DNA of 64,000 nucleotides from Vulcanimicrobiota bacterium (GTDB lineage Bacteria; Vulcanimicrobiota; Vulcanimicrobiia; Vulcanimicrobiales; Vulcanimicrobiaceae): contig OY970223.1 in the NCBI GenBank assembly GCA_963714015.1, forward strand, positions 960,001 through 1,024,000. Direction: 5' to 3'. The notes under the pieces are model-generated. The model made no database searches and had not been told where the DNA came from. It was given only the letters and a program-made list of their open reading frames with translations. Position 1 is the first letter of the stretch. Each line of letters starts with the position of its first letter. Below, in pieces: positions 1-64,000 of the stretch. Position numbers and translations under genes: made by a program.

Positions 1-274
1 AACTCTATCGTGTTTCTGCAGACGACCAGCAATATCACGTACGGAAGTAACCGTTCCGACGCCGCTGCAGTCCACGCTCGGCACCGCGAACCAAAGCCTT
101 TCGGCAACGGAAAACTTCTTCGACACGCCCGATCTCGGAACGCTGCTCACCTGCTACACCGAGCTCGATACGGCCGTGAAGCAAACACTTGCGAACACGC
201 CGCAAGGTGTCGTCACCGCGCCGACGCCGATTCCGGACGACAATCCCGTAAACCCGTTGACGGTAGGCTGCTGA
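1..274 (+). CDS. 3' end (partial) of a TadE-like minor pilin, paralog of 12800..13486
   Basis: Not in ORF track. My translation of frame +2 gives ...QSLSATENFFDTPDLGTLLTCYTELDTAVKQTL...LTVGC*, which matches NTLSATQNFFNTPDIASLIQCYPQLQSAVSNSL...LGLTAC of 12800..13486. Its TGA (272-274) overlaps the ATG of the next gene. Probable indel near nt 45. Confidence 0.75.
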   Translation, partial: TLSCFCRRPAISRTEVTVPTPLQSTLGTANQSLSATENFFDTPDLGTLLTCYTELDTAVKQTLANTPQGVVTAPTPIPDDNPVNPLTVGC

Positions 275-1620
275 TGTCGACGTACGCGCTGGCGATTCCC
301 GAATCTTACACTCCCCGGCCGGCCGCATACGGAACGCGCGCGCAGCTCAGCGCCCCAACCGGTGACGTCGAAGGGTATCTGGCCTTGGCCGGCTGCGACA
401 AGCGCGCAGGAACGGCGAGTTATGCGTTGCGTATCGTCAATCAAAGCGACCGCGCACTGCGCGCACGCATGACCTGCGCCACTCTGCGCGGCGAGTCGAT
501 TCTGGCATATCCGCTGGACGTACACGTCGCGCCTTTCTCGATCTCCGAAACCCTGCTGCCGGTGCGAGTTGCGGACGTCGGACCGTACGATCGCGCCATC
601 GTCAACGTGGAAGGCGGCGAGATTGCCTTTTCGCTCGAAGCGCCGGCGCCCTCACGCGCCGGCCGCCGCTCGCGCTGGATGATCTATGCAATTCTCGCCG
701 TGCTCTTGAGCGTTGCCGCGGCATGCGCCGCGGGACTATCGACTCCGCGGCTGGCGCTGCTGGCGGCGCCGCGTCGCACCTTTGCGGGAACTGCGATCGA
801 CGTGCCTTACGCATTCGGCGGCTGGGCTGCGATGCAATACGCGCTTCAGACGCCCGACGGCCGTCAACTCGCCGCCGGTATGACCGGCGCTCACGAAGGC
901 ACGCTGCAGTTCACCGTTCCCTCGTCGGCCGGAAACGACGTCGTGCTTTCCGTCAACGTCACGGGCCTGTTCGGTCATACGTCGACGACGCGGACGATCG
1001 CGATCGCTCCGCAGGTTCAGCACCGCGCCGCTCGCTCGCCGCTCGTTCCACGCATCACCGCCTTTGCGGTTTCACCGAACGTGCGCGCCGGCGACACGCT
1101 GCGCGTCAACTATATAACGAATGCGCGCGACGGCGAAGTTTGGCTCATCGACGACACCGGCACCCTTTGGGCTCGCCAACCGGTAAACGGCATGGGAGAA
1201 ACCGATCTCGAGATCCCGCAACAAGCGGCGGGGCGGCAGATGCGTGTCGTATTGCATGCGCGCATCGCCGGTACGGATGCAGTTGCAAGCGCAGTCGTGC
1301 TCGTATCACCCGGATCGGTAAAGGCTCAGCCGGCCGCCGGTGCCGGAACCGCGTCCATTGCGCTTTCTTCCGCTGCGGTTGCGCCGGGCCAGAACTTCAC
1401 CGTCAACGTTTCCGGCGATCACACCGACGCGCAGATCGTGCTCGCCGACAGTTCCGGAAATCAGATCGAGCAAGCCGACGTCCCGGCCGACCAAAGTTCC
1501 GCAACGCTCACGGCGCCTTCGACGGCTTCCCAGCGAACGTACTATGTTACAGCGACCATCAGCCAAGGCGTGAGCCAGGAAACGGTTGTCAGGAAACTGA
1601 CCGTCGCTCCCTCGAACTAA
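274..1620 (+). CDS. Bitopic membrane protein with ~3 extracytoplasmic beta-rich (Ig-like) domains; Tad-locus associated
   Basis: ORF 10..1620 re-started at ATG 274 (MSTYALAIP), coupled to the upstream TGA. One hydrophobic helix (WMIYAILAVLLSVAAACAAGL). Colinear similarity with 14883..16172. Confidence 0.75.
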   Translation: MSTYALAIPESYTPRPAAYGTRAQLSAPTGDVEGYLALAGCDKRAGTASYALRIVNQSDRALRARMTCATLRGESILAYPLDVHVAPFSISETLLPVRVADVGPYDRAIVNVEGGEIAFSLEAPAPSRAGRRSRWMIYAILAVLLSVAAACAAGLSTPRLALLAAPRRTFAGTAIDVPYAFGGWAAMQYALQTPDGRQLAAGMTGAHEGTLQFTVPSSAGNDVVLSVNVTGLFGHTSTTRTIAIAPQVQHRAARSPLVPRITAFAVSPNVRAGDTLRVNYITNARDGEVWLIDDTGTLWARQPVNGMGETDLEIPQQAAGRQMRVVLHARIAGTDAVASAVVLVSPGSVKAQPAAGAGTASIALSSAAVAPGQNFTVNVSGDHTDAQIVLADSSGNQIEQADVPADQSSATLTAPSTASQRTYYVTATISQGVSQETVVRKLTVAPSN

Positions 1621-1672
1621 AACCAAGCGGCAGACCACCCGATGAACCACTTGGAGGGTTCGGAGGCAAAAC

Positions 1673-3064
1673 ATGGACGTGCCCGAAGCCGCGGCGTTAC
1701 CGCGGCTGGCCCATTTTATTCTGGAACGGCATAGACTGCTGGAGCGCTGCACGCCATCCAGCGGGATACTGAAGCTCGTCTTATCGCCGGCGGGCTACGG
1801 GAAGACGGTTCTGGTGACGCAGTTCGCGCGGCTCTACGCCGGGCGCTATGCGTATATTGCTCTGCGTCCCGAGCACGACCGCCCCTGGGTCGAGCGCGCG
1901 ATTCGCGGCGCCATCGAGGGCGGACGGCACCTCATCATCGACGACGCGCACCTCGCCTGCGAAAGCGGACGCGATGCCTTGCGTCAAATGCTCGCAACGC
2001 TCGACGGCGGCGTCGACGCGATCGTGTGCGCGCGCACCCCGGAGGGCGTGGTCGAGCGCCGATCGCTCTTCGACGGTTCCACCGACGTCATCGACGCGGC
2101 GGAGCTTGCGTTTTCGCCGCAAGAACTGCGCGCATTGTGCGGACGCCTCGGCGTAGCGTATCGCGATCAGACGATTCGGCATTTCGAACAGCGCACGGGA
2201 TGCTGGCCCATCGCCGTAAGCGGCGCGCTCCGGGTCGGCGGCGAACGCGCTCTCCCGATCGAAGAAGCAGTCGACGTTTGGTATCAGATACACGGCACCG
2301 CGTTTGCGCGATTCGTCGCCGACGAATCGCTGCTGCTGCCGCAGGGTGCGGCCTTCCTCAAACATGTCCGCCATCCCGGACCGACCTCACAAGAGGAATT
2401 GAAAGCTTGGCACGCGGCGGGGCTCTTCGTCGGGCGCGACGGCCAGGATTTTCGCGTGCTGCCCGTCGTCTACGGCGTCTTCGGAAACGAACCGCAGATC
2501 GGCCCGGGGGCCCAGCTGCCTATGCGCGTCGAACTTTTTAGTGACGACATGCGCACCACCATCGGAGATTTGCGCGTCCAGTGGGTGCGTCACAAGGACG
2601 CGCAGCTCTTCAAATATCTCGTCTTGCGCAACGCGGTCGTCACCCGCGCCGAATTGATGGAAATCTTTTGGCCCGGACGCGAGCGTAACATCGCGGCGCA
2701 AAACTTGCGCACCACGTGCAGCAACATCCGCCGCGCGCTCAAGCGGATCGTCGGCGAGGACTGCGTCACGCGCTACTTCCAGTCGGACGGCAACATTCGC
2801 ATCGTCGCGCCGGCGATGACCGACGCCGACGAATTCCGTGAAACGATCAAACTCGCGCGCACTGCCCTCTCCGGCGGCGACAGCCGCACCGCGCGAGAGC
2901 ACTTCAAGAAAGCCCGCGAAATCTATCGCAACGATCTGCTGACCGGCATGCCGACGTGCGGCTTCGAAGAATTTGCCTGCGCGTTGCGTCAGGACTTCGG
3001 CGAAGCGGTCCACCGCTTGCGAACCCTTCCCGAATTAGCCCGTCCGGCGGCTACCGCCAGTTAG
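1673..3064 (+). CDS. Transcriptional regulator: N-terminal MalT-like P-loop ATPase, C-terminal SARP-type winged helix and partial BTAD
   Basis: Walker A SPAGYGKT, Walker B HLIIDDAH, TGCWPIAV. C-terminal LFKYLVL..VTRAELMEIFWPG..AAQNLRTTCSNIRRAL and DADEF..AREIYRNDLL. GGAGG RBS upstream. Confidence 0.8.
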   Translation: MDVPEAAALPRLAHFILERHRLLERCTPSSGILKLVLSPAGYGKTVLVTQFARLYAGRYAYIALRPEHDRPWVERAIRGAIEGGRHLIIDDAHLACESGRDALRQMLATLDGGVDAIVCARTPEGVVERRSLFDGSTDVIDAAELAFSPQELRALCGRLGVAYRDQTIRHFEQRTGCWPIAVSGALRVGGERALPIEEAVDVWYQIHGTAFARFVADESLLLPQGAAFLKHVRHPGPTSQEELKAWHAAGLFVGRDGQDFRVLPVVYGVFGNEPQIGPGAQLPMRVELFSDDMRTTIGDLRVQWVRHKDAQLFKYLVLRNAVVTRAELMEIFWPGRERNIAAQNLRTTCSNIRRALKRIVGEDCVTRYFQSDGNIRIVAPAMTDADEFRETIKLARTALSGGDSRTAREHFKKAREIYRNDLLTGMPTCGFEEFACALRQDFGEAVHRLRTLPELARPAATAS

Positions 3065-3705
3065 ACCTTACTCCACCAGGAGAAGGTAAGGGCTACGTCT
3101 GTAGCGTGAAAGCCAGCGAAGCTGAAAACGCAGATCGCCATGTAGGGTGCGAAGGCGATGGGCGTTTTGCCGCGGTCGCGGATGATCGAACCGGCAGTGG
3201 CCGCGAGGCACGCGGCGCCCAAAACGCCGAACGACCAAGGTAACCCGAGAATAGCGCCGGCAAGTCCGGCGAGTTTTGCGTCGCCCCAGCCCATGCCGCG
3301 CCCGCGTGAAAGCCATGCGGCGCAGGCGAACGCCGCGAATGTAATCGCCGCGAAGAGGATGATCTTCCAACCATGCGTGAGCGCCGCGAAGACGATGACG
3401 ATCGCGAGCGGCAGCAATGTGAAGGCGTCCGGGATGCGGCCTTTGCGCGCATCCGCGTACCAGCTTCCAATTAGCGGAATGCCCATCAGCGCGACGAGCG
3501 CGAGTTGCTGTGCGTGCGCGCCGCGCAGGGCAAGCACGGCCCCGACCGCAGCCATGAACACGGCGGGAATCGCCGGACGCAAATGACCGGCTGCCGAGTC
3601 GTCTTCGGCAGTCTCGGCGCCCCCGGCCAGCAGCTGCGCGAGCGCAACTCCCACTGCGCCGGAAGCGGCGAAAATGAACGCGGAGAGCAGCAGCCGCAGA
3701 ATCAC
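3061..3705 (-). CDS. Prepilin peptidase (A24 family, CpaA/TadV-like)
   Basis: Motifs D..KGRIPD, GMGWGDAKL and IAFAPY; multi-TM. GTG 3705 overlaps the tadC stop. Confidence 0.85.
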   Translation of the reverse strand: MILRLLLSAFIFAASGAVGVALAQLLAGGAETAEDDSAAGHLRPAIPAVFMAAVGAVLALRGAHAQQLALVALMGIPLIGSWYADARKGRIPDAFTLLPLAIVIVFAALTHGWKIILFAAITFAAFACAAWLSRGRGMGWGDAKLAGLAGAILGLPWSFGVLGAACLAATAGSIIRDRGKTPIAFAPYMAICVFSFAGFHATDVALTFSWWSKV

Positions 3706-4550
3706 TGCGGATGCTCCAGCAGTTTGGCAACGACCGCGCCGAAGATCAAGAGCATCAGTGCCGGCAGCATGCAAAGGCCGACGGGAAAGACCAGTTTGTT
3801 GGGCAGTTGCGCCGCCAGTTCTTCGGCCCGCATGAAGCGCCGTTCGCGCGTCTCGCTTGCGAGCTGCGCCAAAACCTCGGTAATACTAGCACCTAGGCGT
3901 TCGGACTGCACGATTGCAATCATTGCCGTGGTCACATCCGGTTCCCGAACGCGCTGAGCGAGCGCGACCAGCGCGTCGGCGCGAGAACGGCCCAGCCGAA
4001 TGTCTTGCAGCGCTGCTTGAATCTCCTCGCCCAGCGGTCCGTGCAGCCCTTGCGCGGACGCCAAGATCGCCGCATTGAGTGCGACGCCGGCGTCGACCGT
4101 CGTGGAAAGCACGTCCAAGAAATCGGGAAGTTCGCGGCGCAGGCCCAACTTGCGCCGGTCGATGGCGCGGTTCAATTCACCGGAAGGAAAATAAGCGCCG
4201 CCGGCAGCCACGCAAATCACCAGCACCGCAAAGACCGCGGAGAACTGATGGAAATAGATCATTGCCACAATGCCCAAGATTGCGCCCACAACGGCGCCCG
4301 TCAGAGTACGCGTGGAGAATGCCGACGGCGTGACGTTGTACCAGCCGGCTTCCTGAAGCCGAGCGGAAAGCGCATTGGTGCGGCGTTCATCAAGCAGCCG
4401 GCGAATGAAAGAGTCCTGCTTGCGCTCGATCCCCGCGGACGCGTCCAGCGCGGCAACTCGGGACATGACGTCATCGTCTTTGCGCACCAGCATGTAGACG
4501 ATGCCGCCGGCGGCGACCAGCAACAACAAAATGAGAACCGGAAAGTTCAT
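3702..4550 (-). CDS. tadC: Tad pilus platform protein TadC (T2SS F family)
   Basis: ELPDFLDVL..VDAGVAL, LGEEI..ALQDIRLGRSRADAL, QSERLGASI..VL, AEELAAQLPNKLVFP. Confidence 0.9.
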   Translation of the reverse strand: MNFPVLILLLLVAAGGIVYMLVRKDDDVMSRVAALDASAGIERKQDSFIRRLLDERRTNALSARLQEAGWYNVTPSAFSTRTLTGAVVGAILGIVAMIYFHQFSAVFAVLVICVAAGGAYFPSGELNRAIDRRKLGLRRELPDFLDVLSTTVDAGVALNAAILASAQGLHGPLGEEIQAALQDIRLGRSRADALVALAQRVREPDVTTAMIAIVQSERLGASITEVLAQLASETRERRFMRAEELAAQLPNKLVFPVGLCMLPALMLLIFGAVVAKLLEHPQ

Positions 4551-4554
4551 ACGA

Positions 4555-5414
4555 TCAAATATCCAATTCCGAAATCTTGTTGAAGAGCCACCATCCCAGC
4601 ACGAGCAGCCCCGCAACTGCGCCCATCACACCGCGCCCGATAATGCGTGTAGAAGAGGCCTTCCCGGATATCGGATTCGAACGTGGTAACGAAGATGCCG
4701 ACGAAAATCGGTAATCCGGTGATGATCCATTTCGTGGCGCGGGCTTCCGCCGTGAGCGCGCGTATTTTTTGCGCAAGCCGTCGCCGCTCTTTGATGGTTC
4801 CGGCCATGTTCTCGAGCACGCGCGAGAGGTTTCCGCCGGTCTGGCCTTGCAGCCGAATCGCGCGAGCCATCATGTTCATCTCGCCCGACGGCATGCGTTC
4901 CGCCAGGGCATCCAGTGCATCGTACAGACTCACGCCGATCTGCGTTTGACTGAGCACGCGCGTGAACTCCACACGGGCGGGGTCCGGCATGTCGGTCGAC
5001 GACGTTCACGAGCGCTTGACGTAATCCCAATCCGACGCGCATCGCGCCCGCGATAAGACGCAGCGCCATCTCCAGCTGATTGTTGAACTGCGCCAAGCGT
5101 TTGCCGATGCGAATGTTGATCCAGGCACGTGCCCCGAAAAACGAGAGTGACGAGGTTATGACGAGCAAGGCGGCGCCGACCAGCAGCGATGGACGCAGCA
5201 TGAACATCACAACGCCCCAGGGGATCGTTCCGAAAGCGAGCACGGCCAGGGCCAGCTCTTCGGATTTGATCGGAATCGCCGCCTTCTCCAGACCGGTGCG
5301 ATAGGGCTCGATCAGCCTGGCGATGACGAGAACGACGCGTTCCCAATACGAGAAGAAGCAGTACGCGACGGCTCCGCCGATACCGATGACGAGCAACGGA
5401 ATGGCAAGCGGCAT
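4555..5414 (-). CDS. tadB: Tad pilus platform protein TadB (2 apparent frameshifts, ~4995 and ~4645)
   Basis: Split over ORFs 4626..5519 (FNNQLEMALRLIAGAMRVGLGL), 4547..4990 (EF.RVL.QTQIGVSLYDAL, QTGGNLSRVLENMAGTIKERR, IRALTAEAR) and 4555..4776 (C-terminal TM). Confidence 0.85.
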
Positions 5415-5425
5415 CTCTCGACTAC

Positions 5426-7485
5426 CTAGAAGGCGACGGCGAGCTTCATCTCGCTCATGCGCGACAGGTCGAACGTGACTCCGTATTCGCCGAAGCGCTG
5501 CATCGCGTAGCGGCTGCACGCCGGTGAAGATGAAATTGCCGTCGGTCTCGCCTTCTTTGTTCAGGCCCCTGCTGCTGGAAGCGGCACGATCTCCATCATC
5601 GAAACCACATCGCCCTCCAGCCCGATTACTTCGCTGATGCTGGTGATTTTGCGCGAACCGTCGCGCATCCGGGCGACTTGTATGACGACGTCGACCGCGC
5701 TGACGATCTGCTCGCGAATCGCCCGCACCGGAATGTCGTATCCTGCCATCAGCACCATCGTTTCAATACGCGAGAGGCAGTCGCGCGGCGTATTGGCATG
5801 TACGGTCGTGAGCGATCCGTCGTGACCGGTGTTCATCGCCTGCAGCATGTCGAGCGCTTCACCGCCGCGGCACTCGCCGACGACGATGCGATCGGGGCGC
5901 ATGCGCAGCGCGTTTCGAACCAAATCGCGGATCTTGATCTCGCCGTGGCCTTCGACGTTGGGCGGGCGTGCTTCCATCCGAACGACGTGATCTTGATCCA
6001 GATAGAGTTCCGCGGCGTCTTCGATCGTCACGATGCGTTCGGAACTCGGCAAAAAATGGGAGAGGACGTTCAGCATCGTCGTTTTGCCCGAGCCGGTGCC
6101 GCCGCTGATGACGATATTGAGCCGGGCCTCGACGCACGCGCGTAAGAAATCCGCCATGACCGGCAGCATCGAGCCGCGATTGATGAGGTCTTCGATGTTC
6201 AGCCGGCGCTTTCCGAAGCGGCGGATCGTGATCGTCGACCCGTCGATCGTGAGCGGCTCGATCGTAGCGTTCACGCGGGAGCCGTCGGGAAGACGCGCGT
6301 CCACCATCGGAACGGATTCGTCGATACGCCGGCCGAGCGGCGAGATAATGCGCTCGATGATCAGACGCAGCTGTCGCTCGTCCACGAACCGCTTCTCGGT
6401 TTTGACGATCCGGCCTTCGCGCTCGGTGTAGATCTTATTCGGGCCGCACACCATGATCTCGGTGATGCTGGTGTCGCGCATCAAATCTTCGAGCGGCCCC
6501 AAACCGAGCGCCTCGTCCAAAATTTCCTGGCGCAGCCTTGCGATCTCTTCGGCAGAACCGGCGTCTTCATGCGAACTGACCAGATCTGGCAGACGGCAGT
6601 TTCGACTTCGGAGCGAAGTTCTTCCGCGCGAAGTTGATCGGCGGCAGCGACGGCTGCGAAGTCGATTCGACGCGAAAGTTCGCTGATGAATTTGATTCTT
6701 CAGATCGTCACGCGCGGTGCGGCGCGGCACGGCGGCGCGCTGTTCGACGTCGGGATTTCCGGCATTCCCGGGATTGCGCGGGCCCAAGCGGCGCTCTCCG
6801 AGCGGAGTTGAAGCGGACGGGCGAAGCAGGAGCACTTCAGCCGGCGGCAGCGCTTCCAGCGCGGCCTGCAGTCCCGCCACGGCTTTTTCGTAGCGGCGGT
6901 CGTCCTTGGGTGGGATTTCCGCGATCATCTGCGCGCCAAGCGCGCGCTCGACGTTCGCGCGCGAAACTTCCGGCCGCGGATGCGCCGTGGAAAGCACGAA
7001 ACGCATGCGATGCGCGGGCACGCCGAACTTGTGCAGTTCGTGCTGCATTGCGCGCGCACCGGTGACGCCCAGGAGGGTTGGTTCGACGACGATGATCATG
7101 CCGGTAGCGCGCACGGCGAACGGCCGGACGGCGGCGGCGAAGGGTTGCGGCGCATCGACGATGACGACTTGAGACTCTTGCAGCGAGGTCGCGAAGAATT
7201 CATCGATGCGATCGGACTTGATGGTAAAACCTTCGTGAATGCTCGCGGCCATCTCGAGCAAGCTCAAGTTCGGGTCCGACCGCGGCAATGCCGAAACCGT
7301 CCGCGGCGCGATGTTCGTCGAGCGTGCGAAAAGCAGTTGAACAACGCAGCGCCGCTGCGGCGGCCGGACAGATCGCCGTCCACCATCAGCGAAGCGGTGC
7401 TTTGAGCGTAGCGCTTGGCCAAATCGACACATAGTGTCGTTGACCCGACGCCGCCCTTCGCGCCGATGACGAGCAGAATCAGCAT
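5426..7485 (-). CDS. cpaF: CpaE/TadZ-like ParA domain fused to CpaF/TadA pilus ATPase (several apparent frameshifts)
   Basis: N-terminal [10 protein letters not shown] and VIVDAP (ParA/CpaE-like). CpaF motifs [55 protein letters not shown]-terminus reconstructed (..[14 protein letters not shown]) ending ~5426. Confidence 0.88.
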
Positions 7486-7488
7486 GGG

Positions 7489-8355
7489 CTAATGCGTGCT
7501 CGAGCCGTTCTGGACGTGATCGCCCAGAATATACTCGATCCCGTCGCCGCGAGAAGCCGGGGGTGCCGCCGGCGCTGCCGGTTGAGGAGCGGGCGGAGGC
7601 GCAGCAGCCGCGGGTATCGGAGCCGGTGCCGACATGGCCGCCGCGGCGGTCGCCGGAAGCACGAAGGTATCCGTGGGCTCGGATCGGGTGGGTTCATCCG
7701 GCGGCCGCAGCGCCAGACCGTAACGTCGCGTTTAGATCCGCGACCGCGAGCGTTTTGGCTTGATCGGACGACACGCGCAGCGTGACCGAGCGAAGCGCGG
7801 CTTGCGGACCGGGCGTTGCGCCGGCCGGCGGATCGATGAGACCCCCGATCGCCAGAACGATGACGTTGCGAAGGATGGCGAACGCACGCGGCGTCTCAGC
7901 ACCCATTCGCGGCGGGATTGCATAGACGTCGACGTGATCGCCGGGTTGAATGAGACCGGAGACGTCTTTGACTTCGTCGACCGGAATGCTCATGGCGCGC
8001 ATGCCGTCTTTCAAATGAATGAGCGACGGCATGATGCTCGGGACGGCCGCTGTTCGACGACGTGAGCGCGGCGCCGGCCGGAATGTCGGCAAAGGCCACG
8101 TTTCCGTTGACGGCGTCGACGCTCGAGAACGAGCCGGGATCGATGCTGTCGGCGGGGCGCAGCACCGTGCGTACCATCGCAGCGGTGATCTGCTGGCGGG
8201 CTCCGATCGGAACGAGCGCAACCACGACCGGCCGCGGCGGAATTTGCGCCGGCTTGGGAGCGGGGCTGGGCCAGATAATCGAACGCCAGCAGACCTGCGC
8301 CTGCGGCGAGTACCGCTGCGATGATGACGAGCAGCGGCCGTCTCTTGCGGTCCAA
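7489..8355 (-). CDS. cpaB: Flp pilus assembly protein CpaB/RcpC (3 or more apparent frameshifts)
   Basis: N-terminal TM, SAF-like segment VVALVPIGARQQIT, GMRAMSIPVDEVKDVSGLIQPGDHVDV, SVTL.VS..QAKTL, Pro/Ala-rich tail. Pieces in ORFs 8011..8355, 7896..8225 and 7694..8221. Confidence 0.85.
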
Positions 8356-8361
8356 GGCCTT

Positions 8362-8521
8362 TTAGATGTTGCTGTTAACGGATGCGAACGCGGTCGAAAC
8401 CTTGCTCGCCGAGGGTCGAAATCAGCACGATGCAGACCGCGGCGATCAGCGCGACCATGATTCCGTACTCGACCATCGTGGCGCCGCTCTCGTCGGCGAT
8501 CAGGTTTTTGAGTGCAGTCAT
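8362..8521 (-). CDS. flp: Flp major pilin (1 apparent frameshift near 8405)
   Basis: MTALKNLIADESG|ATMVEYGIMVALIAAVCIVLISTLG, continuing in a shifted frame as SKVSTAFASVNSNI*. AAGGAG RBS. Confidence 0.92.
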
Positions 8522-8537
8522 TATGTTCTCCTTAACG

Positions 8538-8954
8538 TTAGTAGGGTGAGGTGTCCGGAATACCGTCCATCGTGTCGATGTACGGCGAACCCGGCGGTTG
8601 GAGTATGGTTTTTGCAACCGCGGAGGCGCCTTCGGGAGTCGTCGCCTCCACCGTGATCACCGATCCTGCAATGTAGTTCGGCGCAACGCCCACGGTCATG
8701 ACATACTTGCCGTCGGGTCCGGCCTGAGCGACCACGTGATTGAGCCGCAGTATCGGCAGGTCCGCCGAGACCGCTGCGTAGAGGACGAGATCGACCGCTT
8801 CTCCTGCCGGAGCAGTACCGGAGATATCGAGGCTTTGCGCACCCGTATGGGGGTGCACGGTGAGCGTGAGTGTCCCGGTTGCAGCCAAAGACGGCACTTG
8901 CATACATGCGAACGCTGCAAATGCCAATAGCACTGCCGAAAAACGGTTGAGCAT
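8538..8954 (-). CDS. Small secreted beta-rich hypothetical protein, first gene of the flp operon
   Basis: Signal-peptide-like N-terminus (MLNRFSAVLLAFAAFACMQVPSLA), GGAGG RBS, 16 bp upstream of flp. Confidence 0.75.
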   Translation of the reverse strand: MLNRFSAVLLAFAAFACMQVPSLAATGTLTLTVHPHTGAQSLDISGTAPAGEAVDLVLYAAVSADLPILRLNHVVAQAGPDGKYVMTVGVAPNYIAGSVITVEATTPEGASAVAKTILQPPGSPYIDTMDGIPDTSPY

Positions 8955-9010
8955 GCGACCTCCATCCGATACACGGCATGCGTGCGCGGCGTGAAGAACG
9001 CTGGGAAACT

Positions 9011-9067
9011 CTTTACTGCGCGTTTATAGCGTGTTTACGCGTAAACGTTTACGCGGCATGGCATAAT
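9011..9067. promoter_or_regulatory. Divergent tad promoter: 11-bp-period direct repeats, overlapping palindromes, extended -10
   Basis: TTTA(C/T) at 9012, 9023 and 9034. Palindromes GTTTACGCGTAAAC (9033-9046) and CGCGTAAACGTTTACGCG (9038-9055). TGgCATAAT at 9059-9067, 6 nt before the cpaC GTG. Confidence 0.6.
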
Positions 9068-9073
9068 CCTCGT

Positions 9074-10506
9074 GTGTTACGGACACGCGCGTTTTTTTAT
9101 TCTCTAGCCGCGCTGCTGGCGGCGGGGCTGATCGACGGATCGGCACCGGCGCAGTCGCGCGAGATGCTGACACTCCAGACCGGGCATTCGCTCGTGGTAC
9201 AGGTTCACAACCTGCGCCGCGTGGCGGTCGGCAACGCCGACTGCGTCGGCGTGGTCGCCGTCGGAACCTCGCAGCTCGTCGTCAACGGGAAATCGCCCTG
9301 CCGGACGTCGGTCTTCACCTGGGACGACGACGGCGGACGCAACAGTTACGAAGTGCTGGTGACGAACCAAGACCTGGACAAGGTCTCGCAGATGCTCCGC
9401 GCGGCCGATCTCCGAGCCGGACGTTCAGGTGCTCAGCTTCGGTAGCGGCATCATTCTTCGCGGCACCGTTCCGGACATGGCCGCGTACGTCGATCTTCAG
9501 GACGTGCTTTCGAACTTCGGCGACTATGCCCACCAGAATCAACTATCAAATCGTCAATGCCGTCCGCATCGCGCACTCGCTGCGTTCGATCGGAGCGGAC
9601 TTTGCCGCCACGCCGGGCGTTTCGGGGCTGCAGATAGAGCCGGACGGTAAAGGGAACGTGATCGTCAGCGGGCAGCGTTCCGGACGAACTGACTTCGCAA
9701 AAGGTCATTCAGCGCGCACAAACGTTAGCCGGTCCCTATTTGGCGGCCACGGGAAAAGTCGTCAATCGGTTGGAGATCGCAAACGAGAGTGAAGTCGACG
9801 TAAAGCTCTACGTCCTCGAAGTCGACCGCACGGGCCTGAGCCAGCTCGGCGTACGTCTGCAATCGGGTACGCCGGATCCGAATAATCCCGCGAACATCAT
9901 TTCCGGGTCCGCCATTCTTCCCGCTCCTCGAGGCGCCGGCAGCCGCAGGCCCGGGCAGGGCCTTGAACGTCGGCGCGTTCTACCGAACGACGATTACTCG
10001 AACCGACTATCGACTTGCTCATCCAAAAAGGCCACGCGCGCGTGCTTTCCTCACCCGACTTGGTGGCGCTGCCCGGCACGGATGCATCGTTTTTGGTCGG
10101 CGGATCCATTCCGTACGTCTATTCGAGCGGCATCGGTCAGGTAAGCGTGGTCTTCAAAGACTACGGCGTGCAGATGAACGTTACGCCGCAGATTCTGCCG
10201 AGCGGATCGATCCGCACGAAAGTTGCGCCGGACATTTCCGATTTGGACTACCAGAATGCGGTGCAAATCAATGGGTTCTATATTCCCGCTCTCAAGGAAA
10301 GCAAACTCTCGACGGAACTCGTGACGAGGCCCGGCGAGAGCATCATCATGGGCGGCCTGCTGCGGCGCATCGAGCAGAAGACGATCCAAAAGATTCCGAT
10401 TCTTTCGAACATTCCCGTACTGGGCAAGCTCTTCCAGGACGTGAACTACCAGGACGGACAGACCGACGTCGTCTTCGTGATGACGCCGCAAGTGATCAAT
10501 CAGTAA
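9074..10506 (+). CDS. cpaC: Pilus secretin CpaC/RcpA (multiple apparent frameshifts)
   Basis: N-domain GHSLVV..RRVAVGNAD..QLVVNGK. C-terminal secretin ARVLSSPDLVALPG..ASFLVGGSIP, FKDYGVQMNVTP, KIPILSNIPVLGKLF, VFVMTP. Split over at least 5 ORFs. Confidence 0.88.
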
Positions 10507-10519
10507 GGCGGTTCCAACA

Positions 10520-10717
10520 ATGAACGCTGCAGTCGGGATGCTGCTCGACGAGAGCGGCAGCGCAATGACGGAGTACGCGATCATCTTGACGCTGCTCAGC
10601 GCGGCCGCCACGGCCGCCTTGGTGGCGATTGCAACCAGCGCCAACGGATCGCTCAGCAACGTCTCCTCGAACATGCAAGGGTACCAGCTCGGCTCCTCGG
10701 GGACGGGGCCGCCGTGA
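10520..10717 (+). CDS. Second Flp-family pilin
   Basis: DESG|SAMTEYAIILTLL Flp motif, 65 aa. Confidence 0.88.
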   Translation: MNAAVGMLLDESGSAMTEYAIILTLLSAAATAALVAIATSANGSLSNVSSNMQGYQLGSSGTGPP

Positions 10718-11751
10718 AGCCGCGTATTGCATGCAGCCGCGGCGCAGCAATGGTCGAGACCGCGGTTTCGCTCAGCCTGGCGCTGCTGACGCTGTACGGA
10801 GCATTCGATCTCGGGCTGATGGGCTATCTGCAGCTGCAGCTGGACGGCGCGACGTTTTTCTATACGCACGCCTACGCTTCCGGCGCCGCACAGACGCAGC
10901 AGGCCGGACAATATGGCCAGCAGCTGCAATCACTCTTTCCGAACGTTGCGACCGCAAACATGTCGCCGATGCCGGCTCCGCCGCCGACTACCGACATGCC
11001 GGTCAACTACACGCAATGGGGCACCGTAACGGACCGGTTCGGCGGTGCATCGCTGCTGCGGCCCCAGCGTTTGCAGACGCAGGCTACGTACCAAGTGGCG
11101 GGCGGCACGTGGAGCGCCATTTTTCCGCAGGCCGTCCAGCCGATTACACTCAGCTCGGGCAACGTCGACGCGCGCCCGGTAATCGGCAACCACGACGACG
11201 ACGCCCAGGGTGCCGATTTCAACTCGCAAGAGGTCTACAATTCGCTGTACGATCCGCTGATTACGGACGATCAGAACGTGCCGCCGTACTACTTCAACTT
11301 CGGCTTCATGTGGCAGTGCGCCGCAGGTCCTCCGCCGGGAACCGCGGGTTCGCAGTGGGATACCGCCGGCGATACGTGCGATTCAATGCACATCAACTCA
11401 CTGGGTCTGGCGGAGTTTCTCAAAGACGACAATTACTACGCCGGCAATCGTCCGAACAACGGCATAGACTCCGGCGGGACGTTCGAGCTGATTAAGTATC
11501 ATCAGCAAGTGTATGCATCGCTCTCCCTCGCGCTGTTTTTCTTTCCGGATCAGCCGACCGGACAGCAACTTCAAGACTGGAATTCGGTACCGTTTCCGGA
11601 CGCCGCTCCCTGGGGAATGCCGGGCTACGCGGTGGAGCAGTACTTTCCGAACCAGTGGGATGTGCGAGACATCAACGGTCTCGCCGAAAGCAATAGCGAA
11701 CTCGGGCGCCAGTATCCGTTGACCCCGCAGAACGGGTGCAGCTGGTGCTGA
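10714..11751 (+). CDS. Large TadE-like minor pilin (345 aa)
   Basis: RG|AAMVETAVSLSLALL prepilin motif; GTGA overlap with flp2; ends NGCSWC. Confidence 0.8.
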   Translation: MKPRIACSRGAAMVETAVSLSLALLTLYGAFDLGLMGYLQLQLDGATFFYTHAYASGAAQTQQAGQYGQQLQSLFPNVATANMSPMPAPPPTTDMPVNYTQWGTVTDRFGGASLLRPQRLQTQATYQVAGGTWSAIFPQAVQPITLSSGNVDARPVIGNHDDDAQGADFNSQEVYNSLYDPLITDDQNVPPYYFNFGFMWQCAAGPPPGTAGSQWDTAGDTCDSMHINSLGLAEFLKDDNYYAGNRPNNGIDSGGTFELIKYHQQVYASLSLALFFFPDQPTGQQLQDWNSVPFPDAAPWGMPGYAVEQYFPNQWDVRDINGLAESNSELGRQYPLTPQNGCSWC

Positions 11752-12809
11752 GCAACGCGCAGCGCGGGCAGACGTTTCCCGTTTGGGCGATGGGCTCGCT
11801 TTCGCTGCTGGTATTGGTGGCATGCGTCGTCAACTACGGAAACATGCTGGTGTGGCAGTTTCGCGCGCAGAATGCGGCCGACGCCGCAGCTCGCGGCATG
11901 CTTTCGGCTCAGACATCGCAGTGGAACCAGACGATGTCGCTGCTGCACGCTGCAGCGGTCGAGGAATATCGCATCCGCTATATTCTGCGCGACCTGGACG
12001 AGGTCGCTAACAACGAGGGCGGCTGCGTTCCGCATCCTCCCACCTCCAACGATCCGAAAGAGCTGCCCGGGGATGTATCATCGGCTGCGCGCCCAGTTCA
12101 TGGACGCGGTAAAGCATTATACGACGGATGCGCAACTCTTGAATGACGTTGCGACCCCCGGCCAGGCGACGCAGGTTAGCGACATGCAAGCGGCTCTGGC
12201 GCAATTGCAGCAACCCGGCGTCTGCGGAACGATCAACGGTGCGGATTGCGCCTTCAAGTACACCATGGTGGGAACGCAGGATCGAACGTCGCTCGAAGAC
12301 GTCTACGCCGATTGCTGCTCGATGGTCGTCGGCGGCGGAACGGTGGGCGATCCCAAACCCGACCTCACGCCGCTTCAAGCCGAGGTCGTCGCGTGCGCCA
12401 AGGTCCCCAGCTCTGTTTCCGAACTTCTTTCAACTTCCACGCGCCGACGTTTTATGCCGTCGGCCGCGCCGCGGCGACCAGCATCATGGCCGATCAGGAA
12501 TTCATGTACTTGGGATCCATGGTGAACCCGACGACGAATCAAGTTTTTCAGCCGGCGGAATATCCCGAGTCGGACGACGGCCAGCCCAAAGATGCATCGA
12601 GCAACGATCGATATTACCGCATCGACTTTGGCGGCAACCCGAACAACCCATGGAACGCCGGCAATCCGGCTGTTTCCAACGGCATCGCGACCTTCGTGTA
12701 CGACCCGGCTAACGCGGGCCTGCTGGCGGCGACCGGCTGGTGGAGCGCGATGCCGATCGCGACCTTCATGAACCAGCTGCAGATTGGAGTGCAATTCCAG
12801 TGCAACTGA
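11745..12809 (+). CDS. TadG-like minor pilin (2 apparent frameshifts)
   Basis: RG|QTFPVWAMG..VVNYG..AQNAADAAARG (TadG N-terminal motif). Continues in ORFs 11872..12525 and 12246..12809; ends VQFQCN. Confidence 0.8.
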
Positions 12810-13486
12810 CGACGCGACACGGACAACGCGGGCAGGCGCTCACGGAAACGGCGGCGTTTCTGCCGCTGTTCTTGCTGCTGCTCTTCGGAATGATGTGGGT
12901 CATCCAGGTGAGCGTGCTGAACGAGCGCGCACAGGTTGCGGTCCGCTACAGCGGTCTGATCTCTAATGAAGCGAGTCCGTACGACGGCTACAGCTTGTAC
13001 GCTATCTACAATAACGTCGGCGGATACAGCCAGAGCGCGACGGTCGTCTGCGCCACGCCGCCGCCCGACGCGTTTACCAACGATCCCTCGCACGGCGCAT
13101 TTCCCGGGCCTACGTCGCAGCCGTTTTGGCAGCCGGATGCCAACCGAACGACCGGATCGTGTTCCGAGGGGCGTCTGCAGTTACAGGGCAACGCGCTGAA
13201 CGTTCCGATGTTGCTCCTCAATACGTTTTCCACCGTCACCACACACAAGAAAGTTACCTTAAGTCTGCCGGGCGCGATCCAAGGACTGCAAAACAACACT
13301 CTCAGCGCCACGCAAAACTTCTTCAATACGCCGGACATAGCGTCGCTGATTCAGTGCTATCCGCAACTGCAAAGCGCGGTTTCAAATTCGCTGGTCGCCG
13401 AGACGAGTGCTTCGGGAATTACGCTCCCTACGCTGCCGCTCGGAGCGACGACGCAAGTTACGAACCTCGGGCTGACTGCCTGCTGA
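12800..13486 (+). CDS. TadE-like minor pilin
   Basis: RG|QALTETAAFLPLFLLLLFGMM..AVRY motif; ends LGLTAC. Confidence 0.85.
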   Translation: MQLTTRHGQRGQALTETAAFLPLFLLLLFGMMWVIQVSVLNERAQVAVRYSGLISNEASPYDGYSLYAIYNNVGGYSQSATVVCATPPPDAFTNDPSHGAFPGPTSQPFWQPDANRTTGSCSEGRLQLQGNALNVPMLLLNTFSTVTTHKKVTLSLPGAIQGLQNNTLSATQNFFNTPDIASLIQCYPQLQSAVSNSLVAETSASGITLPTLPLGATTQVTNLGLTAC

Positions 13487-14882
13487 TCGAGGCCGGTTCG
13501 GGCCGCCGGATTGCGGCGGTCAGTACGGTAATGAGACCGGTCCACGTCAGCGCTCGAACCAGCCAAACGCAAGCGGCGCCCGTCGAGGATCTCTCGCGAA
13601 TCGCCTTTGCCCACGTTGCCTCGGAATATGCCGGATCGATCGCTGTACTCACTCGATGAGGAAGGTGCGCGTAAGCCCGAACCGCTTCGCCGTAAACATG
13701 ACTCACTTCGAACAAGGCTGCAAATGCGAGTACCGTTCCGCCTACGGCTAGCGCGCTGTTCTGCGTGAAGTAATAAATCACGTATCCCGCGCTCAGCGCG
13801 CAAAGCGCGAACCACGGAACCAAGCCGGTTGTGGGCTCGAGCGCCGCCCCCCAGTAGGTTAACAGCAACGCGAAAGCGATGGTGAGCGGCGTTTTCTGGC
13901 TCTGCGCGTGCGTCACTACCAGCAGCGCCAAGGGGATCGCCGCGACAATGTCCGTGCCGTGGACGAAGGTCCCGCCCAGCACCGCACCGGCGGCTGGGAG
14001 CGCAGCGAGCAGCGCGTCGTTGCCCAAACGAAGTGCCCCCGCCCGCGCTGCAGCAATGGCGATAGCCGAAACCACGAAATAGGAGATCGAGCCACCGATC
14101 AGTGCAATCTTGTCGGAGGTGCCGAGCCCGTGCAACAGCGCCGTGAAACTGAGCTGGCCATCCGCGGGAAGCTCGCTCAGAGCGTGAAGCGGAAGCACGT
14201 GGGAAAAATACTCGACGTTTTCCGCCGTGCCGCCGAACGCAAGTGAAAGCGCCGCGAGTGCGGCAGCGGTTAGACCCAGAACGAGACGCGTTCGCGGCGC
14301 CCATAAAAAGAGCGAGACGCAGATCGGCAGACCAAGATGCGGCTCTACAAGCGAGACCGCGGCGGCAATCGCCGCAAGCTCGTATCGTCGTTCGGCAACG
14401 AACAAAATTGCGCCGGACGCGGCAACGGCGTAGAGCGGTATGATTTGACCCAGCGCAAGCGACGGCCCGATGAAGGTCGGCAGCATCGCGCACAGCACGA
14501 CCGCCGGCGGAAGAGCAGTCAAACGTATGAGCGCGGCGCACGTTCCCGCGACGGCCAACGCCAATAAAGCGCCCCAGCATTGTTTAGCGAGATGAAACGG
14601 CGCCGCGGAGAACGCCGCGAAGAGCGCAAAATCGTACGGCGGCTGCGGCGCGGGCAGGGTAATCGAACGGTCGTAGAAGGCGAAGTTACGATCCGTTTGA
14701 CCCACTTCGCAATCGTGCAGGGGCTGTGCCCGGTACGGGTCGCTATGAATGCGCGTCAACATTCCCGCGCAGTAAAAGGCGCGAAAATCGACGGTGGCGA
14801 TTCGGCCGCTGCCGAAGATTGCAAAGCCGCCGGCGGTGCAACAGAGGGCAACAATCGTTGCAAGAGCTAGCCGCTTTTTCAT
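13458..14882 (-). CDS. GT-C membrane glycosyltransferase, GT87-like
   Basis: DFRAFYCAG..DPY, PAPQPPY, LGQ, EPHLGLP motifs and ~11 TM helices. Confidence 0.7.
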   Translation of the reverse strand: MKKRLALATIVALCCTAGGFAIFGSGRIATVDFRAFYCAGMLTRIHSDPYRAQPLHDCEVGQTDRNFAFYDRSITLPAPQPPYDFALFAAFSAAPFHLAKQCWGALLALAVAGTCAALIRLTALPPAVVLCAMLPTFIGPSLALGQIIPLYAVAASGAILFVAERRYELAAIAAAVSLVEPHLGLPICVSLFLWAPRTRLVLGLTAAALAALSLAFGGTAENVEYFSHVLPLHALSELPADGQLSFTALLHGLGTSDKIALIGGSISYFVVSAIAIAAARAGALRLGNDALLAALPAAGAVLGGTFVHGTDIVAAIPLALLVVTHAQSQKTPLTIAFALLLTYWGAALEPTTGLVPWFALCALSAGYVIYYFTQNSALAVGGTVLAFAALFEVSHVYGEAVRAYAHLPHRVSTAIDPAYSEATWAKAIRERSSTGAACVWLVRALTWTGLITVLTAAIRRPEPASISRQSARGS

Positions 14883-16172
14883 TCAGCGCGGATGAATCAC
14901 GAGGGGGACGACCATGAGCTGTCCCGCCTTGCCGCTTGTCGCGTTGACCGCGATCAAGAACGTCGTCGCGCGCTTGACGCCGGGTGCGATGAATCGCGCG
15001 GCTTTGCCTGGTCCGAGCTGCTGCGACTGCAGCGGCGTTCCGGCTGCGTTCTGCAGCGTTGCTCGGCCTGAAACATCCTTTGCGCCGCGCAGGGTCACGG
15101 CAAAATAGGTTCCGGAGACGACATAGCTCGGCGTAGTCACGATGCTCCCGAGCGCAGGCGGCGGAGCGGACGTCGGTGCTGCGGACGGCGAGGGCGTCGG
15201 TGATGGAAGGACGACGAGGCCGGTCGTCGCCTGAGCGGTAGACGCACCGTTGCGAATTTGCATTTGAATGGTAAAGTGCTGCGGAGCGTCGACGTGCGGC
15301 GCGACCATCGTTACCGAGCCGCGCGGATCGTACGGAGCTGCATTCCACGGCGTCCCGCTGTTGTCGAGCAGGCGTATCGTTCCGCTTTGCCCGTTGGCGC
15401 TGTATCGAACCTTCATCGGTGTTCCCGAAGTCGCAACCGCGGGCTGCACGTCGAGTTCGTGAATTGCTGCGGACAGCGGCCGCGGCGGCGGAGTTTGCGC
15501 CACTACGATGCGTTTCGCGATTGCGGCGCCCGCGACGCCTGCAACGGAAACCTCGATGGTATACGTTCCGCCTGCGGGACTGGTGGCGAAGCGTATCGTT
15601 CCGGCGGGCCGCGTCAGCGTTCCGGAGGACACGATCGCCGATCCGGAACGTACCGAATACTGTACCGTTCGAGATCCGGCCGTTGCGTACTCCGCCTCCA
15701 CCAAATCGCCGGCGATCACTCGGGACGGTGCGGTAAGCGCTTCAATTTTTGGAAAGAGCACGCCGCTGAAAATCAGCGCGGCGAGCGCGAGAACGACGCA
15801 AACCGCGAACAACGGCAAAAGCCGAAGCGCAATCGGCGTTTGAACGGACGTCTCGCTCAAGTATTCGCGCGCCGCGTCCCTCATACGAACGACGACCGAT
15901 TGAATGCCCGGTATGCGCATGCCGACGCGGACGTGGAGGGTGCCGGTGGTATGCGGGTCGATCCAGACGTATCCCGGCTCGAGTTGAATCTCGCGCCCCG
16001 CGCTCCGGCCGCGAATATCGCAGATCAGCGGTGACGGGCTGCCGTTCACCACGTCGACGTCGACGTCGCTGCTGAAGAACCGCGCGCGTTGAGCTCGCGC
16101 GGTAACGGTGACTGCGACGGTATCGGGCAGTTTTGGACCGGATACGGCGGGGAGCCGGGAGCCTTCCTTCAC
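14883..16172 (-). CDS. Bitopic membrane protein with Ig-like domains, paralog of 274..1620
   Basis: Single TM (LLPLFAVCVVLALAALIF). PKIEALTAPSRVIAG vs PRLALLAAPRRTFAG; VRYSANGQSGTIRLLDNSGTPW vs VNYITNARDGEVWLIDDTGTLW. Confidence 0.75.
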   Translation of the reverse strand: MKEGSRLPAVSGPKLPDTVAVTVTARAQRARFFSSDVDVDVVNGSPSPLICDIRGRSAGREIQLEPGYVWIDPHTTGTLHVRVGMRIPGIQSVVVRMRDAAREYLSETSVQTPIALRLLPLFAVCVVLALAALIFSGVLFPKIEALTAPSRVIAGDLVEAEYATAGSRTVQYSVRSGSAIVSSGTLTRPAGTIRFATSPAGGTYTIEVSVAGVAGAAIAKRIVVAQTPPPRPLSAAIHELDVQPAVATSGTPMKVRYSANGQSGTIRLLDNSGTPWNAAPYDPRGSVTMVAPHVDAPQHFTIQMQIRNGASTAQATTGLVVLPSPTPSPSAAPTSAPPPALGSIVTTPSYVVSGTYFAVTLRGAKDVSGRATLQNAAGTPLQSQQLGPGKAARFIAPGVKRATTFLIAVNATSGKAGQLMVVPLVIHPR

Positions 16173-16193
16173 GCTAGTGTCGACTCACGACAC

Positions 16194-17408
16194 TTAGCTG
16201 CGGAGCAGACGGAGAATCTGCGAGAATCGCGGCGGACGGCCGTAGAGCAGCATACCGAGCCGATAGATCTTGCCGCCGATCACCGCAATTGCCCAAATCG
16301 CCGCGGCATTGATCGCAAACGAAAGTGCCACTTGCCAAAGCGGTACGCTGCTCACCACGATTCGCGCGAACATGACGAAAGGAGCGATGAGCGGGATGAA
16401 GCTCGTAACGATCACGCCGGGGCTGTCCGGGACCTCCAATGCCGAAATTGCGATGAAAAGTGCGGCTACGACCGGAATGAACAACGGCCCGCTGACGCTA
16501 CCCAAATCCTCGGTGCGGTTGATGAGCGATCCCATCGCAGCAAACAGCGTGGCCATCTGCAAGAAGCCGAGCATGAAGAACAACACGAAGCCCGCAATGT
16601 CCGACGGCGAGATTCCGTTGAGCGAGAACGTCACGTCACCGCCCGAGTGCGATGAAACGGGGGTGGCCTGGAGCCCAATCGCATAGGCGGCCGCGACCCA
16701 AACGAACATTTGCAGCACGGCCAAACTAGCCGAGGCCGCAATCTTCCCCGTAAGCAGAGAGCTCGGGCGAACGGACGCTACGAGAAGCTCCGCGATGCGG
16801 CTCGTTTTCTCTTCTGCGACGGAGCTCATAATCAACTGGCTGTTGATCATAATCAGCAGGTACAGCATGATGAGCAAGACGTACGCGATGATCTTCGCCG
16901 CGTTTGCTTGCTCCGCGGTGCCGAACTTTTCCGAGACGGACCGGACGTCGACCGGAATGCGCATCAAGCTTTGCACCCGGGAACCCGACAGATGCGTCTC
17001 CATCTGCAAATTCAAGGGCAAAAGGTCGCGCTGAACCGTCGACGGTTGAGCGTCGCTCGGATCGATCGCATAGACTGTAACTCGCAACCCGTCGCGATCT
17101 CGGTCGAGCTCGATCATCGAAGAAGCGTGTCGCGCGCGCAGCTCGTCGGCGGTTGGGGGACGCGCGACCGGCCCAATCTGACCCGCGCTCGGAAAGTCTT
17201 TTTTCAGCAACGGCTTCGCTCGTGCGACCAACGCGGGCTGCCCCGCCAGCAAGACACGATTGATCTTCGATGCGTAGGAATCCAAATACGAAGGCAGCTT
17301 CATCATCACGGCAATGCCGACGAGTCCGAAGATCAATCCAACCCAAAACGTGCGCGACTGCAGCCGCCGCATCATCTCGGCGCTATAGACGGTAACTAAC
17401 TCGTCCAT
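16194..17408 (-). CDS. ABC-2 type transporter permease (NatB/YhaP-like)
   Basis: SVAEEKTSRIAELLVASVRP..LLTGKI, SFIPLIAPFVMFARI, KIYRLGMLLYG. Start MDELVTVY. Confidence 0.85.
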   Translation of the reverse strand: MDELVTVYSAEMMRRLQSRTFWVGLIFGLVGIAVMMKLPSYLDSYASKINRVLLAGQPALVARAKPLLKKDFPSAGQIGPVARPPTADELRARHASSMIELDRDRDGLRVTVYAIDPSDAQPSTVQRDLLPLNLQMETHLSGSRVQSLMRIPVDVRSVSEKFGTAEQANAAKIIAYVLLIMLYLLIMINSQLIMSSVAEEKTSRIAELLVASVRPSSLLTGKIAASASLAVLQMFVWVAAAYAIGLQATPVSSHSGGDVTFSLNGISPSDIAGFVLFFMLGFLQMATLFAAMGSLINRTEDLGSVSGPLFIPVVAALFIAISALEVPDSPGVIVTSFIPLIAPFVMFARIVVSSVPLWQVALSFAINAAAIWAIAVIGGKIYRLGMLLYGRPPRFSQILRLLRS

Positions 17409-17433
17409 GTTGACCGCGCGACGGTGAGCAGCA

Positions 17434-18393
17434 TCATCGCGCCCGTAGGGGTGATTGTGTAATGGAACCGCCCTCCGGGGGCGCGGGGGCATTTCGTTCG
17501 GCGGACGAAATCGTATGCATGTAAATCTCTTGGAGCGAGGGCTCCATCGCATCGAAGCGCGTGATCGCTTCGCTTTGAACGAGCTCGCGAAGCAGCTCGG
17601 GGAGATCGGTCGAGGCGGGTACCTCGCAATACATGGCGCCGTTTTCACTGGAGATTTGGCGCGAATTCGGGATGCGCTCGAGGACGCCGCGCACCGTAGG
17701 CGTGGGCGGTTCGACTTTGATGAGGCGCGTCGGCCACGTCGCGCGCAGTTCGGCAAGCGTTCCGCCGGCGCGGTTTTCCCCGGCGGTAATGATGCAGAAG
17801 TGATCGCAAATTTGCTCGAGCTGCCACATCTGATGGCTCGAGAGCACCAAACTCGTGCCGCGACGCCTCAGGTCGTTCAGCGTATTCAGCAAGACGTCGG
17901 CGTTGACCGGATCTAAACCGGTGAAGGGCTCGTCGAGAACGAGTAATTCCGGCTCGTGTACTGCGGCGCTCGCGACCTGAACCTTTTGCTGATTACCCTT
18001 GGAGAGCTCGGCACACGGACGGCCGGCATACTGCTGCAGCGAAAGTCGTTCGATCCAGCGATCGGTCCGCGATCGCGCCTCGGCGTCGCTCAGGCCGTGC
18101 AGCCGCCCGAAATAGACGATCTGATCGCGCACTTTCATGCGGCCGTACAGTCCGCGTTCTTCCGGAAGGTAGCCGAAGCGGCGGCGGACGCGATCGTTGA
18201 TTGCGCTGCCGTTCCACGTCACCTTGCCGCCGTCGGGCGTAAAAATCCCGACGATCATGCGCATGGTAGTCGTTTTTCCGGCGCCGTTGGGCCCGAGCAG
18301 ACCGAACGTCGAACCGGAAGCGATGGTGAACGATACGTCGCGGACGGCGACGACGGAGCCGAATTCTTTGCGAAGGTTGCCGGCCTCAAGCAC
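17434..18393 (-). CDS. ABC transporter ATP-binding protein
   Basis: GPNGAGKTT, LSKGNQQ, LVLDEPFTGLDP, SSH, EPSLQEIY. Confidence 0.92.
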   Translation of the reverse strand: MLEAGNLRKEFGSVVAVRDVSFTIASGSTFGLLGPNGAGKTTTMRMIVGIFTPDGGKVTWNGSAINDRVRRRFGYLPEERGLYGRMKVRDQIVYFGRLHGLSDAEARSRTDRWIERLSLQQYAGRPCAELSKGNQQKVQVASAAVHEPELLVLDEPFTGLDPVNADVLLNTLNDLRRRGTSLVLSSHQMWQLEQICDHFCIITAGENRAGGTLAELRATWPTRLIKVEPPTPTVRGVLERIPNSRQISSENGAMYCEVPASTDLPELLRELVQSEAITRFDAMEPSLQEIYMHTISSAERNAPAPPEGGSITQSPLRAR

Positions 18394-18414
18394 GGCGCAG
18401 GGCCCTAACCCGGA

Positions 18415-19815
18415 TCAGGCCCACAGACTCGCCATCCATGCCTGCACTTCTTCCGGCTCCGACGGAAGGATCGACGAAAGGTTTTCGCAGCCTTCGGCCG
18501 TCACGGTCACGTCGTCTTCGATACGAACGCCGATGCCGCGGAAATTCTCCGGCACGGTCGCGTCGTCGGGCTGGAAGTACAGACCCGGTTCGACCGTCAA
18601 AACCATCCCCTGCCGGAGTTTTCCATAGCGGTAGTTTTCGGATCGCGCCTTCGCGCAGTCGTGCACGTCGATGCCGAGCATATGACTGACGTTGTGCAGC
18701 GTGTAGCGCTTGTAGAACTGATTCTGCGGGTCGAGCGCCTCGTCGACCGAGCACTTTAGAATCTTCAAGTCGACAAGCCCTTGCGCCAACACGCGCATTG
18801 CCGCCGTGTTGGGCGCGAGGAAGTCGTTCCCGGGCCGAACCTCGTCGAATCCGGCGCGCTGCGCTTCGTATACGAGGCGGTAGACTTCACGCTGCTCCGG
18901 CGTGAACGTGCCCGAAAGCGGCAGCGTTCGCGTGATGTCCGCAGTATACAGCGAGTCGGCTTCGACACCGGCGTCCAGCAACAGCAGATCGCCTTTGCGC
19001 AAGGTACCGTAATTCTGATTCCAATGCAGCGTGCAGGCGTGTTCTCCAGCGGCGGCGATGGTGAGATACCCTACGTCGTTCGCCTCGATGCGCGCGCGGC
19101 TCCAGAAGGCGGCTTCCACCTCACGCTCCGATTTGGCGGACTTGAGAACGCGGATGACGTCTTCGAATCCACGCTTGGTGATCTCGACGCATTTGCGCAA
19201 CTCGCCGATCTCGTAGTCGTCTTTGATTAGACGCATCTCCGAGAGGAATTGTCCGAGCTGCGGATCTTCTTCGGAGTTGCGAAGGTCGGCGCCGCGCAGA
19301 CGCAGCTCGTCGACATATTGCGCCATAGCGTCGATCGGGCGGCAGCGATCGACGCCGAAGTAAAGTTGACTCTCGTCCACGCCGCGATGGCGTCCCACCC
19401 ACAACTCGCCGCGCACGCGATCGGTGAAGAACTCCGCTTGGCCGCGGTTGTGCGGCGGAACGAACAAAACCGCGTCGTGACCGCCGCCGGCGCGCGGTTC
19501 CATCAAGAGCAATCCGCTTGGTTCGCCGGGCCCGGCCAAGTACGCGAAATCCGTCGAAGGACGAAAACGAAAATTCGTGTCGTTGGCGCGCACTTTCTCC
19601 GTTCCCGCGGGTATCAGCAGATGCACGCCGGGATAAGCGCTCGATAAGGCGGCTCGCCTCGCGCGGAAACGTTCCTGGTGCGCAAGCGCGCCGACTTTGA
19701 TCGGCGACTCCACCCAACCGCTGGACATAAAGTCGATCAGCGCTTGAGGAGCGTCTGCGTCGTGGCTGGCTTTGGCCGGTGTGCTTTCGGAGAGTTGAGG
19801 CTCGCGCGTATCCAT
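18415..19815 (-). CDS. pepP: Xaa-Pro aminopeptidase (M24B)
   Basis: FRPSTDFAYL, LLLDAGVE..YTADITRT, HNVSHMLGIDVHD, TVEPGLYF, GIGVRIEDD. Confidence 0.9.
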   Translation of the reverse strand: MDTREPQLSESTPAKASHDADAPQALIDFMSSGWVESPIKVGALAHQERFRARRAALSSAYPGVHLLIPAGTEKVRANDTNFRFRPSTDFAYLAGPGEPSGLLLMEPRAGGGHDAVLFVPPHNRGQAEFFTDRVRGELWVGRHRGVDESQLYFGVDRCRPIDAMAQYVDELRLRGADLRNSEEDPQLGQFLSEMRLIKDDYEIGELRKCVEITKRGFEDVIRVLKSAKSEREVEAAFWSRARIEANDVGYLTIAAAGEHACTLHWNQNYGTLRKGDLLLLDAGVEADSLYTADITRTLPLSGTFTPEQREVYRLVYEAQRAGFDEVRPGNDFLAPNTAAMRVLAQGLVDLKILKCSVDEALDPQNQFYKRYTLHNVSHMLGIDVHDCAKARSENYRYGKLRQGMVLTVEPGLYFQPDDATVPENFRGIGVRIEDDVTVTAEGCENLSSILPSEPEEVQAWMASLWA

Positions 19816-19879
19816 GTCCCCCTCTTCGCGCCCGTGCCCCCGTCATCCTGAGCCGGGCCTCCAAGCATTGAAACGAGGC

Positions 19880-20728
19880 CTAAGACGCGATATCGAGGCC
19901 CAAATCCAGCGCCGGTGCGCTGTGCGTGAGCCACCCGGACGAGATGAGGTCGACGCCTGTTTGCGCTATCTCGGCGACGCGCTCGGGAGTAATCGTTCCC
20001 GAGGCCTCAGTGATCAATCGGCCGCCGACGAGCTTGACGGCCGTCTCAAGCTCGCGAACGGACATATTGTCGAGCAGAACGGCATCGATCGGCAGAGCCA
20101 GCGCCTCCGTGAGTTGATCGAGCGTGTCCACCTCAACTTCAATCTTTACCATATGTCCGACCGATTGGCGGACCGCCGCGACCGCTGCATGCATCGAACC
20201 CGCCAGCGCCAGATGATTGTCTTTGACGAGCACCGCATCGTCCAAGCCGAAACGGTGATTGCTTCCGCCGCCGCACCGCAGGGCATATTTTTCCAGTACC
20301 CGCAGCCCGGGCGTGGTCTTGCGCGTACAGACGATGTGCGCTTTCGTGCCGGCCGCCAGATCCACTAAAGTACGCGTCGCCGTAGCAATACCGCTCAGGC
20401 GCGAGGCAATGTTCAGCGCGGTGCGTTCTCCCGTGAGCAAGGCGCGCGCTCTACAGTCAATCGTCGCAATGGTCTGTCCGGCATTCACGCGCTCGCCGTC
20501 TCGTACGGCGATTCGCGCGCAAGCATCCGGATCCAGAAGCCGGAACGCGAGCAGCGCGGCATCTATGCCTGCGAGAGTACCGGGTTTGCGTGCGACGATG
20601 CTCCCTCGTGCGTTCAGATCTTCGGGGACGATGGCGTCGGTCGTCAGATCGCCGCCATGTGAGAGATCCTCGAGCAGAGCGGCGCGAACGATCGGTTCGG
20701 CCAGCAAGCGGCGGGGCGAGCTACGCAA
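19880..20728 (-). CDS. nadC: Nicotinate-nucleotide diphosphorylase (quinolinate phosphoribosyltransferase)
   Basis: ALLED..GDLTT, ERTALN, TRKTTPGLR, HRFGLDDAVLVKDNH, EVEVD, LLDN, EASG. Start codon uncertain. Confidence 0.93.
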   Translation of the reverse strand: MRSSPRRLLAEPIVRAALLEDLSHGGDLTTDAIVPEDLNARGSIVARKPGTLAGIDAALLAFRLLDPDACARIAVRDGERVNAGQTIATIDCRARALLTGERTALNIASRLSGIATATRTLVDLAAGTKAHIVCTRKTTPGLRVLEKYALRCGGGSNHRFGLDDAVLVKDNHLALAGSMHAAVAAVRQSVGHMVKIEVEVDTLDQLTEALALPIDAVLLDNMSVRELETAVKLVGGRLITEASGTITPERVAEIAQTGVDLISSGWLTHSAPALDLGLDIAS

Positions 20729-20733
20729 CGGCG

Positions 20734-21751
20734 CTACGCACTGAGTTCCAGCATACGATCGACCGCAGCGCGCGCGCGCTGTGCAATCGCGGGATCGACG
20801 GTAACCTCGTACTCCATGGCTTGGAGGGAATGCAGCACCTTGGGAAGCGTGTTGCGCTTCATGTGCGGACAAAGGTTACACGGCCGAATGAATTCGACTC
20901 TCGGAAAATTGGCAGACACGTTACTCGCCATCGAGCATTCGGTGATCATGACCACGCGCGGCGCGACCGCCTTTTGGTCGATTCCGGCGACGTAATCGAT
21001 CATTCCCTGCGTCGAACCGACGTAGTCCGCCTCGGCGAGCACGTCCGGCGGACACTCGGGGTGCGCCAGAATCTTCAGCGCCGGATCTTCTTCGCGATAT
21101 GCGCGCAGTCTGAGCGCCGGTAAAGCGCTCGTGCACCTCACAGTGGCCCTTCCACGCAACGATTTCTACCGTCGTTTGCGATGCGACGTACTTTGCCAGA
21201 TACTCGTCCGGCAGAAAGATGACGCGTTCGGCGCCGAGCGAGTTCACGACTTTGACGGCATTGCCGCTGGTGACGCAAACGTCCGATTCAGCCTTTACCT
21301 CGGCCGACGTATTGACGTAGGTCACGACGGGACTACCGGGATAGCGTTCGCGCATGAGGCGGACGTCTGAAGCCGCGATCGATTCGGCGAGCGAACATCC
21401 CGCGCGCAGATCCGGGACGAGCACTGTTTTTTCGGGATTCACGAGCTTCGCCGTCTCGGCCATGAAATGGACGCCGCAGACCACAATTACGTCGGCATTC
21501 GTGCGTGAGGCTTCCATCGCCAAACCTAGCGAATCACCCACGATATCCGCGACCGTGTGAAAGATTTCCGGCACTTGGTAGTTGTGCGCCAGGATCACGG
21601 CGTTGCGCTCGCGTTTCAATTGATTGATCGCGGCGACGTAGGGCGCGTGCACCGGCCACTCCACCTCGGGGATGATGTGGGCGACGCGCTCGAAAATGGG
21701 CCGGGTTTCACGCTCGATTGCAGAGGTGTACGGCAGTTCTATAACGCTCAT
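20734..21751 (-). CDS. nadA: Quinolinate synthase (1 apparent frameshift ~21110)
   Basis: [35 protein letters not shown], then AHPEC, GST, CPHMK in ORF 20734..21159. Confidence 0.92.
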
Positions 21752-21900
21752 GCGGCAGTTTCACGGTTGCGGCAAGAGGGCTTAGGAACCTCCCCCGAAG
21801 TACGGGGATTCATGCGCCTGCTCCGCATCCTTACATAAACTATGACCCAATGCGCGCGCCGACGTTTTCAATCGGACGTTCCGGGCCGGGCGGTCGAGCG

Positions 21901-23634
21901 GTGAGCCGTCTTAATGCCCGGGTCATCCTAGTGCTCGCTACGGCCGCCGTAATACTGCTGTTTTACGTGCCGCTCGGACACACCGACTTCGCGAACCGCT
22001 GGGGTGACGGAACGTTCGGCATCCATCTTCCGCCCGCCGGCGGCACGACCGTAAGTTCCGTCGATCCCGGTTCACCGGCGTGGAAGGCCGGATTGCGCCC
22101 TGGTGATACAGTGGTCGAGTCTTGGGAGGCCTTATCGGAGCTGAGCTTTCCCCGCGCCGGGGACCGGGCGGCCATGACGTTTTTGGACCCAAGCGACAGG
22201 CGTCACGCGGTGACCATGCGCGCGGTCTCCGTCGCAAACTTCGGCGCGATCCAGCGCATCTTGGGGATTCTGGCTATCGTTCCCGCGACGATCTTCTTGG
22301 CGATCGCGTTCGCGCTCGTTTATCTGCGTCCGGGGATCATGACGTGGTCGTTCTATCTGTTTGCCATCGGGTACTATTCAACCGGTCCGGTGGCGATGTA
22401 CTACTGGCGCGTAGCCCCGCATCCGGTCTACTTCGCAATTGCCTTCATCATCGGGACGCTCTTCGGCAGTTTTTCCGTGATGCCGCTGTTGCCGTTCGTG
22501 CTGCGTTTCCCAGGCGGCGATTTGCGGGGCTGGCGCAAGAAGGCCGATGGGTACGTGTGGGCATTTCTCGCCTGCAGTTTCGGCGCGTATGTCTACGAAT
22601 GGCTGTATCTGCGAATGCGAGGCGTACCTTGGCAATGGGCGCCAATCTTGGATACGTGGCTGCCGCTATTAACGTTTGCGATCGCGGCCGCAATCGTGCT
22701 GAAGAATTACCGTGTCGCCGGCCCGGAAATCCGGCAGCGCACCGGATTCCTTATCGGCGGAGTGATGGTTTCGTTCGTTGCGTACGCTGTGTATTTCGTT
22801 CCGGGAGTACCTTCGGCGGCCGCGCAGATCATCGGTTATTTAGTCGTGCTAATGCCTATCAGTGTCGCATATGCGGCGCTGCGCCATCGTGTTATCGACG
22901 TCAACTTCGTACTCAATCGCGCGATCGCATATACGCTGCTTTCGATCGCCGTCCTGATTGCCGTCTCCCTGCTGGATTGGGCGTCGGGACAAATCGTCTC
23001 GCGCATTCATTTCGCAACCGCAATCGAGATTGCCGTGACGATCGGCGTCGGCTTTTTGCTGAGCCGCGTGAATACGATTTTCGAGAGCTGGGTGGACGTA
23101 CTGCTCTTTCGCCGCCGGCACGAAGCCGAACGGTATTTGCGGCGCGCCGCTGCGGCATTGCCCTATTCGACCAGCGAGGAAGCGATTGCGGACGGCCTCG
23201 TGCACGAACCCGTCGACGCTCTCGAACTGACCGCCGCTGCGCTCTATCGCCAATCTCAAAACGGACGCCGGTTCGAGGGTGTCGGCACGTCGTCCGAAAC
23301 CGCCGTTGCCCCGATGGGCTTCGAAGGCGATCATCCGCTGGTGCGATTTCTCAAGGCGGATGAAGACGTTGTCTGGCTAAGCGACGTGCGAGCTCATCTC
23401 GATGCCGAGAACAGCGCGCTGTACGTGATTGCAATTCCGATCTCCGTACGGCACGAAATCGTTTCGTTCGTGCTCTACGGCGCGCACAAGAACGGGGCGC
23501 AGATCGATCCGGACGAGGTCGGACTGCTCAAAGATCTCGCTCGCGAGGCGGCTCGCGCGTACGACCACGTGGAAGCGGTACGCACGCGCGAACTGCTGGC
23601 GAACCTTAAGGCAGAGCCTGCAAGAACGCCGTGA
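21901..23634 (+). CDS. Membrane sensor-like protein: PDZ-like domain, ~8 TM helices, C-terminal GAF-like domain
   Basis: VSSVDPGSPAWKAGLRPGD (PDZ); YAALRHRVIDVNFVLNRA (last-TM linker typical of sensor proteins); IAIPISVRHEIVSFVLYG..DPDEVGLLKDLAREAARAY (GAF end). Start 21850 or 21901. Confidence 0.7.
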   Translation: MSRLNARVILVLATAAVILLFYVPLGHTDFANRWGDGTFGIHLPPAGGTTVSSVDPGSPAWKAGLRPGDTVVESWEALSELSFPRAGDRAAMTFLDPSDRRHAVTMRAVSVANFGAIQRILGILAIVPATIFLAIAFALVYLRPGIMTWSFYLFAIGYYSTGPVAMYYWRVAPHPVYFAIAFIIGTLFGSFSVMPLLPFVLRFPGGDLRGWRKKADGYVWAFLACSFGAYVYEWLYLRMRGVPWQWAPILDTWLPLLTFAIAAAIVLKNYRVAGPEIRQRTGFLIGGVMVSFVAYAVYFVPGVPSAAAQIIGYLVVLMPISVAYAALRHRVIDVNFVLNRAIAYTLLSIAVLIAVSLLDWASGQIVSRIHFATAIEIAVTIGVGFLLSRVNTIFESWVDVLLFRRRHEAERYLRRAAAALPYSTSEEAIADGLVHEPVDALELTAAALYRQSQNGRRFEGVGTSSETAVAPMGFEGDHPLVRFLKADEDVVWLSDVRAHLDAENSALYVIAIPISVRHEIVSFVLYGAHKNGAQIDPDEVGLLKDLAREAARAYDHVEAVRTRELLANLKAEPARTP

Positions 23635-24532
23635 TATCGGCGTCCAAGCGCTGCGGCTGATCGTACATTTCAAAATGACGAGAGGGTGCGACCATCTCCA
23701 CCTTCGCCGTCGGATCGTCCGCCAACAGCGAAGCGTAGTAGCTCTGCTTTGCGGCAGCGCTTGGAAACATCCGCGCATCGATCGTGCTGTCGTACGGGGC
23801 GATTTCCAGCACAGGAATACGGATGTTCTTCAGTCCTGCACGATTGTCGGCGCTCACGTCCGCAGCCATCCATGCTCCTGACGCTTGAGGATCGCTCCGC
23901 GCGACGAGCGGCGCGACCGCGTCGACGTCGACCGGCGAGGTGAGATAATTGGACAAGACGTATGACTTCTCGATCGCCTCGAACTGCGCGGGTGATGAGA
24001 TCTTGCCGAACATGGCGCTGAAGTTTGCTCCGATTTGCGCGCGCTGCTGCGGCGTCATTTTATCGAGCCCCGGAAATACCGGCAGCCCGTCTACCGCAAT
24101 CGCTCCGCGTAACTGTTCGGAATGCTGTTCAGCGAGCAGTATTGCAAGCGTGCCGCCCAGGCTATGGCCGATAACTACCGGACGCTGCACCTTGTGTGTG
24201 CTCAGCATCGACCAAAAATCGGACGTAACCGTCTGGAACAGCGGCGTCGTAATCGGCGGGCGGCCGTCGAAACCCGGCAGCGTAAGCGCGTAAATTTCGT
24301 AGCTCGGGGAGTAGCGCGCAATTTCGCCTGACCACTCCCACGGCCCGCACGTCAGCCCCGGTATGAAGACTAGTGCCGGCTTTCCCGGCGTTCCGTAGAC
24401 GTCGACGTGCAGCGATCCGGAATCGAACGAGCTGTTGGCTTTGGGTAAAGGGGGCGGTACTGAGGCGTTTGCGGGGGCGCTCAACCAGAGCGCGGTGGTG
24501 GCGAGCACGGCTGCAGCAAGAAGACGATTCAT
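23606..24532 (-). CDS. Secreted alpha/beta hydrolase
   Basis: Signal peptide MNRLLAAAVL..ANA, FIPGL, GHSLGG nucleophile elbow, SRHFEMYDQP. Confidence 0.88.
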   Translation of the reverse strand: MNRLLAAAVLATTALWLSAPANASVPPPLPKANSSFDSGSLHVDVYGTPGKPALVFIPGLTCGPWEWSGEIARYSPSYEIYALTLPGFDGRPPITTPLFQTVTSDFWSMLSTHKVQRPVVIGHSLGGTLAILLAEQHSEQLRGAIAVDGLPVFPGLDKMTPQQRAQIGANFSAMFGKISSPAQFEAIEKSYVLSNYLTSPVDVDAVAPLVARSDPQASGAWMAADVSADNRAGLKNIRIPVLEIAPYDSTIDARMFPSAAAKQSYYASLLADDPTAKVEMVAPSRHFEMYDQPQRLDADITAFLQALP

Positions 24533-24534
24533 TT

Positions 24535-24738
24535 TTATTCCTCCAGAGAATTGGGGTCGAAGATTTCCTCGACGTGTTTTTCGAACAACTTCGAAATTTT
24601 GAAAGCCAGCGGTAAGCTGGGCGCGTATTTGCCGGTCTCCAAAGCGTTGACTGTTTGACGCGCAATGCCGAGCCGGTCCGCAACCTCGGCTTGAGACCAC
24701 TCTCGTTCGGCACGCAGCACGCGAATGCGGTTTTTCAT
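24535..24738 (-). CDS. XRE/Cro-type HTH regulator
   Basis: MKNRIRVLRAEREWSQAEVADRLGIARQTVNALETGKYAPSLPLAFKI; ATGA overlap with the upstream gene. Confidence 0.92.
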   Translation of the reverse strand: MKNRIRVLRAEREWSQAEVADRLGIARQTVNALETGKYAPSLPLAFKISKLFEKHVEEIFDPNSLEE

Positions 24739-25136
24739 CCTTTGTACCTGCGGGCGACGAAGGGCGAAGCCGCTCCCCATGCGAGCATCACGACGCCGTA
24801 CGTGTACCACGCGCTGGGATGCGGAAAATGAGCGACTTCCAGAAATCCGTACGTCACCGAAAGCAGCGCAGTAACGCCTGCCGCTGCCGCGAGAGCCTCG
24901 ATGTGAATCTGCCGCTCGAGTTCGTCGATGCCGCGAATCATCGCCACGGCGGAAACCAAGACCGCGATAATCGGAAGCAGCGGGGTGAGCGCCAGCACGA
25001 TTCGCAGAGCGCCCGAGGCGTGACCCGCGGCGTTCGTAACCGGAATCACAATCGCCAGGTACGCCGCCATGGCAATCCAAAAGCGGACCTGGTATTGACG
25101 CTTGGCGCGATCGGTCGGATTGTTGACGGCGCTCAT
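24735..25136 (-). CDS. Small 4-TM membrane protein
   Basis: DELERQIHIEALA..TYGFLE; tandem paralog of 25138..25536. Confidence 0.8.
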   Translation of the reverse strand: MSAVNNPTDRAKRQYQVRFWIAMAAYLAIVIPVTNAAGHASGALRIVLALTPLLPIIAVLVSAVAMIRGIDELERQIHIEALAAAAGVTALLSVTYGFLEVAHFPHPSAWYTYGVVMLAWGAASPFVARRYKG

Positions 25137-25137
25137 T

Positions 25138-25536
25138 TCAGCCGTAGCGTTTTTTGACGAACGGAACTGCGAGTGCCCAGCCGAGGACGAGGCTGTCGAA
25201 AGCCCACCAGGCTTCTGAATGCGGCAATCCGACGCCCTCGAGAAACGTGTACGTGACGGCCAGCCCGCACGTGATTCCGGCGGAGATCGCGAACGCCTCG
25301 AGGTGAATTTGCCGCTGCAGCTCGTCCACGCTTTGAACGAAGCGGAAGATCGCCCAGAGCCAGACGACCGTCGGTATCGCCGGCGTCACGGCGATGAGGT
25401 CTCGAAGAACGTGTGAGAACTGATGTGTTTTCAGCAGCTCGACGCTCGCGACGAGCACGGCGACATACACTATTCCCGCGACGATCATTTGGAGCAAATG
25501 TCGTTTCTTGATTTCCGGTTCGGTATCATCGATCAT
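25138..25536 (-). CDS. Small 4-TM membrane protein (paralog)
   Basis: DELQRQIHLEAFA..TYTFLE; ATG 25536 (GTG 25590 is an alternative start). Confidence 0.78.
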   Translation of the reverse strand: MIDDTEPEIKKRHLLQMIVAGIVYVAVLVASVELLKTHQFSHVLRDLIAVTPAIPTVVWLWAIFRFVQSVDELQRQIHLEAFAISAGITCGLAVTYTFLEGVGLPHSEAWWAFDSLVLGWALAVPFVKKRYG

Positions 25537-25607
25537 CGGCAGCGCCTCGGCACGCCGGGACGGTACACCAGGTTCCCGAGGCACGTCCACTTATCTGTCG
25601 TTCCCAT
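25533..25607 (-). CDS. Putative 24-aa leaderless upstream peptide MGTTDKWTCLGNLVYRPGVPRRCR
   Basis: ATG lies 7 nt after the -10 box; its TGA overlaps the ATG of the next gene (ATGA). Confidence 0.4.
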   Translation of the reverse strand: MGTTDKWTCLGNLVYRPGVPRRCR

Positions 25608-25614
25608 GCGACAT

Positions 25615-25643
25615 AATGTAACTTACACCGTACATTTTGTCAA
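25615..25643 (-). promoter_or_regulatory. Sigma70 promoter with overlapping inverted-repeat operator
   Basis: TTGACA (25643-25638), 17 bp spacer, TACATT (25620-25615). Inverted repeat AATGTA-N10-TACATT at 25615-25636. Confidence 0.7.
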
Positions 25644-25697
25644 CAAAAACCGACAAAACGCTCGCTTTACATCCTCTAGGGGCAATCGGCGGGCTAT

Positions 25698-26099
25698 TCA
25701 ACCCTCCACGCGCTTTAGCTGAAGACTGGTCTGGCCCGAACTGAAGGGGGGCCCCGTTGGAGCGGAGCCTAGGATTACCAGCACCTGTAAGTCCTGCGGA
25801 CTGGCGTCGACTTCGATCGCATTGTTTTCTATTTGTACGAAGGTTCTCAACGAGCAGTAAGTCCCGCGCCCGGTCCGGCGAATCGGTTGGGGAGGTCCAG
25901 CCCAGTGACTGGGTATTGTCTTTCCCGGCGCGTAGAGTATGCCGAGAGGGTTACTCGGAAACGTTCCGGTTTGCACTAGTCTTCGATCTGAAGTGCCGGT
26001 TGAAGTGACCCAGCGATATGCAGATGCTGCTTCCGTCTGTGTAGGACTCAGGTGTAGCCCGATACATCGCGCATAACAACCCCTAACATTAACTAACAT
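25698..26099 (-). CDS. Hypothetical ORF with atypical composition
   Basis: Only long ORF in a visibly AT-richer gap; no motif recognised. Confidence 0.3.
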   Translation of the reverse strand: MLVNVRGCYARCIGLHLSPTQTEAASAYRWVTSTGTSDRRLVQTGTFPSNPLGILYAPGKTIPSHWAGPPQPIRRTGRGTYCSLRTFVQIENNAIEVDASPQDLQVLVILGSAPTGPPFSSGQTSLQLKRVEG

Positions 26100-26146
26100 C
26101 GTGCCGGCGCACCGCGTGATAGAATGAATGGTGGAAGGAGGCCGCC

Positions 26147-26278
26147 ATGACATCCGTTATCGCGGCAATCATCGTTTCGCCGCGCGCCGGCGGCCTTTTC
26201 GGATGGGTCGCCGCGGTGGTCATCGTCTCGATGGCCGTACTGGCAGTCCGCTGTTTCACGACCCCGTCTCCCAAATAA
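26147..26278 (+). CDS. 43-aa small membrane protein MTSVIAAIIVSPRAGGLFGWVAAVVIVSMAVLAVRCFTTPSPK
   Basis: Strong GAAGGAGG RBS, TGaTAGAAT extended -10 upstream, one hydrophobic helix. Below the ORF-track cutoff. Confidence 0.6.
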   Translation: MTSVIAAIIVSPRAGGLFGWVAAVVIVSMAVLAVRCFTTPSPK

Positions 26279-26384
26279 TCTTCCGGCGGGCGGCGCCAAG
26301 ACTTCTGTACTCCCCGGCGAAGGGTTAGAGTCGGCTTTTCGGGACTCGGCTTCACTCGTCGCATCTGCGTGGAGGCATGGTGAA

Positions 26385-29300
26385 ATGAGCGTTCGCAGCA
26401 CCTGGGCGTCCCTTCTCGGTCTTTTCGTCTTCGCCGCAGCGGTATTACTCGTATGCGGTGCGCTGACGGCTCCGGCTCTGGCGGCCGGCGGCATTCAAGG
26501 CAATCTCAACGGCACGGTAATTGACGCCGGCACGCGCGCGCCGCTTGCGGACGTGCGCGTCAGTGCGCAGTCTCCGTCCGGTCAATTCTTTGCCACAACG
26601 GATTCCGGCGGTCATTTTTCAATGCTCGGACTGCCGGCAGATACGTACGTCGTCTCGTTCACCAAATCGGGTTACGACTCGATCTCGCAGCCCGGCGTGG
26701 CCGTGTTCGGTGATGAAACGGATACTGTCGGCACGATCCGGATGAGCAAGTCGCTGAAGACGATTACGCACGTCAATGCGCGCGCGCGAAGCGGAGCTTT
26801 TCAGCCCGCGCAGACGCAAGACGTGACCACGATCAGCGGTCAGCGCATCACGCAGGCACTCGGAAACGCGACCAATCAGCACGAGCAGCAACTCATCCTG
26901 GCGGCGCCGGGCGCTATTTCGGACGCGCAAGGCAATGTAACGATCCGCGGCTCGCTCAACGTCGAGCTTGGGTACCAGTACGACGGCGTCAACTTCACCG
27001 TGCCGTTCTTCGACGGCAACGGATCGAGTAATTATCTGAGCAACATCTCCGGCGGTTCCGGCGGTTCGCTGCAGGTGGTCTCGGGTTCCGGCGATGCTAC
27101 GCAAGGGAACATCGGCGCGGGCGTCATCAACATCGTCCCGCCGCGCGGAACCTATCCGGCCTCGGGTTTGCTTTCCGGGCAGGTCGACGAGCCGTTCTAC
27201 GATCATCAATTCGACGTCGATTACGGCTGGGCAACGCCGAACAATCGCTTGAGCGACTACTTCAGCTATGACGGCACGCGTTCGGTCCCGCAGTACGCGC
27301 CGTTCGGTGTCGACGCTGCAACCATTGCTCAGTACTACGGCACGTCGTATATCAAGCACGACGACATCGTGAACAACCTGGTGTACCGCTTCGGCCATCA
27401 GAACGACATGTCGATCCAGTGGCTCTTCCGCAACGAGTGGAATAACGAGTGGGGCAACTACGGCGGCTTGCAAAACGCGGCCTACTATCCATACAATCCG
27501 CTGGGATACTCCCCCTGGAATCAGATATTCCCTAACGGCCTCGCGCAACTGAACTCCGAGACGGTGCTCATGCCGGGCGTGCCGTCCAGCAACATAACGC
27601 CGACGGGCCCCGAGGAGACGCTGTATCAGCCTCTGGCCTTCAACAAAGTCGGCTTTACGTGGAATCTGAACTCGTCGACGTTCCTCTCGCTCAGCTATGC
27701 GAACTTCTATCAGCAGAGCGGAAGCACCAACTATATTCAGGGGAACGATAGTCCCGGCGTTCAAGAAGTCGGCGGCCAACGGTTGTCCGACGAATTCGAT
27801 CTGACCCATCAGTTCGGCACCGCGCATACGACCACGCTCGCAATTCGCTATCAGAACGACTTGCCGCGTTGGTGGACGACCTCTCCGTACGGGCTTCTGT
27901 GTCCGCTTTCCGGATTCTGCAGCGGCGAGAACACCGGACTTGCGTATGCCCCCGATATTTCGGACTTTTATCTACCGGCGAACTCCGCATTGATCGGACA
28001 GCAAATTAGCGCTGCGAATCCCTGTCAAACGGATCCGCTGACGGGCAATCCGGGCTCGTGCTACGTCTACGACTGGCTGGTGACCAACGGCAAATGGACG
28101 GGGTCTCTTCCGCTGATTCCGACCGAAGGCATCGATTATCACCACGCGATGTTCCATGAAGCGGGCATCGGCTTGCGCGATCAGTGGGTTGTAAGTTCGC
28201 GATTGCATCTGGACTACGGTCTGCGATTGGACGCGGATAATATGGACTGGGGAGTGAATCCGTGGGGTGGTCCAACCGCGCTGGAAGCAGCCGCAAATCC
28301 GTCGGACATCGCACCGGCGCAGTGGAGCGACACGTTCAACCGCCCGCGCATTTTGCAACCGCGGTTCGCCGCGAGTTATCAACTCGGCGCCGATGACTCA
28401 CTTCGATTCTCCTACGGCCGTTCCGTCGAGTTCTTCTTTGCGCAAACGGCCGGAACGCCGTTGGACATGACCGCCGTAAACCCGATTCTTTTGCAGATCC
28501 CATCCAAAGACAGCCCGGCGGGCGGGGCGCTGCTCGGACTTTCGCCATCGAGTTTGGCGCCAACGTGTGGAAGCGGAACGAATCCGACGCATCCTCAGCC
28601 GGGCGGCGGCGTTGGATATTTCTGGTTCTGTTCCAACTATGCGCAGCAATTGTTCTGGAACGCCGATCAGTGCTGCGACGCGCCGGACATCGGTGGTTAC
28701 GGTCCGCCCACGTACAACAACTGGGACCTCGCATGGGGCCATCAGTTTACGCGCGGAGTGATGAGCGGCTTCGGAATGAAACTCACGGCTTTCGCGCGGC
28801 GCGGTTACGACGTCGAACAAAATACCTTGCTCGCCAACGGCGTACCGAATCCCGTAACTGGACAAACCTCGGCTTCGATCTTCGCCACCCGCGCCAACGG
28901 CGTCGAGAAGACGTCGGGGCTGGAGTTCATGCTTACCGCACCGGATCGTCCGACCGGTTTGAGCGGATTCCTGACGATGAACTACATCTCCGAGTTTTCC
29001 TCGACTCCGCCCGTCGACTCGGGTAACTACGGCGATGACGCGCTGCCTATTCTGTACCAGTTCGAATTCAATTCGGGAGAGCTGTATCGCAGCAGCTTCC
29101 TCCCGCCGTTCCAGGGCCGGCTCGGCATCACGTACCAAACGTCGAACGGCTGGCGGATCAATCCCATCTTTGCGTTCGACGGCGGCTTTCCGACCGGAGT
29201 CGGATCGCAAACCTACGGCGCCGTCAACGGCCAGTATATCTGGATGCCCGAAACGAATTGGGGCGCCGCAACGCCGCTGGGCGGCCCGAACGGACCGCAC

Positions 29301-29726
29301 AACACGTACAACGCTTCATACTTCATCGATCCCGCAAACCCGGGGAATTATCTGAGCCCGAACATCGACGCAACGCGCGGTTGGCCGGAGCCGGCGCTAC
29401 CCGGCGGAGCGCTTACGAAAGCGCATGGTTCGCTGGATTTGGTGCTCGAATATTCTCCGCCGGGCACGCCGTGGACACTGGGAACATACATCAGCAACCT
29501 CTTCAACAACCACTACGGGCTGTGGTATCCCAATACGGTGTATCAGCCGGTCGCTACGGGCGTCTCGGGGCCTCAGTCTGGTCAGTACTCCGCGGGATAC
29601 CCCGGGAATCCGTACTATGTCGCGGGCGCGCGAGACGAATACCTCGGCACGTTCTCGAACCAGGCGTTCAGCGTGCCGTACAACCCGGGAACGACGTTCG
29701 CGTTCTATTTACAGCGACGGCTGTAG
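26385..29726 (+). CDS. TonB-dependent receptor-like outer-membrane protein with N-terminal carboxypeptidase-regulatory-like domain
   Basis: Signal peptide, GNLNGTVID..PLADVRV, plug-like IRGS..YQYDGV, QPRFAASY, YISNLFN, amphipathic last strand TFAFYLQRRL. Confidence 0.8.
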   Translation: MSVRSTWASLLGLFVFAAAVLLVCGALTAPALAAGGIQGNLNGTVIDAGTRAPLADVRVSAQSPSGQFFATTDSGGHFSMLGLPADTYVVSFTKSGYDSISQPGVAVFGDETDTVGTIRMSKSLKTITHVNARARSGAFQPAQTQDVTTISGQRITQALGNATNQHEQQLILAAPGAISDAQGNVTIRGSLNVELGYQYDGVNFTVPFFDGNGSSNYLSNISGGSGGSLQVVSGSGDATQGNIGAGVINIVPPRGTYPASGLLSGQVDEPFYDHQFDVDYGWATPNNRLSDYFSYDGTRSVPQYAPFGVDAATIAQYYGTSYIKHDDIVNNLVYRFGHQNDMSIQWLFRNEWNNEWGNYGGLQNAAYYPYNPLGYSPWNQIFPNGLAQLNSETVLMPGVPSSNITPTGPEETLYQPLAFNKVGFTWNLNSSTFLSLSYANFYQQSGSTNYIQGNDSPGVQEVGGQRLSDEFDLTHQFGTAHTTTLAIRYQNDLPRWWTTSPYGLLCPLSGFCSGENTGLAYAPDISDFYLPANSALIGQQISAANPCQTDPLTGNPGSCYVYDWLVTNGKWTGSLPLIPTEGIDYHHAMFHEAGIGLRDQWVVSSRLHLDYGLRLDADNMDWGVNPWGGPTALEAAANPSDIAPAQWSDTFNRPRILQPRFAASYQLGADDSLRFSYGRSVEFFFAQTAGTPLDMTAVNPILLQIPSKDSPAGGALLGLSPSSLAPTCGSGTNPTHPQPGGGVGYFWFCSNYAQQLFWNADQCCDAPDIGGYGPPTYNNWDLAWGHQFTRGVMSGFGMKLTAFARRGYDVEQNTLLANGVPNPVTGQTSASIFATRANGVEKTSGLEFMLTAPDRPTGLSGFLTMNYISEFSSTPPVDSGNYGDDALPILYQFEFNSGELYRSSFLPPFQGRLGITYQTSNGWRINPIFAFDGGFPTGVGSQTYGAVNGQYIWMPETNWGAATPLGGPNGPHNTYNASYFIDPANPGNYLSPNIDATRGWPEPALPGGALTKAHGSLDLVLEYSPPGTPWTLGTYISNLFNNHYGLWYPNTVYQPVATGVSGPQSGQYSAGYPGNPYYVAGARDEYLGTFSNQAFSVPYNPGTTFAFYLQRRL

Positions 29727-29825
29727 CACGCGCTAAGGCATCGAAGGGTGAAACCGTCGGGACCCGCAACGGGTCCTGACGGTTATTCTTTATACACCAA
29801 AGTTGATAGGAGTAAATCCGCTTTC

Positions 29826-30380
29826 ATGTTGGCACAGGTTGGCAAACCAGCACCAGATTTCGAGCTTCCCAGCACCAAGGGCGCTACCGGCGCCAAGGAT
29901 CTGGGAAAGCGCGTCAAGCTCTCCGACTACAAGGGAAAGTGGTTAATCTTTTTCTTCTATCCGCTTGATTTCACGTTCGTCTGCCCCACCGAAATTACCG
30001 CACTGTCGGATAGATTCGACGAATTCCACGATCTGGAAGCTGAAGTACTCGGCGCTTCCTGCGATTCGGAGCACAGCCATTGGGCGTGGATCAATACGCC
30101 GCGCGAAAAGAACGGAATCGCGGGCCTGAAGTATCCGCTCGCTTCGGATTACACGAAAGAGACCGCGCGTTCGTACGGCGTTCTGGACGAGAAGAGCGGC
30201 GTTGCCCAACGCGGACTCTTCATCATCGATCCCGACGGCGTTTTGAAGTACGCGGTAGTTACGGACGATAACGTCGGCCGCAGTGTTGACGAAACGATTC
30301 GCGTGCTGCAGGCGCTGCAGACCGGCGGCCTGTGCCCCGCCGAGTGGAAGCCCGGCAAGGCGCTCCTGCAAAAAGCATAA
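29826..30380 (+). CDS. ahpC: 2-Cys peroxiredoxin (AhpC/YkuU-like)
   Basis: FFYPLDFTFVCPTE, RGLFIIDPDG, GRSVDE, LCPAEW. Confidence 0.92.
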   Translation: MLAQVGKPAPDFELPSTKGATGAKDLGKRVKLSDYKGKWLIFFFYPLDFTFVCPTEITALSDRFDEFHDLEAEVLGASCDSEHSHWAWINTPREKNGIAGLKYPLASDYTKETARSYGVLDEKSGVAQRGLFIIDPDGVLKYAVVTDDNVGRSVDETIRVLQALQTGGLCPAEWKPGKALLQKA

Positions 30381-30860
30381 ATGCCGCTGCGTATGCGCAC
30401 GCCGCTCCCATCGCTGGACGGCGCTGTTGAATGGATCGATGACCGTCCCTCCAGCGAAGATCTCCAGGGTAAACCGGTTCTGGTGCATTTTTGGTCGCTG
30501 ACGTGCTATCTCTGTCATGACGTCGCCGATCAGATCCGCGCGTGGCGAGAGAAGTACGAACCGCTGGGCTTGGTTTTCATAAGCGTGCACCAGCCGCGAT
30601 CGGAAGCAGAGCTCGACGTCGATGCGGTACGAGCGGATGCGCGAGAGGCCATGCGACTCACGCAGCCGATCGCCGTCGACAGCGAGCACGCAATCGTCGA
30701 TCGTTTCCAGAATCAGTTCGTGCCCGCGTACTATCTATTCGATCGTGCGCACCGGCTTCGGCACTTTCAAGCCGGTGACAAGGGATACGAGCGCATCACT
30801 GCAGCGATGGAACGCGTGCTGAGCGAAGCGCCCAACCCTCAGCTAGTGGCGCACGAATAG
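30381..30860 (+). CDS. Thiol-disulfide oxidoreductase (TlpA/YkuV-like redoxin)
   Basis: HFWSLTCYLC, VHQPRSE, QPIAVD, VPAYYLFD..LRHFQAG; recalls B. subtilis YkuV. Confidence 0.85.
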   Translation: MPLRMRTPLPSLDGAVEWIDDRPSSEDLQGKPVLVHFWSLTCYLCHDVADQIRAWREKYEPLGLVFISVHQPRSEAELDVDAVRADAREAMRLTQPIAVDSEHAIVDRFQNQFVPAYYLFDRAHRLRHFQAGDKGYERITAAMERVLSEAPNPQLVAHE

Positions 30861-31686
30861 ACTCTGCGGACAACCGCCGACCGGGGTTGGCGTCGGAACG
30901 GGAACCGGGCCGCCTCCGCCGCCGAATCCCGGCGGTGGTCCGCCGCCATTTACGGGAGGCGGTCCGCCGATAATGGGCACCGACGGCGTATTCGATCCGT
31001 GTCCACCCAAGAACGCGACGAGCGGAATGAGCAGCAGCGGCCACAGACGCGCGTGATGTACGGGCGCCGGCGCCGTTGTCGTTGCAACACTTTGCACCGG
31101 AGCTGACTGCCGGCGGCGGCGTTGGAGGTAATCCAACGGCGGGCGCTTGTGCAACGGGAGGTGCAGGTGCGGCCGGTGTACCGGGCGGTGCGGTTGAAGC
31201 GGCTTCGACCATCGTATGCCGCCGCGGATGCGCCGCTTGTGCAACGACGGGCAGCGCTCTGCGCAACAAGGCCAAATTACCGCACCGGGCCGGAACGAAG
31301 AGCGCCAATACACGATGCCCTTCCTGGAGATCGACTTCCCACCCCTTGGTGTCCGGCGGGATGATCACGTCATTGAGCGCGTAGACGTTTCCGCCGCCGG
31401 CCCATGTCATCGCGTCGAGATGGCGCGGTAACGTGACGTAAGCAACCCGCCGCGCCGCGATGCGCTGCGCAAATTGCGCGTATTCCTTGGGCGTCAGCCC
31501 GATTCGATCGCCTGCCGCTCGAAACGTTGCATCATAGTGCGCAACGTCGTGCTGCAGTTGACTGGTTGAATCGATCCTTCCGATCACGGGAGCGTTTCCG
31601 AGCTGTGCAATGACGTGCGGTTGCGCGAGCGTTTGGACCGGGATTGCGGTGGTAATAATTAGCGCCACCAAACTTCGCAGTTTCAC
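30843..31686 (-). CDS. Exported protein with Pro-rich linker, C-terminal TM and Gly/Pro tail (apparent frameshift ~31100)
   Basis: Signal peptide in ORF 30796..31686. TM LWPLLLIPLVAFL and GP-rich tail in ORF 30843..31313. GGAGG RBS. Confidence 0.65.
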
Positions 31687-31975
31687 GAGCCGTCCTCCGA
31701 CTTTCTAAGGACGAAGTTACCCTTGCTCGCTATGGGCGCGTATAGGCATTTCTGCACCTTGTGCGGTCCTAATACACGGACTGCATGGCCCCCGGCAGGT
31801 TTCCAAATGTCCCATTCTAGGCCGCACGCCCGCATGTTACCGTTGGAACACTCGACGGGCATCGATGAAACGTAACCCGGCGGGCCGTTGTCCCCGCGGC
31901 AATTCCGCGGCGGCTTTCCCCAAGGCCGGTGCGGCGCGGATGCGCGCAGAGCGGCGACGACGTGTGGGCAGAGAG

Positions 31976-31997
31976 GCCGGCGGTGCGCACCGCCGGC
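31976..31997. repeat. Perfect 22-bp palindrome upstream of the HU gene
   Basis: GCCGGCGGTGCGCACCGCCGGC equals its own reverse complement. Confidence 0.8.
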
Positions 31998-32101
31998 TTG
32001 CTCATTTGCAAAAAAAATACAGGAAACCGCCGAAAAACGGGGTAGTCACCGGCGACGGGCGCACCAATGCGCCTTGAAGGTTTTCAGTATGAGAGGAGCC
32101 G

Positions 32102-32518
32102 ATGAATAAAGTCGACTTGATCCGCTCCGCAATGGAGCGGTTAGAGATGTCTCGTAAGGATGCGGTCGCGCTTGTCGACGGCATCTTCGAAGACATTCAA
32201 GCCGCAGTGATCTCGGGTGAACCGGTGAAGATTCCCGGTTTCGGACAATTCAAAGTCCGCGATCGGGCCGCGCGCATCGCTCGAAATCCGGCGACCGGAG
32301 AACCGGTCAAAGTGCCGGCGAAGCGCGTCTTCAAATTCTTGCCGGCGAAGGCGTTGAAAGAAGCCGTTATGTCCAAGCGAGGCGGCGGTGCGCGCAAAGC
32401 AGCGGGCGGCCGCAAAAAAGCCGGCGCCGCAAAGGGCGCGGCTGCCAGAGGCGGAGCTCGTTCGGGTGCGTCGCGCAAGGGCGCGGCCAAAAAGTCGACC
32501 GGGCGCAAGAAGCGCTAG
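32102..32518 (+). CDS. hup: HU family DNA-binding protein with Lys/Arg/Ala/Gly-rich C-terminal tail
   Basis: MNKVDLI, IPGFGQF..RAARIARNPATGE.VKVPAKRVFKF.PAKALK, plus a ~48-aa basic tail. Confidence 0.92.
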   Translation: MNKVDLIRSAMERLEMSRKDAVALVDGIFEDIQAAVISGEPVKIPGFGQFKVRDRAARIARNPATGEPVKVPAKRVFKFLPAKALKEAVMSKRGGGARKAAGGRKKAGAAKGAAARGGARSGASRKGAAKKSTGRKKR

Positions 32519-32545
32519 CGGCGGTTCAAGGCTTTAGAGCCGTAC

Positions 32546-32579
32546 GAAAGGCCGCCCGAACCGCCGGGCGGCCTTTTTC
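32546..32579 (+). terminator. Rho-independent terminator after hup
   Basis: AAAGGCCGCCCG-loop-CGGGCGGCCTTTTT. Confidence 0.85.
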
Positions 32580-32590
32580 GTACTGAAGCC

Positions 32591-32926
32591 ATGAAACGCT
32601 TATTGATTGCCGCCGCGCTGGCATTGTGCCTGCCGCTCGCCGCCGCCGCATCGACCACCGCCACGCACGCCGTTCACATTAGGAATTTCGCGTATAGTCC
32701 CTCGCAGATCCAAATCAAAGTCGGAGATAGTGTAGAGTTCATCAACGACGACGACGAGGCGCATACCGTTACCGCCACGGATAAATCGTTCGATTCTGCT
32801 GGTTTGGATACCGGCGATCGATGGTCGTACCGGTTCAAAAAGCCGGGGCGCTATGCGTACCTTTGCGCGCTGCATCCGTGGATGAAGGGCGTCATCGTCG
32901 TTACCGCCGGGAGTTCCAAAAGATGA
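32591..32926 (+). CDS. Secreted cupredoxin (amicyanin/plastocyanin-like)
   Basis: Signal peptide; type-1 Cu ligands in AHTV and CALHPWM. Confidence 0.9.
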   Translation: MKRLLIAAALALCLPLAAAASTTATHAVHIRNFAYSPSQIQIKVGDSVEFINDDDEAHTVTATDKSFDSAGLDTGDRWSYRFKKPGRYAYLCALHPWMKGVIVVTAGSSKR

Positions 32927-33819
32927 GGCGCGGCGATTTCTTATCGCACGTGGGGTGGACCGGAGCGGGAGTCCTTTGGACCATGGGGGCGAGCGGATTG
33001 CTCACCGGTCGCGCGGCTGCGCAGAACGCCGATGCCGGCGAATTTTCGTTCGTGCAGATCAGCGACAGCCATATCGGCTTTCACCAAGCGGCGAATCCGG
33101 ACGTGGCCGGAACGCTGAAAGATGCGATTGACGCAATCAATGCTCTGCCCCGGCAACCGGCATTCGTAATCCACACGGGGGACATCACGCATCTTTCAAA
33201 AGGCGAGCAGTTCGATACTGCCAAGCAGATTCTCGGGACGCTCAAGGCGCCGCTATTCGCTCTCCCGGGCGAGCATGACTTCATCGGAAGCACGCCCTCA
33301 GCGTATTTTGACGCCTTTTCCGGCGAGCCGATGCAGAACAGCAAAGACGGATGGTATTCTTGGGATCAGAACGGCGTGCACTTCGTCGCTCTCATCAACG
33401 TGTTCGATTTCGAAAAAATGGGACTGCTCGGCAACGATCAGCTTTCTTGGCTCAAGAGCGATTTGGCTGCACAGCGAACGCAGACGCCGATCGTCGTCTT
33501 CGCGCACGTTCCCCTCTACGCGCTCTATCCCGAATGGGGATGGACGACCGAAGACGGATCCAAGGCGCTGGCGCTCTTGACGCGCTTCGATCGCGTAACG
33601 GTGCTCAACGGGCACATTCACCAGATCATCCGGCACCGCGAGGGAAACATCGAGTTTGCGACGGCCGACGCGACGGCGTACCCTCAGCCCGCTCCGGGGA
33701 AGGCCGCCAAGCCGGGCCCCGTAACGCTTCCCAAAGACGCGCTCCTCAAAGCGGTCGGATACCGGACCGTGGTGTTGAACGGCGGCGCTTCGGACATCGG
33801 CGATCGACCACTCGGTTAA
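32923..33819 (+). CDS. Tat-exported metallophosphoesterase (calcineurin-like, CpdA-related)
   Basis: MRRGDFL Tat signal; SDSH, TGD, GEHD, AH, GHIH motifs. Confidence 0.88.
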   Translation: MRRGDFLSHVGWTGAGVLWTMGASGLLTGRAAAQNADAGEFSFVQISDSHIGFHQAANPDVAGTLKDAIDAINALPRQPAFVIHTGDITHLSKGEQFDTAKQILGTLKAPLFALPGEHDFIGSTPSAYFDAFSGEPMQNSKDGWYSWDQNGVHFVALINVFDFEKMGLLGNDQLSWLKSDLAAQRTQTPIVVFAHVPLYALYPEWGWTTEDGSKALALLTRFDRVTVLNGHIHQIIRHREGNIEFATADATAYPQPAPGKAAKPGPVTLPKDALLKAVGYRTVVLNGGASDIGDRPLG

Positions 33820-33822
33820 TAT

Positions 33823-34380
33823 GTGAAGAACGCCGGCGCATCGGACCTCGAGATCGCGTTCGCGGCGCGCGAGCCGTGGGCGCTCGAGGCGCTGTACGTT
33901 GAGCACGCGCGGACGTTTTACACAGCCGCATTCGCCGTTCTGCGCAACGGCGAAGACGCGCAGGATTGCGTGCATGACGTGCTGCTGCGCATATGGCATA
34001 ATACGTCGGCGTTCACTCCGGGCAAGGGCGCGCTCAAGGCTTTCGTAGCCGTGTGCATTCGAAACGAAGCGGTGAGTCGCGTGCGCTTGCGCGGCCGAGG
34101 ATCGGAACTCGAGCGGCGAATCGTACGCAGAGCTGCGGAACAGCCGCTCCAGGATCCCTTTTCGTCCGTCGATCCGATCGAACGAAATCGTTTGCAACAG
34201 GCGATCGCCGAACTTTCGGAGCCGCAGCGCAGCGTTATCGTTCTTTCGTACTTCAATTGCCTTACCCACCGCGAAATTGCCGAACGTTTAGGCGAACCTA
34301 TCGGCACGATCAAAAGCCGGCTCTCGGCGGCATTGCACCGCCTTTCGGGCCGCCTGAAGAGAGAATACGAGTATGAGTGA
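33823..34380 (+). CDS. ECF sigma factor (SigK-like)
   Basis: DAQDCVHDVLLRIW (region 2); LSYF..LTHREIAERLGEPIGTIKSRL (region 4). Confidence 0.9.
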   Translation: MKNAGASDLEIAFAAREPWALEALYVEHARTFYTAAFAVLRNGEDAQDCVHDVLLRIWHNTSAFTPGKGALKAFVAVCIRNEAVSRVRLRGRGSELERRIVRRAAEQPLQDPFSSVDPIERNRLQQAIAELSEPQRSVIVLSYFNCLTHREIAERLGEPIGTIKSRLSAALHRLSGRLKREYEYE

Positions 34381-35038
34381 AGCCGAAGCACACGTGGCGG
34401 ATCGGGCCGAACTCTATGCCCTTGGTTCGCTCACGCCGGCCGAAACGGCGCAGCTGCGCGCGCACCTCACGCAATGCGAGCGCTGCCGCAGCATTGTAAA
34501 CGATGCCGAGGCGGCGGTAACGGCAATGATTGAAGCGGACGACCAATACGATCCGCCGGGCTCGCTTGGCCGCCGCATAGCGGCTTCCGCGCGCCCACGG
34601 TCGCGCGTGCAGGTGCTGCAGTGGAGCGCTCTAGCGGCTGCGCTGATCCTGTGGATCGGTCCCGCGATGTGGTTCTATACGCATACGCGGCAGCAAGCGG
34701 CAACGCTGAGCACACAGTCCGCCGCCATCGGCGCCTTGCTGCACAGTCATTTCGTCCACGCGCCGTTCTCACCGATCGAGGCGGGGGCGCCTGCCGCGAA
34801 GGTGATCTTCTCGGCAAAGGGCCATTGGTTGTACGTGCTGGTGGCGGCCCCCGCCCGCGATTTGCAAATCGGTACGCTTCGAAACGGACGGCTGCTGATT
34901 CTGGGAAATCCCCAAGACGTTGGCGGATATGCGGCGTTCTACGATACGGCGGCGTCAGGAATCGACAACGTCGTCATCGTTCGCAACGGCCGGGCCGTGG
35001 CTCGCGCGGCAATTGTGCGGCGGAAAGGCGGTGAATGA
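34373..35038 (+). CDS. Membrane anti-sigma factor with zinc-binding HxxxCxxC
   Basis: YALGSL..HLTQCERC, one TM, periplasmic domain; overlaps the sigma gene. Confidence 0.85.
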   Translation: MSEAEAHVADRAELYALGSLTPAETAQLRAHLTQCERCRSIVNDAEAAVTAMIEADDQYDPPGSLGRRIAASARPRSRVQVLQWSALAAALILWIGPAMWFYTHTRQQAATLSTQSAAIGALLHSHFVHAPFSPIEAGAPAAKVIFSAKGHWLYVLVAAPARDLQIGTLRNGRLLILGNPQDVGGYAAFYDTAASGIDNVVIVRNGRAVARAAIVRRKGGE

Positions 35039-35976
35039 TCTCGGAAACCACAATCGATCGTGCGGCCATCGCTTCTGCAGCGCAGGCCCTCGAGCCGTAC
35101 GTGCGCCGCACGCCGGTCATACGCGCGGACGGACGCGACTTCGGGATGTCCGCCGCAGCGGTTCATTTCAAGCTCGAGCAGCTTCAGCACGCGGCCTCGT
35201 TCAAGACTCGGGGTGCTTTCGCCAACCTGCTTTCGAGAGAGGTACCGGAGTGTGGTGTCGTTGCGGCCTCCGGCGGCAATCATGGCGCAGCCGTAGCTTA
35301 CGCCGCAATGGTGCTCGGAATCCCGGCAAAGATTTTTGTCCCCACCGTTTCCTCACCGGTGAAAATCGATCGCATTCGGCGGTATGGTGCGCAGTTGGTC
35401 GTCGGCGGCGATCGGTATGCTGACGCGCTGGCCGCAAGCGAAGAATGGATCGTTCAGTCGGGTGCGTTGCCGGTGCACGCGTTCGACCATCCGCAGACTT
35501 TGATCGGTCAAGGAACGCTGGGCAAAGAATTGGAGGAACAAATTGAGGGGATCGACACGGTTTTGGTTCCGGTCGGCGGCGGAGGATTGATCGGCGGCAT
35601 CGCCGCCTGGTTCTCGGGAGGCGCGCGAATCGTCGGCGTCGAGCCCGAAGGGGCACCGACGCTCACGCATGCGCTTGCCGCCGGTGTGCCGGTCGACGCA
35701 CCAGCTGGGAGCATCGCGAACGATTCGCTCGCGCCGCGGCGCGTCGGTGAATTGATGTTTGAGATCGCTCAGCGCTATGTGGAGCGCACGGTCCTGGTCA
35801 GTGACGACGAGATCGTCGCTGCACAGCACGGACTGTGGCAGAACCTCACCGTCGTTGCCGAGCCGGGAGGCGCCGCTGCCTTCGCAGCCCTTCTTTCCGG
35901 ACGCTACTCCGTGCAAGCCGGCGAGCGCGTGGCTGTAATAGTGAGCGGCGGCAACACACCGGCCGTGTGCTTGTGA
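35035..35976 (+). CDS. PLP-dependent serine/threonine dehydratase family protein
   Basis: KLEQLQHAASFKTRGA, ASGGNHG, VGGGGLIGG, EPGGAAA, SGGN. Confidence 0.88.
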   Translation: MISETTIDRAAIASAAQALEPYVRRTPVIRADGRDFGMSAAAVHFKLEQLQHAASFKTRGAFANLLSREVPECGVVAASGGNHGAAVAYAAMVLGIPAKIFVPTVSSPVKIDRIRRYGAQLVVGGDRYADALAASEEWIVQSGALPVHAFDHPQTLIGQGTLGKELEEQIEGIDTVLVPVGGGGLIGGIAAWFSGGARIVGVEPEGAPTLTHALAAGVPVDAPAGSIANDSLAPRRVGELMFEIAQRYVERTVLVSDDEIVAAQHGLWQNLTVVAEPGGAAAFAALLSGRYSVQAGERVAVIVSGGNTPAVCL

Positions 35977-36020
35977 CGCGGCGCTCCTCTGGGTAAAGAA
36001 TTGCCGGAGGATCCATTGCT

Positions 36021-36401
36021 ATGATTCAACTTCTTAGAACCCTCGCATTTGCCGTCGCGGGAATAATCGCCGCAACGGCCGCACTTCCCGCATCGGCGCA
36101 AAATAGCGGTCCGGGCAACGGTCCGCCCGGCGGAAAGTACCGTGATTGTCACGGATACGTGCGCCATGTTTCACTCGAGAACGTGCGCGTTCACTGCATC
36201 GACGGAACGCCGGCGGACATATCGTTCTTATCCTGGCCCAAGTTCGTCAGTCTTCCGACCGGCAAGACGATGGAATCCAAAGATCTCAAGCCGGGCACGC
36301 CGGTCCACGTGGTCTTTACGCAGTCATTAGGTATCCGGCACGCGTACAAAGTGTACGTAGCCAATCCGAACGGGCACGGCCTGTACGGCTTTAAGACCTA
36401 G
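36021..36401 (+). CDS. Small secreted hypothetical protein
   Basis: Signal peptide ..ASAQ, GGAGG RBS, beta-rich with two Cys. Confidence 0.7.
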   Translation: MIQLLRTLAFAVAGIIAATAALPASAQNSGPGNGPPGGKYRDCHGYVRHVSLENVRVHCIDGTPADISFLSWPKFVSLPTGKTMESKDLKPGTPVHVVFTQSLGIRHAYKVYVANPNGHGLYGFKT

Positions 36402-36420
36402 ACCGTAATCTACAGCGATC

Positions 36421-36449
36421 GAAAGCGGCGGCCGAAGGCTGCCGCTTTC
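36421..36449 (+). terminator. Hairpin terminator
   Basis: GAAAGCGGCGGCC-GAA-GGCTGCCGCTTTC. Confidence 0.7.
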
Positions 36450-36573
36450 GTGCGCGCGCCCGGCGGCGGTTGAAGCGGCACGCAAGGTCCACCCGGCGTT
36501 CCGGCAGAGTAATCCGGCAAGCTAAGCAAGCGCTTCCGCCCGATCGATCTCAAAAGGTTGCTCTGCGGTCGCC

Positions 36574-37243
36574 GTGAAGGGACGTATCGTGCGCGCCCCG
36601 GGGAGACTGCCCAAGCCGCTTTCTTTAGTCGTGGAGGCGATTTTCTGTGCCGCCGCGATAGCGAGCGTGTGCGCTCACTTTGCCATCGATGTCATCGGCG
36701 ATTTTGCGCTTCGGCACGATAGTCTATGACGACATGGTCCACGATTCTCGCGAAGTCGTTGCACTGATTGCGATCTTGATCGCGGTCGTGCTCTTCTCTC
36801 GCGTGCTTCGCGCCTGTTGCGAAAGAGCCGCGGCCGGCAGCAAGCAGGCTGTAACAATTCTCCCAGGCGCTCGCTTCGCCGTCTTGTTTACCGCTGCAGT
36901 AAGCGCGCTTTCCTGTGGCATCGTTCCGCTGATGGAGTGCTTCGACGGCGCCCTGAACGGCGCAAGCATGCCGGAATTGGCGGATGCGTTCGGGGGTTCG
37001 CTGGTGTTGGGACTCGGAACGACGATAGTTTGCGCGGCGATCGTCGCGTTGGCAGTCGTTGTCGCGGCGCGCTGGCTGCTCTCGCATCGGCACACTATCG
37101 CGACCCTACTCGAGACGCTTCTGCAGATAGATCGCGGACGCTCTCCCGAGCCGCGTTTCATTCACTGCACGCTCGATTTTGCCGCTTCTCATCGGCTCGC
37201 GCTGCTCGCGGTTCATGGATCGAAGCGCGGGCCGCCGCTCTAA
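36574..37243 (+). CDS. Multi-TM protein with His/Asp-rich loop and C-terminal RGPP motif (apparent frameshift ~36722)
   Basis: GTG 36574 frame reads ..CAHFAIDVIGDFALRHDS and joins YDDMVHDSRE of ORF 36680..37243, which ends SKRGPPL*. Confidence 0.65.
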
Positions 37244-37291
37244 GCACGTAAGCTCCTCTCTCGTTCACCCAAGTCGTGCCTGGAGACTCAC

Positions 37292-40000
37292 ATGCTATGC
37301 CTTCGTGCATCGCGTGCGCTTTGTGCGCTTGCGATCGCGCTCCTTTCTACGGTTCCGGCGCAGGCCGAACCGCGTTTATCCGGTGGCAGCATAACGGGCG
37401 TCGTCGACGACGCAGCCACCGGCCTTCCCGTTCCCAACGTGGACGTCGGCGTTATTCATGCGAACGTTTCGGTTCACACGGACGCGGCGGGCCGATTTGT
37501 CATTCCGACTGTCCATGAGGGAACGTATCGCGTCAACTTGACGCGCGACGGATATCAGCCGGCTGTATCGGAGCCCATCGCCGTGGACGACTCGCCCGTC
37601 GAGGTTACGCTGACGATTCAGCGCGCCGCCTCGGATCTGCACGTGATCGCCGTGACGACTGCCCGAGCGAAAGATGCGCTTCAGCAGTCGAGCACTTTCA
37701 CCAAAACGCTCAATTCTGAGGAGCTGCAACAAGAGGGCATCGTTCGGGCTGCAGACGCGCTGCGCACACTGCCGGGCGTCAACAACGGCATTACCGGAGA
37801 TACGGCCGCGCTTTCCGACGACGTGCAACTCAGTCTTCGCGGTATCGGCACGCTCGAGACGGAAGCGGCGATTGACGGCCATCCGATCGCGTACGGTATA
37901 AAAGACGGCTTCAACTATCAGCTCTCGCCCGTCTTTCCTTACCGCGACATCTCGGTGCTTTACGGCTCCGGCGGGAGCGATTTGATGGGAGTCAACGCCA
38001 TCGGAGGAGTCGTCAATTTTCAAACGCTCGATCCGACGCCCGTCAGCGCAGTAAACGTTACGCAAGGGTACGGAACGTTCGACCAGCTCTCTACGAGCAT
38101 CACTGCGACCGGCACGGCGAATAAGCTCGGATATGCCGCTGCGTACGGCGTAGCGGGCCTCGACGGCCCGTTCAACGACGCGACGTTCTATCAAGCGGGA
38201 GCAGCGTTTGACCAGTCTGTGCCCTCCGGACCAATCCACGATCTCGGTGTGTATTCCGACGACTCCGGAGAAACGACGCGCGCGGGACTGTTGAAGCTTC
38301 AGTACAACTTCTCGCCAAGCAGCAACGTGACGTTTGCCTCCGTGGACGAAAATCGTTGGGTCAACAAAGCCGGCAACGGCGACGGCGATTATCTGGGGTA
38401 TGCGCCGGCGCTCGCTTTCGGCAATCTGCTTCTTTCCCAGTACAACCCGGAAAATTATCCGCGGCTTCCCGCTTGCCCGAAAGGAACATTCGCCGGTACG
38501 AACGCGAACGGCAGTCCTAACGGCTACGGACCGAATGGACAGCCTGACGGCGGAGTAACGTGCCAAACTCCGCAGCAGTATGCGCAGTTCAATACCGGCT
38601 GGGACGGAGCCGGAGCGTCATGGCAATCGCTCAAGCTGTTCGACAACTCCGTCGACTATCGTCTCTCCACTCAGCGCTCGGCGATACGGCTCGGCGTATT
38701 CGACAGTTATTATGAAAACTTGGTGGATAGAACGTTCATGCTGCCTTTCTTCAGCACACCCGGAGATGCCGGATCGTGGCAGAACTTCGGCGTCAACGAA
38801 GCGGGAACAATTGCCAGCGACGATCTCGTCGGCAGAAACAACGACTTCGAATTTGGAACGTCATACCTAAACAACGCTTACTTCACGTACGTCAAGAATG
38901 CGCTGAAGGGATCGCCCTTCGTCACCGAAACGGCCTATTTCATCCGCGACGCATTTCGCCCGCAAGCCTCGCCGCTCTCGGCGTACTTGAACCTATGGGC
39001 AAAGCACTCAACTGCGACGAATACTTCGTATCTCGACTCGCGGCTGGCTGCCGTATACCGTTTGAACTCGCGCAACATTCTGCGCGCCTCCGCCGGATCG
39101 ACGACGACGCAGCCCAGTCAAAACATGCTGGACCAGCAATTCATCGAATCGGCGCCCGGCGGAGCGGGCGGCGGCACGCCAATCGGCTGCGGGAGTCTCA
39201 ACTCAGTCGGAAGCGCTCCATCGACGACGTTGAAACCGGAAGAAGGCGTTGACGAAGATCTGGCTTACACGCACCGCTGGCAGGGTGATTCGCAGACCGA
39301 ACTTACCTTGTACAACACGAACGTTTACGATAAGCTCTATTCGACCACGGTTCCGCTTTCCTCGATCGGAACAGGCTTTATTCCGCCGGCGTACTTGACG
39401 CAAGTCGAAGCGGCGATCGCCGGCAAGTGCGGTACCGCCGGCGCGTTCGACCTGCTCGGAGTGACGGGCAATGCGAACGTCGGGACGCTTCGCGCAGAAG
39501 GAATCGATCTCAGCGGCCGCGCCCGAATCAGCCGTCCATTCTATTTGGACTACGACTGGACGCTGACTTCTACGGCCTTGATAAATGCCAATCAGCAGCT
39601 GCTTCAGAACAACCTCACTTACGTCATCGGCAGTCAGCTTCCGCATCTACCTCTCCACACGTTCTCTGCCGCAGCGGACTACACGTTCGTAAACGGCGTC
39701 GACGCTAGATACATGCTATATACGGTTTCAGCGGGCAACACCAAATCGCTTCCGGCGTATGACTACTCCGATCTAAGCCTTTCGGCACCCGTCGGGCGGG
39801 GTGCGAAGCTGACTGCTATGGTTCAAAATCTGTTCAACCAATGGGGAAGCATCGCCGGTTTGCGTTACGAAGGCGTGCCCTTGGCGCTCAACAGCTACGC
39901 TGCGCCGAGTGCATATGCTCCCTATACCGGAGCAGATGCAACGGAGCAGTTTGGACTGCCGTACCGCAGCGTGTACTTCAGCCTCTCAATAACGCGGTAA
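37292..40000 (+). CDS. TonB-dependent receptor
   Basis: Signal peptide, GSITGVVDD..PVPNVDV, plug ALRTLPGV..LRG..IDGHP..AIGGVVNFQT, LKPEEG, VQNLFN, last strand RSVYFSLSITR. Confidence 0.88.
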   Translation: MLCLRASRALCALAIALLSTVPAQAEPRLSGGSITGVVDDAATGLPVPNVDVGVIHANVSVHTDAAGRFVIPTVHEGTYRVNLTRDGYQPAVSEPIAVDDSPVEVTLTIQRAASDLHVIAVTTARAKDALQQSSTFTKTLNSEELQQEGIVRAADALRTLPGVNNGITGDTAALSDDVQLSLRGIGTLETEAAIDGHPIAYGIKDGFNYQLSPVFPYRDISVLYGSGGSDLMGVNAIGGVVNFQTLDPTPVSAVNVTQGYGTFDQLSTSITATGTANKLGYAAAYGVAGLDGPFNDATFYQAGAAFDQSVPSGPIHDLGVYSDDSGETTRAGLLKLQYNFSPSSNVTFASVDENRWVNKAGNGDGDYLGYAPALAFGNLLLSQYNPENYPRLPACPKGTFAGTNANGSPNGYGPNGQPDGGVTCQTPQQYAQFNTGWDGAGASWQSLKLFDNSVDYRLSTQRSAIRLGVFDSYYENLVDRTFMLPFFSTPGDAGSWQNFGVNEAGTIASDDLVGRNNDFEFGTSYLNNAYFTYVKNALKGSPFVTETAYFIRDAFRPQASPLSAYLNLWAKHSTATNTSYLDSRLAAVYRLNSRNILRASAGSTTTQPSQNMLDQQFIESAPGGAGGGTPIGCGSLNSVGSAPSTTLKPEEGVDEDLAYTHRWQGDSQTELTLYNTNVYDKLYSTTVPLSSIGTGFIPPAYLTQVEAAIAGKCGTAGAFDLLGVTGNANVGTLRAEGIDLSGRARISRPFYLDYDWTLTSTALINANQQLLQNNLTYVIGSQLPHLPLHTFSAAADYTFVNGVDARYMLYTVSAGNTKSLPAYDYSDLSLSAPVGRGAKLTAMVQNLFNQWGSIAGLRYEGVPLALNSYAAPSAYAPYTGADATEQFGLPYRSVYFSLSITR

Positions 40001-40036
40001 TGAGCAGTAGGGCTTGCAATCGCGCGGTCGCGAGCC

Positions 40037-40966
40037 CTATCCAATGAGGCCTTTGAAGTAATCGTACGTTTCGCGCAGTCCCCGTTCGAGCGGCGTGGCG
40101 GGCTGCCAGTCCAGTTCCCTTCGCGCCAACGAACAATCGAATTGCGCATCTCGCACGTCTCCCGGCCGCTTTGCCCCGCGAACGATCTCCGGTGAAGCGC
40201 CCGAGATGTTCGAAAGCTGACGGTAAATCTCATTGACGCTCGTACGCTGGCCGGTTCCGATGCAATACATGCTGCCGCCGCCGCGATCCAGCGCCGCGAC
40301 GTTCGATCGAGCGACGTCTCCCACGTAGACGTAGTCCCGTGTTTGCTCGCCGTCCCAGTCGATCCGCACGCTTTGCCCGCGCATGAACCGGTTGATGAAA
40401 ATGGAGATCACGCCCGCTTCGCCGTTAGGATCCTGCCGCGGACCATACACATTGCCGTAGCGCAAGGCGGTAAAGTCCAGGCTATGCTGACTCTTGTAAA
40501 ACCGCAGGTAATGCTCGGCAACCATTTTCGTGATCCCGTAAGGCGACTGGGGCCGCTGAGGAGTGCTTTCATTTACCGGCAGATGCTCGGGCGTGCCGAA
40601 GGTGGCGCCGCTCGAGGCGAAGATCACTTTCCTCACACCAAACCTTACGCTGTTCTCAAGGACGTTGAGTAGTCCTAGGACGTTGACGCCGGCATCGTAC
40701 TTCGGGTCTTTCGAACTGATCGCGACGCTGTGTTGCGCGGCGTGATGGTTGACGATCTCAGGATTGAACTCTTCAAAAACGCGACGCAGTTGTTCGTCAC
40801 GAATATCGACCTGCACGAAGGTGGCGCGCGGAGGGATGTTTTGCCGCCTTCCTCCACCGCGCTCCCAAAGAGAATCAACGACGACGACGTCGTGCCCGCG
40901 ATCCAGGTAAGCGTCGGCTATATGGGAACCGATGAATCCGGCGCCGCCGGTCAAGAGAACGCGCAT
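40037..40966 (-). CDS. NAD-dependent epimerase/dehydratase (UDP-glucose 4-epimerase-like)
   Basis: TGGAGFIGSH, YGITK, LRYGNVYGPRQ, RDYVYV, RPGD. Confidence 0.9.
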   Translation of the reverse strand: MRVLLTGGAGFIGSHIADAYLDRGHDVVVVDSLWERGGGRRQNIPPRATFVQVDIRDEQLRRVFEEFNPEIVNHHAAQHSVAISSKDPKYDAGVNVLGLLNVLENSVRFGVRKVIFASSGATFGTPEHLPVNESTPQRPQSPYGITKMVAEHYLRFYKSQHSLDFTALRYGNVYGPRQDPNGEAGVISIFINRFMRGQSVRIDWDGEQTRDYVYVGDVARSNVAALDRGGGSMYCIGTGQRTSVNEIYRQLSNISGASPEIVRGAKRPGDVRDAQFDCSLARRELDWQPATPLERGLRETYDYFKGLIG

Positions 40967-41042
40967 GCACTCCGCCGTTCCACCCGCGACGCGACGTTCC
41001 CGGTGCTCTAGCCGGAGCGCCGCTTCGTCGCAAATGTGAATC

Positions 41043-43169
41043 GTGATCGCAGTCTTGGCTTTGGCGTGGTTTCACAGCGCCGGGCTTCCGGCTTTTCGAT
41101 CGCGTACCGTGCACGTCGCTTGCACGGTACTCGACGTCGATCGTGCGCGAATGGACGGCAACGCCTATTACACCTGCGCGTCCGACAGCGGAACGGTACT
41201 GGACGTAGCTGGACGAGGACCGGCTCCGTTGGTCGGGCAGCACGTGCTCGTTCGCGGCCGCCTCGAGGCTTTTGACGCTCCGCGAAATCCGGGTGAGCCG
41301 GACGAACGGGAACTGCAGTCCGAACGCGGCGTCGACGCGCGATTGAGCAGCGCTCAGGTTTTGCAGACACTCGAGCCGGCGCCTGCCACGATGCAAATCG
41401 CACTCGCCGTTGCGCATGCGTGGGCATTCGATCGCTTCCGGTCTGCAATGGCCGAGCCGTATGCGTCGATTCTTTCCGGCGAGCTTTGGGGTCAGCGGAG
41501 CGCACTGTCACCCGAACTTCATGCCGAATTCCAGCAGACCGGAACGGTGCATATTCTGGTTACGGCCGGGCTGCATCTCGGCGTCGTGAGTATGGTCATT
41601 TTGTGGCTGCTTCGCGCCTGTAGGATTCCCCGCGCCGCCGCATGCGCAATTGCGCTGGCGGCCCTATGGTGTTATGCGATCTTCAGCGGACTGCATCTAC
41701 CTTCTCTGCGGGCCGCAACGATGATTTCGTTCGGTCTGGCGGCACACGGTTTGGGACGAAGAGCGATTTCGTGGCGCACGTATTTAGCTGCGATGATTTG
41801 CGTGGGATTGCTGCGGCCGGGCGCCATCGGCGGAGCATCGTTCCTGCTGTCGTTCTCGTGCGTGGGAGCGATCTTGCTGACGGCGGATGAGATACTCAAG
41901 GTGCTCGAGCACCTTGCGCTCCCGGAACGCGTCAAGGAGGCGCTGACCTTAACCATCGCAACGCAACTGGGAACCTGGCCGCTCACGGCGGCGATCTTCC
42001 TCTTGTTCTCACCGTACGCCGTCGTTGCGAACCTATGCGTCGTCCCGCTGGTCGGCTTCACAATGATCCTCGGCGGCGCACAGCTTTTGTTATCCCCGAT
42101 GCCCTTCGGCGCTTATGCCGTTGCCGCACTCAACAGCTGGCTGCTTGCGTGGATCGTCGCAATCGTTCAGGCGATCTCGTCGCTGCCGTTCGCGTCGATT
42201 GCCATGACGCCGCCGCAAGGCTGGACGATAGCGCTCTACGACGCACTGCTCGGCGTTGCAATCTTTTGCCACCGGCGTGCGGCATGGACTGGCGCCCTCG
42301 CCGCACTCTTTATCGGCGTTACGACGGTCCTTACACCGCCCGCGTTCGCGGATGGACGTTTGCGCATTACGGTTCTGGACACCGGACAAGCCGACGGGAT
42401 CGCCATCCGCACCCCCCGCGGCCATACGATCCTCGTAGACGCGGGCGGAAAATTGGAACGCGGAAACGCTGCGGAGTCATCGTCCGAACGAGCGGGCGAG
42501 ATGGTCCTCGTTCCATTTCTGCGGCGAAGCGGAGTTCGCCGGATCGACGCGCTTATTCTCTCGCACCCGCATGGCGACCACGTTGGGGCCGCGGCTCCGA
42601 TATTACGCGACGGATTCAGCGTCGGCGAACTGGCGGACAGCGGCCAGCAGTATGCGGGTTACGCGTGGCGGGACGCCGTCGCGACGGCTCGCGCGGATCG
42701 CGTGCCCATCGTATATCCGCGCGCGGGCATGGTTTGGCGCACTGACGACGGTGTTACGCTTACGTTCATCGGGCCATCGCTGCCGTTCATCGAAAGCGAC
42801 AACACTATCAACGACAACTCCATTGCATTCATCTTGCAGTACAAGCAGTTCCGCATGCTCTTCACCGGAGACGCCGGCGTTGCCGCAGAACAACGCTTCT
42901 TGAATGAAGGAATCGATTTGCACGCCGATATTTTGAAAGTGGGTCATCACGGATCTGCCTATAGTTCGTCACCGGAATTCATCGGCGCGGTGCATCCGAA
43001 GTACGCGATCATCTCCGTTGGCCGGCACAATATGTTCGGGCATCCGGCGCCATTGACGATCGAAACGCTACAGCGCTTTGGGGCACGCGTCTATCGTACC
43101 GATCGAGACGCCGCGGTATCCATCGTCTCCGATGGGACGAAAGTCGCGATTACCAGCATGCTACCGTAG
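41043..43169 (+). CDS. comEC: DNA uptake channel ComEC/Rec2
   Basis: TGTVHILVTAGLH, SLRAATM competence domain; MBL domain GQAD, SHPHGDH, LFTGDAG, KVGHHGS, FGHP, YRTD. Confidence 0.93.
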   Translation: MIAVLALAWFHSAGLPAFRSRTVHVACTVLDVDRARMDGNAYYTCASDSGTVLDVAGRGPAPLVGQHVLVRGRLEAFDAPRNPGEPDERELQSERGVDARLSSAQVLQTLEPAPATMQIALAVAHAWAFDRFRSAMAEPYASILSGELWGQRSALSPELHAEFQQTGTVHILVTAGLHLGVVSMVILWLLRACRIPRAAACAIALAALWCYAIFSGLHLPSLRAATMISFGLAAHGLGRRAISWRTYLAAMICVGLLRPGAIGGASFLLSFSCVGAILLTADEILKVLEHLALPERVKEALTLTIATQLGTWPLTAAIFLLFSPYAVVANLCVVPLVGFTMILGGAQLLLSPMPFGAYAVAALNSWLLAWIVAIVQAISSLPFASIAMTPPQGWTIALYDALLGVAIFCHRRAAWTGALAALFIGVTTVLTPPAFADGRLRITVLDTGQADGIAIRTPRGHTILVDAGGKLERGNAAESSSERAGEMVLVPFLRRSGVRRIDALILSHPHGDHVGAAAPILRDGFSVGELADSGQQYAGYAWRDAVATARADRVPIVYPRAGMVWRTDDGVTLTFIGPSLPFIESDNTINDNSIAFILQYKQFRMLFTGDAGVAAEQRFLNEGIDLHADILKVGHHGSAYSSSPEFIGAVHPKYAIISVGRHNMFGHPAPLTIETLQRFGARVYRTDRDAAVSIVSDGTKVAITSMLP

Positions 43170-43371
43170 GCCGGCGCAAGCAAGGTACATCGCCGTCCAT
43201 GCTCGCGGTTCGTCACACGACATCGCGATAGGCGTCTGGGAACGCTCGGCGCTGGAGAGGGGCCCGATGCTTTGATACGGTACCTTTTCCAATAACCCAC
43301 GTATGCGTCCGAAGCCGCCAGGCTCTAAAGCCAGCCGTTCATTGAGTCGACGCATCGGGAATAAGGGGAGT

Positions 43372-43803
43372 GTGGGGACTAAACGACACCTTACGGTCGA
43401 CACCTGTCGAGCGCATCACGCCGGCATACGCCGGTTGCTCGACGACGTGCGTTTGGCCGAACCGCTAAATGAAGCTTCCATTACAGATCTGCTGGAACGA
43501 TTGGAGCATCTTGTCGCCAGCCATCTTGAACTGGAGGAGTGCGTGTTATACCCCGCACTAGAGAAAAGCGCCTCGGCGCTCTTGCAGCGCAAGGCGGCGC
43601 GCTACCGTACGCACATGCTTCCCATCGGCGAGAAGTTCATCGAAATATGCCGCTTATGGAAAGAAGCGGGCGCGATCTCCGCTGACCCGACGCGCTTCAT
43701 CGACGAGTGGCGCGCATCTTCGCAGACGCTGCGTATGCGGATGGAGTCCGAAGACGAAGATCTCTACGTACTTGCCGAAGCATTGGAGAAGCACGCCGGA
43801 TAA
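43372..43803 (+). CDS. Hemerythrin-like (HHE) domain protein
   Basis: HHAGI, HLELEECVLYPAL, RMESEDEDLY; GGGGAG RBS. Confidence 0.75.
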   Translation: MGTKRHLTVDTCRAHHAGIRRLLDDVRLAEPLNEASITDLLERLEHLVASHLELEECVLYPALEKSASALLQRKAARYRTHMLPIGEKFIEICRLWKEAGAISADPTRFIDEWRASSQTLRMRMESEDEDLYVLAEALEKHAG

Positions 43804-44063
43804 CTAGCGCGTCTCCGATTATGCCGAAGAGAAAGTTCCATGAAGAGGGCGCGGGCAACCGCAGCGATCGTCAAGCGTGTCACCGTCCGACGGACAAGTG
43901 GTCCGATCATCCACTAAGGGATCGTGACGTTTGCAAACGTGTAGCTGGGCTTTCCTGCTTCTGGCGGCACCTTGGTCTGCAAGGCGGCCGAACGGCACAA
44001 TATTGCGAGCAACTCTTCGCCGGGTCATTGGCAATGCTGTGTCCGCGTTGTTCGGATGTATCG

Positions 44064-44597
44064 TTACGGATCGTTCATCCAAGGCCCTGGAGTTGGTCCA
44101 TTGGGTGCTGAGTCGAGTCCTCCACCACTCCCGGGCGAATAGTATTGATTGTTTGCTGGAAGATTCATGACCCAATAGCCGGCGACAAAATCTATGCATG
44201 GCCCTTGCGTGGCATCAAAAACAATGAACCCCTCCCGTGGCAAGAACGTAAAGCGCAGCGTATTCGATTTTACGTAACGCCCAATTCGACGGAGCATTGA
44301 AAACTGATTGGTTGTCAATTTCGGGACCCCCGGTTTCCCGACATCCGCCACGTTGTAGCTGGCCGGTCCAATTGTGAGGGGTGACGCGTCGCTGTGACAA
44401 CCAATTCCATACCGGCCAACTGGAACAGACGTCGGAATTGGCCATGGCGGCGCCCGCCATGTCCAAGTCGGTTGCTTTTTCGTCGCGCACGAAGTGATCA
44501 TCGACGCGACCACGCAGAGAATCGCAAGCGGCTTTCGTATCGGTCGCTTAATAACAGCACTAGTCTGTTCGCATAGTTCACCACCTGTCTCGTCCAA
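44064..44597 (-). CDS. Hypothetical putative lipoprotein
   Basis: Basic residues, hydrophobic stretch, ITSC lipobox-like; TATAAT just upstream. Start uncertain. Confidence 0.55.
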   Translation of the reverse strand: MDETGGELCEQTSAVIKRPIRKPLAILCVVASMITSCATKKQPTWTWRAPPWPIPTSVPVGRYGIGCHSDASPLTIGPASYNVADVGKPGVPKLTTNQFSMLRRIGRYVKSNTLRFTFLPREGFIVFDATQGPCIDFVAGYWVMNLPANNQYYSPGSGGGLDSAPNGPTPGPWMNDP

Positions 44598-44779
44598 CGA
44601 TTATACGGCGCCAGTCGCGGCTCGTCCCAGGCTCCTTCACGAGCGAGAAGCGCAGCTGATCCGCCCTGGTAGGGGGTTCGGTCTAGACATCACGCGGCTT
44701 GACTCATCCGATGCCGGAATTGCCGTTCGAATCCCAGCGGCGAGATATTGCCGGCCGACGTATGCCGCCGGCGCGGATT

Positions 44780-45200
44780 GTACCAGCCCTCGTCGCCACG
44801 ACGTCGGCTTGCAGGCGCTGCGATGGGCGCGATTGAGCCACGCGTAATAGCCGCTCGTGGAAGCAGCGAGCGGTATGCAAAGCGTTGGCAACGATATGTT
44901 CTGTGTGGTACGATTTCACGAATTCGAATGCTTGTCGGGATCGAATTGGTCTCCCGAACGAACAAGGCCGCGGCTTTGACAAAATTCCGTTCGCGATCGT
45001 CAAACGCTTACAATCACGGCGCAAACGCGAAAGCTCAGGCGGTCGTGGCTCATTAGGCCGTCTTTTCAAACACCAGTATCGAGATCGAATTGTTTGACCG
45101 AGTAGCCGATAGGTTTGGCGTGCAAGGCCGAATTCCTGAGCGTGGCTAGGTAGAGCAGGAATGTTTTGCGATTGGATGGGCCGTTCTCGGATCTGAAATA
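44780..45200 (-). mobile_element. Decayed IS3-family transposase remnant (orfA and start of orfB)
   Basis: Across frames: AQEFGLARQT, VKQFDLDTGV*KDGL, ELSRLRRDCKRL..ILSK/AAALFVRET, FEFVK, STSGYYAWLNR. These are IS3 OrfA/OrfB signatures broken by a stop and frameshifts. Confidence 0.7.
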
Positions 45201-45321
45201 GAGACAAACGCAAAATGCGGATCCGAATTGCCCTCTCGTTCAAGCGGATAGCAGTATGTGTGCTACGCACGTCGCGACGTGGTTGCGTCGCTGCTCAAGA
45301 CATTGCTCGGCCGCGTCGATA

Positions 45322-46218
45322 TTATCGCCGGTGTGCCGCCGCCATCTTCTCCAACGTCCGACGCAGCGACGTGACCGATTCGTCGCCGAATCGAGCGCGC
45401 CACGCCGATTCGACTGCTCGTATTCGTTCCTCGTACGCTTCGCTAACGGAAGCGCCTTTTGCCGTCAGAAACACGGTCTTGCTGCCACCGTTGCCGCTCA
45501 CGCGCAAGAAGCCATGGCGAATGAGCGTCGCAACGCCAACGCGATCGTCGAGTTCATGCATTGACAGCCCCTGGACGGGGATACCCTTAATCACGCCTGT
45601 ACTGAGCGAGAGCGCAACCGGTGATTCCTTTTCATAGTCGGTCGCAAAAGCAACCAACGCTTGCGAAAGCAACGCCCACAACGGGAGATTCGAGACGGTA
45701 TCTCCGCCCTCGCGGGGCACCGCTTTCCAGTCTGTGCCGTTTCCGCCGGTGATGCTTGCATCCACAGCGCCGTAGGCGGCCGGGTAATGGGGATGCTCGA
45801 GTGAAAATAATCTAACGATCGCTTCCATCGAAGAACGCAACCGGGACACGTACTCGACCCCAACCTTTTCTAGCCACCGGTTTTCGGCGGCCTTCTGCAG
45901 CGACTTCCATCGCGCTGCGACTTCGCAGCCCCGGGGTGTTAGCCGCACCGTTGCGTCGCCTCGTCCGCGACTCAGCGGCTCGATCCATCCGTTTCTGGTT
46001 GCTGCCGTTATTCGGAATCTCACAGCGCGTTTGGAGAGGCAAACCAGCGCGGGCAGCTCGGAAAGGCTGGTCCCCTTCTCGTCGACGCCACGCAGAAGAT
46101 TTGCCCAAAGGTCAAGTGACGGCATATGCGGTTTGCCGGCACCTTCAGCAGCATAGACTTGTTCCAACGACTTAAGGACAAGCCAAAGAAGTGATGGTAG
46201 CGACGCAAATGCGGCCAT
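45322..46218 (-). CDS. Protein with two tandem MarR-like winged-helix halves
   Basis: Internal duplication: VRLTPRG..AENRWLEKVG..VSRLRSSME vs VFLTAKG..VESAWRARFG..VTSLRRTLE. Confidence 0.65.
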   Translation of the reverse strand: MAAFASLPSLLWLVLKSLEQVYAAEGAGKPHMPSLDLWANLLRGVDEKGTSLSELPALVCLSKRAVRFRITAATRNGWIEPLSRGRGDATVRLTPRGCEVAARWKSLQKAAENRWLEKVGVEYVSRLRSSMEAIVRLFSLEHPHYPAAYGAVDASITGGNGTDWKAVPREGGDTVSNLPLWALLSQALVAFATDYEKESPVALSLSTGVIKGIPVQGLSMHELDDRVGVATLIRHGFLRVSGNGGSKTVFLTAKGASVSEAYEERIRAVESAWRARFGDESVTSLRRTLEKMAAAHRR

Positions 46219-46296
46219 GGCATCCCCTTAATTCGTTACCGTGAAGACGCCTTCAAGACAGTTGCGCACGGATGGTCAATCGTGAACCGCAAATTC

Positions 46297-47739
46297 TTAG
46301 TAGGTTACAGTCTCCACGACTGCAGCCCCCGCAACCAGTCCGTTGTCGTCACGGCTGTACGCGTAGAGAAGCACCTTTTTCGGCGTCTTTACCATGAATA
46401 GGTATGCGGTCGTGGGCGGCCGGCGATCCGTTGAAACCAAGGTGTACGCTCGATCGCCGAGAGCGGCGAGCGCCTGCAACGCTTCGCGATGTGCCGGGAT
46501 CATATGCGCGCGAAAGTCGGGCCGCAGTTGCGCCATGTCGATGCGTCCTGCAACTGCGTCGTCGAGCCAGTGCTCAGCTGCCGCGACCATAGCCGGATTT
46601 GCTTGCGGGGGCGCGGGCTTGCCGGGGGTCGCGCCGGGATGCGGCGTCGGCTTGACCGCCGCCGAGGGAACCAGGGCGCGATACACCGCCGAAACGGCAG
46701 TGTTGTAGTTGAACGTTCCGCTATTTGCCAAGACGACGATGCCCAGATGGTCGTCCGGAAAACGGGCATCTTGCGTCGCGGCGCCGTAGGTATTGCCGCC
46801 GTGCGAGATCATGCGGTGTCCGTTCGGTAAGCGCGAGAGTTCGATTCCGAATCCGTAATCGGGAAACGGATCGTTTTTACCGATGCGGTGCGGCGTCATC
46901 ATCTCGGTCAAGGAGCGCTGGGAGAGCAGTTTGCCGCCGGAGAGTGCGGCATTCCACTTTGCGAGGTCTTGCGCGTTGCTCACGACGGCGCCGGCACCGC
47001 CGAACCAAGTGTACTCCAGATGCTCGGCGTGCTCCCACGGACCGAGCGCGAACGAATCGTACTCGGTCGCGACGTTGGGCCGGGTGTCATCGTAGTCGCG
47101 TACGAACGTCGAAGTCATGCCGAGCGGCCTAAAGATCCGCTGCTCGAGGAAATCGCGGTAACTCATTCCGGAGACTCGCTCGATGACCATAGCCAGCAGA
47201 TCGTATCCGGTATTGGAATACTCCCGATTGGTACCGGGCGTGAATGCCAGCGGCCGGCGATCGACCGTGTTGACGATCCCTGCCAGCGTCGTGGGGCGAT
47301 TGCCGATCTCATCGAACGTCCCAATCTCGGTATACTCGGCATATCCGCCGGAATGGGTCAGCAAATTACGCAGCGTGACCTGGTTCGCGTGCGGAATCTC
47401 CGGCAAGTACTTGGAAAGGCGATCGTCGACGTTGAGTTTGCCCGCGTCCTGCAGCATCAATATCGCGGTCGCGGTAAATTGCTTCGTATTCGAACCGATC
47501 GGGTAACTCGTGTCCCCCCGGGCGGGCACCGCGTCCTCGACGTTCATATAGCCATAGCCCTTTGCATAGACCACGAGGCCGCCGCGCAGGATCGCGATTG
47601 TAACGCCCGGCGTCGCTCGCCCCGCCACCGAACGTGCTCCGATGGCGTCGATCGCCGCAATTTGTTTGGGCGTGAGCGATTGAGGCGCAGCGCCGAGAAC
47701 GCCCAGCAATGCCGCTGCAGCGGCGATCTGTCGAATCAT
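46297..47739 (-). CDS. Secreted serine hydrolase (beta-lactamase class C / D-peptidase family)
   Basis: Signal peptide; GSNTK (SxxK), LLTHSGG, YSN, HGG. Confidence 0.88.
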   Translation of the reverse strand: MIRQIAAAAALLGVLGAAPQSLTPKQIAAIDAIGARSVAGRATPGVTIAILRGGLVVYAKGYGYMNVEDAVPARGDTSYPIGSNTKQFTATAILMLQDAGKLNVDDRLSKYLPEIPHANQVTLRNLLTHSGGYAEYTEIGTFDEIGNRPTTLAGIVNTVDRRPLAFTPGTNREYSNTGYDLLAMVIERVSGMSYRDFLEQRIFRPLGMTSTFVRDYDDTRPNVATEYDSFALGPWEHAEHLEYTWFGGAGAVVSNAQDLAKWNAALSGGKLLSQRSLTEMMTPHRIGKNDPFPDYGFGIELSRLPNGHRMISHGGNTYGAATQDARFPDDHLGIVVLANSGTFNYNTAVSAVYRALVPSAAVKPTPHPGATPGKPAPPQANPAMVAAAEHWLDDAVAGRIDMAQLRPDFRAHMIPAHREALQALAALGDRAYTLVSTDRRPPTTAYLFMVKTPKKVLLYAYSRDDNGLVAGAAVVETVTY

Positions 47740-47817
47740 GCGGCTAACTACGCTGCGGCCGCGATATTTTCCCGCGGGCAGCAGTATTTTGTCGCTGGTC
47801 TTTCCAAAGGACGATAA

Positions 47818-49410
47818 ATGGACAAGACGGTCTATGCGGGCGCAACGGTGGTGGACGGGACGGGCCGACCGGCGGGCGCGTACGACGTGTTCGTTGCCGG
47901 TGAGCGGATCGAAGACGTCCGTCCGCACGCCGATACGCACGGCGGCCGGCACACCATCGATGCGACGGGCCTCGTAATCGCGCCGGGCTTTATCGACGTC
48001 CACTCGCATGGGGACAACGCGCCGCTGCTGCCGGATGACGACACGATGAAGATACTGCAAGGGGTGACGACCGAAGTTGTCGGCAACTGCGGTATAAGCC
48101 TTGCACCTACGTCGGCACGGCACCGCGCGGCATTGATGGCCTCGATCGACGAGGCGATGCCCGTATCCGAAGATATCGGTTCGCGTTTCGCCGATTTACT
48201 GCGTGCAACCGATGCGCGGGGGTACGTCACCAATTACGTGCCGCTCGTCGGGCACGGCACGATTCGTTTGGCGGCAATGGGTATGGAGCGGCGCGCCCCG
48301 ACGGCACGCGAACGAGCCTCGATGCGCGCATTTTTGGAAGAAGCAATCGACGCGGGAGCGTTCGGCCTGTCCACCGGGCTCATTTACCCGCCGGGCGTTT
48401 TTTCCGAATTGGACGAGATCGTAGATTTGGCAAAACGTTTGCCGCCCGGTACGATCTACGCGTCGCACATCCGCGGTGAAGGCGATTCTTTGCTGGATGC
48501 CGTCGCGGAGGCTCTGGCGATTGGGGAGCAGGCGAACGTTCCCGTACAGCTATCGCACCACAAAGCCACGGGCAAGAAAAACTGGGGGAGAACGCGTGAG
48601 TCTCTCGAGCTGATTCGGCAAGCACGCGCACGCGGCGTCGTAGTATATCAAGACGTCTATCCCTACACCGCCGGCAGCACGTATCTGAAAGCAGTTCTGC
48701 CGCCCGAATTTCACGAAGGCGGAAATGAGGCGACGCTCGACCGGCTCCGCAATCCGGAACACCTGCATGCACTGCGAACGATACTCGAGAGCGATACGCC
48801 GCACTTTCAAAACTTCGTTGCGGAGGCGGGGTACGACGGAATACTAATCGCTTTTACGCCAAGCCATGGGTTTGAAGGACTTACGATTGCCGAAATAGCG
48901 GTGCAATTGGAATGTTCGCCATTCGACGCCCTTATCCACGTCCTGGTGACCGAGAAGCTCGCGCCGATGATGACGATATTCTTGATGAATGAAGATGATA
49001 TTGCCCGCGTCATGCGCGACGAACACACCGTCATCGGTTCGGACGGCGCCGCGCCGGGTAAGCAAGGGCGCCACCATCCAAGATCGTACGGAACATTTCC
49101 GCGCGTTATCGCTCAACACGTCCGCGAACTGCGAACGCTTACATTGGAATCGGCCGTGCACAAGATGACCGAGCTCCCGGCGCGCATTTTCAACATCAAC
49201 GATCGGGGCACAATAGCCCCGGGCAAATTCGCCGATCTGGTTGCATTCGATCCACAAACGTTTTCCGACGACCTGGACTACCGCGATCCCGTGCGTGATC
49301 CGAAAGGCTTGGCGTGGGTGACGCTGCGCGGCATCCAAGTCGTGAGGGGCACGACGTATCTTGGCCGGCGCTGCGGAGCGCGGCTGCAACGCTCGAGCAG
49401 CGGCGTTTAG
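47818..49410 (+). CDS. N-acyl-D-amino-acid deacylase (amidohydrolase)
   Basis: PGFIDVHSH, GVTTEVVGNCG, LSTGLIYPPG, SHIR, SHHK, DVYPY, GSDG, HPRSYGTFPR. Confidence 0.9.
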   Translation: MDKTVYAGATVVDGTGRPAGAYDVFVAGERIEDVRPHADTHGGRHTIDATGLVIAPGFIDVHSHGDNAPLLPDDDTMKILQGVTTEVVGNCGISLAPTSARHRAALMASIDEAMPVSEDIGSRFADLLRATDARGYVTNYVPLVGHGTIRLAAMGMERRAPTARERASMRAFLEEAIDAGAFGLSTGLIYPPGVFSELDEIVDLAKRLPPGTIYASHIRGEGDSLLDAVAEALAIGEQANVPVQLSHHKATGKKNWGRTRESLELIRQARARGVVVYQDVYPYTAGSTYLKAVLPPEFHEGGNEATLDRLRNPEHLHALRTILESDTPHFQNFVAEAGYDGILIAFTPSHGFEGLTIAEIAVQLECSPFDALIHVLVTEKLAPMMTIFLMNEDDIARVMRDEHTVIGSDGAAPGKQGRHHPRSYGTFPRVIAQHVRELRTLTLESAVHKMTELPARIFNINDRGTIAPGKFADLVAFDPQTFSDDLDYRDPVRDPKGLAWVTLRGIQVVRGTTYLGRRCGARLQRSSSGV

Positions 49411-49441
49411 GCGCGGATTAGCGCCGCCGTCGGGAGCGATT

Positions 49442-49900
49442 TTGTTGCGGCCGGCGGCGCTTTCCGATGTGGACGTCATCTGTTTGCAGCGCAAACTGAT
49501 ATTTCAGGAATCGGGGATCGAACCGGCGGTTCTGGACGAGATGAATGGGAACTTTCGTGAATGGCTGAAGCGCAAGCTGGCCCGCGGCGAATACTTCGGT
49601 TTTCTAGCAGTCGATTCGAGCGGTCCGGCCGGCGGCATCGGTTTTGTCGTTTTGGACTGGCCGCCGCATTGGAGGCACCCTAAGGGAAGCAAACGAGGAT
49701 ATATTCTGAACTTGTTCGTCCAACCGGCGTACCGCAGGCGGGGAATCGCCGGCGAACTGATGCGCTGTGCACAGACCGAGTTGCGCAGGCGCGGCGTTAC
49801 GTACGCCGTTCTGCACGCCACGGCTCAAGGCCGTCCATTGTACGAACGGATGGGCTGGAAGGCGACCAGCGAGATGGCGAAAAGCTGGCCTTCATCGTAG
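49442..49900 (+). CDS. GNAT family N-acetyltransferase
   Basis: YILNLFVQPAYRRRGIAGELM, LHATAQGRPLYERMGW; TTG start with GGGAG RBS. Confidence 0.88.
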   Translation: MLRPAALSDVDVICLQRKLIFQESGIEPAVLDEMNGNFREWLKRKLARGEYFGFLAVDSSGPAGGIGFVVLDWPPHWRHPKGSKRGYILNLFVQPAYRRRGIAGELMRCAQTELRRRGVTYAVLHATAQGRPLYERMGWKATSEMAKSWPSS

Positions 49901-50059
49901 CGGCATCCCGGAACGCAAAGTGCGCTTTGGGTCAAGAGTGGGAAACATCGGGCTATGGATGACCGCAAGAGAGAACAGCAAGCCGGCGATGAGAAGACCG
50001 CTCAGGAGCGCCTTAAAGACGATCGCGGGCAGGAGCGAGGTGCCGATATGGCGCCGCAT
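49892..50059 (-). CDS. Small hypothetical membrane protein
   Basis: One hydrophobic helix; fills the gap downstream of leuS. Confidence 0.35.
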   Translation of the reverse strand: MRRHIGTSLLPAIVFKALLSGLLIAGLLFSLAVIHSPMFPTLDPKRTLRSGMPLR

Positions 50060-50125
50060 CAGAATCGTCGTCCGAGCGAACAGCATCGCGGCGGACCGCT
50101 TCCCAATCAGAAAAAATAGTTTGCG

Positions 50126-52591
50126 TTAAACGACCAGATTGAGCAGCTTGTCGGGGACGAAGATCCGCTTGCGGATCTCTTTGCCGTCGAGCTGAGCTTG
50201 CACGCCGCTTTGCTGGAGCGCGAGCTCGAGCGCGCGATCTTCGGCAATGCCGGGAGGCGTTTGCAGACGCGCCCTAATCTTGCCGTTTACTTGAACGACG
50301 AGCGTGATTTCATCGAGCGAAAGCGCTCGTTCGTCGGGGCTAAGGTACGATTCCGAGTGTACGGATGTCGAGGATCCCATGCGCTGCCAGAGTTCCTCGG
50401 CCATATGCGGGGCAAAGGGTGCGATGACGATGGGGAGCGCGCGAACGGCGTACGCAATCGCCGGTGAGTCCGGCGCCGACTGTTCCAAAACGGTCAGGGC
50501 GTTGACGTACTCGTCCAGTCTTGCAATCGTCGTATTGTAGTGAAAGCGCCGCGACCGCGTTTCGTCGATCGCGGATTTTGCCGCTGCATGCACCGCGCGT
50601 AGAAGGGCTTTTTCCTCCGGCGAGGAGACGTCGGGAAGCACGCGCGCATCAGCGCCGCGCGCGCGATCCAAGAACGGTTCCGAAGCGCGCCACGCGCGGT
50701 TGACGAAGCGAACGCGCCCGTTGATGCCTTCGTCGGTCCAATCCGCGGTGTCCTCGGGCGGCGTCACGTACATCAAGAACAGCCGCATCGCGTCGACGCC
50801 GTTGGTTTCGGCCGTATGGTCGATGCCGACGACGTTTCCGCGCGACTTGCTCATCTTCTCGCCGTTGTACAACAGCATGCCTTGGTGGAAAAGCCGCGTA
50901 AACGGTTCATCATCGCCGCTTACCCATCCGCGATCGTGGAAGAACTTGTAAAAGAACCGCGAGTAGAGCAAGTGCAAAACCGCGTGCTCCGACCCGCCGA
51001 TGTACTGATCGACCGGCATCCAGAGGTCTGCTTTTTCCCGGCTCCACGGCAGCGTTGTATTTTGCGGATCCAAATAGCGCAGATAGTACCACGACGATTC
51101 GAAGAACGTGTCCATCGTGTCGCTTTCGCGCCGTCCGGCCCCACCGCACTTGGGACACGCCGTATTGATGAACGCCGCATCGCGCGCGAGCGGCGACCCC
51201 TCGCCGGTGATCGGCACGTCGGAGGGCAGCAAGACGGGAAGTTGGTCATCCGGCACGGGAACTTCGCCGCACTGCTCGCAGTAGACGATGGGAATCGGCG
51301 TCCCCCAATAGCGCTGCCGCGACACGAGCCAATCGCGAATCTTGTAATTGATCTGCGCTTCGCCGGCGCCGAGTGCAGCGAGCCGATCCGTAATCGCCTT
51401 GCGCGCCCGCGCACTCGACATTCCGGTAAAATCGCCGCTTGCGATGAGACGGCCATCCTCCACGAATGCGCCGTGCAGGGGAACCGACGTGTCGCCGCCG
51501 GGCGGCACGATCACTTGCGCTACCGGAATCCCGTGCTTGCGCGCAAAGTCGAAGTCGCGTTCGTCGTGAGCGGGAACGCCCATGACGGCGCCCGTTCCGT
51601 ATTCGGCCAAAACGTAATTAGTGACCCAAATCGGAATGCGTTCATGCGAGAGCGGGTTGATTGCATGGGCGCCCGTGAAAACGCCCGCTTTTTCCATTAG
51701 GCTCGTGCGCTCGAGTTCGGACTTCGAACGCAGCGTTTCGGCGAATTCATTTACCGCAGACGCATGTTTCTTCGTCACGATCCGAGCCACAGCCGCGTGC
51801 TCGGGAGCGACGGCCAAGTACGTCGCTCCGAACAGCGTATCGGCGCGCGTCGTGAATACGCTGATTCGTTCTTCCGAGTTCTCGACCGCAAACGTCAACT
51901 TCGTGCCTTCGCTGCGCCCGATCCAATTGCGCTGCATCGTCCGGGTTCGGTCGGGCCATCCTTCGAGTTCGTCGAGATCCTCGAGCAAGCGATCGACGTA
52001 AGCGGTAATCTTCAAAAACCATTGCGAAAGATTACGGCGTTCGACGAGCGTGTCGCAACGCCAACATCGGCCGTCGATGACTTGTTCGTTTGCCAGAACC
52101 GTTCGATCGTGCGGACACCAGTTGACCGGCGCTTCACGCTTGTATGCGAGGCCCTGTTCGTACAGGCGCAAGAAGAGCCACTGATTCCAGCGGTAATAAC
52201 CCGGATCGCACGTGGCGATCTCGCGGCTCCAGTCGTAGCTCGTTCCCATGAGCCGGATTTGCCGCTCCATGTTTTCGATGTTTTCACGGGTCCAAACGTT
52301 GGGATCGGCACCACGCTGTATTGCGGCGTTTTCCGCGGGGAGCCCGAAAGCATCCCAGCCCATCGGATGAAGCACGTCGTATCCGAACATGCGCATCATT
52401 CGCGCGACGACGTCGCCAAGGGTGTAGTTCTTGGCGTGGCCGACGTGCAGGTCGCCTGAAGGATACGGCAGCATTTCGAGCACGTAATACTTCGGCTTCT
52501 CACTCGTGCCGGAAGGACGGAAGGCGCCGCTTTCATCCCAGCGCTGCTGCCACTTGCGCTCGATCGCGCGAAAATCGTAGATCTCGGCCAT
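50126..52591 (-). CDS. leuS: Leucine--tRNA ligase
   Basis: MLPYPSGDLHVGH, GWDAFGLPAENAA, SRQRYWG, KMSKS; start MAEIYDF. Confidence 0.97.
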   Translation of the reverse strand: MAEIYDFRAIERKWQQRWDESGAFRPSGTSEKPKYYVLEMLPYPSGDLHVGHAKNYTLGDVVARMMRMFGYDVLHPMGWDAFGLPAENAAIQRGADPNVWTRENIENMERQIRLMGTSYDWSREIATCDPGYYRWNQWLFLRLYEQGLAYKREAPVNWCPHDRTVLANEQVIDGRCWRCDTLVERRNLSQWFLKITAYVDRLLEDLDELEGWPDRTRTMQRNWIGRSEGTKLTFAVENSEERISVFTTRADTLFGATYLAVAPEHAAVARIVTKKHASAVNEFAETLRSKSELERTSLMEKAGVFTGAHAINPLSHERIPIWVTNYVLAEYGTGAVMGVPAHDERDFDFARKHGIPVAQVIVPPGGDTSVPLHGAFVEDGRLIASGDFTGMSSARARKAITDRLAALGAGEAQINYKIRDWLVSRQRYWGTPIPIVYCEQCGEVPVPDDQLPVLLPSDVPITGEGSPLARDAAFINTACPKCGGAGRRESDTMDTFFESSWYYLRYLDPQNTTLPWSREKADLWMPVDQYIGGSEHAVLHLLYSRFFYKFFHDRGWVSGDDEPFTRLFHQGMLLYNGEKMSKSRGNVVGIDHTAETNGVDAMRLFLMYVTPPEDTADWTDEGINGRVRFVNRAWRASEPFLDRARGADARVLPDVSSPEEKALLRAVHAAAKSAIDETRSRRFHYNTTIARLDEYVNALTVLEQSAPDSPAIAYAVRALPIVIAPFAPHMAEELWQRMGSSTSVHSESYLSPDERALSLDEITLVVQVNGKIRARLQTPPGIAEDRALELALQQSGVQAQLDGKEIRKRIFVPDKLLNLVV

Positions 52592-52663
52592 GGAAGAGGT
52601 GTAATAACGGCACCGCTGCCGCCAACCCTTTCGGCACGGCGTGACTTGCGTGAACGTCGGCTG

Positions 52664-53269
52664 ATGAACCGAGTGCTTCTTTTCGGGGGCATTGCCGCCG
52701 CCGTCGCCGCCGGCTTTGCGATTCGGCCCGCGCCGGCGCCGCCGGCAATCACCCAAATTAGTCAGCCGTCCTCCACTCCTCGCGAAAGAAAACACCTCCG
52801 GCAGGCCGTCGCGGGATCGATCGTCTACGTCGTCGGCGCGGTCGCCCGTCCCGGGCTGTACCGCCTGCGCCCGCAGGCAAGGCTCGACGAGGCCGTGCGC
52901 CTTGCCGGCGGCTTTACGCGCGATGCCGATCCGGCATCGGTGAATTTGGCGGAGTACGCCTCGGACGGCGAGGAGGTACAAGTCTTGCGCGCCGGTCAGG
53001 CACCGGTAAAGGCTGCGCGGCGCAAGAGTCTGCGGGGCCGCAGAACCAAACGCCGCAAAGCGTCTGCCCCTGCCGTGCAAATCGACCTCAATACCGCGGA
53101 TGCGGATACGCTCGCCACTCTGCCCGGAGTAGGCGCCTTGCTCGCGCAGCGTATCGTCGACTACCGGACTGTAAACGGATCCTTTGCATCAGTCGACGAG
53201 CTCGCAGACGTGGGCGGAGTAACGCAACGACTGGTCGACGAACTTGCAGCGTACGTAACTGTAAGGTAG
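52664..53269 (+). CDS. comEA: DNA receptor ComEA (SLBB and helix-hairpin-helix)
   Basis: VYVVGAVARPGLY, VNLA, IDLNTA..LATLPGVG..LAQRIVDYR..GSFASVDEL. Confidence 0.92.
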   Translation: MNRVLLFGGIAAAVAAGFAIRPAPAPPAITQISQPSSTPRERKHLRQAVAGSIVYVVGAVARPGLYRLRPQARLDEAVRLAGGFTRDADPASVNLAEYASDGEEVQVLRAGQAPVKAARRKSLRGRRTKRRKASAPAVQIDLNTADADTLATLPGVGALLAQRIVDYRTVNGSFASVDELADVGGVTQRLVDELAAYVTVR

Positions 53270-53305
53270 CAAAGGCCGGACGCCCTTCGGAGCGAACGAG
53301 AATGC

Positions 53306-55099
53306 ATGGAGCAACCGCCCGGGCGAGAGACTCTACCCGCGCTGATACGTCGATCTCTTGCCGAGCCGCGCGAGGCACTAGTTGAACGCTCGAACCGGGG
53401 ATGGAAGGCTACGACGAGCGCGCAGCTTCTGGATCGTGCCGAAAACATCGCGTGCGCCGTTCGCGATCGAGGTCTGCAAGCCGGCGACCGCGTTGCACTA
53501 ATCGCAGCCGACTGCGTCGACTGGGTCGCAGCCGATTTTGGAATTCTTTTTGCGGGCTGTGTGGTCGTGCCGATCTTTCCCACGCAGGCATTGGACCAAG
53601 TCGCGTTCATTCTCGAGAATTCGGAAGCCAAACTCATTTTCGCCGACGCGAATGCCGTCGCGCGGCTGCGGCAGTTGGATGTAAGCGTTTCGGCGCCGGC
53701 CATCGTATTCGGCGCGTCCGGCGCCGAGTCGCTTGCAGCGTTCGAAGAACACGGCTCCGAGATCCGGCAGAGCGCCGCGGAATTGCCCGAAGTCTATCAT
53801 CGCGACATCGATCCCGACAGCTTGGCGGTCTTGATCTATACGTCCGGCACGACCGGCGAACCGAAGGGCGTCATGCTCTCTCATTACAATTTGGTCTTTA
53901 CCGCGCAGTCTACGTTCAGCCACGCGCTCGAGGTCATCACTCCGGGAAGCGACGTGCTCTCGGTGCTGCCTTTTTCGCATATCTACGAGCATTGCATCAT
54001 TTACGGATTCATGATCGCGCGTGCGCGCCATAACGTCTGCCACGACGTCAACGACCTGCTGAACGATCTTCTCGAGGTCCGTCCGGTGGCGATGACCGCG
54101 GTGCCGCGCATCTTCGAGCGCATGATTGCCGGCATCATCGCCAAGGCCAAGCATCACGGCGGCCTGCAGGCCAAAGCCGTTCCGTGGGCCCTCGACGTCG
54201 GACGCGCGTACATGACCGCCAAGACGCGCGGAACGGATCCCGGCGCGGGACTCTCGCTTCAGTACCGGATCGCGCATGCGCTCGTGTTGAAAAAGCTCCG
54301 GCCGCTGCTCGGACTGGATCGCAACCGCTTTCTCGTGAGCGGTTCGGCACCGCTGCACTTCGACACCGCGATGACGATGCTCGGCGCAGACATCGAGATC
54401 GTCGAGGGCTACGGCCCGACGGAATGCTCGCCGGTCATCACCGCAAACACGTACTACGACAATCACTACGGAACCGTCGGCCGGCCGATTCCCGGCGTGG
54501 AGATTAAGATCGCCGAAGACGGCGAGATTTTGGCGCGCGGCCCCAACGTGATGCTCGGCTACTACAAGAACCCTCAGGCGACCGCGGAGGTCGTCACCGA
54601 CGGGTGGTATCACACGGGCGACATCGGCGCTATCGATCCTCAAGGCTTTTTGCGCATCACGGATCGCAAGAAGGAGCTCTTCAAGACGTCGGGCGGCAAG
54701 TTCGTTGCGCCTTCCCGCGTCGAAGCGGCGATAAAACGATCGGTTTACGTCAACCAAGTCATGCTCGTCGGCGACGCTCGTCCGCATCCGATTGCGCTGA
54801 TTTCACCCAATTGGGATCTGGTTCGGACGGAACTGAACATTCAGGCCGGCGTATCCGTCGAAGATTTGGCAAAGCGGCCCGCCGTCGTAGAGTTTTTGAG
54901 AAACCAGGTGCGCGAGAACACGTCGGACCTTGCGAAATTCGAACAGGTTCGAATGGTTGGCATCCTCCCCCGCGAGCTTACGGTCGAGGACGGCGATCTC
55001 TCGCCGACGCTCAAAGTTAAGCGCCGCGTCGTCGAAGCGAAATATCAAGGGTTGATCGATCGTGTCTACGCGCAAATGACTGCGCCTTCACCGGCATGA
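53306..55099 (+). CDS. fadD: Long-chain fatty acid--CoA ligase
   Basis: YTSGTTGEPKGV, EGYGPTE, TGDIG, DRKKELFKTSGGKFVAP, SPTLKVKR. Confidence 0.9.
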   Translation: MEQPPGRETLPALIRRSLAEPREALVERSNRGWKATTSAQLLDRAENIACAVRDRGLQAGDRVALIAADCVDWVAADFGILFAGCVVVPIFPTQALDQVAFILENSEAKLIFADANAVARLRQLDVSVSAPAIVFGASGAESLAAFEEHGSEIRQSAAELPEVYHRDIDPDSLAVLIYTSGTTGEPKGVMLSHYNLVFTAQSTFSHALEVITPGSDVLSVLPFSHIYEHCIIYGFMIARARHNVCHDVNDLLNDLLEVRPVAMTAVPRIFERMIAGIIAKAKHHGGLQAKAVPWALDVGRAYMTAKTRGTDPGAGLSLQYRIAHALVLKKLRPLLGLDRNRFLVSGSAPLHFDTAMTMLGADIEIVEGYGPTECSPVITANTYYDNHYGTVGRPIPGVEIKIAEDGEILARGPNVMLGYYKNPQATAEVVTDGWYHTGDIGAIDPQGFLRITDRKKELFKTSGGKFVAPSRVEAAIKRSVYVNQVMLVGDARPHPIALISPNWDLVRTELNIQAGVSVEDLAKRPAVVEFLRNQVRENTSDLAKFEQVRMVGILPRELTVEDGDLSPTLKVKRRVVEAKYQGLIDRVYAQMTAPSPA

Positions 55100-55112
55100 T
55101 GAGAATTCAAGA

Positions 55113-55493
55113 GTGAGTTTCATTCAAGCGCCGCCTCGCGTCGACGACGTTCTGAAGGGACCGATCAAAAGCAAGACGGTCTTCCCCGTGCTCATTCTGC
55201 ATTTGGTAAAAAAGCAGCCCGACCACGGATACGGGTTGATGCAGCGGATCGATGCACTCTGCGGAGGTCTCATTGCAGTCAATACCAACAAGATTTATCC
55301 GCTGCTGCGCCGGCTCGAGGAACGTGGCTTTCTAAGCGCATCTTGGGAGCATCCGACGAAACGTTCGCGCCGGATCTACCATATTACTCCAGAAGGCGAG
55401 GCGCGCTTGGATCGGATAAAGGGCGCAATGGTTCCATACCTGGACGCCATCATGGAAGCCGTCGACGATTTGCGACGCGAACTCTATCGGTAA
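55113..55493 (+). CDS. PadR family regulator
   Basis: HGYGL, IYPLLRRLEERG, RRIYHITPEG. Confidence 0.9.
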   Translation: MSFIQAPPRVDDVLKGPIKSKTVFPVLILHLVKKQPDHGYGLMQRIDALCGGLIAVNTNKIYPLLRRLEERGFLSASWEHPTKRSRRIYHITPEGEARLDRIKGAMVPYLDAIMEAVDDLRRELYR

Positions 55494-55501
55494 GAGGATC
55501 G

Positions 55502-55774
55502 ATGTTTCTGAGCATCGTGCATCTGCGCGAATTGCGGTGCGCGCTCTGCGGAGACTTGCTCGCGCAGGCTGGGGCGCGTTCGTTCGTCGTCGATCGCGCG
55601 GGCAATCCGGTACCCTTTGAAGAACGCAGCGTTCCGCAACGGATGCGGCTGGACATCGTCTGCGCGAACGGACACGTGAACGGAATCGAAGTGCCGGACG
55701 ATGCGTCGGCCGAGGAAGTGCTTTCAACGCCGGACGAGGCGCCGGTCGGAAAGGATGCGGTGCTGCCCGAATGA
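55502..55774 (+). CDS. Small putative zinc-ribbon protein
   Basis: CALC...CANGH; RBS AGAGG; ATGA-coupled to the next gene. Confidence 0.65.
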   Translation: MFLSIVHLRELRCALCGDLLAQAGARSFVVDRAGNPVPFEERSVPQRMRLDIVCANGHVNGIEVPDDASAEEVLSTPDEAPVGKDAVLPE

Positions 55775-57768
55775 TTGCCGCCTTGGCGATGATGCTCGCA
55801 CTCGAAGACCCTATTCGCGGATTTACTCCGGCGCAATTACCCAGCGAACGCGTGTACGAACGGACGATGAATTCGTCGCCGAGCGAAACGCAAGCGTACC
55901 GTGACGAAATCGGCATGGCGTCGTACGTCCATCGCATGGGATTGCCCGGCGATCGGCGTTCGGCGACGTACTTTCGCGACGAGCTGGCCGAGGCCGGCTG
56001 GGACGCAAAGCTCGTCGAGTACGACGTTCCCATTGCTTATCCGGTGATCGAAACGCTTACCATTGCCGGACCCCGCCGGCGCGAAATCGACCTTTACGAG
56101 CCTGAAATCCGGGGCGATCCTTATTCACGCGATCGCGCGGCGATCGGAAAACCTTACTCCGGCTACAGCGTCGACGGTGACGTAACCGGTCCGGTCATCT
56201 ACGCGAATCACGCGCTCCCCGAAGACTTCGTGAAGCTCCAAAGCATGGGCATCGACGTTCGCGGCGCAATTATCGTCGCGCGTATCGGCGGCGGCGGTTC
56301 CCTGACGGGCAAAGCGTTCGAAGCGGCAAAACACGGCGCGAAAGCGGTGCTGCTCTTTTCGGATCCCATGGACAGCGGATACTTTCGCGGTGACGTCTAT
56401 CCGGACGGTCCTTATCGCCCGCTCGGCGCCGCTTTGCGCAACACGCTGACGTTTACCAACGATCCCGGCGATCCGACGGCAATCGGCATTCCCGTTCCGG
56501 GCGCTCCGCACAAACCGTTTTCCGCGATCAAACTGCCGCCGATTCCGGAGACACCGATAACGCCCCAGGTTGCGCGCACGCTTTTGCAGCTAATCGGTGG
56601 TCCGGCGGTGCCGCCCGACTGGCATCCCGGATTCGGCTTTGCGGTTCATACCGGAGGCGCGCTTCGGGCGCATTTCATCATCAAATCGAAGCGCTTCTAT
56701 GGACCGATTTGGGATGTCATCGGAACGATGCCGGGTGTGAATCCGGATCAAATGGTCGTCGTCGGCGGTCACCGCGACGCGTGGACGTACGGCGCCGTCG
56801 ACCCAATCAGCGGCTCCGTCGACATGTTGCAGCTCGCCCGCGCGTTCGGCAAAATGAAAGCCGCGGGTTGGAGGCCGCAGCGTACCATCATCATCGGTTC
56901 CTGGGATGGCGAAGAACTCAACCTGTTCGGCAGCGACGAATGGGTCGAGCAGCACGCCGCCGAGTTGCAAAGCGGCTGCGTCGCATACGTTAACACCGAC
57001 GAAGTCGCGTTCGGCCCGCAATTCAATGCATATGCCACGCCCGACCTATGGGGTATGCTGCAGGATGCTGCAAGCGCCGCAGTCGCGCCGGACGGCAGTA
57101 ATCTGGCTGCCTATTGGAAGGCACAGGACCAGCGGATGAAAGTCGATCTCATCGGCGGCGGCAGCGATCACGAACCGTTCGTTTTTCACGAAGGTTTGCC
57201 GGCCGCTGGAGCAGGATTCGGCGGGCCTTTCGGCACTTATCATTCCGCCTATGACGATCCGGCTTCGCTGCGTATCTACGACCCCGGAATGCACCGGGCT
57301 GCTGCCGCTGCGCGTTACACGGGCCTCGTCGTGATGCGTCTCGCAGGTGCGATCTATCCCGACGTTCGTCTCTCGACTCTGGCATCCGAATTACTCAAGC
57401 GCATAGATGCATTCGCCGAAGGAACCAGCGACGCGGATCGCCGCTCGCATGCGGTCTCCGTGTTGCGGCCGGACGCGCTCCAATTTCAGGGTCTTGCGAA
57501 CGCCTTGGATGCGGCAGCGGATGCCGCCGTTGCTCGGGCCGACGCGGCGGGCGCGCAGCGCACGTACGCCCGGCTTCGCCAAACGGAGAACGCATTTTTC
57601 AACCGCGATACGACCGATTGGCAACGCAGTCTCTTGTACAGTGTGTCGGGATACGCATCGTCGATACTTCCCTCGCTCGATGCGACGCTCGACCCGCATC
57701 AGGGGGACGGCGTGCTGCGCCGGCTGGATGCAGCCTTCAAACATGCCGCCGCTGCGGCGACTCAGTAA
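55771..57768 (+). CDS. M28 peptidase, glutamate carboxypeptidase II-like (PA domain)
   Basis: GGHRDAW..GAVDP.SG, SWDGEE, YVNTD, GSDHEPF, YHSAYD. Confidence 0.88.
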   Translation: MIAALAMMLALEDPIRGFTPAQLPSERVYERTMNSSPSETQAYRDEIGMASYVHRMGLPGDRRSATYFRDELAEAGWDAKLVEYDVPIAYPVIETLTIAGPRRREIDLYEPEIRGDPYSRDRAAIGKPYSGYSVDGDVTGPVIYANHALPEDFVKLQSMGIDVRGAIIVARIGGGGSLTGKAFEAAKHGAKAVLLFSDPMDSGYFRGDVYPDGPYRPLGAALRNTLTFTNDPGDPTAIGIPVPGAPHKPFSAIKLPPIPETPITPQVARTLLQLIGGPAVPPDWHPGFGFAVHTGGALRAHFIIKSKRFYGPIWDVIGTMPGVNPDQMVVVGGHRDAWTYGAVDPISGSVDMLQLARAFGKMKAAGWRPQRTIIIGSWDGEELNLFGSDEWVEQHAAELQSGCVAYVNTDEVAFGPQFNAYATPDLWGMLQDAASAAVAPDGSNLAAYWKAQDQRMKVDLIGGGSDHEPFVFHEGLPAAGAGFGGPFGTYHSAYDDPASLRIYDPGMHRAAAAARYTGLVVMRLAGAIYPDVRLSTLASELLKRIDAFAEGTSDADRRSHAVSVLRPDALQFQGLANALDAAADAAVARADAAGAQRTYARLRQTENAFFNRDTTDWQRSLLYSVSGYASSILPSLDATLDPHQGDGVLRRLDAAFKHAAAAATQ

Positions 57769-57785
57769 GAACGGAACGAACGAGC

Positions 57786-59329
57786 ATGAAACGATCACAC
57801 GGAGTCTCTTCTGATCCCGCTGCTCGCGGCGCTGATTCCATTATGTGCGGGCGCTGCGCCGTCGCCGCGACCGTCGCCGTCGCCGTCTCCTCCGGTCGTG
57901 GACGGAGAAACGTCCGACTCCGTCACGCAGCACACCGTCACGATCGGCGGCAAAGCGATCGCGTATGCCGCTCGTGCCGGAACGATCACGCTGCGCACTG
58001 AAAACGACGAACCAACGGCGCGCGTGTTCTATACGGCTTACACCGTCGAAGATGAGCCCGGGCGCCCGGTGACGTTCCTCTATAACGGTGGACCGGGAAG
58101 CTCCACGATGTGGCTGCGCATGGGGTCGGTCGGCCCCGTGCGCGTACAGGCCGGCGACGGAAAACCGTCCGGGCCGCCGCCGTACCGTATCGGGGACAAC
58201 CCGTACAGCATCCTCGACAAAACCGACCTCGTGTTCATCGACATGCCCGACAGCGGTTTCGGGCGCATCGTCGGTGCAGGCAATCCGAAGATGTTCTTCG
58301 GCGTAGACCAGGACGTCGCCGCATTCGGCCAGTTCATCGAACGCTATATCACCACGTTCCATCGCTGGAATTCGCCCAAATTCATCTTCGGCGAGAGTTA
58401 TGGAACGACGCGCTCCGCAGCGCTCGTCGACTACTTGCAGAATCACGGCATTCCGCTCAACGGCGTCGTGCTGCAGTCCTCGATCCTCAATTACGGACTC
58501 GATTTCTCCAACGGCGATCCGATCGCCGCCGGCGACTGGCCGTACGTGCTGTATCTTCCGACCGAAGCGGCGACGGCGTGGTATCACGGAAAGATTCGCA
58601 ACAAGCCGGCGGACTTAGCGGAGTTCGTCGCGCAGGTCGAACAGTTTGCGCTGGGCGACTACCTAAACGCCTTGTATCAGGGTGGCCGCTTGAGTTCTGC
58701 GCAGCGCAATCGAGTGGCGAATCAGCCTGAGCCAATATCTCGGCGTGCCGCTCAGTTACGTGCTGACCTCGAACTTGCGCGTCCCGTACTCGCGCTTTCA
58801 GCAAGAGCTCCTGCGACCCGAAGGGTTGGTCGTCGGCCGGCTCGACTCACGATACACGACGTATTCGCTGGACCGCGCAACGGTGGAAGGGCCGCCGTGG
58901 GATCCCACCGATTCGTCAATCGACGGCCCGTATACGACGGCGGTCAACGCGTATCTGCGCGATGACCTCAAGTACGATACTCCGCTCGAGTACCGGCCGA
59001 GCATCTATGACATCATTTACCGGAACGGCGGCGCATGGGACTTCACCCATAACGGCAGGCCCGGGCCCAACGTTGCCCCCGACCTTGCCGAGGCGATGAC
59101 GCAGAATCCGGGACTGAAGGTCTTCTCCGCAAACGGTTACTACGATTTCGCGACGCCGTTCTTCGCCACGCAGTACACGCTGCGCCATCTCAACATTGCA
59201 CCGGCTTTGCAATCGAACATCACGTTCGGGTTCTATCAGGCGGGACACATGATCTACTTGAGCAACGCTGCGCTCGCGCAATATCAGCAAGATTTGGAGC
59301 GCTGGTACGACAGCGCGCTCGGACGCTAG
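57786..59329 (+). CDS. Secreted S10 serine carboxypeptidase (apparent frameshifts ~57810 and ~58730)
   Basis: NGGPGSS, GESYG, GYYDFATP, AGHMIY. Confidence 0.85.
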
Positions 59330-59354
59330 TTCCGTGAATCAAGGAGTTCAATGC

Positions 59355-60879
59355 ATGGCTCTTCGCAAGATCCTTTCGCTAGCGGCGGCCGTCGCGCTCG
59401 TAGCTGCGTCACCTTCTCCGGCCCCAACCAAGGCGCCGTATGTCGCACCTCCACCGCCTGATGCGGTAACGCAGCACAGCATCGTGCTGCATGGGAGTCG
59501 CGTCGATTACACGGCCCGCGCCGGTAACATCGTGCTGCGCAATGATAAAGATCAAATAACCGCCCACATGTTCTACGTCGCGTATACCAAGAATGGGGCG
59601 GATCCGAGCCGGAGACCCGTGACGTTTTTCTACAATGGCGGACCCGGAAGTTCGACCGTGTGGCTGCACATGGGCTCGTTCTCGCCGATGCGCGTGCAAG
59701 TCCTCAACGGTAAACCGAATCCTCCGGCGCCGTATAAGTTCGCGCCTAATCCGCACACGCTGCTCGACAAGAGCGATCTCGTTTTCGTCGACGCGCCCAA
59801 CACCGGCTTTAGCCGTGTCGTCGGCGCGGGCGACCCGAAGGATTTCATGGGCGTCGATCAGGACGGCCGCGCGTTCACGCAGTTCATCGAGCGTTACATC
59901 AGTCAATTCAACCGATGGAACTCGCCCAAGTTTCTTTTCGGCGAGAGCTACGGAACGACGCGCGATTGCGTGCTCGTCAACATGCTCGAAGACGCAGGCG
60001 TGCAGTTCAACGGCGTCGTGCTGCTTTCGTCGGTGCTGAACTTCGGTTTGCTCAATCTCGGCGGCGGTTCACCGATTGCCGAAGGCGATTGGTCCTACGT
60101 CTTTTGGCTGCCGTCCGAAGCTGCGGCCGCATGGTATCACGGGAAGGTTGCCCATGGCGGGCAAACGCTTGCGCAATATTGTGGCCGGCGTTGAAGATTT
60201 TGCCGGCGGAGAGTATTTACAGGACCTGGCGCAAGGCGCGAATCTCGATCCGTCGGAGCGATCGAACGTCGTGAGCAAGCTTCACCGGTACCTTGGCATT
60301 CCCGAGTCGTACATCAGAAACTCGAATCTGCGGATCTCCTATCCCCGCTTCGAGAACGAACTGCTGCGCGGCGAAGATACGGTGATCGGCCGCTATGATT
60401 CGCGCTATGCCACGTACAGCATCGACAGGCCGGAAGACGAGCCCGACTGGGATCCCTCGGACGTTGGAATCTCCGGTGCCTTCGTGGCGAGTTTCAACGG
60501 CTACATTCGCGATACGCTGCATTATCGCACGAACATGATGTATCGGCCGACGGCGTACGGCGGCGAGCTTGGCGCACGTTGGGACATGCACCACAACGGT
60601 CAGGATCCGCCGGCAAACGTAGCGCCCGATCTCGCGCAAGCGATGTCGGAGAACCCGCATCTGCACGTCTTTTCCGGAAACGGCTATTTCGACTTTGCTA
60701 CGCCGTTCTTCGGGACGGTTTACGCGCTCGAGCATCTCAATATCGCGCCCGAACTGCAGAAAAACATTACATTCGGCTTCTATCAGTCGGGGCACATGGT
60801 CTACTTGAATCCGGCGGCGCTGGTCGTGTTCAAGGCCGACTTGGATCGCTGGTACGACTCTGCGCTATCGGGCCGCTAG
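59355..60879 (+). CDS. Secreted S10 serine carboxypeptidase, tandem paralog (apparent frameshift ~60180)
   Basis: NGGPGSS, GESYG, GYFDFATP, SGHMVY. Confidence 0.85.
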
Positions 60880-60962
60880 CAGAACATTCCGCCGTTCATA
60901 CGACGTCGTTGAAGACGCAGGAAACGCTGGACCGCGCTACGTTATGGTGAATTCGGCGAGCG

Positions 60963-63959
60963 TCAGAGCTTACTTCCGGGCACCTTAGCCATAGCCGCTG
61001 CGGCTTGCGAACGCAGTACTGCGAAGGCCCGGCGGAACTCGGGCGTAGGAGCGCTCGGGGCGCTCTCAACTGCGCCGTAGAGCGATCCGAGCACGCCGCT
61101 GATGTACCGCAGGCTATGAAAGTCTTGCGGTAGCGCTCCGCCTTCGTCGGGCGTCCCCGCCGGAGGCGTTCCGGCGATTGCTTTCAACCCAAGCTTCACG
61201 GCGCGCGCGTGCGCCGCGTCGACGGCCGTCATCTCTTTTTGGATCTGCAGCGCAAATTCGTACTGTGCGCGCAGGTCTGCCGTGGAAGCGTGCACGCGCG
61301 GATCGTTCACGACGGTCAGCGGTTGACGGTAGTTGTGTCCGCCGGCAGTGAGCGTTACGGTGTAGTGTCCCGGCGGAACGATCGGCCCGGAATCGTCGCC
61401 CGCCTGGAAATTCCATTCCCAGCGGTGCGCACCCGCTGCGGCCGAGAGCGTCGGCGCGGGGTGAAACCAATACGCCGGAATGTCGATCCGCTTGAAGTCG
61501 ATCGTGCGCGGCTTGTCGCTGCTCGAATAACGGCGAACGGTCTTGCCGCCCGCATCGGCGATCGTCAGCACGACCGGATACGACGCCGAGCCCAAATAGT
61601 AGTCGATCATCGCGCCGTACGGAGGATTCTCGCCTTGCGGAACCTCCGGCGGTAACGGTGTGCCTTCATCGTGCAAGCCCGGGCCGAACCCCGGACCGCG
61701 CTGAAAGAGCATCGCGGCGGCTGGTTTGAAGAGCGCGGCGTTGGAGGATGCGATACGTGGAGTGAGCTGACGCAGCGGCGATGCGTTGTCGAGCACCCAA
61801 ATCGATCGCCCGTGCGTTCCGGCGATCACGTCGCCGCCGTGGAACACGATGTCGCGCACAGACGCCGCCGGGAGATTGAGTTGGATCGACTGCCAGTGCG
61901 CGCCGTCGTCGAATGAAACATAGACGCCGAGCTCCGTGCCGGCCCACAGCATTCCACGGCGCACCGGATCTTCGCGCACGACGTTCACCCATTCGTTGGG
62001 CGGTAAACCGCCGGCGATCGACGTCCAATGTTTTCCGCCGTCGTGCGTCTTGTAAATGTACGGACGATTGTCCTCGAGGCGATGACGATCGATTGCGGCG
62101 TAGGCGGTGTTCGCGTCGAAATGCGATGCGTCAATCACGCCGACCTTGCTCCAGGGCGTCAGCTGCGGTGGTGTGACGTTTTGCCAGTGCGCGCCTTCGT
62201 CCCGAGTAATCCAAATCAGTCCGTCGTCCGTTCCGGCCCAAATCTCATGAGCTCGAACGGGCGATGGTGCAATCCAATACACGACGCCTCGCCGCGGCAC
62301 GCCGTCGTTGTCGGCAGCCGTATACTGATCGAGGTTCGGCGGCACGGTATTGGCCGGGCGCGTGAGATCGGGACTTATCGTCTGCCACGTAGCGCCGCCG
62401 TCCGCGCTGCGGAAGATCTGCTGGTGACCGTAATACAGCACGTGAGGATCCGTCGCCGAAAAAGTCATGGGAAGCGTCCATGTGCTGCGCCACGCGACGT
62501 CGGGACGTGAGAACGTCGGATCGGTCGTTTGCTCCCATCCGGTAAGAATCTGTTCCTTGCTCGGACCGCCGCTGCCGAAGATGAGCCCGGGATGCAGCGG
62601 GTCGGGGGCCAGCGTTCCGCTCTCGCCTCCAACGTCGATGGGCCACCAGTCGCGCATACTAATTCCAGTGTGAATACTTCGGCTTGCAACCGTAACCGCT
62701 CCGGAGTCCTGCTGCGCTGCGTAGACCCAGTAGGGAAAACGGTTGTCGGTAGCGACGTGATAAAGCTGTGCCGTCGGCTGGTTGTACCAGGAGCTCCACG
62801 TCTTCGCGCCGTCGACGCTGATCTGTACGCCTTGGTCGGTGCCCAGAATCATGCGGTTAGGGTCCGTCGGATCGATCCACAGAACGTGATTGTCGTCGCC
62901 GCCCGGAGCGCCTTTGATCGGCGTGAACGTCTTGCCCGCATCCGTCGATCGGTACGTCGACGTGTTGTTCACGTACACTTCATCAGGGTTCTTTGGATCG
63001 GCAGCGATGCGGCCGAAGTACCAGCCGCGCGTCCAAATCCGCGAATCGCCGTCCGCATAAGTCCAGGTGGCGCCGCCGTCATCGGAACGGTACACGCCGC
63101 CCGTCTTCCCGTTGTTGGTGTCGACGATGGTGTAGACGCGGCTCGGATTGGCGGGCGAGATGCTGATGCCGATGCGGCCGACGATTCCGCCGGGAAATCC
63201 GTGCCCTGTTAGTTGCGTCCACGTCTTTCCGGCGTCCGTGGATTTGTACAATCCGCCGCCCGGACCGTTACTGGGCGGATACGTGTTCCACGGCGGCCGC
63301 CGCGTCTGCCACAGCGATGCGAAAATCACGTTCGAGTCCGCCGGATCGATCGCTACGTCGATCGCGCCGGTGTTCGGATTCTTGTAAAGCACTTTACTCC
63401 ACGTTGCACCGCCGTCGGTCGATTTGAAGACGCCGCGCTGCTCGTTCGGCCCATATTGATGGCCCAGCGCCGCAACATACACGACGTTTGAATCCTTCGG
63501 ATCGACGGCAACGTTGCCGATCTGCCTCGTATCGTCCAGCCCGATGTGCGTCCAGGTCTTCCCGGCATCGATGGATTTATACATGCCGTTGCCTTGCTGA
63601 ATATCGGAGCGCATGTCCGCCTCACCCGATCCGACGTAGATAACGTTCGGATCGCTGGGCGCCACCGAAACGGCTCCGATCGATGCGACGTGCTCGGAGT
63701 CGAAGATCGGAAACCAGGTGCGGCCCGCGTTGTGGGTTTCCCAAATGCCGCCGCCGACGGCGCCGAAGTAGAACGTGTTGGGATCGCCCGCAACACCGGT
63801 CACGGTAATTGCGCGACCGCCGCGGAATGGGCCGATCAAACGCCATTTCAGGCCGCCGAACATCCCGGAGTCGTAGGTTTGCGCGCTCGCCGGAATCGCG
63901 CGCAGCGCGCCGGGAAGCGTAAGCGAAAGCGTCAGCGTCAGTGCAATCAAACGTCGCAT
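60963..63959 (-). CDS. Secreted BNR/Asp-box repeat (VPS10/sortilin-like) protein, putative glycoside hydrolase
   Basis: WRLIGPFRGGR and many S/T-x-D-x-G-x-T-W Asp-box repeats; signal peptide. Confidence 0.85.
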   Translation of the reverse strand: MRRLIALTLTLSLTLPGALRAIPASAQTYDSGMFGGLKWRLIGPFRGGRAITVTGVAGDPNTFYFGAVGGGIWETHNAGRTWFPIFDSEHVASIGAVSVAPSDPNVIYVGSGEADMRSDIQQGNGMYKSIDAGKTWTHIGLDDTRQIGNVAVDPKDSNVVYVAALGHQYGPNEQRGVFKSTDGGATWSKVLYKNPNTGAIDVAIDPADSNVIFASLWQTRRPPWNTYPPSNGPGGGLYKSTDAGKTWTQLTGHGFPGGIVGRIGISISPANPSRVYTIVDTNNGKTGGVYRSDDGGATWTYADGDSRIWTRGWYFGRIAADPKNPDEVYVNNTSTYRSTDAGKTFTPIKGAPGGDDNHVLWIDPTDPNRMILGTDQGVQISVDGAKTWSSWYNQPTAQLYHVATDNRFPYWVYAAQQDSGAVTVASRSIHTGISMRDWWPIDVGGESGTLAPDPLHPGLIFGSGGPSKEQILTGWEQTTDPTFSRPDVAWRSTWTLPMTFSATDPHVLYYGHQQIFRSADGGATWQTISPDLTRPANTVPPNLDQYTAADNDGVPRRGVVYWIAPSPVRAHEIWAGTDDGLIWITRDEGAHWQNVTPPQLTPWSKVGVIDASHFDANTAYAAIDRHRLEDNRPYIYKTHDGGKHWTSIAGGLPPNEWVNVVREDPVRRGMLWAGTELGVYVSFDDGAHWQSIQLNLPAASVRDIVFHGGDVIAGTHGRSIWVLDNASPLRQLTPRIASSNAALFKPAAAMLFQRGPGFGPGLHDEGTPLPPEVPQGENPPYGAMIDYYLGSASYPVVLTIADAGGKTVRRYSSSDKPRTIDFKRIDIPAYWFHPAPTLSAAAGAHRWEWNFQAGDDSGPIVPPGHYTVTLTAGGHNYRQPLTVVNDPRVHASTADLRAQYEFALQIQKEMTAVDAAHARAVKLGLKAIAGTPPAGTPDEGGALPQDFHSLRYISGVLGSLYGAVESAPSAPTPEFRRAFAVLRSQAAAAMAKVPGSKL

Positions 63960-64000
63960 GACGCAGGGCTTTTACTCCGCTACGAACACAACCTTGCTGG

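Follow-up and report, generated by a model that had tools for sequence, protein, structure and literature searches.

SecM, MifM and VemP are monitoring substrates of the Sec/YidC machinery, in which a stalled ribosome opens an mRNA helix masking the ribosome-binding site of the downstream gene and a mechanical pull releases the stall. SecM ends in RAGP, a motif related to the RAPP and RGPP motifs considered here.

RAPP/RGPP arrest is reported to be robust and EF-P-resistant; besides CruR, it has been demonstrated in seven proteins of Streptomyces, of which four have four TMs (PMC12992588). Its strength varies with the species of the ribosome, E. coli ribosomes having given mainly full-length product for most of the Streptomyces peptides (PMC12992588). 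According to the same article, the genes enriched downstream of such uORFs include those for TonB-dependent receptors (TBDRs), and almost all uORFs before TBDRs carry a signal sequence (PMC12992588). CruR (Bp2923, DUF2946/PF11162), a copper-responsive uORF before the TBDR gene bfrG of Bordetella pertussis (Roy et al., 2022, PMC9426467), is the sole characterized receptor-linked case and has been proposed to sense copper in the cytoplasm (PMC9426467). Both RAPP/RGPP uORFs before TBDR genes and four-TM RAPP/RGPP arrest proteins are already published (PMC9426467; PMC12992588).

We analyzed a locus in the window, by which we mean the whole 64,000-nucleotide stretch of contig OY970223.1 from a Vulcanimicrobiota genome, for which an undescribed arrest peptide controlling a receptor gene had been predicted from the sequence. 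The comparative core of that interpretation (motif, residues, spacing and linkage) stood up, and "undescribed" proved true for the family only. The polytopic family is not described in the literature on CruR and RAPP/RGPP leaders as represented by PMC9426467 and PMC12992588; Eremiobacterota names are absent from the searched supplements of PMC12992588, where members may be listed by accession. We consider that the open reading frame (ORF) probably belongs to an unnamed inner-membrane family of cis-regulatory RAPP/RGPP arrest leaders, in which the stalled ribosome would unmask the TBDR ribosome-binding site and the membrane domain would set release.

A candidate arrest leader upstream of a TonB-dependent receptor gene

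The positions given for KRGPPL and its stop, GCACG (37244-48), CGTGC (37275-79), GGAGA (37282-86) and the receptor ATG (37292) were all correct, as was the 48-nt spacer between leader and receptor (37244-37291). The coordinates of the features are collected in Table 1.

Table 1. Features of the leader-receptor locus, in positions of the window.
Feature	Position	Strand	Description or basis
Leader N-terminal piece, frame 1, GTG start	36574..36723	+	Basic short N-terminus, TM1, first half of outward loop 1 (AHFAIDVIGDFALRHDS)
Extra C shifting the frame between Ser (AGT) and Tyr (TAT) codons	36724	+	Homolog alignment
Leader C-terminal piece, frame 2	36725..37243	+	Runs from the remainder of loop 1 (YDDMVHDSRE) to KRGPPL and stop
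RGPP codons CGC GGG CCG CCG, predicted arrest site	37226..37237	+	Sequence and family conservation
5' arm of candidate SD-masking helix (CUCUA.GCACG)	37238..37248	+	Includes the TAA stop
Second anti-SD tract, AGCUCC	37251..37256	+	Outside the stalled-ribosome footprint
3' arm of candidate SD-masking helix (CGUGC.UGGAG)	37275..37285	+	Overlaps the receptor SD GGAGA (37282-86)
TonB-dependent receptor, 902 aa	37292..40000	+	Signal peptide, CarboxypepD_reg, Plug, barrel

The predicted protein of ~220 aa is real once two reading frames are joined; as assembled, it is split by 1 nt. The frame 1 piece (36574-36723) aligns with homolog residues 1-39 and, in its own frame, matches the family HMM at profile positions 4-40. 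After YDDMVHDSRE, the frame 2 piece continues through TM2, a basic loop 2, TM3, outward loop 3 (PLMECFDG...ADAFGGS) and TM4, followed by a post-TM helix, a basic tail and the terminus KRGPPL (AAG CGC GGG CCG CCG CTC TAA, 37223-37243). The four-TM layout and the His/Asp cluster are real and conserved across homologs. So is the hydrophilic tail, which spans ~50 aa from the end of TM4 to RGPP and not the 45 first estimated.

The genome contains 25 frames of at least 80 aa with R[AG]PP at most 12 aa from the stop; the eight others examined are arginine-rich wrong-frame products, which leaves the leader as the sole credible one, and the terminal motif, conserved in the family at a constant spacing, is well beyond chance expectation. 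No RxPP leaders were found upstream of the genome's other 12 Plug-domain genes. Between positions 35900 and 37500, an Rfam scan detected no riboswitch, giving only sub-threshold chance matches (STnc250, E 0.29; hammerhead, E 0.81); a scan for sigma-70-like promoters, with a model uninformative for the host phylum, returned none; and a terminator scan returned two terminator-like sites, not above shuffles.

The receptor in the window matches Plug (E 4.8e-11) and CarboxypepD_reg (2.5e-12). Its barrel falls below Pfam listing, but PF00593 is matched by orthologs and paralogs of the receptor. Against the substrate-specific NCBIfam models, this protein scores below every cut-off. Linkage to a transporter gene, one of the checks proposed for the original prediction, recurs in the family: of 21 ORFs tested immediately downstream of leaders, 20 encode a TBDR, each a CarboxypepD_reg plus Plug receptor on the same strand as the leader. 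Leader and receptor have also diverged together: their distances correlate (Mantel r 0.35, 0 of 2000 permutations), and in nine of 18 loci they share their nearest neighbor. In 26 of 38 loci the end of RxPP is 51-60 nt from the SD-preceded receptor start, the other 12 having 65-103 nt, and several genomes carry tandem leader and receptor modules spaced about 3.2 kb.

A conserved family with a C-terminal RAPP/RGPP motif

With the window protein as query we found 16 homologs; searching with a family profile raised this to 484 cluster representatives (E≤0.001), including 168 at E≤1e-30. Family members are about 215 aa long and those with names are Eremiobacterota MAG proteins; the sequence matches found so far place the family in one class of Eremiobacterota. 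The clusters retrieved from the ESM Atlas are all labeled "hypothetical protein" and come most commonly from Vulcanimicrobiota; one is labeled Actinomycetota, on 7 records. No Pfam or NCBIfam model matches the family, the window pieces giving only a sub-threshold DUF3487 at E≤0.1, and a scan of 33 members at E≤0.01 gave no match to DUF2946 or any other DUF model. The protein thus lacks a DUF2946 match and a conserved CxxC, as had been noted; no Cys column is conserved family-wide, and a CC pair in cytoplasmic loop 2 is confined to the window's subgroup.

Conservation of the terminal motif, of its distance from the membrane domain and of the His/Asp residues had been proposed as checks on the prediction, and all three hold. 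Of 164 family proteins, 161 carry R[AG]PP (93 RGPP and 68 RAPP, preceded by Lys in 106 of the 161), and the remaining three are truncated or only partly aligned. The motif, (K)R[AG]PP, usually lies 3-10 residues from the stop; the tail beyond PP has a median length of 5 aa, ranges from 1 to 123 aa, is unconstrained and overlaps the receptor gene in some loci. RxPP keeps its distance from the membrane domain to within about 2 residues: the GGS-to-R spacing is 76-79 aa in 141 proteins and the HxxID-to-R spacing 181-186 aa in 132. H24, D28, D32, D38, Y40, D41, H45, M109 and D113 (numbered on the 215-aa homolog P0003) are nearly invariant in the homolog alignment and sit in two acidic outward-facing loops.

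The protein is predicted to have four TM helices with both termini in the cytoplasm. Net charges of -3.3 for loop 1 and -2.4 for loop 3, against +2.8 for loop 2 and +5.7 for the tail, agree with the positive-inside rule. An AlphaFold2 model (mean pLDDT 81.8) has helices at residues 2-34, 46-76, 88-116, 132-159 and 161-176, with a pLDDT of about 55 from residue ~177 to 215; TM4 is followed by an 18-residue helix and then a basic disordered tail of ~30 residues. Going by the topology alone, the conserved outward residues would cluster in space. A Foldseek search of the PDB with the model brought up generic four-helix bundles and no match at E≤0.001.

The interrupted frame at position 36724

Frame 1 ends in RHDS at 36723 and frame 2 begins with YDDMVHDSRE at 36725, and both pieces align end to end onto unbroken homologs reading HDSYD; as assembled, frame 1 continues into CTA TGA (36724-36729). 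Programmed frameshifting at this position was rejected, there being no slippery sequence and the homologs being uninterrupted. The extra C is probably an assembly error. Indel errors are likely in this single-contig assembly because the essential rpoC is also split, interrupted within Rpb1 domain 4 so that its open frames are 779 and 535 aa long (relatives with rpoC away from contig ends have open frames of 1229-1307 aa), and because estimated completeness is 89.6% despite the genome being one contig. Among public sequencing runs, two soil-metagenome DNA runs with 8% of the sampled words were found, and no RNA run was listed; contigs from these two runs cover 36454-36604 and 37357-37500, position 36724 falling between them.

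It is rather unlikely that the insertion is real and that the copy in the window is a decayed remnant in which regulation of the receptor has been lost or altered. Such a copy would produce only a 51-aa peptide or, after re-initiation at ATG 36734, a three-TM fragment of 169 aa. The assembled frame is indeed broken, and among the matches listed phylum-wide the window copy alone is split over two frames and is one of three with an internal stop (the others being in G026 and G201). The leader also has no match in the two genomes of the same genus that were searched, which on this account would make the module dispensable in the lineage. However, the split rpoC makes assembly indels likely here too, and past the interruption the reading frame, RGPP, the helix over the SD and the receptor of 902 aa are all intact. 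Decay would in any case concern the state of this copy, and is compatible with the other explanations of the family.

Candidate masking of the receptor's ribosome-binding site

The spacer RNA had been noted to contain tracts able to pair with the receptor SD. The GCACG/CGTGC pairing belongs to a 10-bp interrupted helix, CUCUA.GCACG/CGUGC.UGGAG, that covers the SD, in agreement with the note; release of the SD by a stalled ribosome does not appear in ensemble folding of the window. The 5' arm of the helix lies at most ~10 nt from the A site and within the footprint of a ribosome stalled at RGPP.

Across loci, the footprint segment is more complementary to the ribosome-binding site of its own receptor than to those of other loci (native mean -14.8 versus cross-locus -11.5 kcal/mol; 0 of 5000 permutations). 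The window duplex has an energy of -14.4 kcal/mol, compared to a mean of -10.3 with the sites of other loci, and 5% of the cross pairs are as good; loci whose native duplexes are no better than cross-locus ones include L031, L044, L049 and L053. On alignment A2, from one of whose mutually related rows the helix was derived, 72.7% of cells are paired, versus 65.8% in shuffles (0 of 500) and 39-50% when the helix is slid, and both sides change in five of nine pairs.

Folding gave a more mixed result. When the footprint was forced to be single-stranded in 18 loci, the unpaired fraction of the binding site rose from 0.40 to 0.54, compared to 0.41 for an upstream footprint. Ensemble folding of the window showed no unmasking (0.45 free versus 0.47 stalled, delta 0.01, no better than shuffles), because of the second anti-SD tract, AGCUCC; in the minimum-energy fold this tract is base-paired to the SD and, being outside the footprint, can still mask it. 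Only about eight of the first 20 loci showed a clear gain in unmasking, and mean masking of the binding site in these 20 was barely different from shuffles (0.39 versus 0.43). RNAalifold found no consensus structure among 22 segments from arrest site to start, the register of the anti-SD arm shifting between loci.

The output step could instead be transcriptional: an RxPP-stalled ribosome would block a Rho-utilization site formed by the leader 3' end and spacer, transcription would reach the receptor, and release of the stall would lead to Rho termination, with SD masking secondary or absent. The spacer is C-rich and G-poor in 20 of 20 loci (mean (C-G)/(C+G) +0.30; +0.43 in the window, with 38% C and 15% G). 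The mean C-minus-G profile peaks between -80 and +40 nt around the RxPP end, at +0.10 to +0.16 compared to ~0.02 elsewhere, resembling the "C>G bubble" of cruR. The window's genome encodes Rho, and the lack of support for SD unmasking from folding of the window also favors this account. Yet spacers of 51-60 nt are short beside the 162-bp intergenic region in Bordetella, C-richness is partly expected anyway from the anti-SD tract and the Pro codons, and a pure Rho model does not predict complementarity to the binding site that is specific to each locus. We regard this explanation as improbable; it differs from unmasking by the stalled ribosome in the output step only, and the two may co-operate.

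We think it very doubtful that the protein is a conventional inner-membrane component working with the receptor, for example in an accessory or uptake role, with a gene order reflecting co-expression only and an R[AG]PP that serves the protein, for example as a docking motif, any pausing being incidental. The well-conserved membrane domain, modeled confidently as a four-helix bundle, fits this view. So does the co-divergence of leader and receptor, as expected of functional partners. But an accessory role hardly explains an invariant motif whose spacing from the last TM is constant, a disordered basic tail of approximately exit-tunnel length, the lack of constraint on sequence and length beyond RxPP, or mRNA at the motif that co-varies with the receptor's binding site, and the fold has no significant PDB match.

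Proposed mechanism and significance

In the arrest-leader explanation that we prefer, the ribosome would stall at RxPP by analogy with other RAPP/RGPP proteins, with the first and second Pro codons predicted to occupy the P and A sites, respectively, as in the CruR toeprints reported in PMC12992588. By then the four-TM bundle would already be out and inserted, the disordered tail would fill the exit tunnel, and the post-TM4 helix would be positioned at the tunnel exit. The stalled ribosome would keep the RxPP codons and the next ~10 nt single-stranded; since these pair with the receptor SD region in the free mRNA, stalling would expose the binding site and the receptor would be translated. Upon release, termination a few codons on would let the helix re-form and receptor synthesis fall. 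Release may come from a pull or fold change transmitted from the membrane domain via TM4, most plausibly triggered by ligand binding at the outward His/Asp/Met cluster, and a CruR-like block of Rho-dependent termination may act additionally or instead.

As for what is sensed, the original prediction named a ligand or membrane insertion, perhaps with a metal other than copper, and these suggestions remain inferential. Tentatively, the leader may be a co-translational transmembrane sensor, whose inserted bundle would read a periplasmic ligand (receptor cargo or a metal) at the outward-facing His/Asp/Tyr/Met site and, by way of TM4 and the helix behind it, release the RxPP arrest. Nutrient conditions in the periplasm would thereby control transporter translation directly, independently of any transcription factor, sigma/anti-sigma pair or riboswitch, and the anti-SD arm of the switch would be formed by the arrest codons. 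A MifM-type monitor of membrane insertion was rated unlikely, on the regulatory logic only that a nutrient receptor lies downstream.

If the arrest-leader explanation is true, RAPP/RGPP arrest regulation reaches an uncultivated soil phylum, with a new sensor module, a complete four-TM protein that exposes conserved ligand-like residues to the periplasm. Because CruR is proposed to be a cytoplasmic sensor, the family would make co-translational signaling across the membrane directly testable, in a compact, portable two-gene cassette for studying arrest release by a membrane domain. In many members the arrest codons themselves appear to mask the ribosome-binding site of the next gene. An unannotated family of 484 cluster representatives would be flagged as regulatory leaders, offering a handle on the cargo of these Eremiobacterota receptors.

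Comparison with known arrest systems

Like CruR as described in PMC9426467 and PMC12992588, the leader is a small protein that carries a localization signal and, within a few residues of its end, a RAPP-type motif, and it is encoded directly upstream of a same-strand TBDR gene. Both have a fixed spacing to the motif (45 residues from CXXC to RAPP in CruR; 76-79 from GGS to R here) and a C-rich leader 3' region. The two have no sequence relationship: the 33 members scanned are without a DUF2946 match, and the family lacks the conserved CXXC ~45 residues before RAPP. CruR has a signal peptide, whereas the family has four TM helices in place of a single N-terminal signal peptide, and its candidate ligand residues are outward-facing His, Asp, Tyr and Met. 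Leader and receptor are separated by about 50 nt here, compared to an intergenic region of 162 bp for CruR, which works through Rho-dependent termination, whereas the RNA evidence here points to SD masking. DUF2946 is mostly found in Proteobacteria and the present family in Eremiobacterota.

The Streptomyces proteins (Fujiwara, 2025, PMC12992588) share several features with the leader. The features that define their class, an R-A/G-P-P core near the C-terminus of a membrane protein of <300 aa and a close co-directional downstream gene, are also those of the leader. Compared by their descriptions in that article, SLIV_33595 and SLIV_33605 likewise have four TMs and then ~20 conserved residues after TM4, and SLIV_18480 has conserved His and Met residues proposed as metal ligands. 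However, the four-TM Streptomyces proteins precede copper-related, thioredoxin-type or ECF sigma genes, whereas the present family precedes receptors, and arrest was shown for the Streptomyces proteins and is predicted from sequence here. The receptor-preceding uORFs of PMC12992588, in turn, are almost all of the signal-sequence type, unlike this polytopic family.

SecM, MifM and VemP differ from the leader in their downstream genes, which here encode a TBDR and not a component of the Sec/YidC or localization machinery, and sensing of insertion capacity makes little regulatory sense for a nutrient receptor. The leader is, moreover, a full four-TM protein with a conserved outward polar cluster. 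What it would share with these systems is the proposed mechanism, a stall that opens an mRNA helix and a release driven by a pull on the nascent chain.

The leader family and its C-terminal motif

A search with the leader protein of the window returned 16 homologs of 155-281 aa, and a family profile built from 33 sequences matched 484 cluster representatives at E<=0.001 (168 at E<=1e-30) among 1.84 billion proteins. The named members are all annotated as 'hypothetical protein' and come from Eremiobacterota-type MAGs (Candidatus Eremiobacteraeota, Baltobacteraceae, Cybelea), with a few family members carrying MAG labels of other phyla. No Pfam or NCBIfam model matched the family, and Foldseek returned no solved structure at E<=0.001. 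Of the 201 genomes of the phylum that were searched, 84 contained a match, with 1-4 copies per genome, and all 84 belong to three families of a single class (f1, 72/113; f2, 2/3; f3, 9/15); the other 18 families of the phylum gave matches in none of 69 genomes. The leader protein had no match in the two searched genomes of the window's own genus, and is present in all 44 genomes of another genus, that of loci L046-L065.

The R[AG]PP motif was found in 161 of 164 proteins (93 RGPP and 68 RAPP), the remaining three being two truncated sequences and one that is only partly aligned. Its arginine is preceded by lysine in 106 of the 161, and its distance from upstream landmarks is nearly fixed, at 76-79 residues from GGS in 141 proteins and 181-186 residues from HxxID in 132. 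By comparison, the sequence after the motif is unconstrained, ranging from 1 to 123 residues (median 5 after PP) and in some loci running on into the receptor gene, in a different frame. The disordered basic segment from the post-TM4 helix to the second proline spans 30-35 residues, about the length of the ribosomal exit tunnel; at arrest, the entire membrane domain would already be outside the ribosome. At L046-L065 the RGPP codons are mostly CGC GGA CCU CCU, so that the proline codons spell the anti-SD sequence CCUCC.

For P0003, a 215-aa homolog used here for residue numbering, an AlphaFold2 model (mean pLDDT 81.8) places helices at residues 2-34, 46-76, 88-116, 132-159, and 161-176 and gives low confidence to the C-terminal ~40 residues. 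Mean net charges over 31 members are negative for loops 1 and 3 (-3.3 and -2.4) and positive for loop 2, the post-TM helix, and the tail (+2.8, +2.1, and +5.7), which by the positive-inside rule fits an N-in/C-in topology. The near-invariant alignment positions are H24, I27, D28, D32, D38, Y40, D41, H45, S47, R48, M109, D113, G129-G130-S131, L134, G135, R207, P209, and P210. Those from H24 to S131 map to the outer half of TM1, loop 1, the outer end of TM3, and loop 3, so the polar cluster noted in the original prediction (HFAID..D..HDSYDD..HDSRE, MECFD) is, by alignment and topology, real, conserved, and outward-facing. This cluster is a candidate ligand-binding site. Cytoplasmic loop 2 has a Cys-Cys pair (LR.CCE) whose conservation is limited to the subgroup of the window (P0002-P0011, L002, L026-L029) and does not extend family-wide; the pair could be a cytoplasmic thiol site in that subgroup.

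The leader gene in the window

The window copy of the leader is possibly mis-assembled. It is read in two overlapping frames (see table), and the phylum-wide profile search likewise recovered it as two matches in different frames. The pieces 36574-36723 and 36725-37240 together cover the homologs end to end, and uninterrupted homologs read ...HDSYD... at this point, which shows that a single extra base, C36724, breaks the frame. In public reads, the matching contigs cover 36454-36604 and 37357-37500 but not C36724. The assembly consists of one 3.56-Mb contig with an estimated completeness of only 89.6%, and a break within Rpb1 domain 4 divides its rpoC into two overlapping frames, one of 779 and one of 535 aa; open rpoC frames in relatives, counting only those with the gene away from a contig end, are 1229-1307 aa. 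A split rpoC and such low completeness in a single contig point to indel errors in the assembly, and we consider it quite probable that C36724 is one of them rather than the mark of a pseudogene. Given the split rpoC, other 'frameshifts' in this genome should be read with care.

Coordinates of the leader, the receptor gene, and neighboring features (window positions unless a contig is named)
Feature	Position	Strand	Basis
Leader, two overlapping reading frames	36574-37243	+	ORF reading of window
Frame 1, 51 aa, ends ...AHFAIDVIGDFALRHDSL*	GTG 36574 to TGA 36729	+	ORF reading
Frame 2, ...YDDMVHDSRE..., ends ...HGSKRGPPL*	open from 36680, stop 37241-43	+	ORF reading
KRGPPL*	37223-37243	+	sequence
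GCACG / CGTGC	37244-48 / 37275-79	+	sequence
GGAGA	37282-86	+	sequence
Receptor ATG, preceded by 48-nt spacer	37292	+	sequence
Receptor ORF, 902 aa, CarboxypepD_reg + Plug	37292-40000	+	domain match
Loop-2 Cys-Cys (RACCER)	36809-36814		
ECF sigma factor (Sigma70_r2, r4_2), then zf-HC2 anti-sigma factor, 4-nt overlap	33823-35038		
PLP-dependent serine/threonine dehydratase	35035-35976		
Secreted protein, 126 aa	36021-36401		
GC-rich hairpin, GAAAGCGGCGGCC GAAG GCTGCCGCTTTC	36420-36450		
Split rpoC	G000:C1 (window's genome) ~2,063,441-2,067,272 (locus L067, 5442-7781 and 7666-9273)		ORF frames

The positions originally given for the KRGPPL* end, the GCACG/CGTGC arms, the GGAGA, the receptor ATG, and the 48-nt spacer are all borne out by the sequence. 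The genome contains 13 Plug-domain genes, including the receptor ORF.

Between the sigma/anti-sigma pair, 1.5 kb upstream, and the leader gene lie the dehydratase and the secreted protein, which has no family match; homologous loci do not keep this order of genes. The near-perfect hairpin lies 3' of the upstream gene and suggests that the leader gene begins its own transcription unit; it is missing from the terminator scan because it has no T-run, and a sub-threshold Rfam match to STnc250 overlapping it (E 0.29) is probably chance. At L046-L065 the leader is preceded by a conserved gene for a ~135-aa secreted protein (...VKWAGGT.WIAPSH*) and then a GC-rich hairpin.

Linkage to the receptor gene

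Across 20 loci from more than a dozen genera, 20 of 21 downstream ORFs encode CarboxypepD_reg+Plug receptors in the same orientation. The one departure, locus L045 (G019:C71), is a weak family match ending ...GLRAPPSPQS*, with a SCO1/SenC (copper chaperone-type) gene ~1 kb downstream and no TonB-dependent receptor there. Between the end of RxPP and the SD-preceded start of the receptor lie 51-60 nt at 26 of the 38 loci and 65-103 nt at the remaining 12. Leaders and receptors have diverged together (Mantel r 0.35, reached by 0/2000 permutations), sharing the same nearest neighbor at 9 of 18 loci. Within a single genome, paralogous modules are old, with distances of 0.53-0.72 between leaders and 0.71-0.79 between receptors. 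In several genomes the phylum-wide profile search found leader genes repeating ~3.2 kb apart on one strand (e.g., G191:C2:345008 and 348246; G120:C2:7664 and 10899), indicating tandem leader+receptor modules with one RxPP leader per receptor. Genes farther up- or downstream vary, so the conserved unit is a two-gene cassette.

Candidate output steps

A ribosome stalled at RxPP would hold mRNA that pairs with the receptor SD, unmasking the binding site. We assumed a stall with the two proline codons in the P and A sites, the placement reported for CruR from toeprinting (PMC12992588), and asked about pairing between the footprint segment, taken from the second RxPP codon to +12 nt, and the receptor's binding site (-20 to +3). 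Over 38 loci the duplex averages -14.8 kcal/mol for native pairs versus -11.5 for cross-locus pairs, a native mean reached by 0/5000 permutations. The window duplex, CUCUA.GCACG (37238-48) with CGUGC.UGGAG (37275-85), has -14.4 kcal/mol, a value matched by only 5% of cross pairs; the proline codons (CCUCC) are themselves the anti-SD arm at many loci. The named helix (columns 11-19 with 59-67 of a 22-row alignment), which was chosen from one row of a set of related rows, is paired in 72.7% of cells versus 65.8% in shuffles (0/500 reach the observed value) and 39-50% in slid controls, and both sides change in 5 of 9 pairs. RNAalifold gave no consensus structure for this alignment.

When the footprint was forced single-stranded in folding, the binding site became more open over 18 loci, its unpaired fraction rising from 0.40 to 0.54, compared with 0.41 for a control footprint placed upstream. 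Only about 8 of the first 20 loci responded, and the window did not: its binding site went from 0.45 to 0.47, like shuffles, because AGCUCC (37251-56), beyond the footprint, can also mask the SD.

The output may instead, or in addition, be a CruR-like Rho mechanism. All 20 loci tested have a spacer rich in C and poor in G (mean skew +0.30; window, +0.43), the excess of C over G has its maximum around RxPP, and the window's genome contains a rho gene.

Comparison with known arrest leaders

The observation behind the original prediction is confirmed as a whole, and the core of its interpretation, a leader of the arrest type that governs the receptor, is supported. The arrest itself, the unmasking of the SD, and a ligand-dependent release that would end the RxPP arrest are all proposed on the grounds of conservation and geometry, together with RNA complementarity and precedent. 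Complete novelty, as claimed, is not established, since this kind of regulator is already in print. CruR controls a downstream TonB-dependent transporter, with a RAPP-dependent stall that blocks Rho termination and is lifted by copper (Roy et al., 2022; PMC9426467). A survey of 52,895 GTDB genomes for RAPP/RGPP uORFs (Fujiwara et al., 2025; PMC12992588) reports their enrichment ahead of TonB-dependent receptor genes, its source table containing 5450 RAPP uORFs before 'TonB-dependent receptor'. The searched supplements of that survey contain no Eremiobacterota names; members of the leader family may be counted in its table under accession numbers. In the literature searched, including both papers, we found no description of a polytopic, His/Asp-rich, receptor-linked family, an absence that is unproven. 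Almost all of the survey's uORFs ahead of TonB-dependent receptors are reported to have a signal sequence. The survey demonstrates arrest for seven Streptomyces proteins, four of which have four TM helices, as the window's leader does, but those four differ from it in having metal-related, thioredoxin-type, or ECF sigma genes downstream (PMC12992588).
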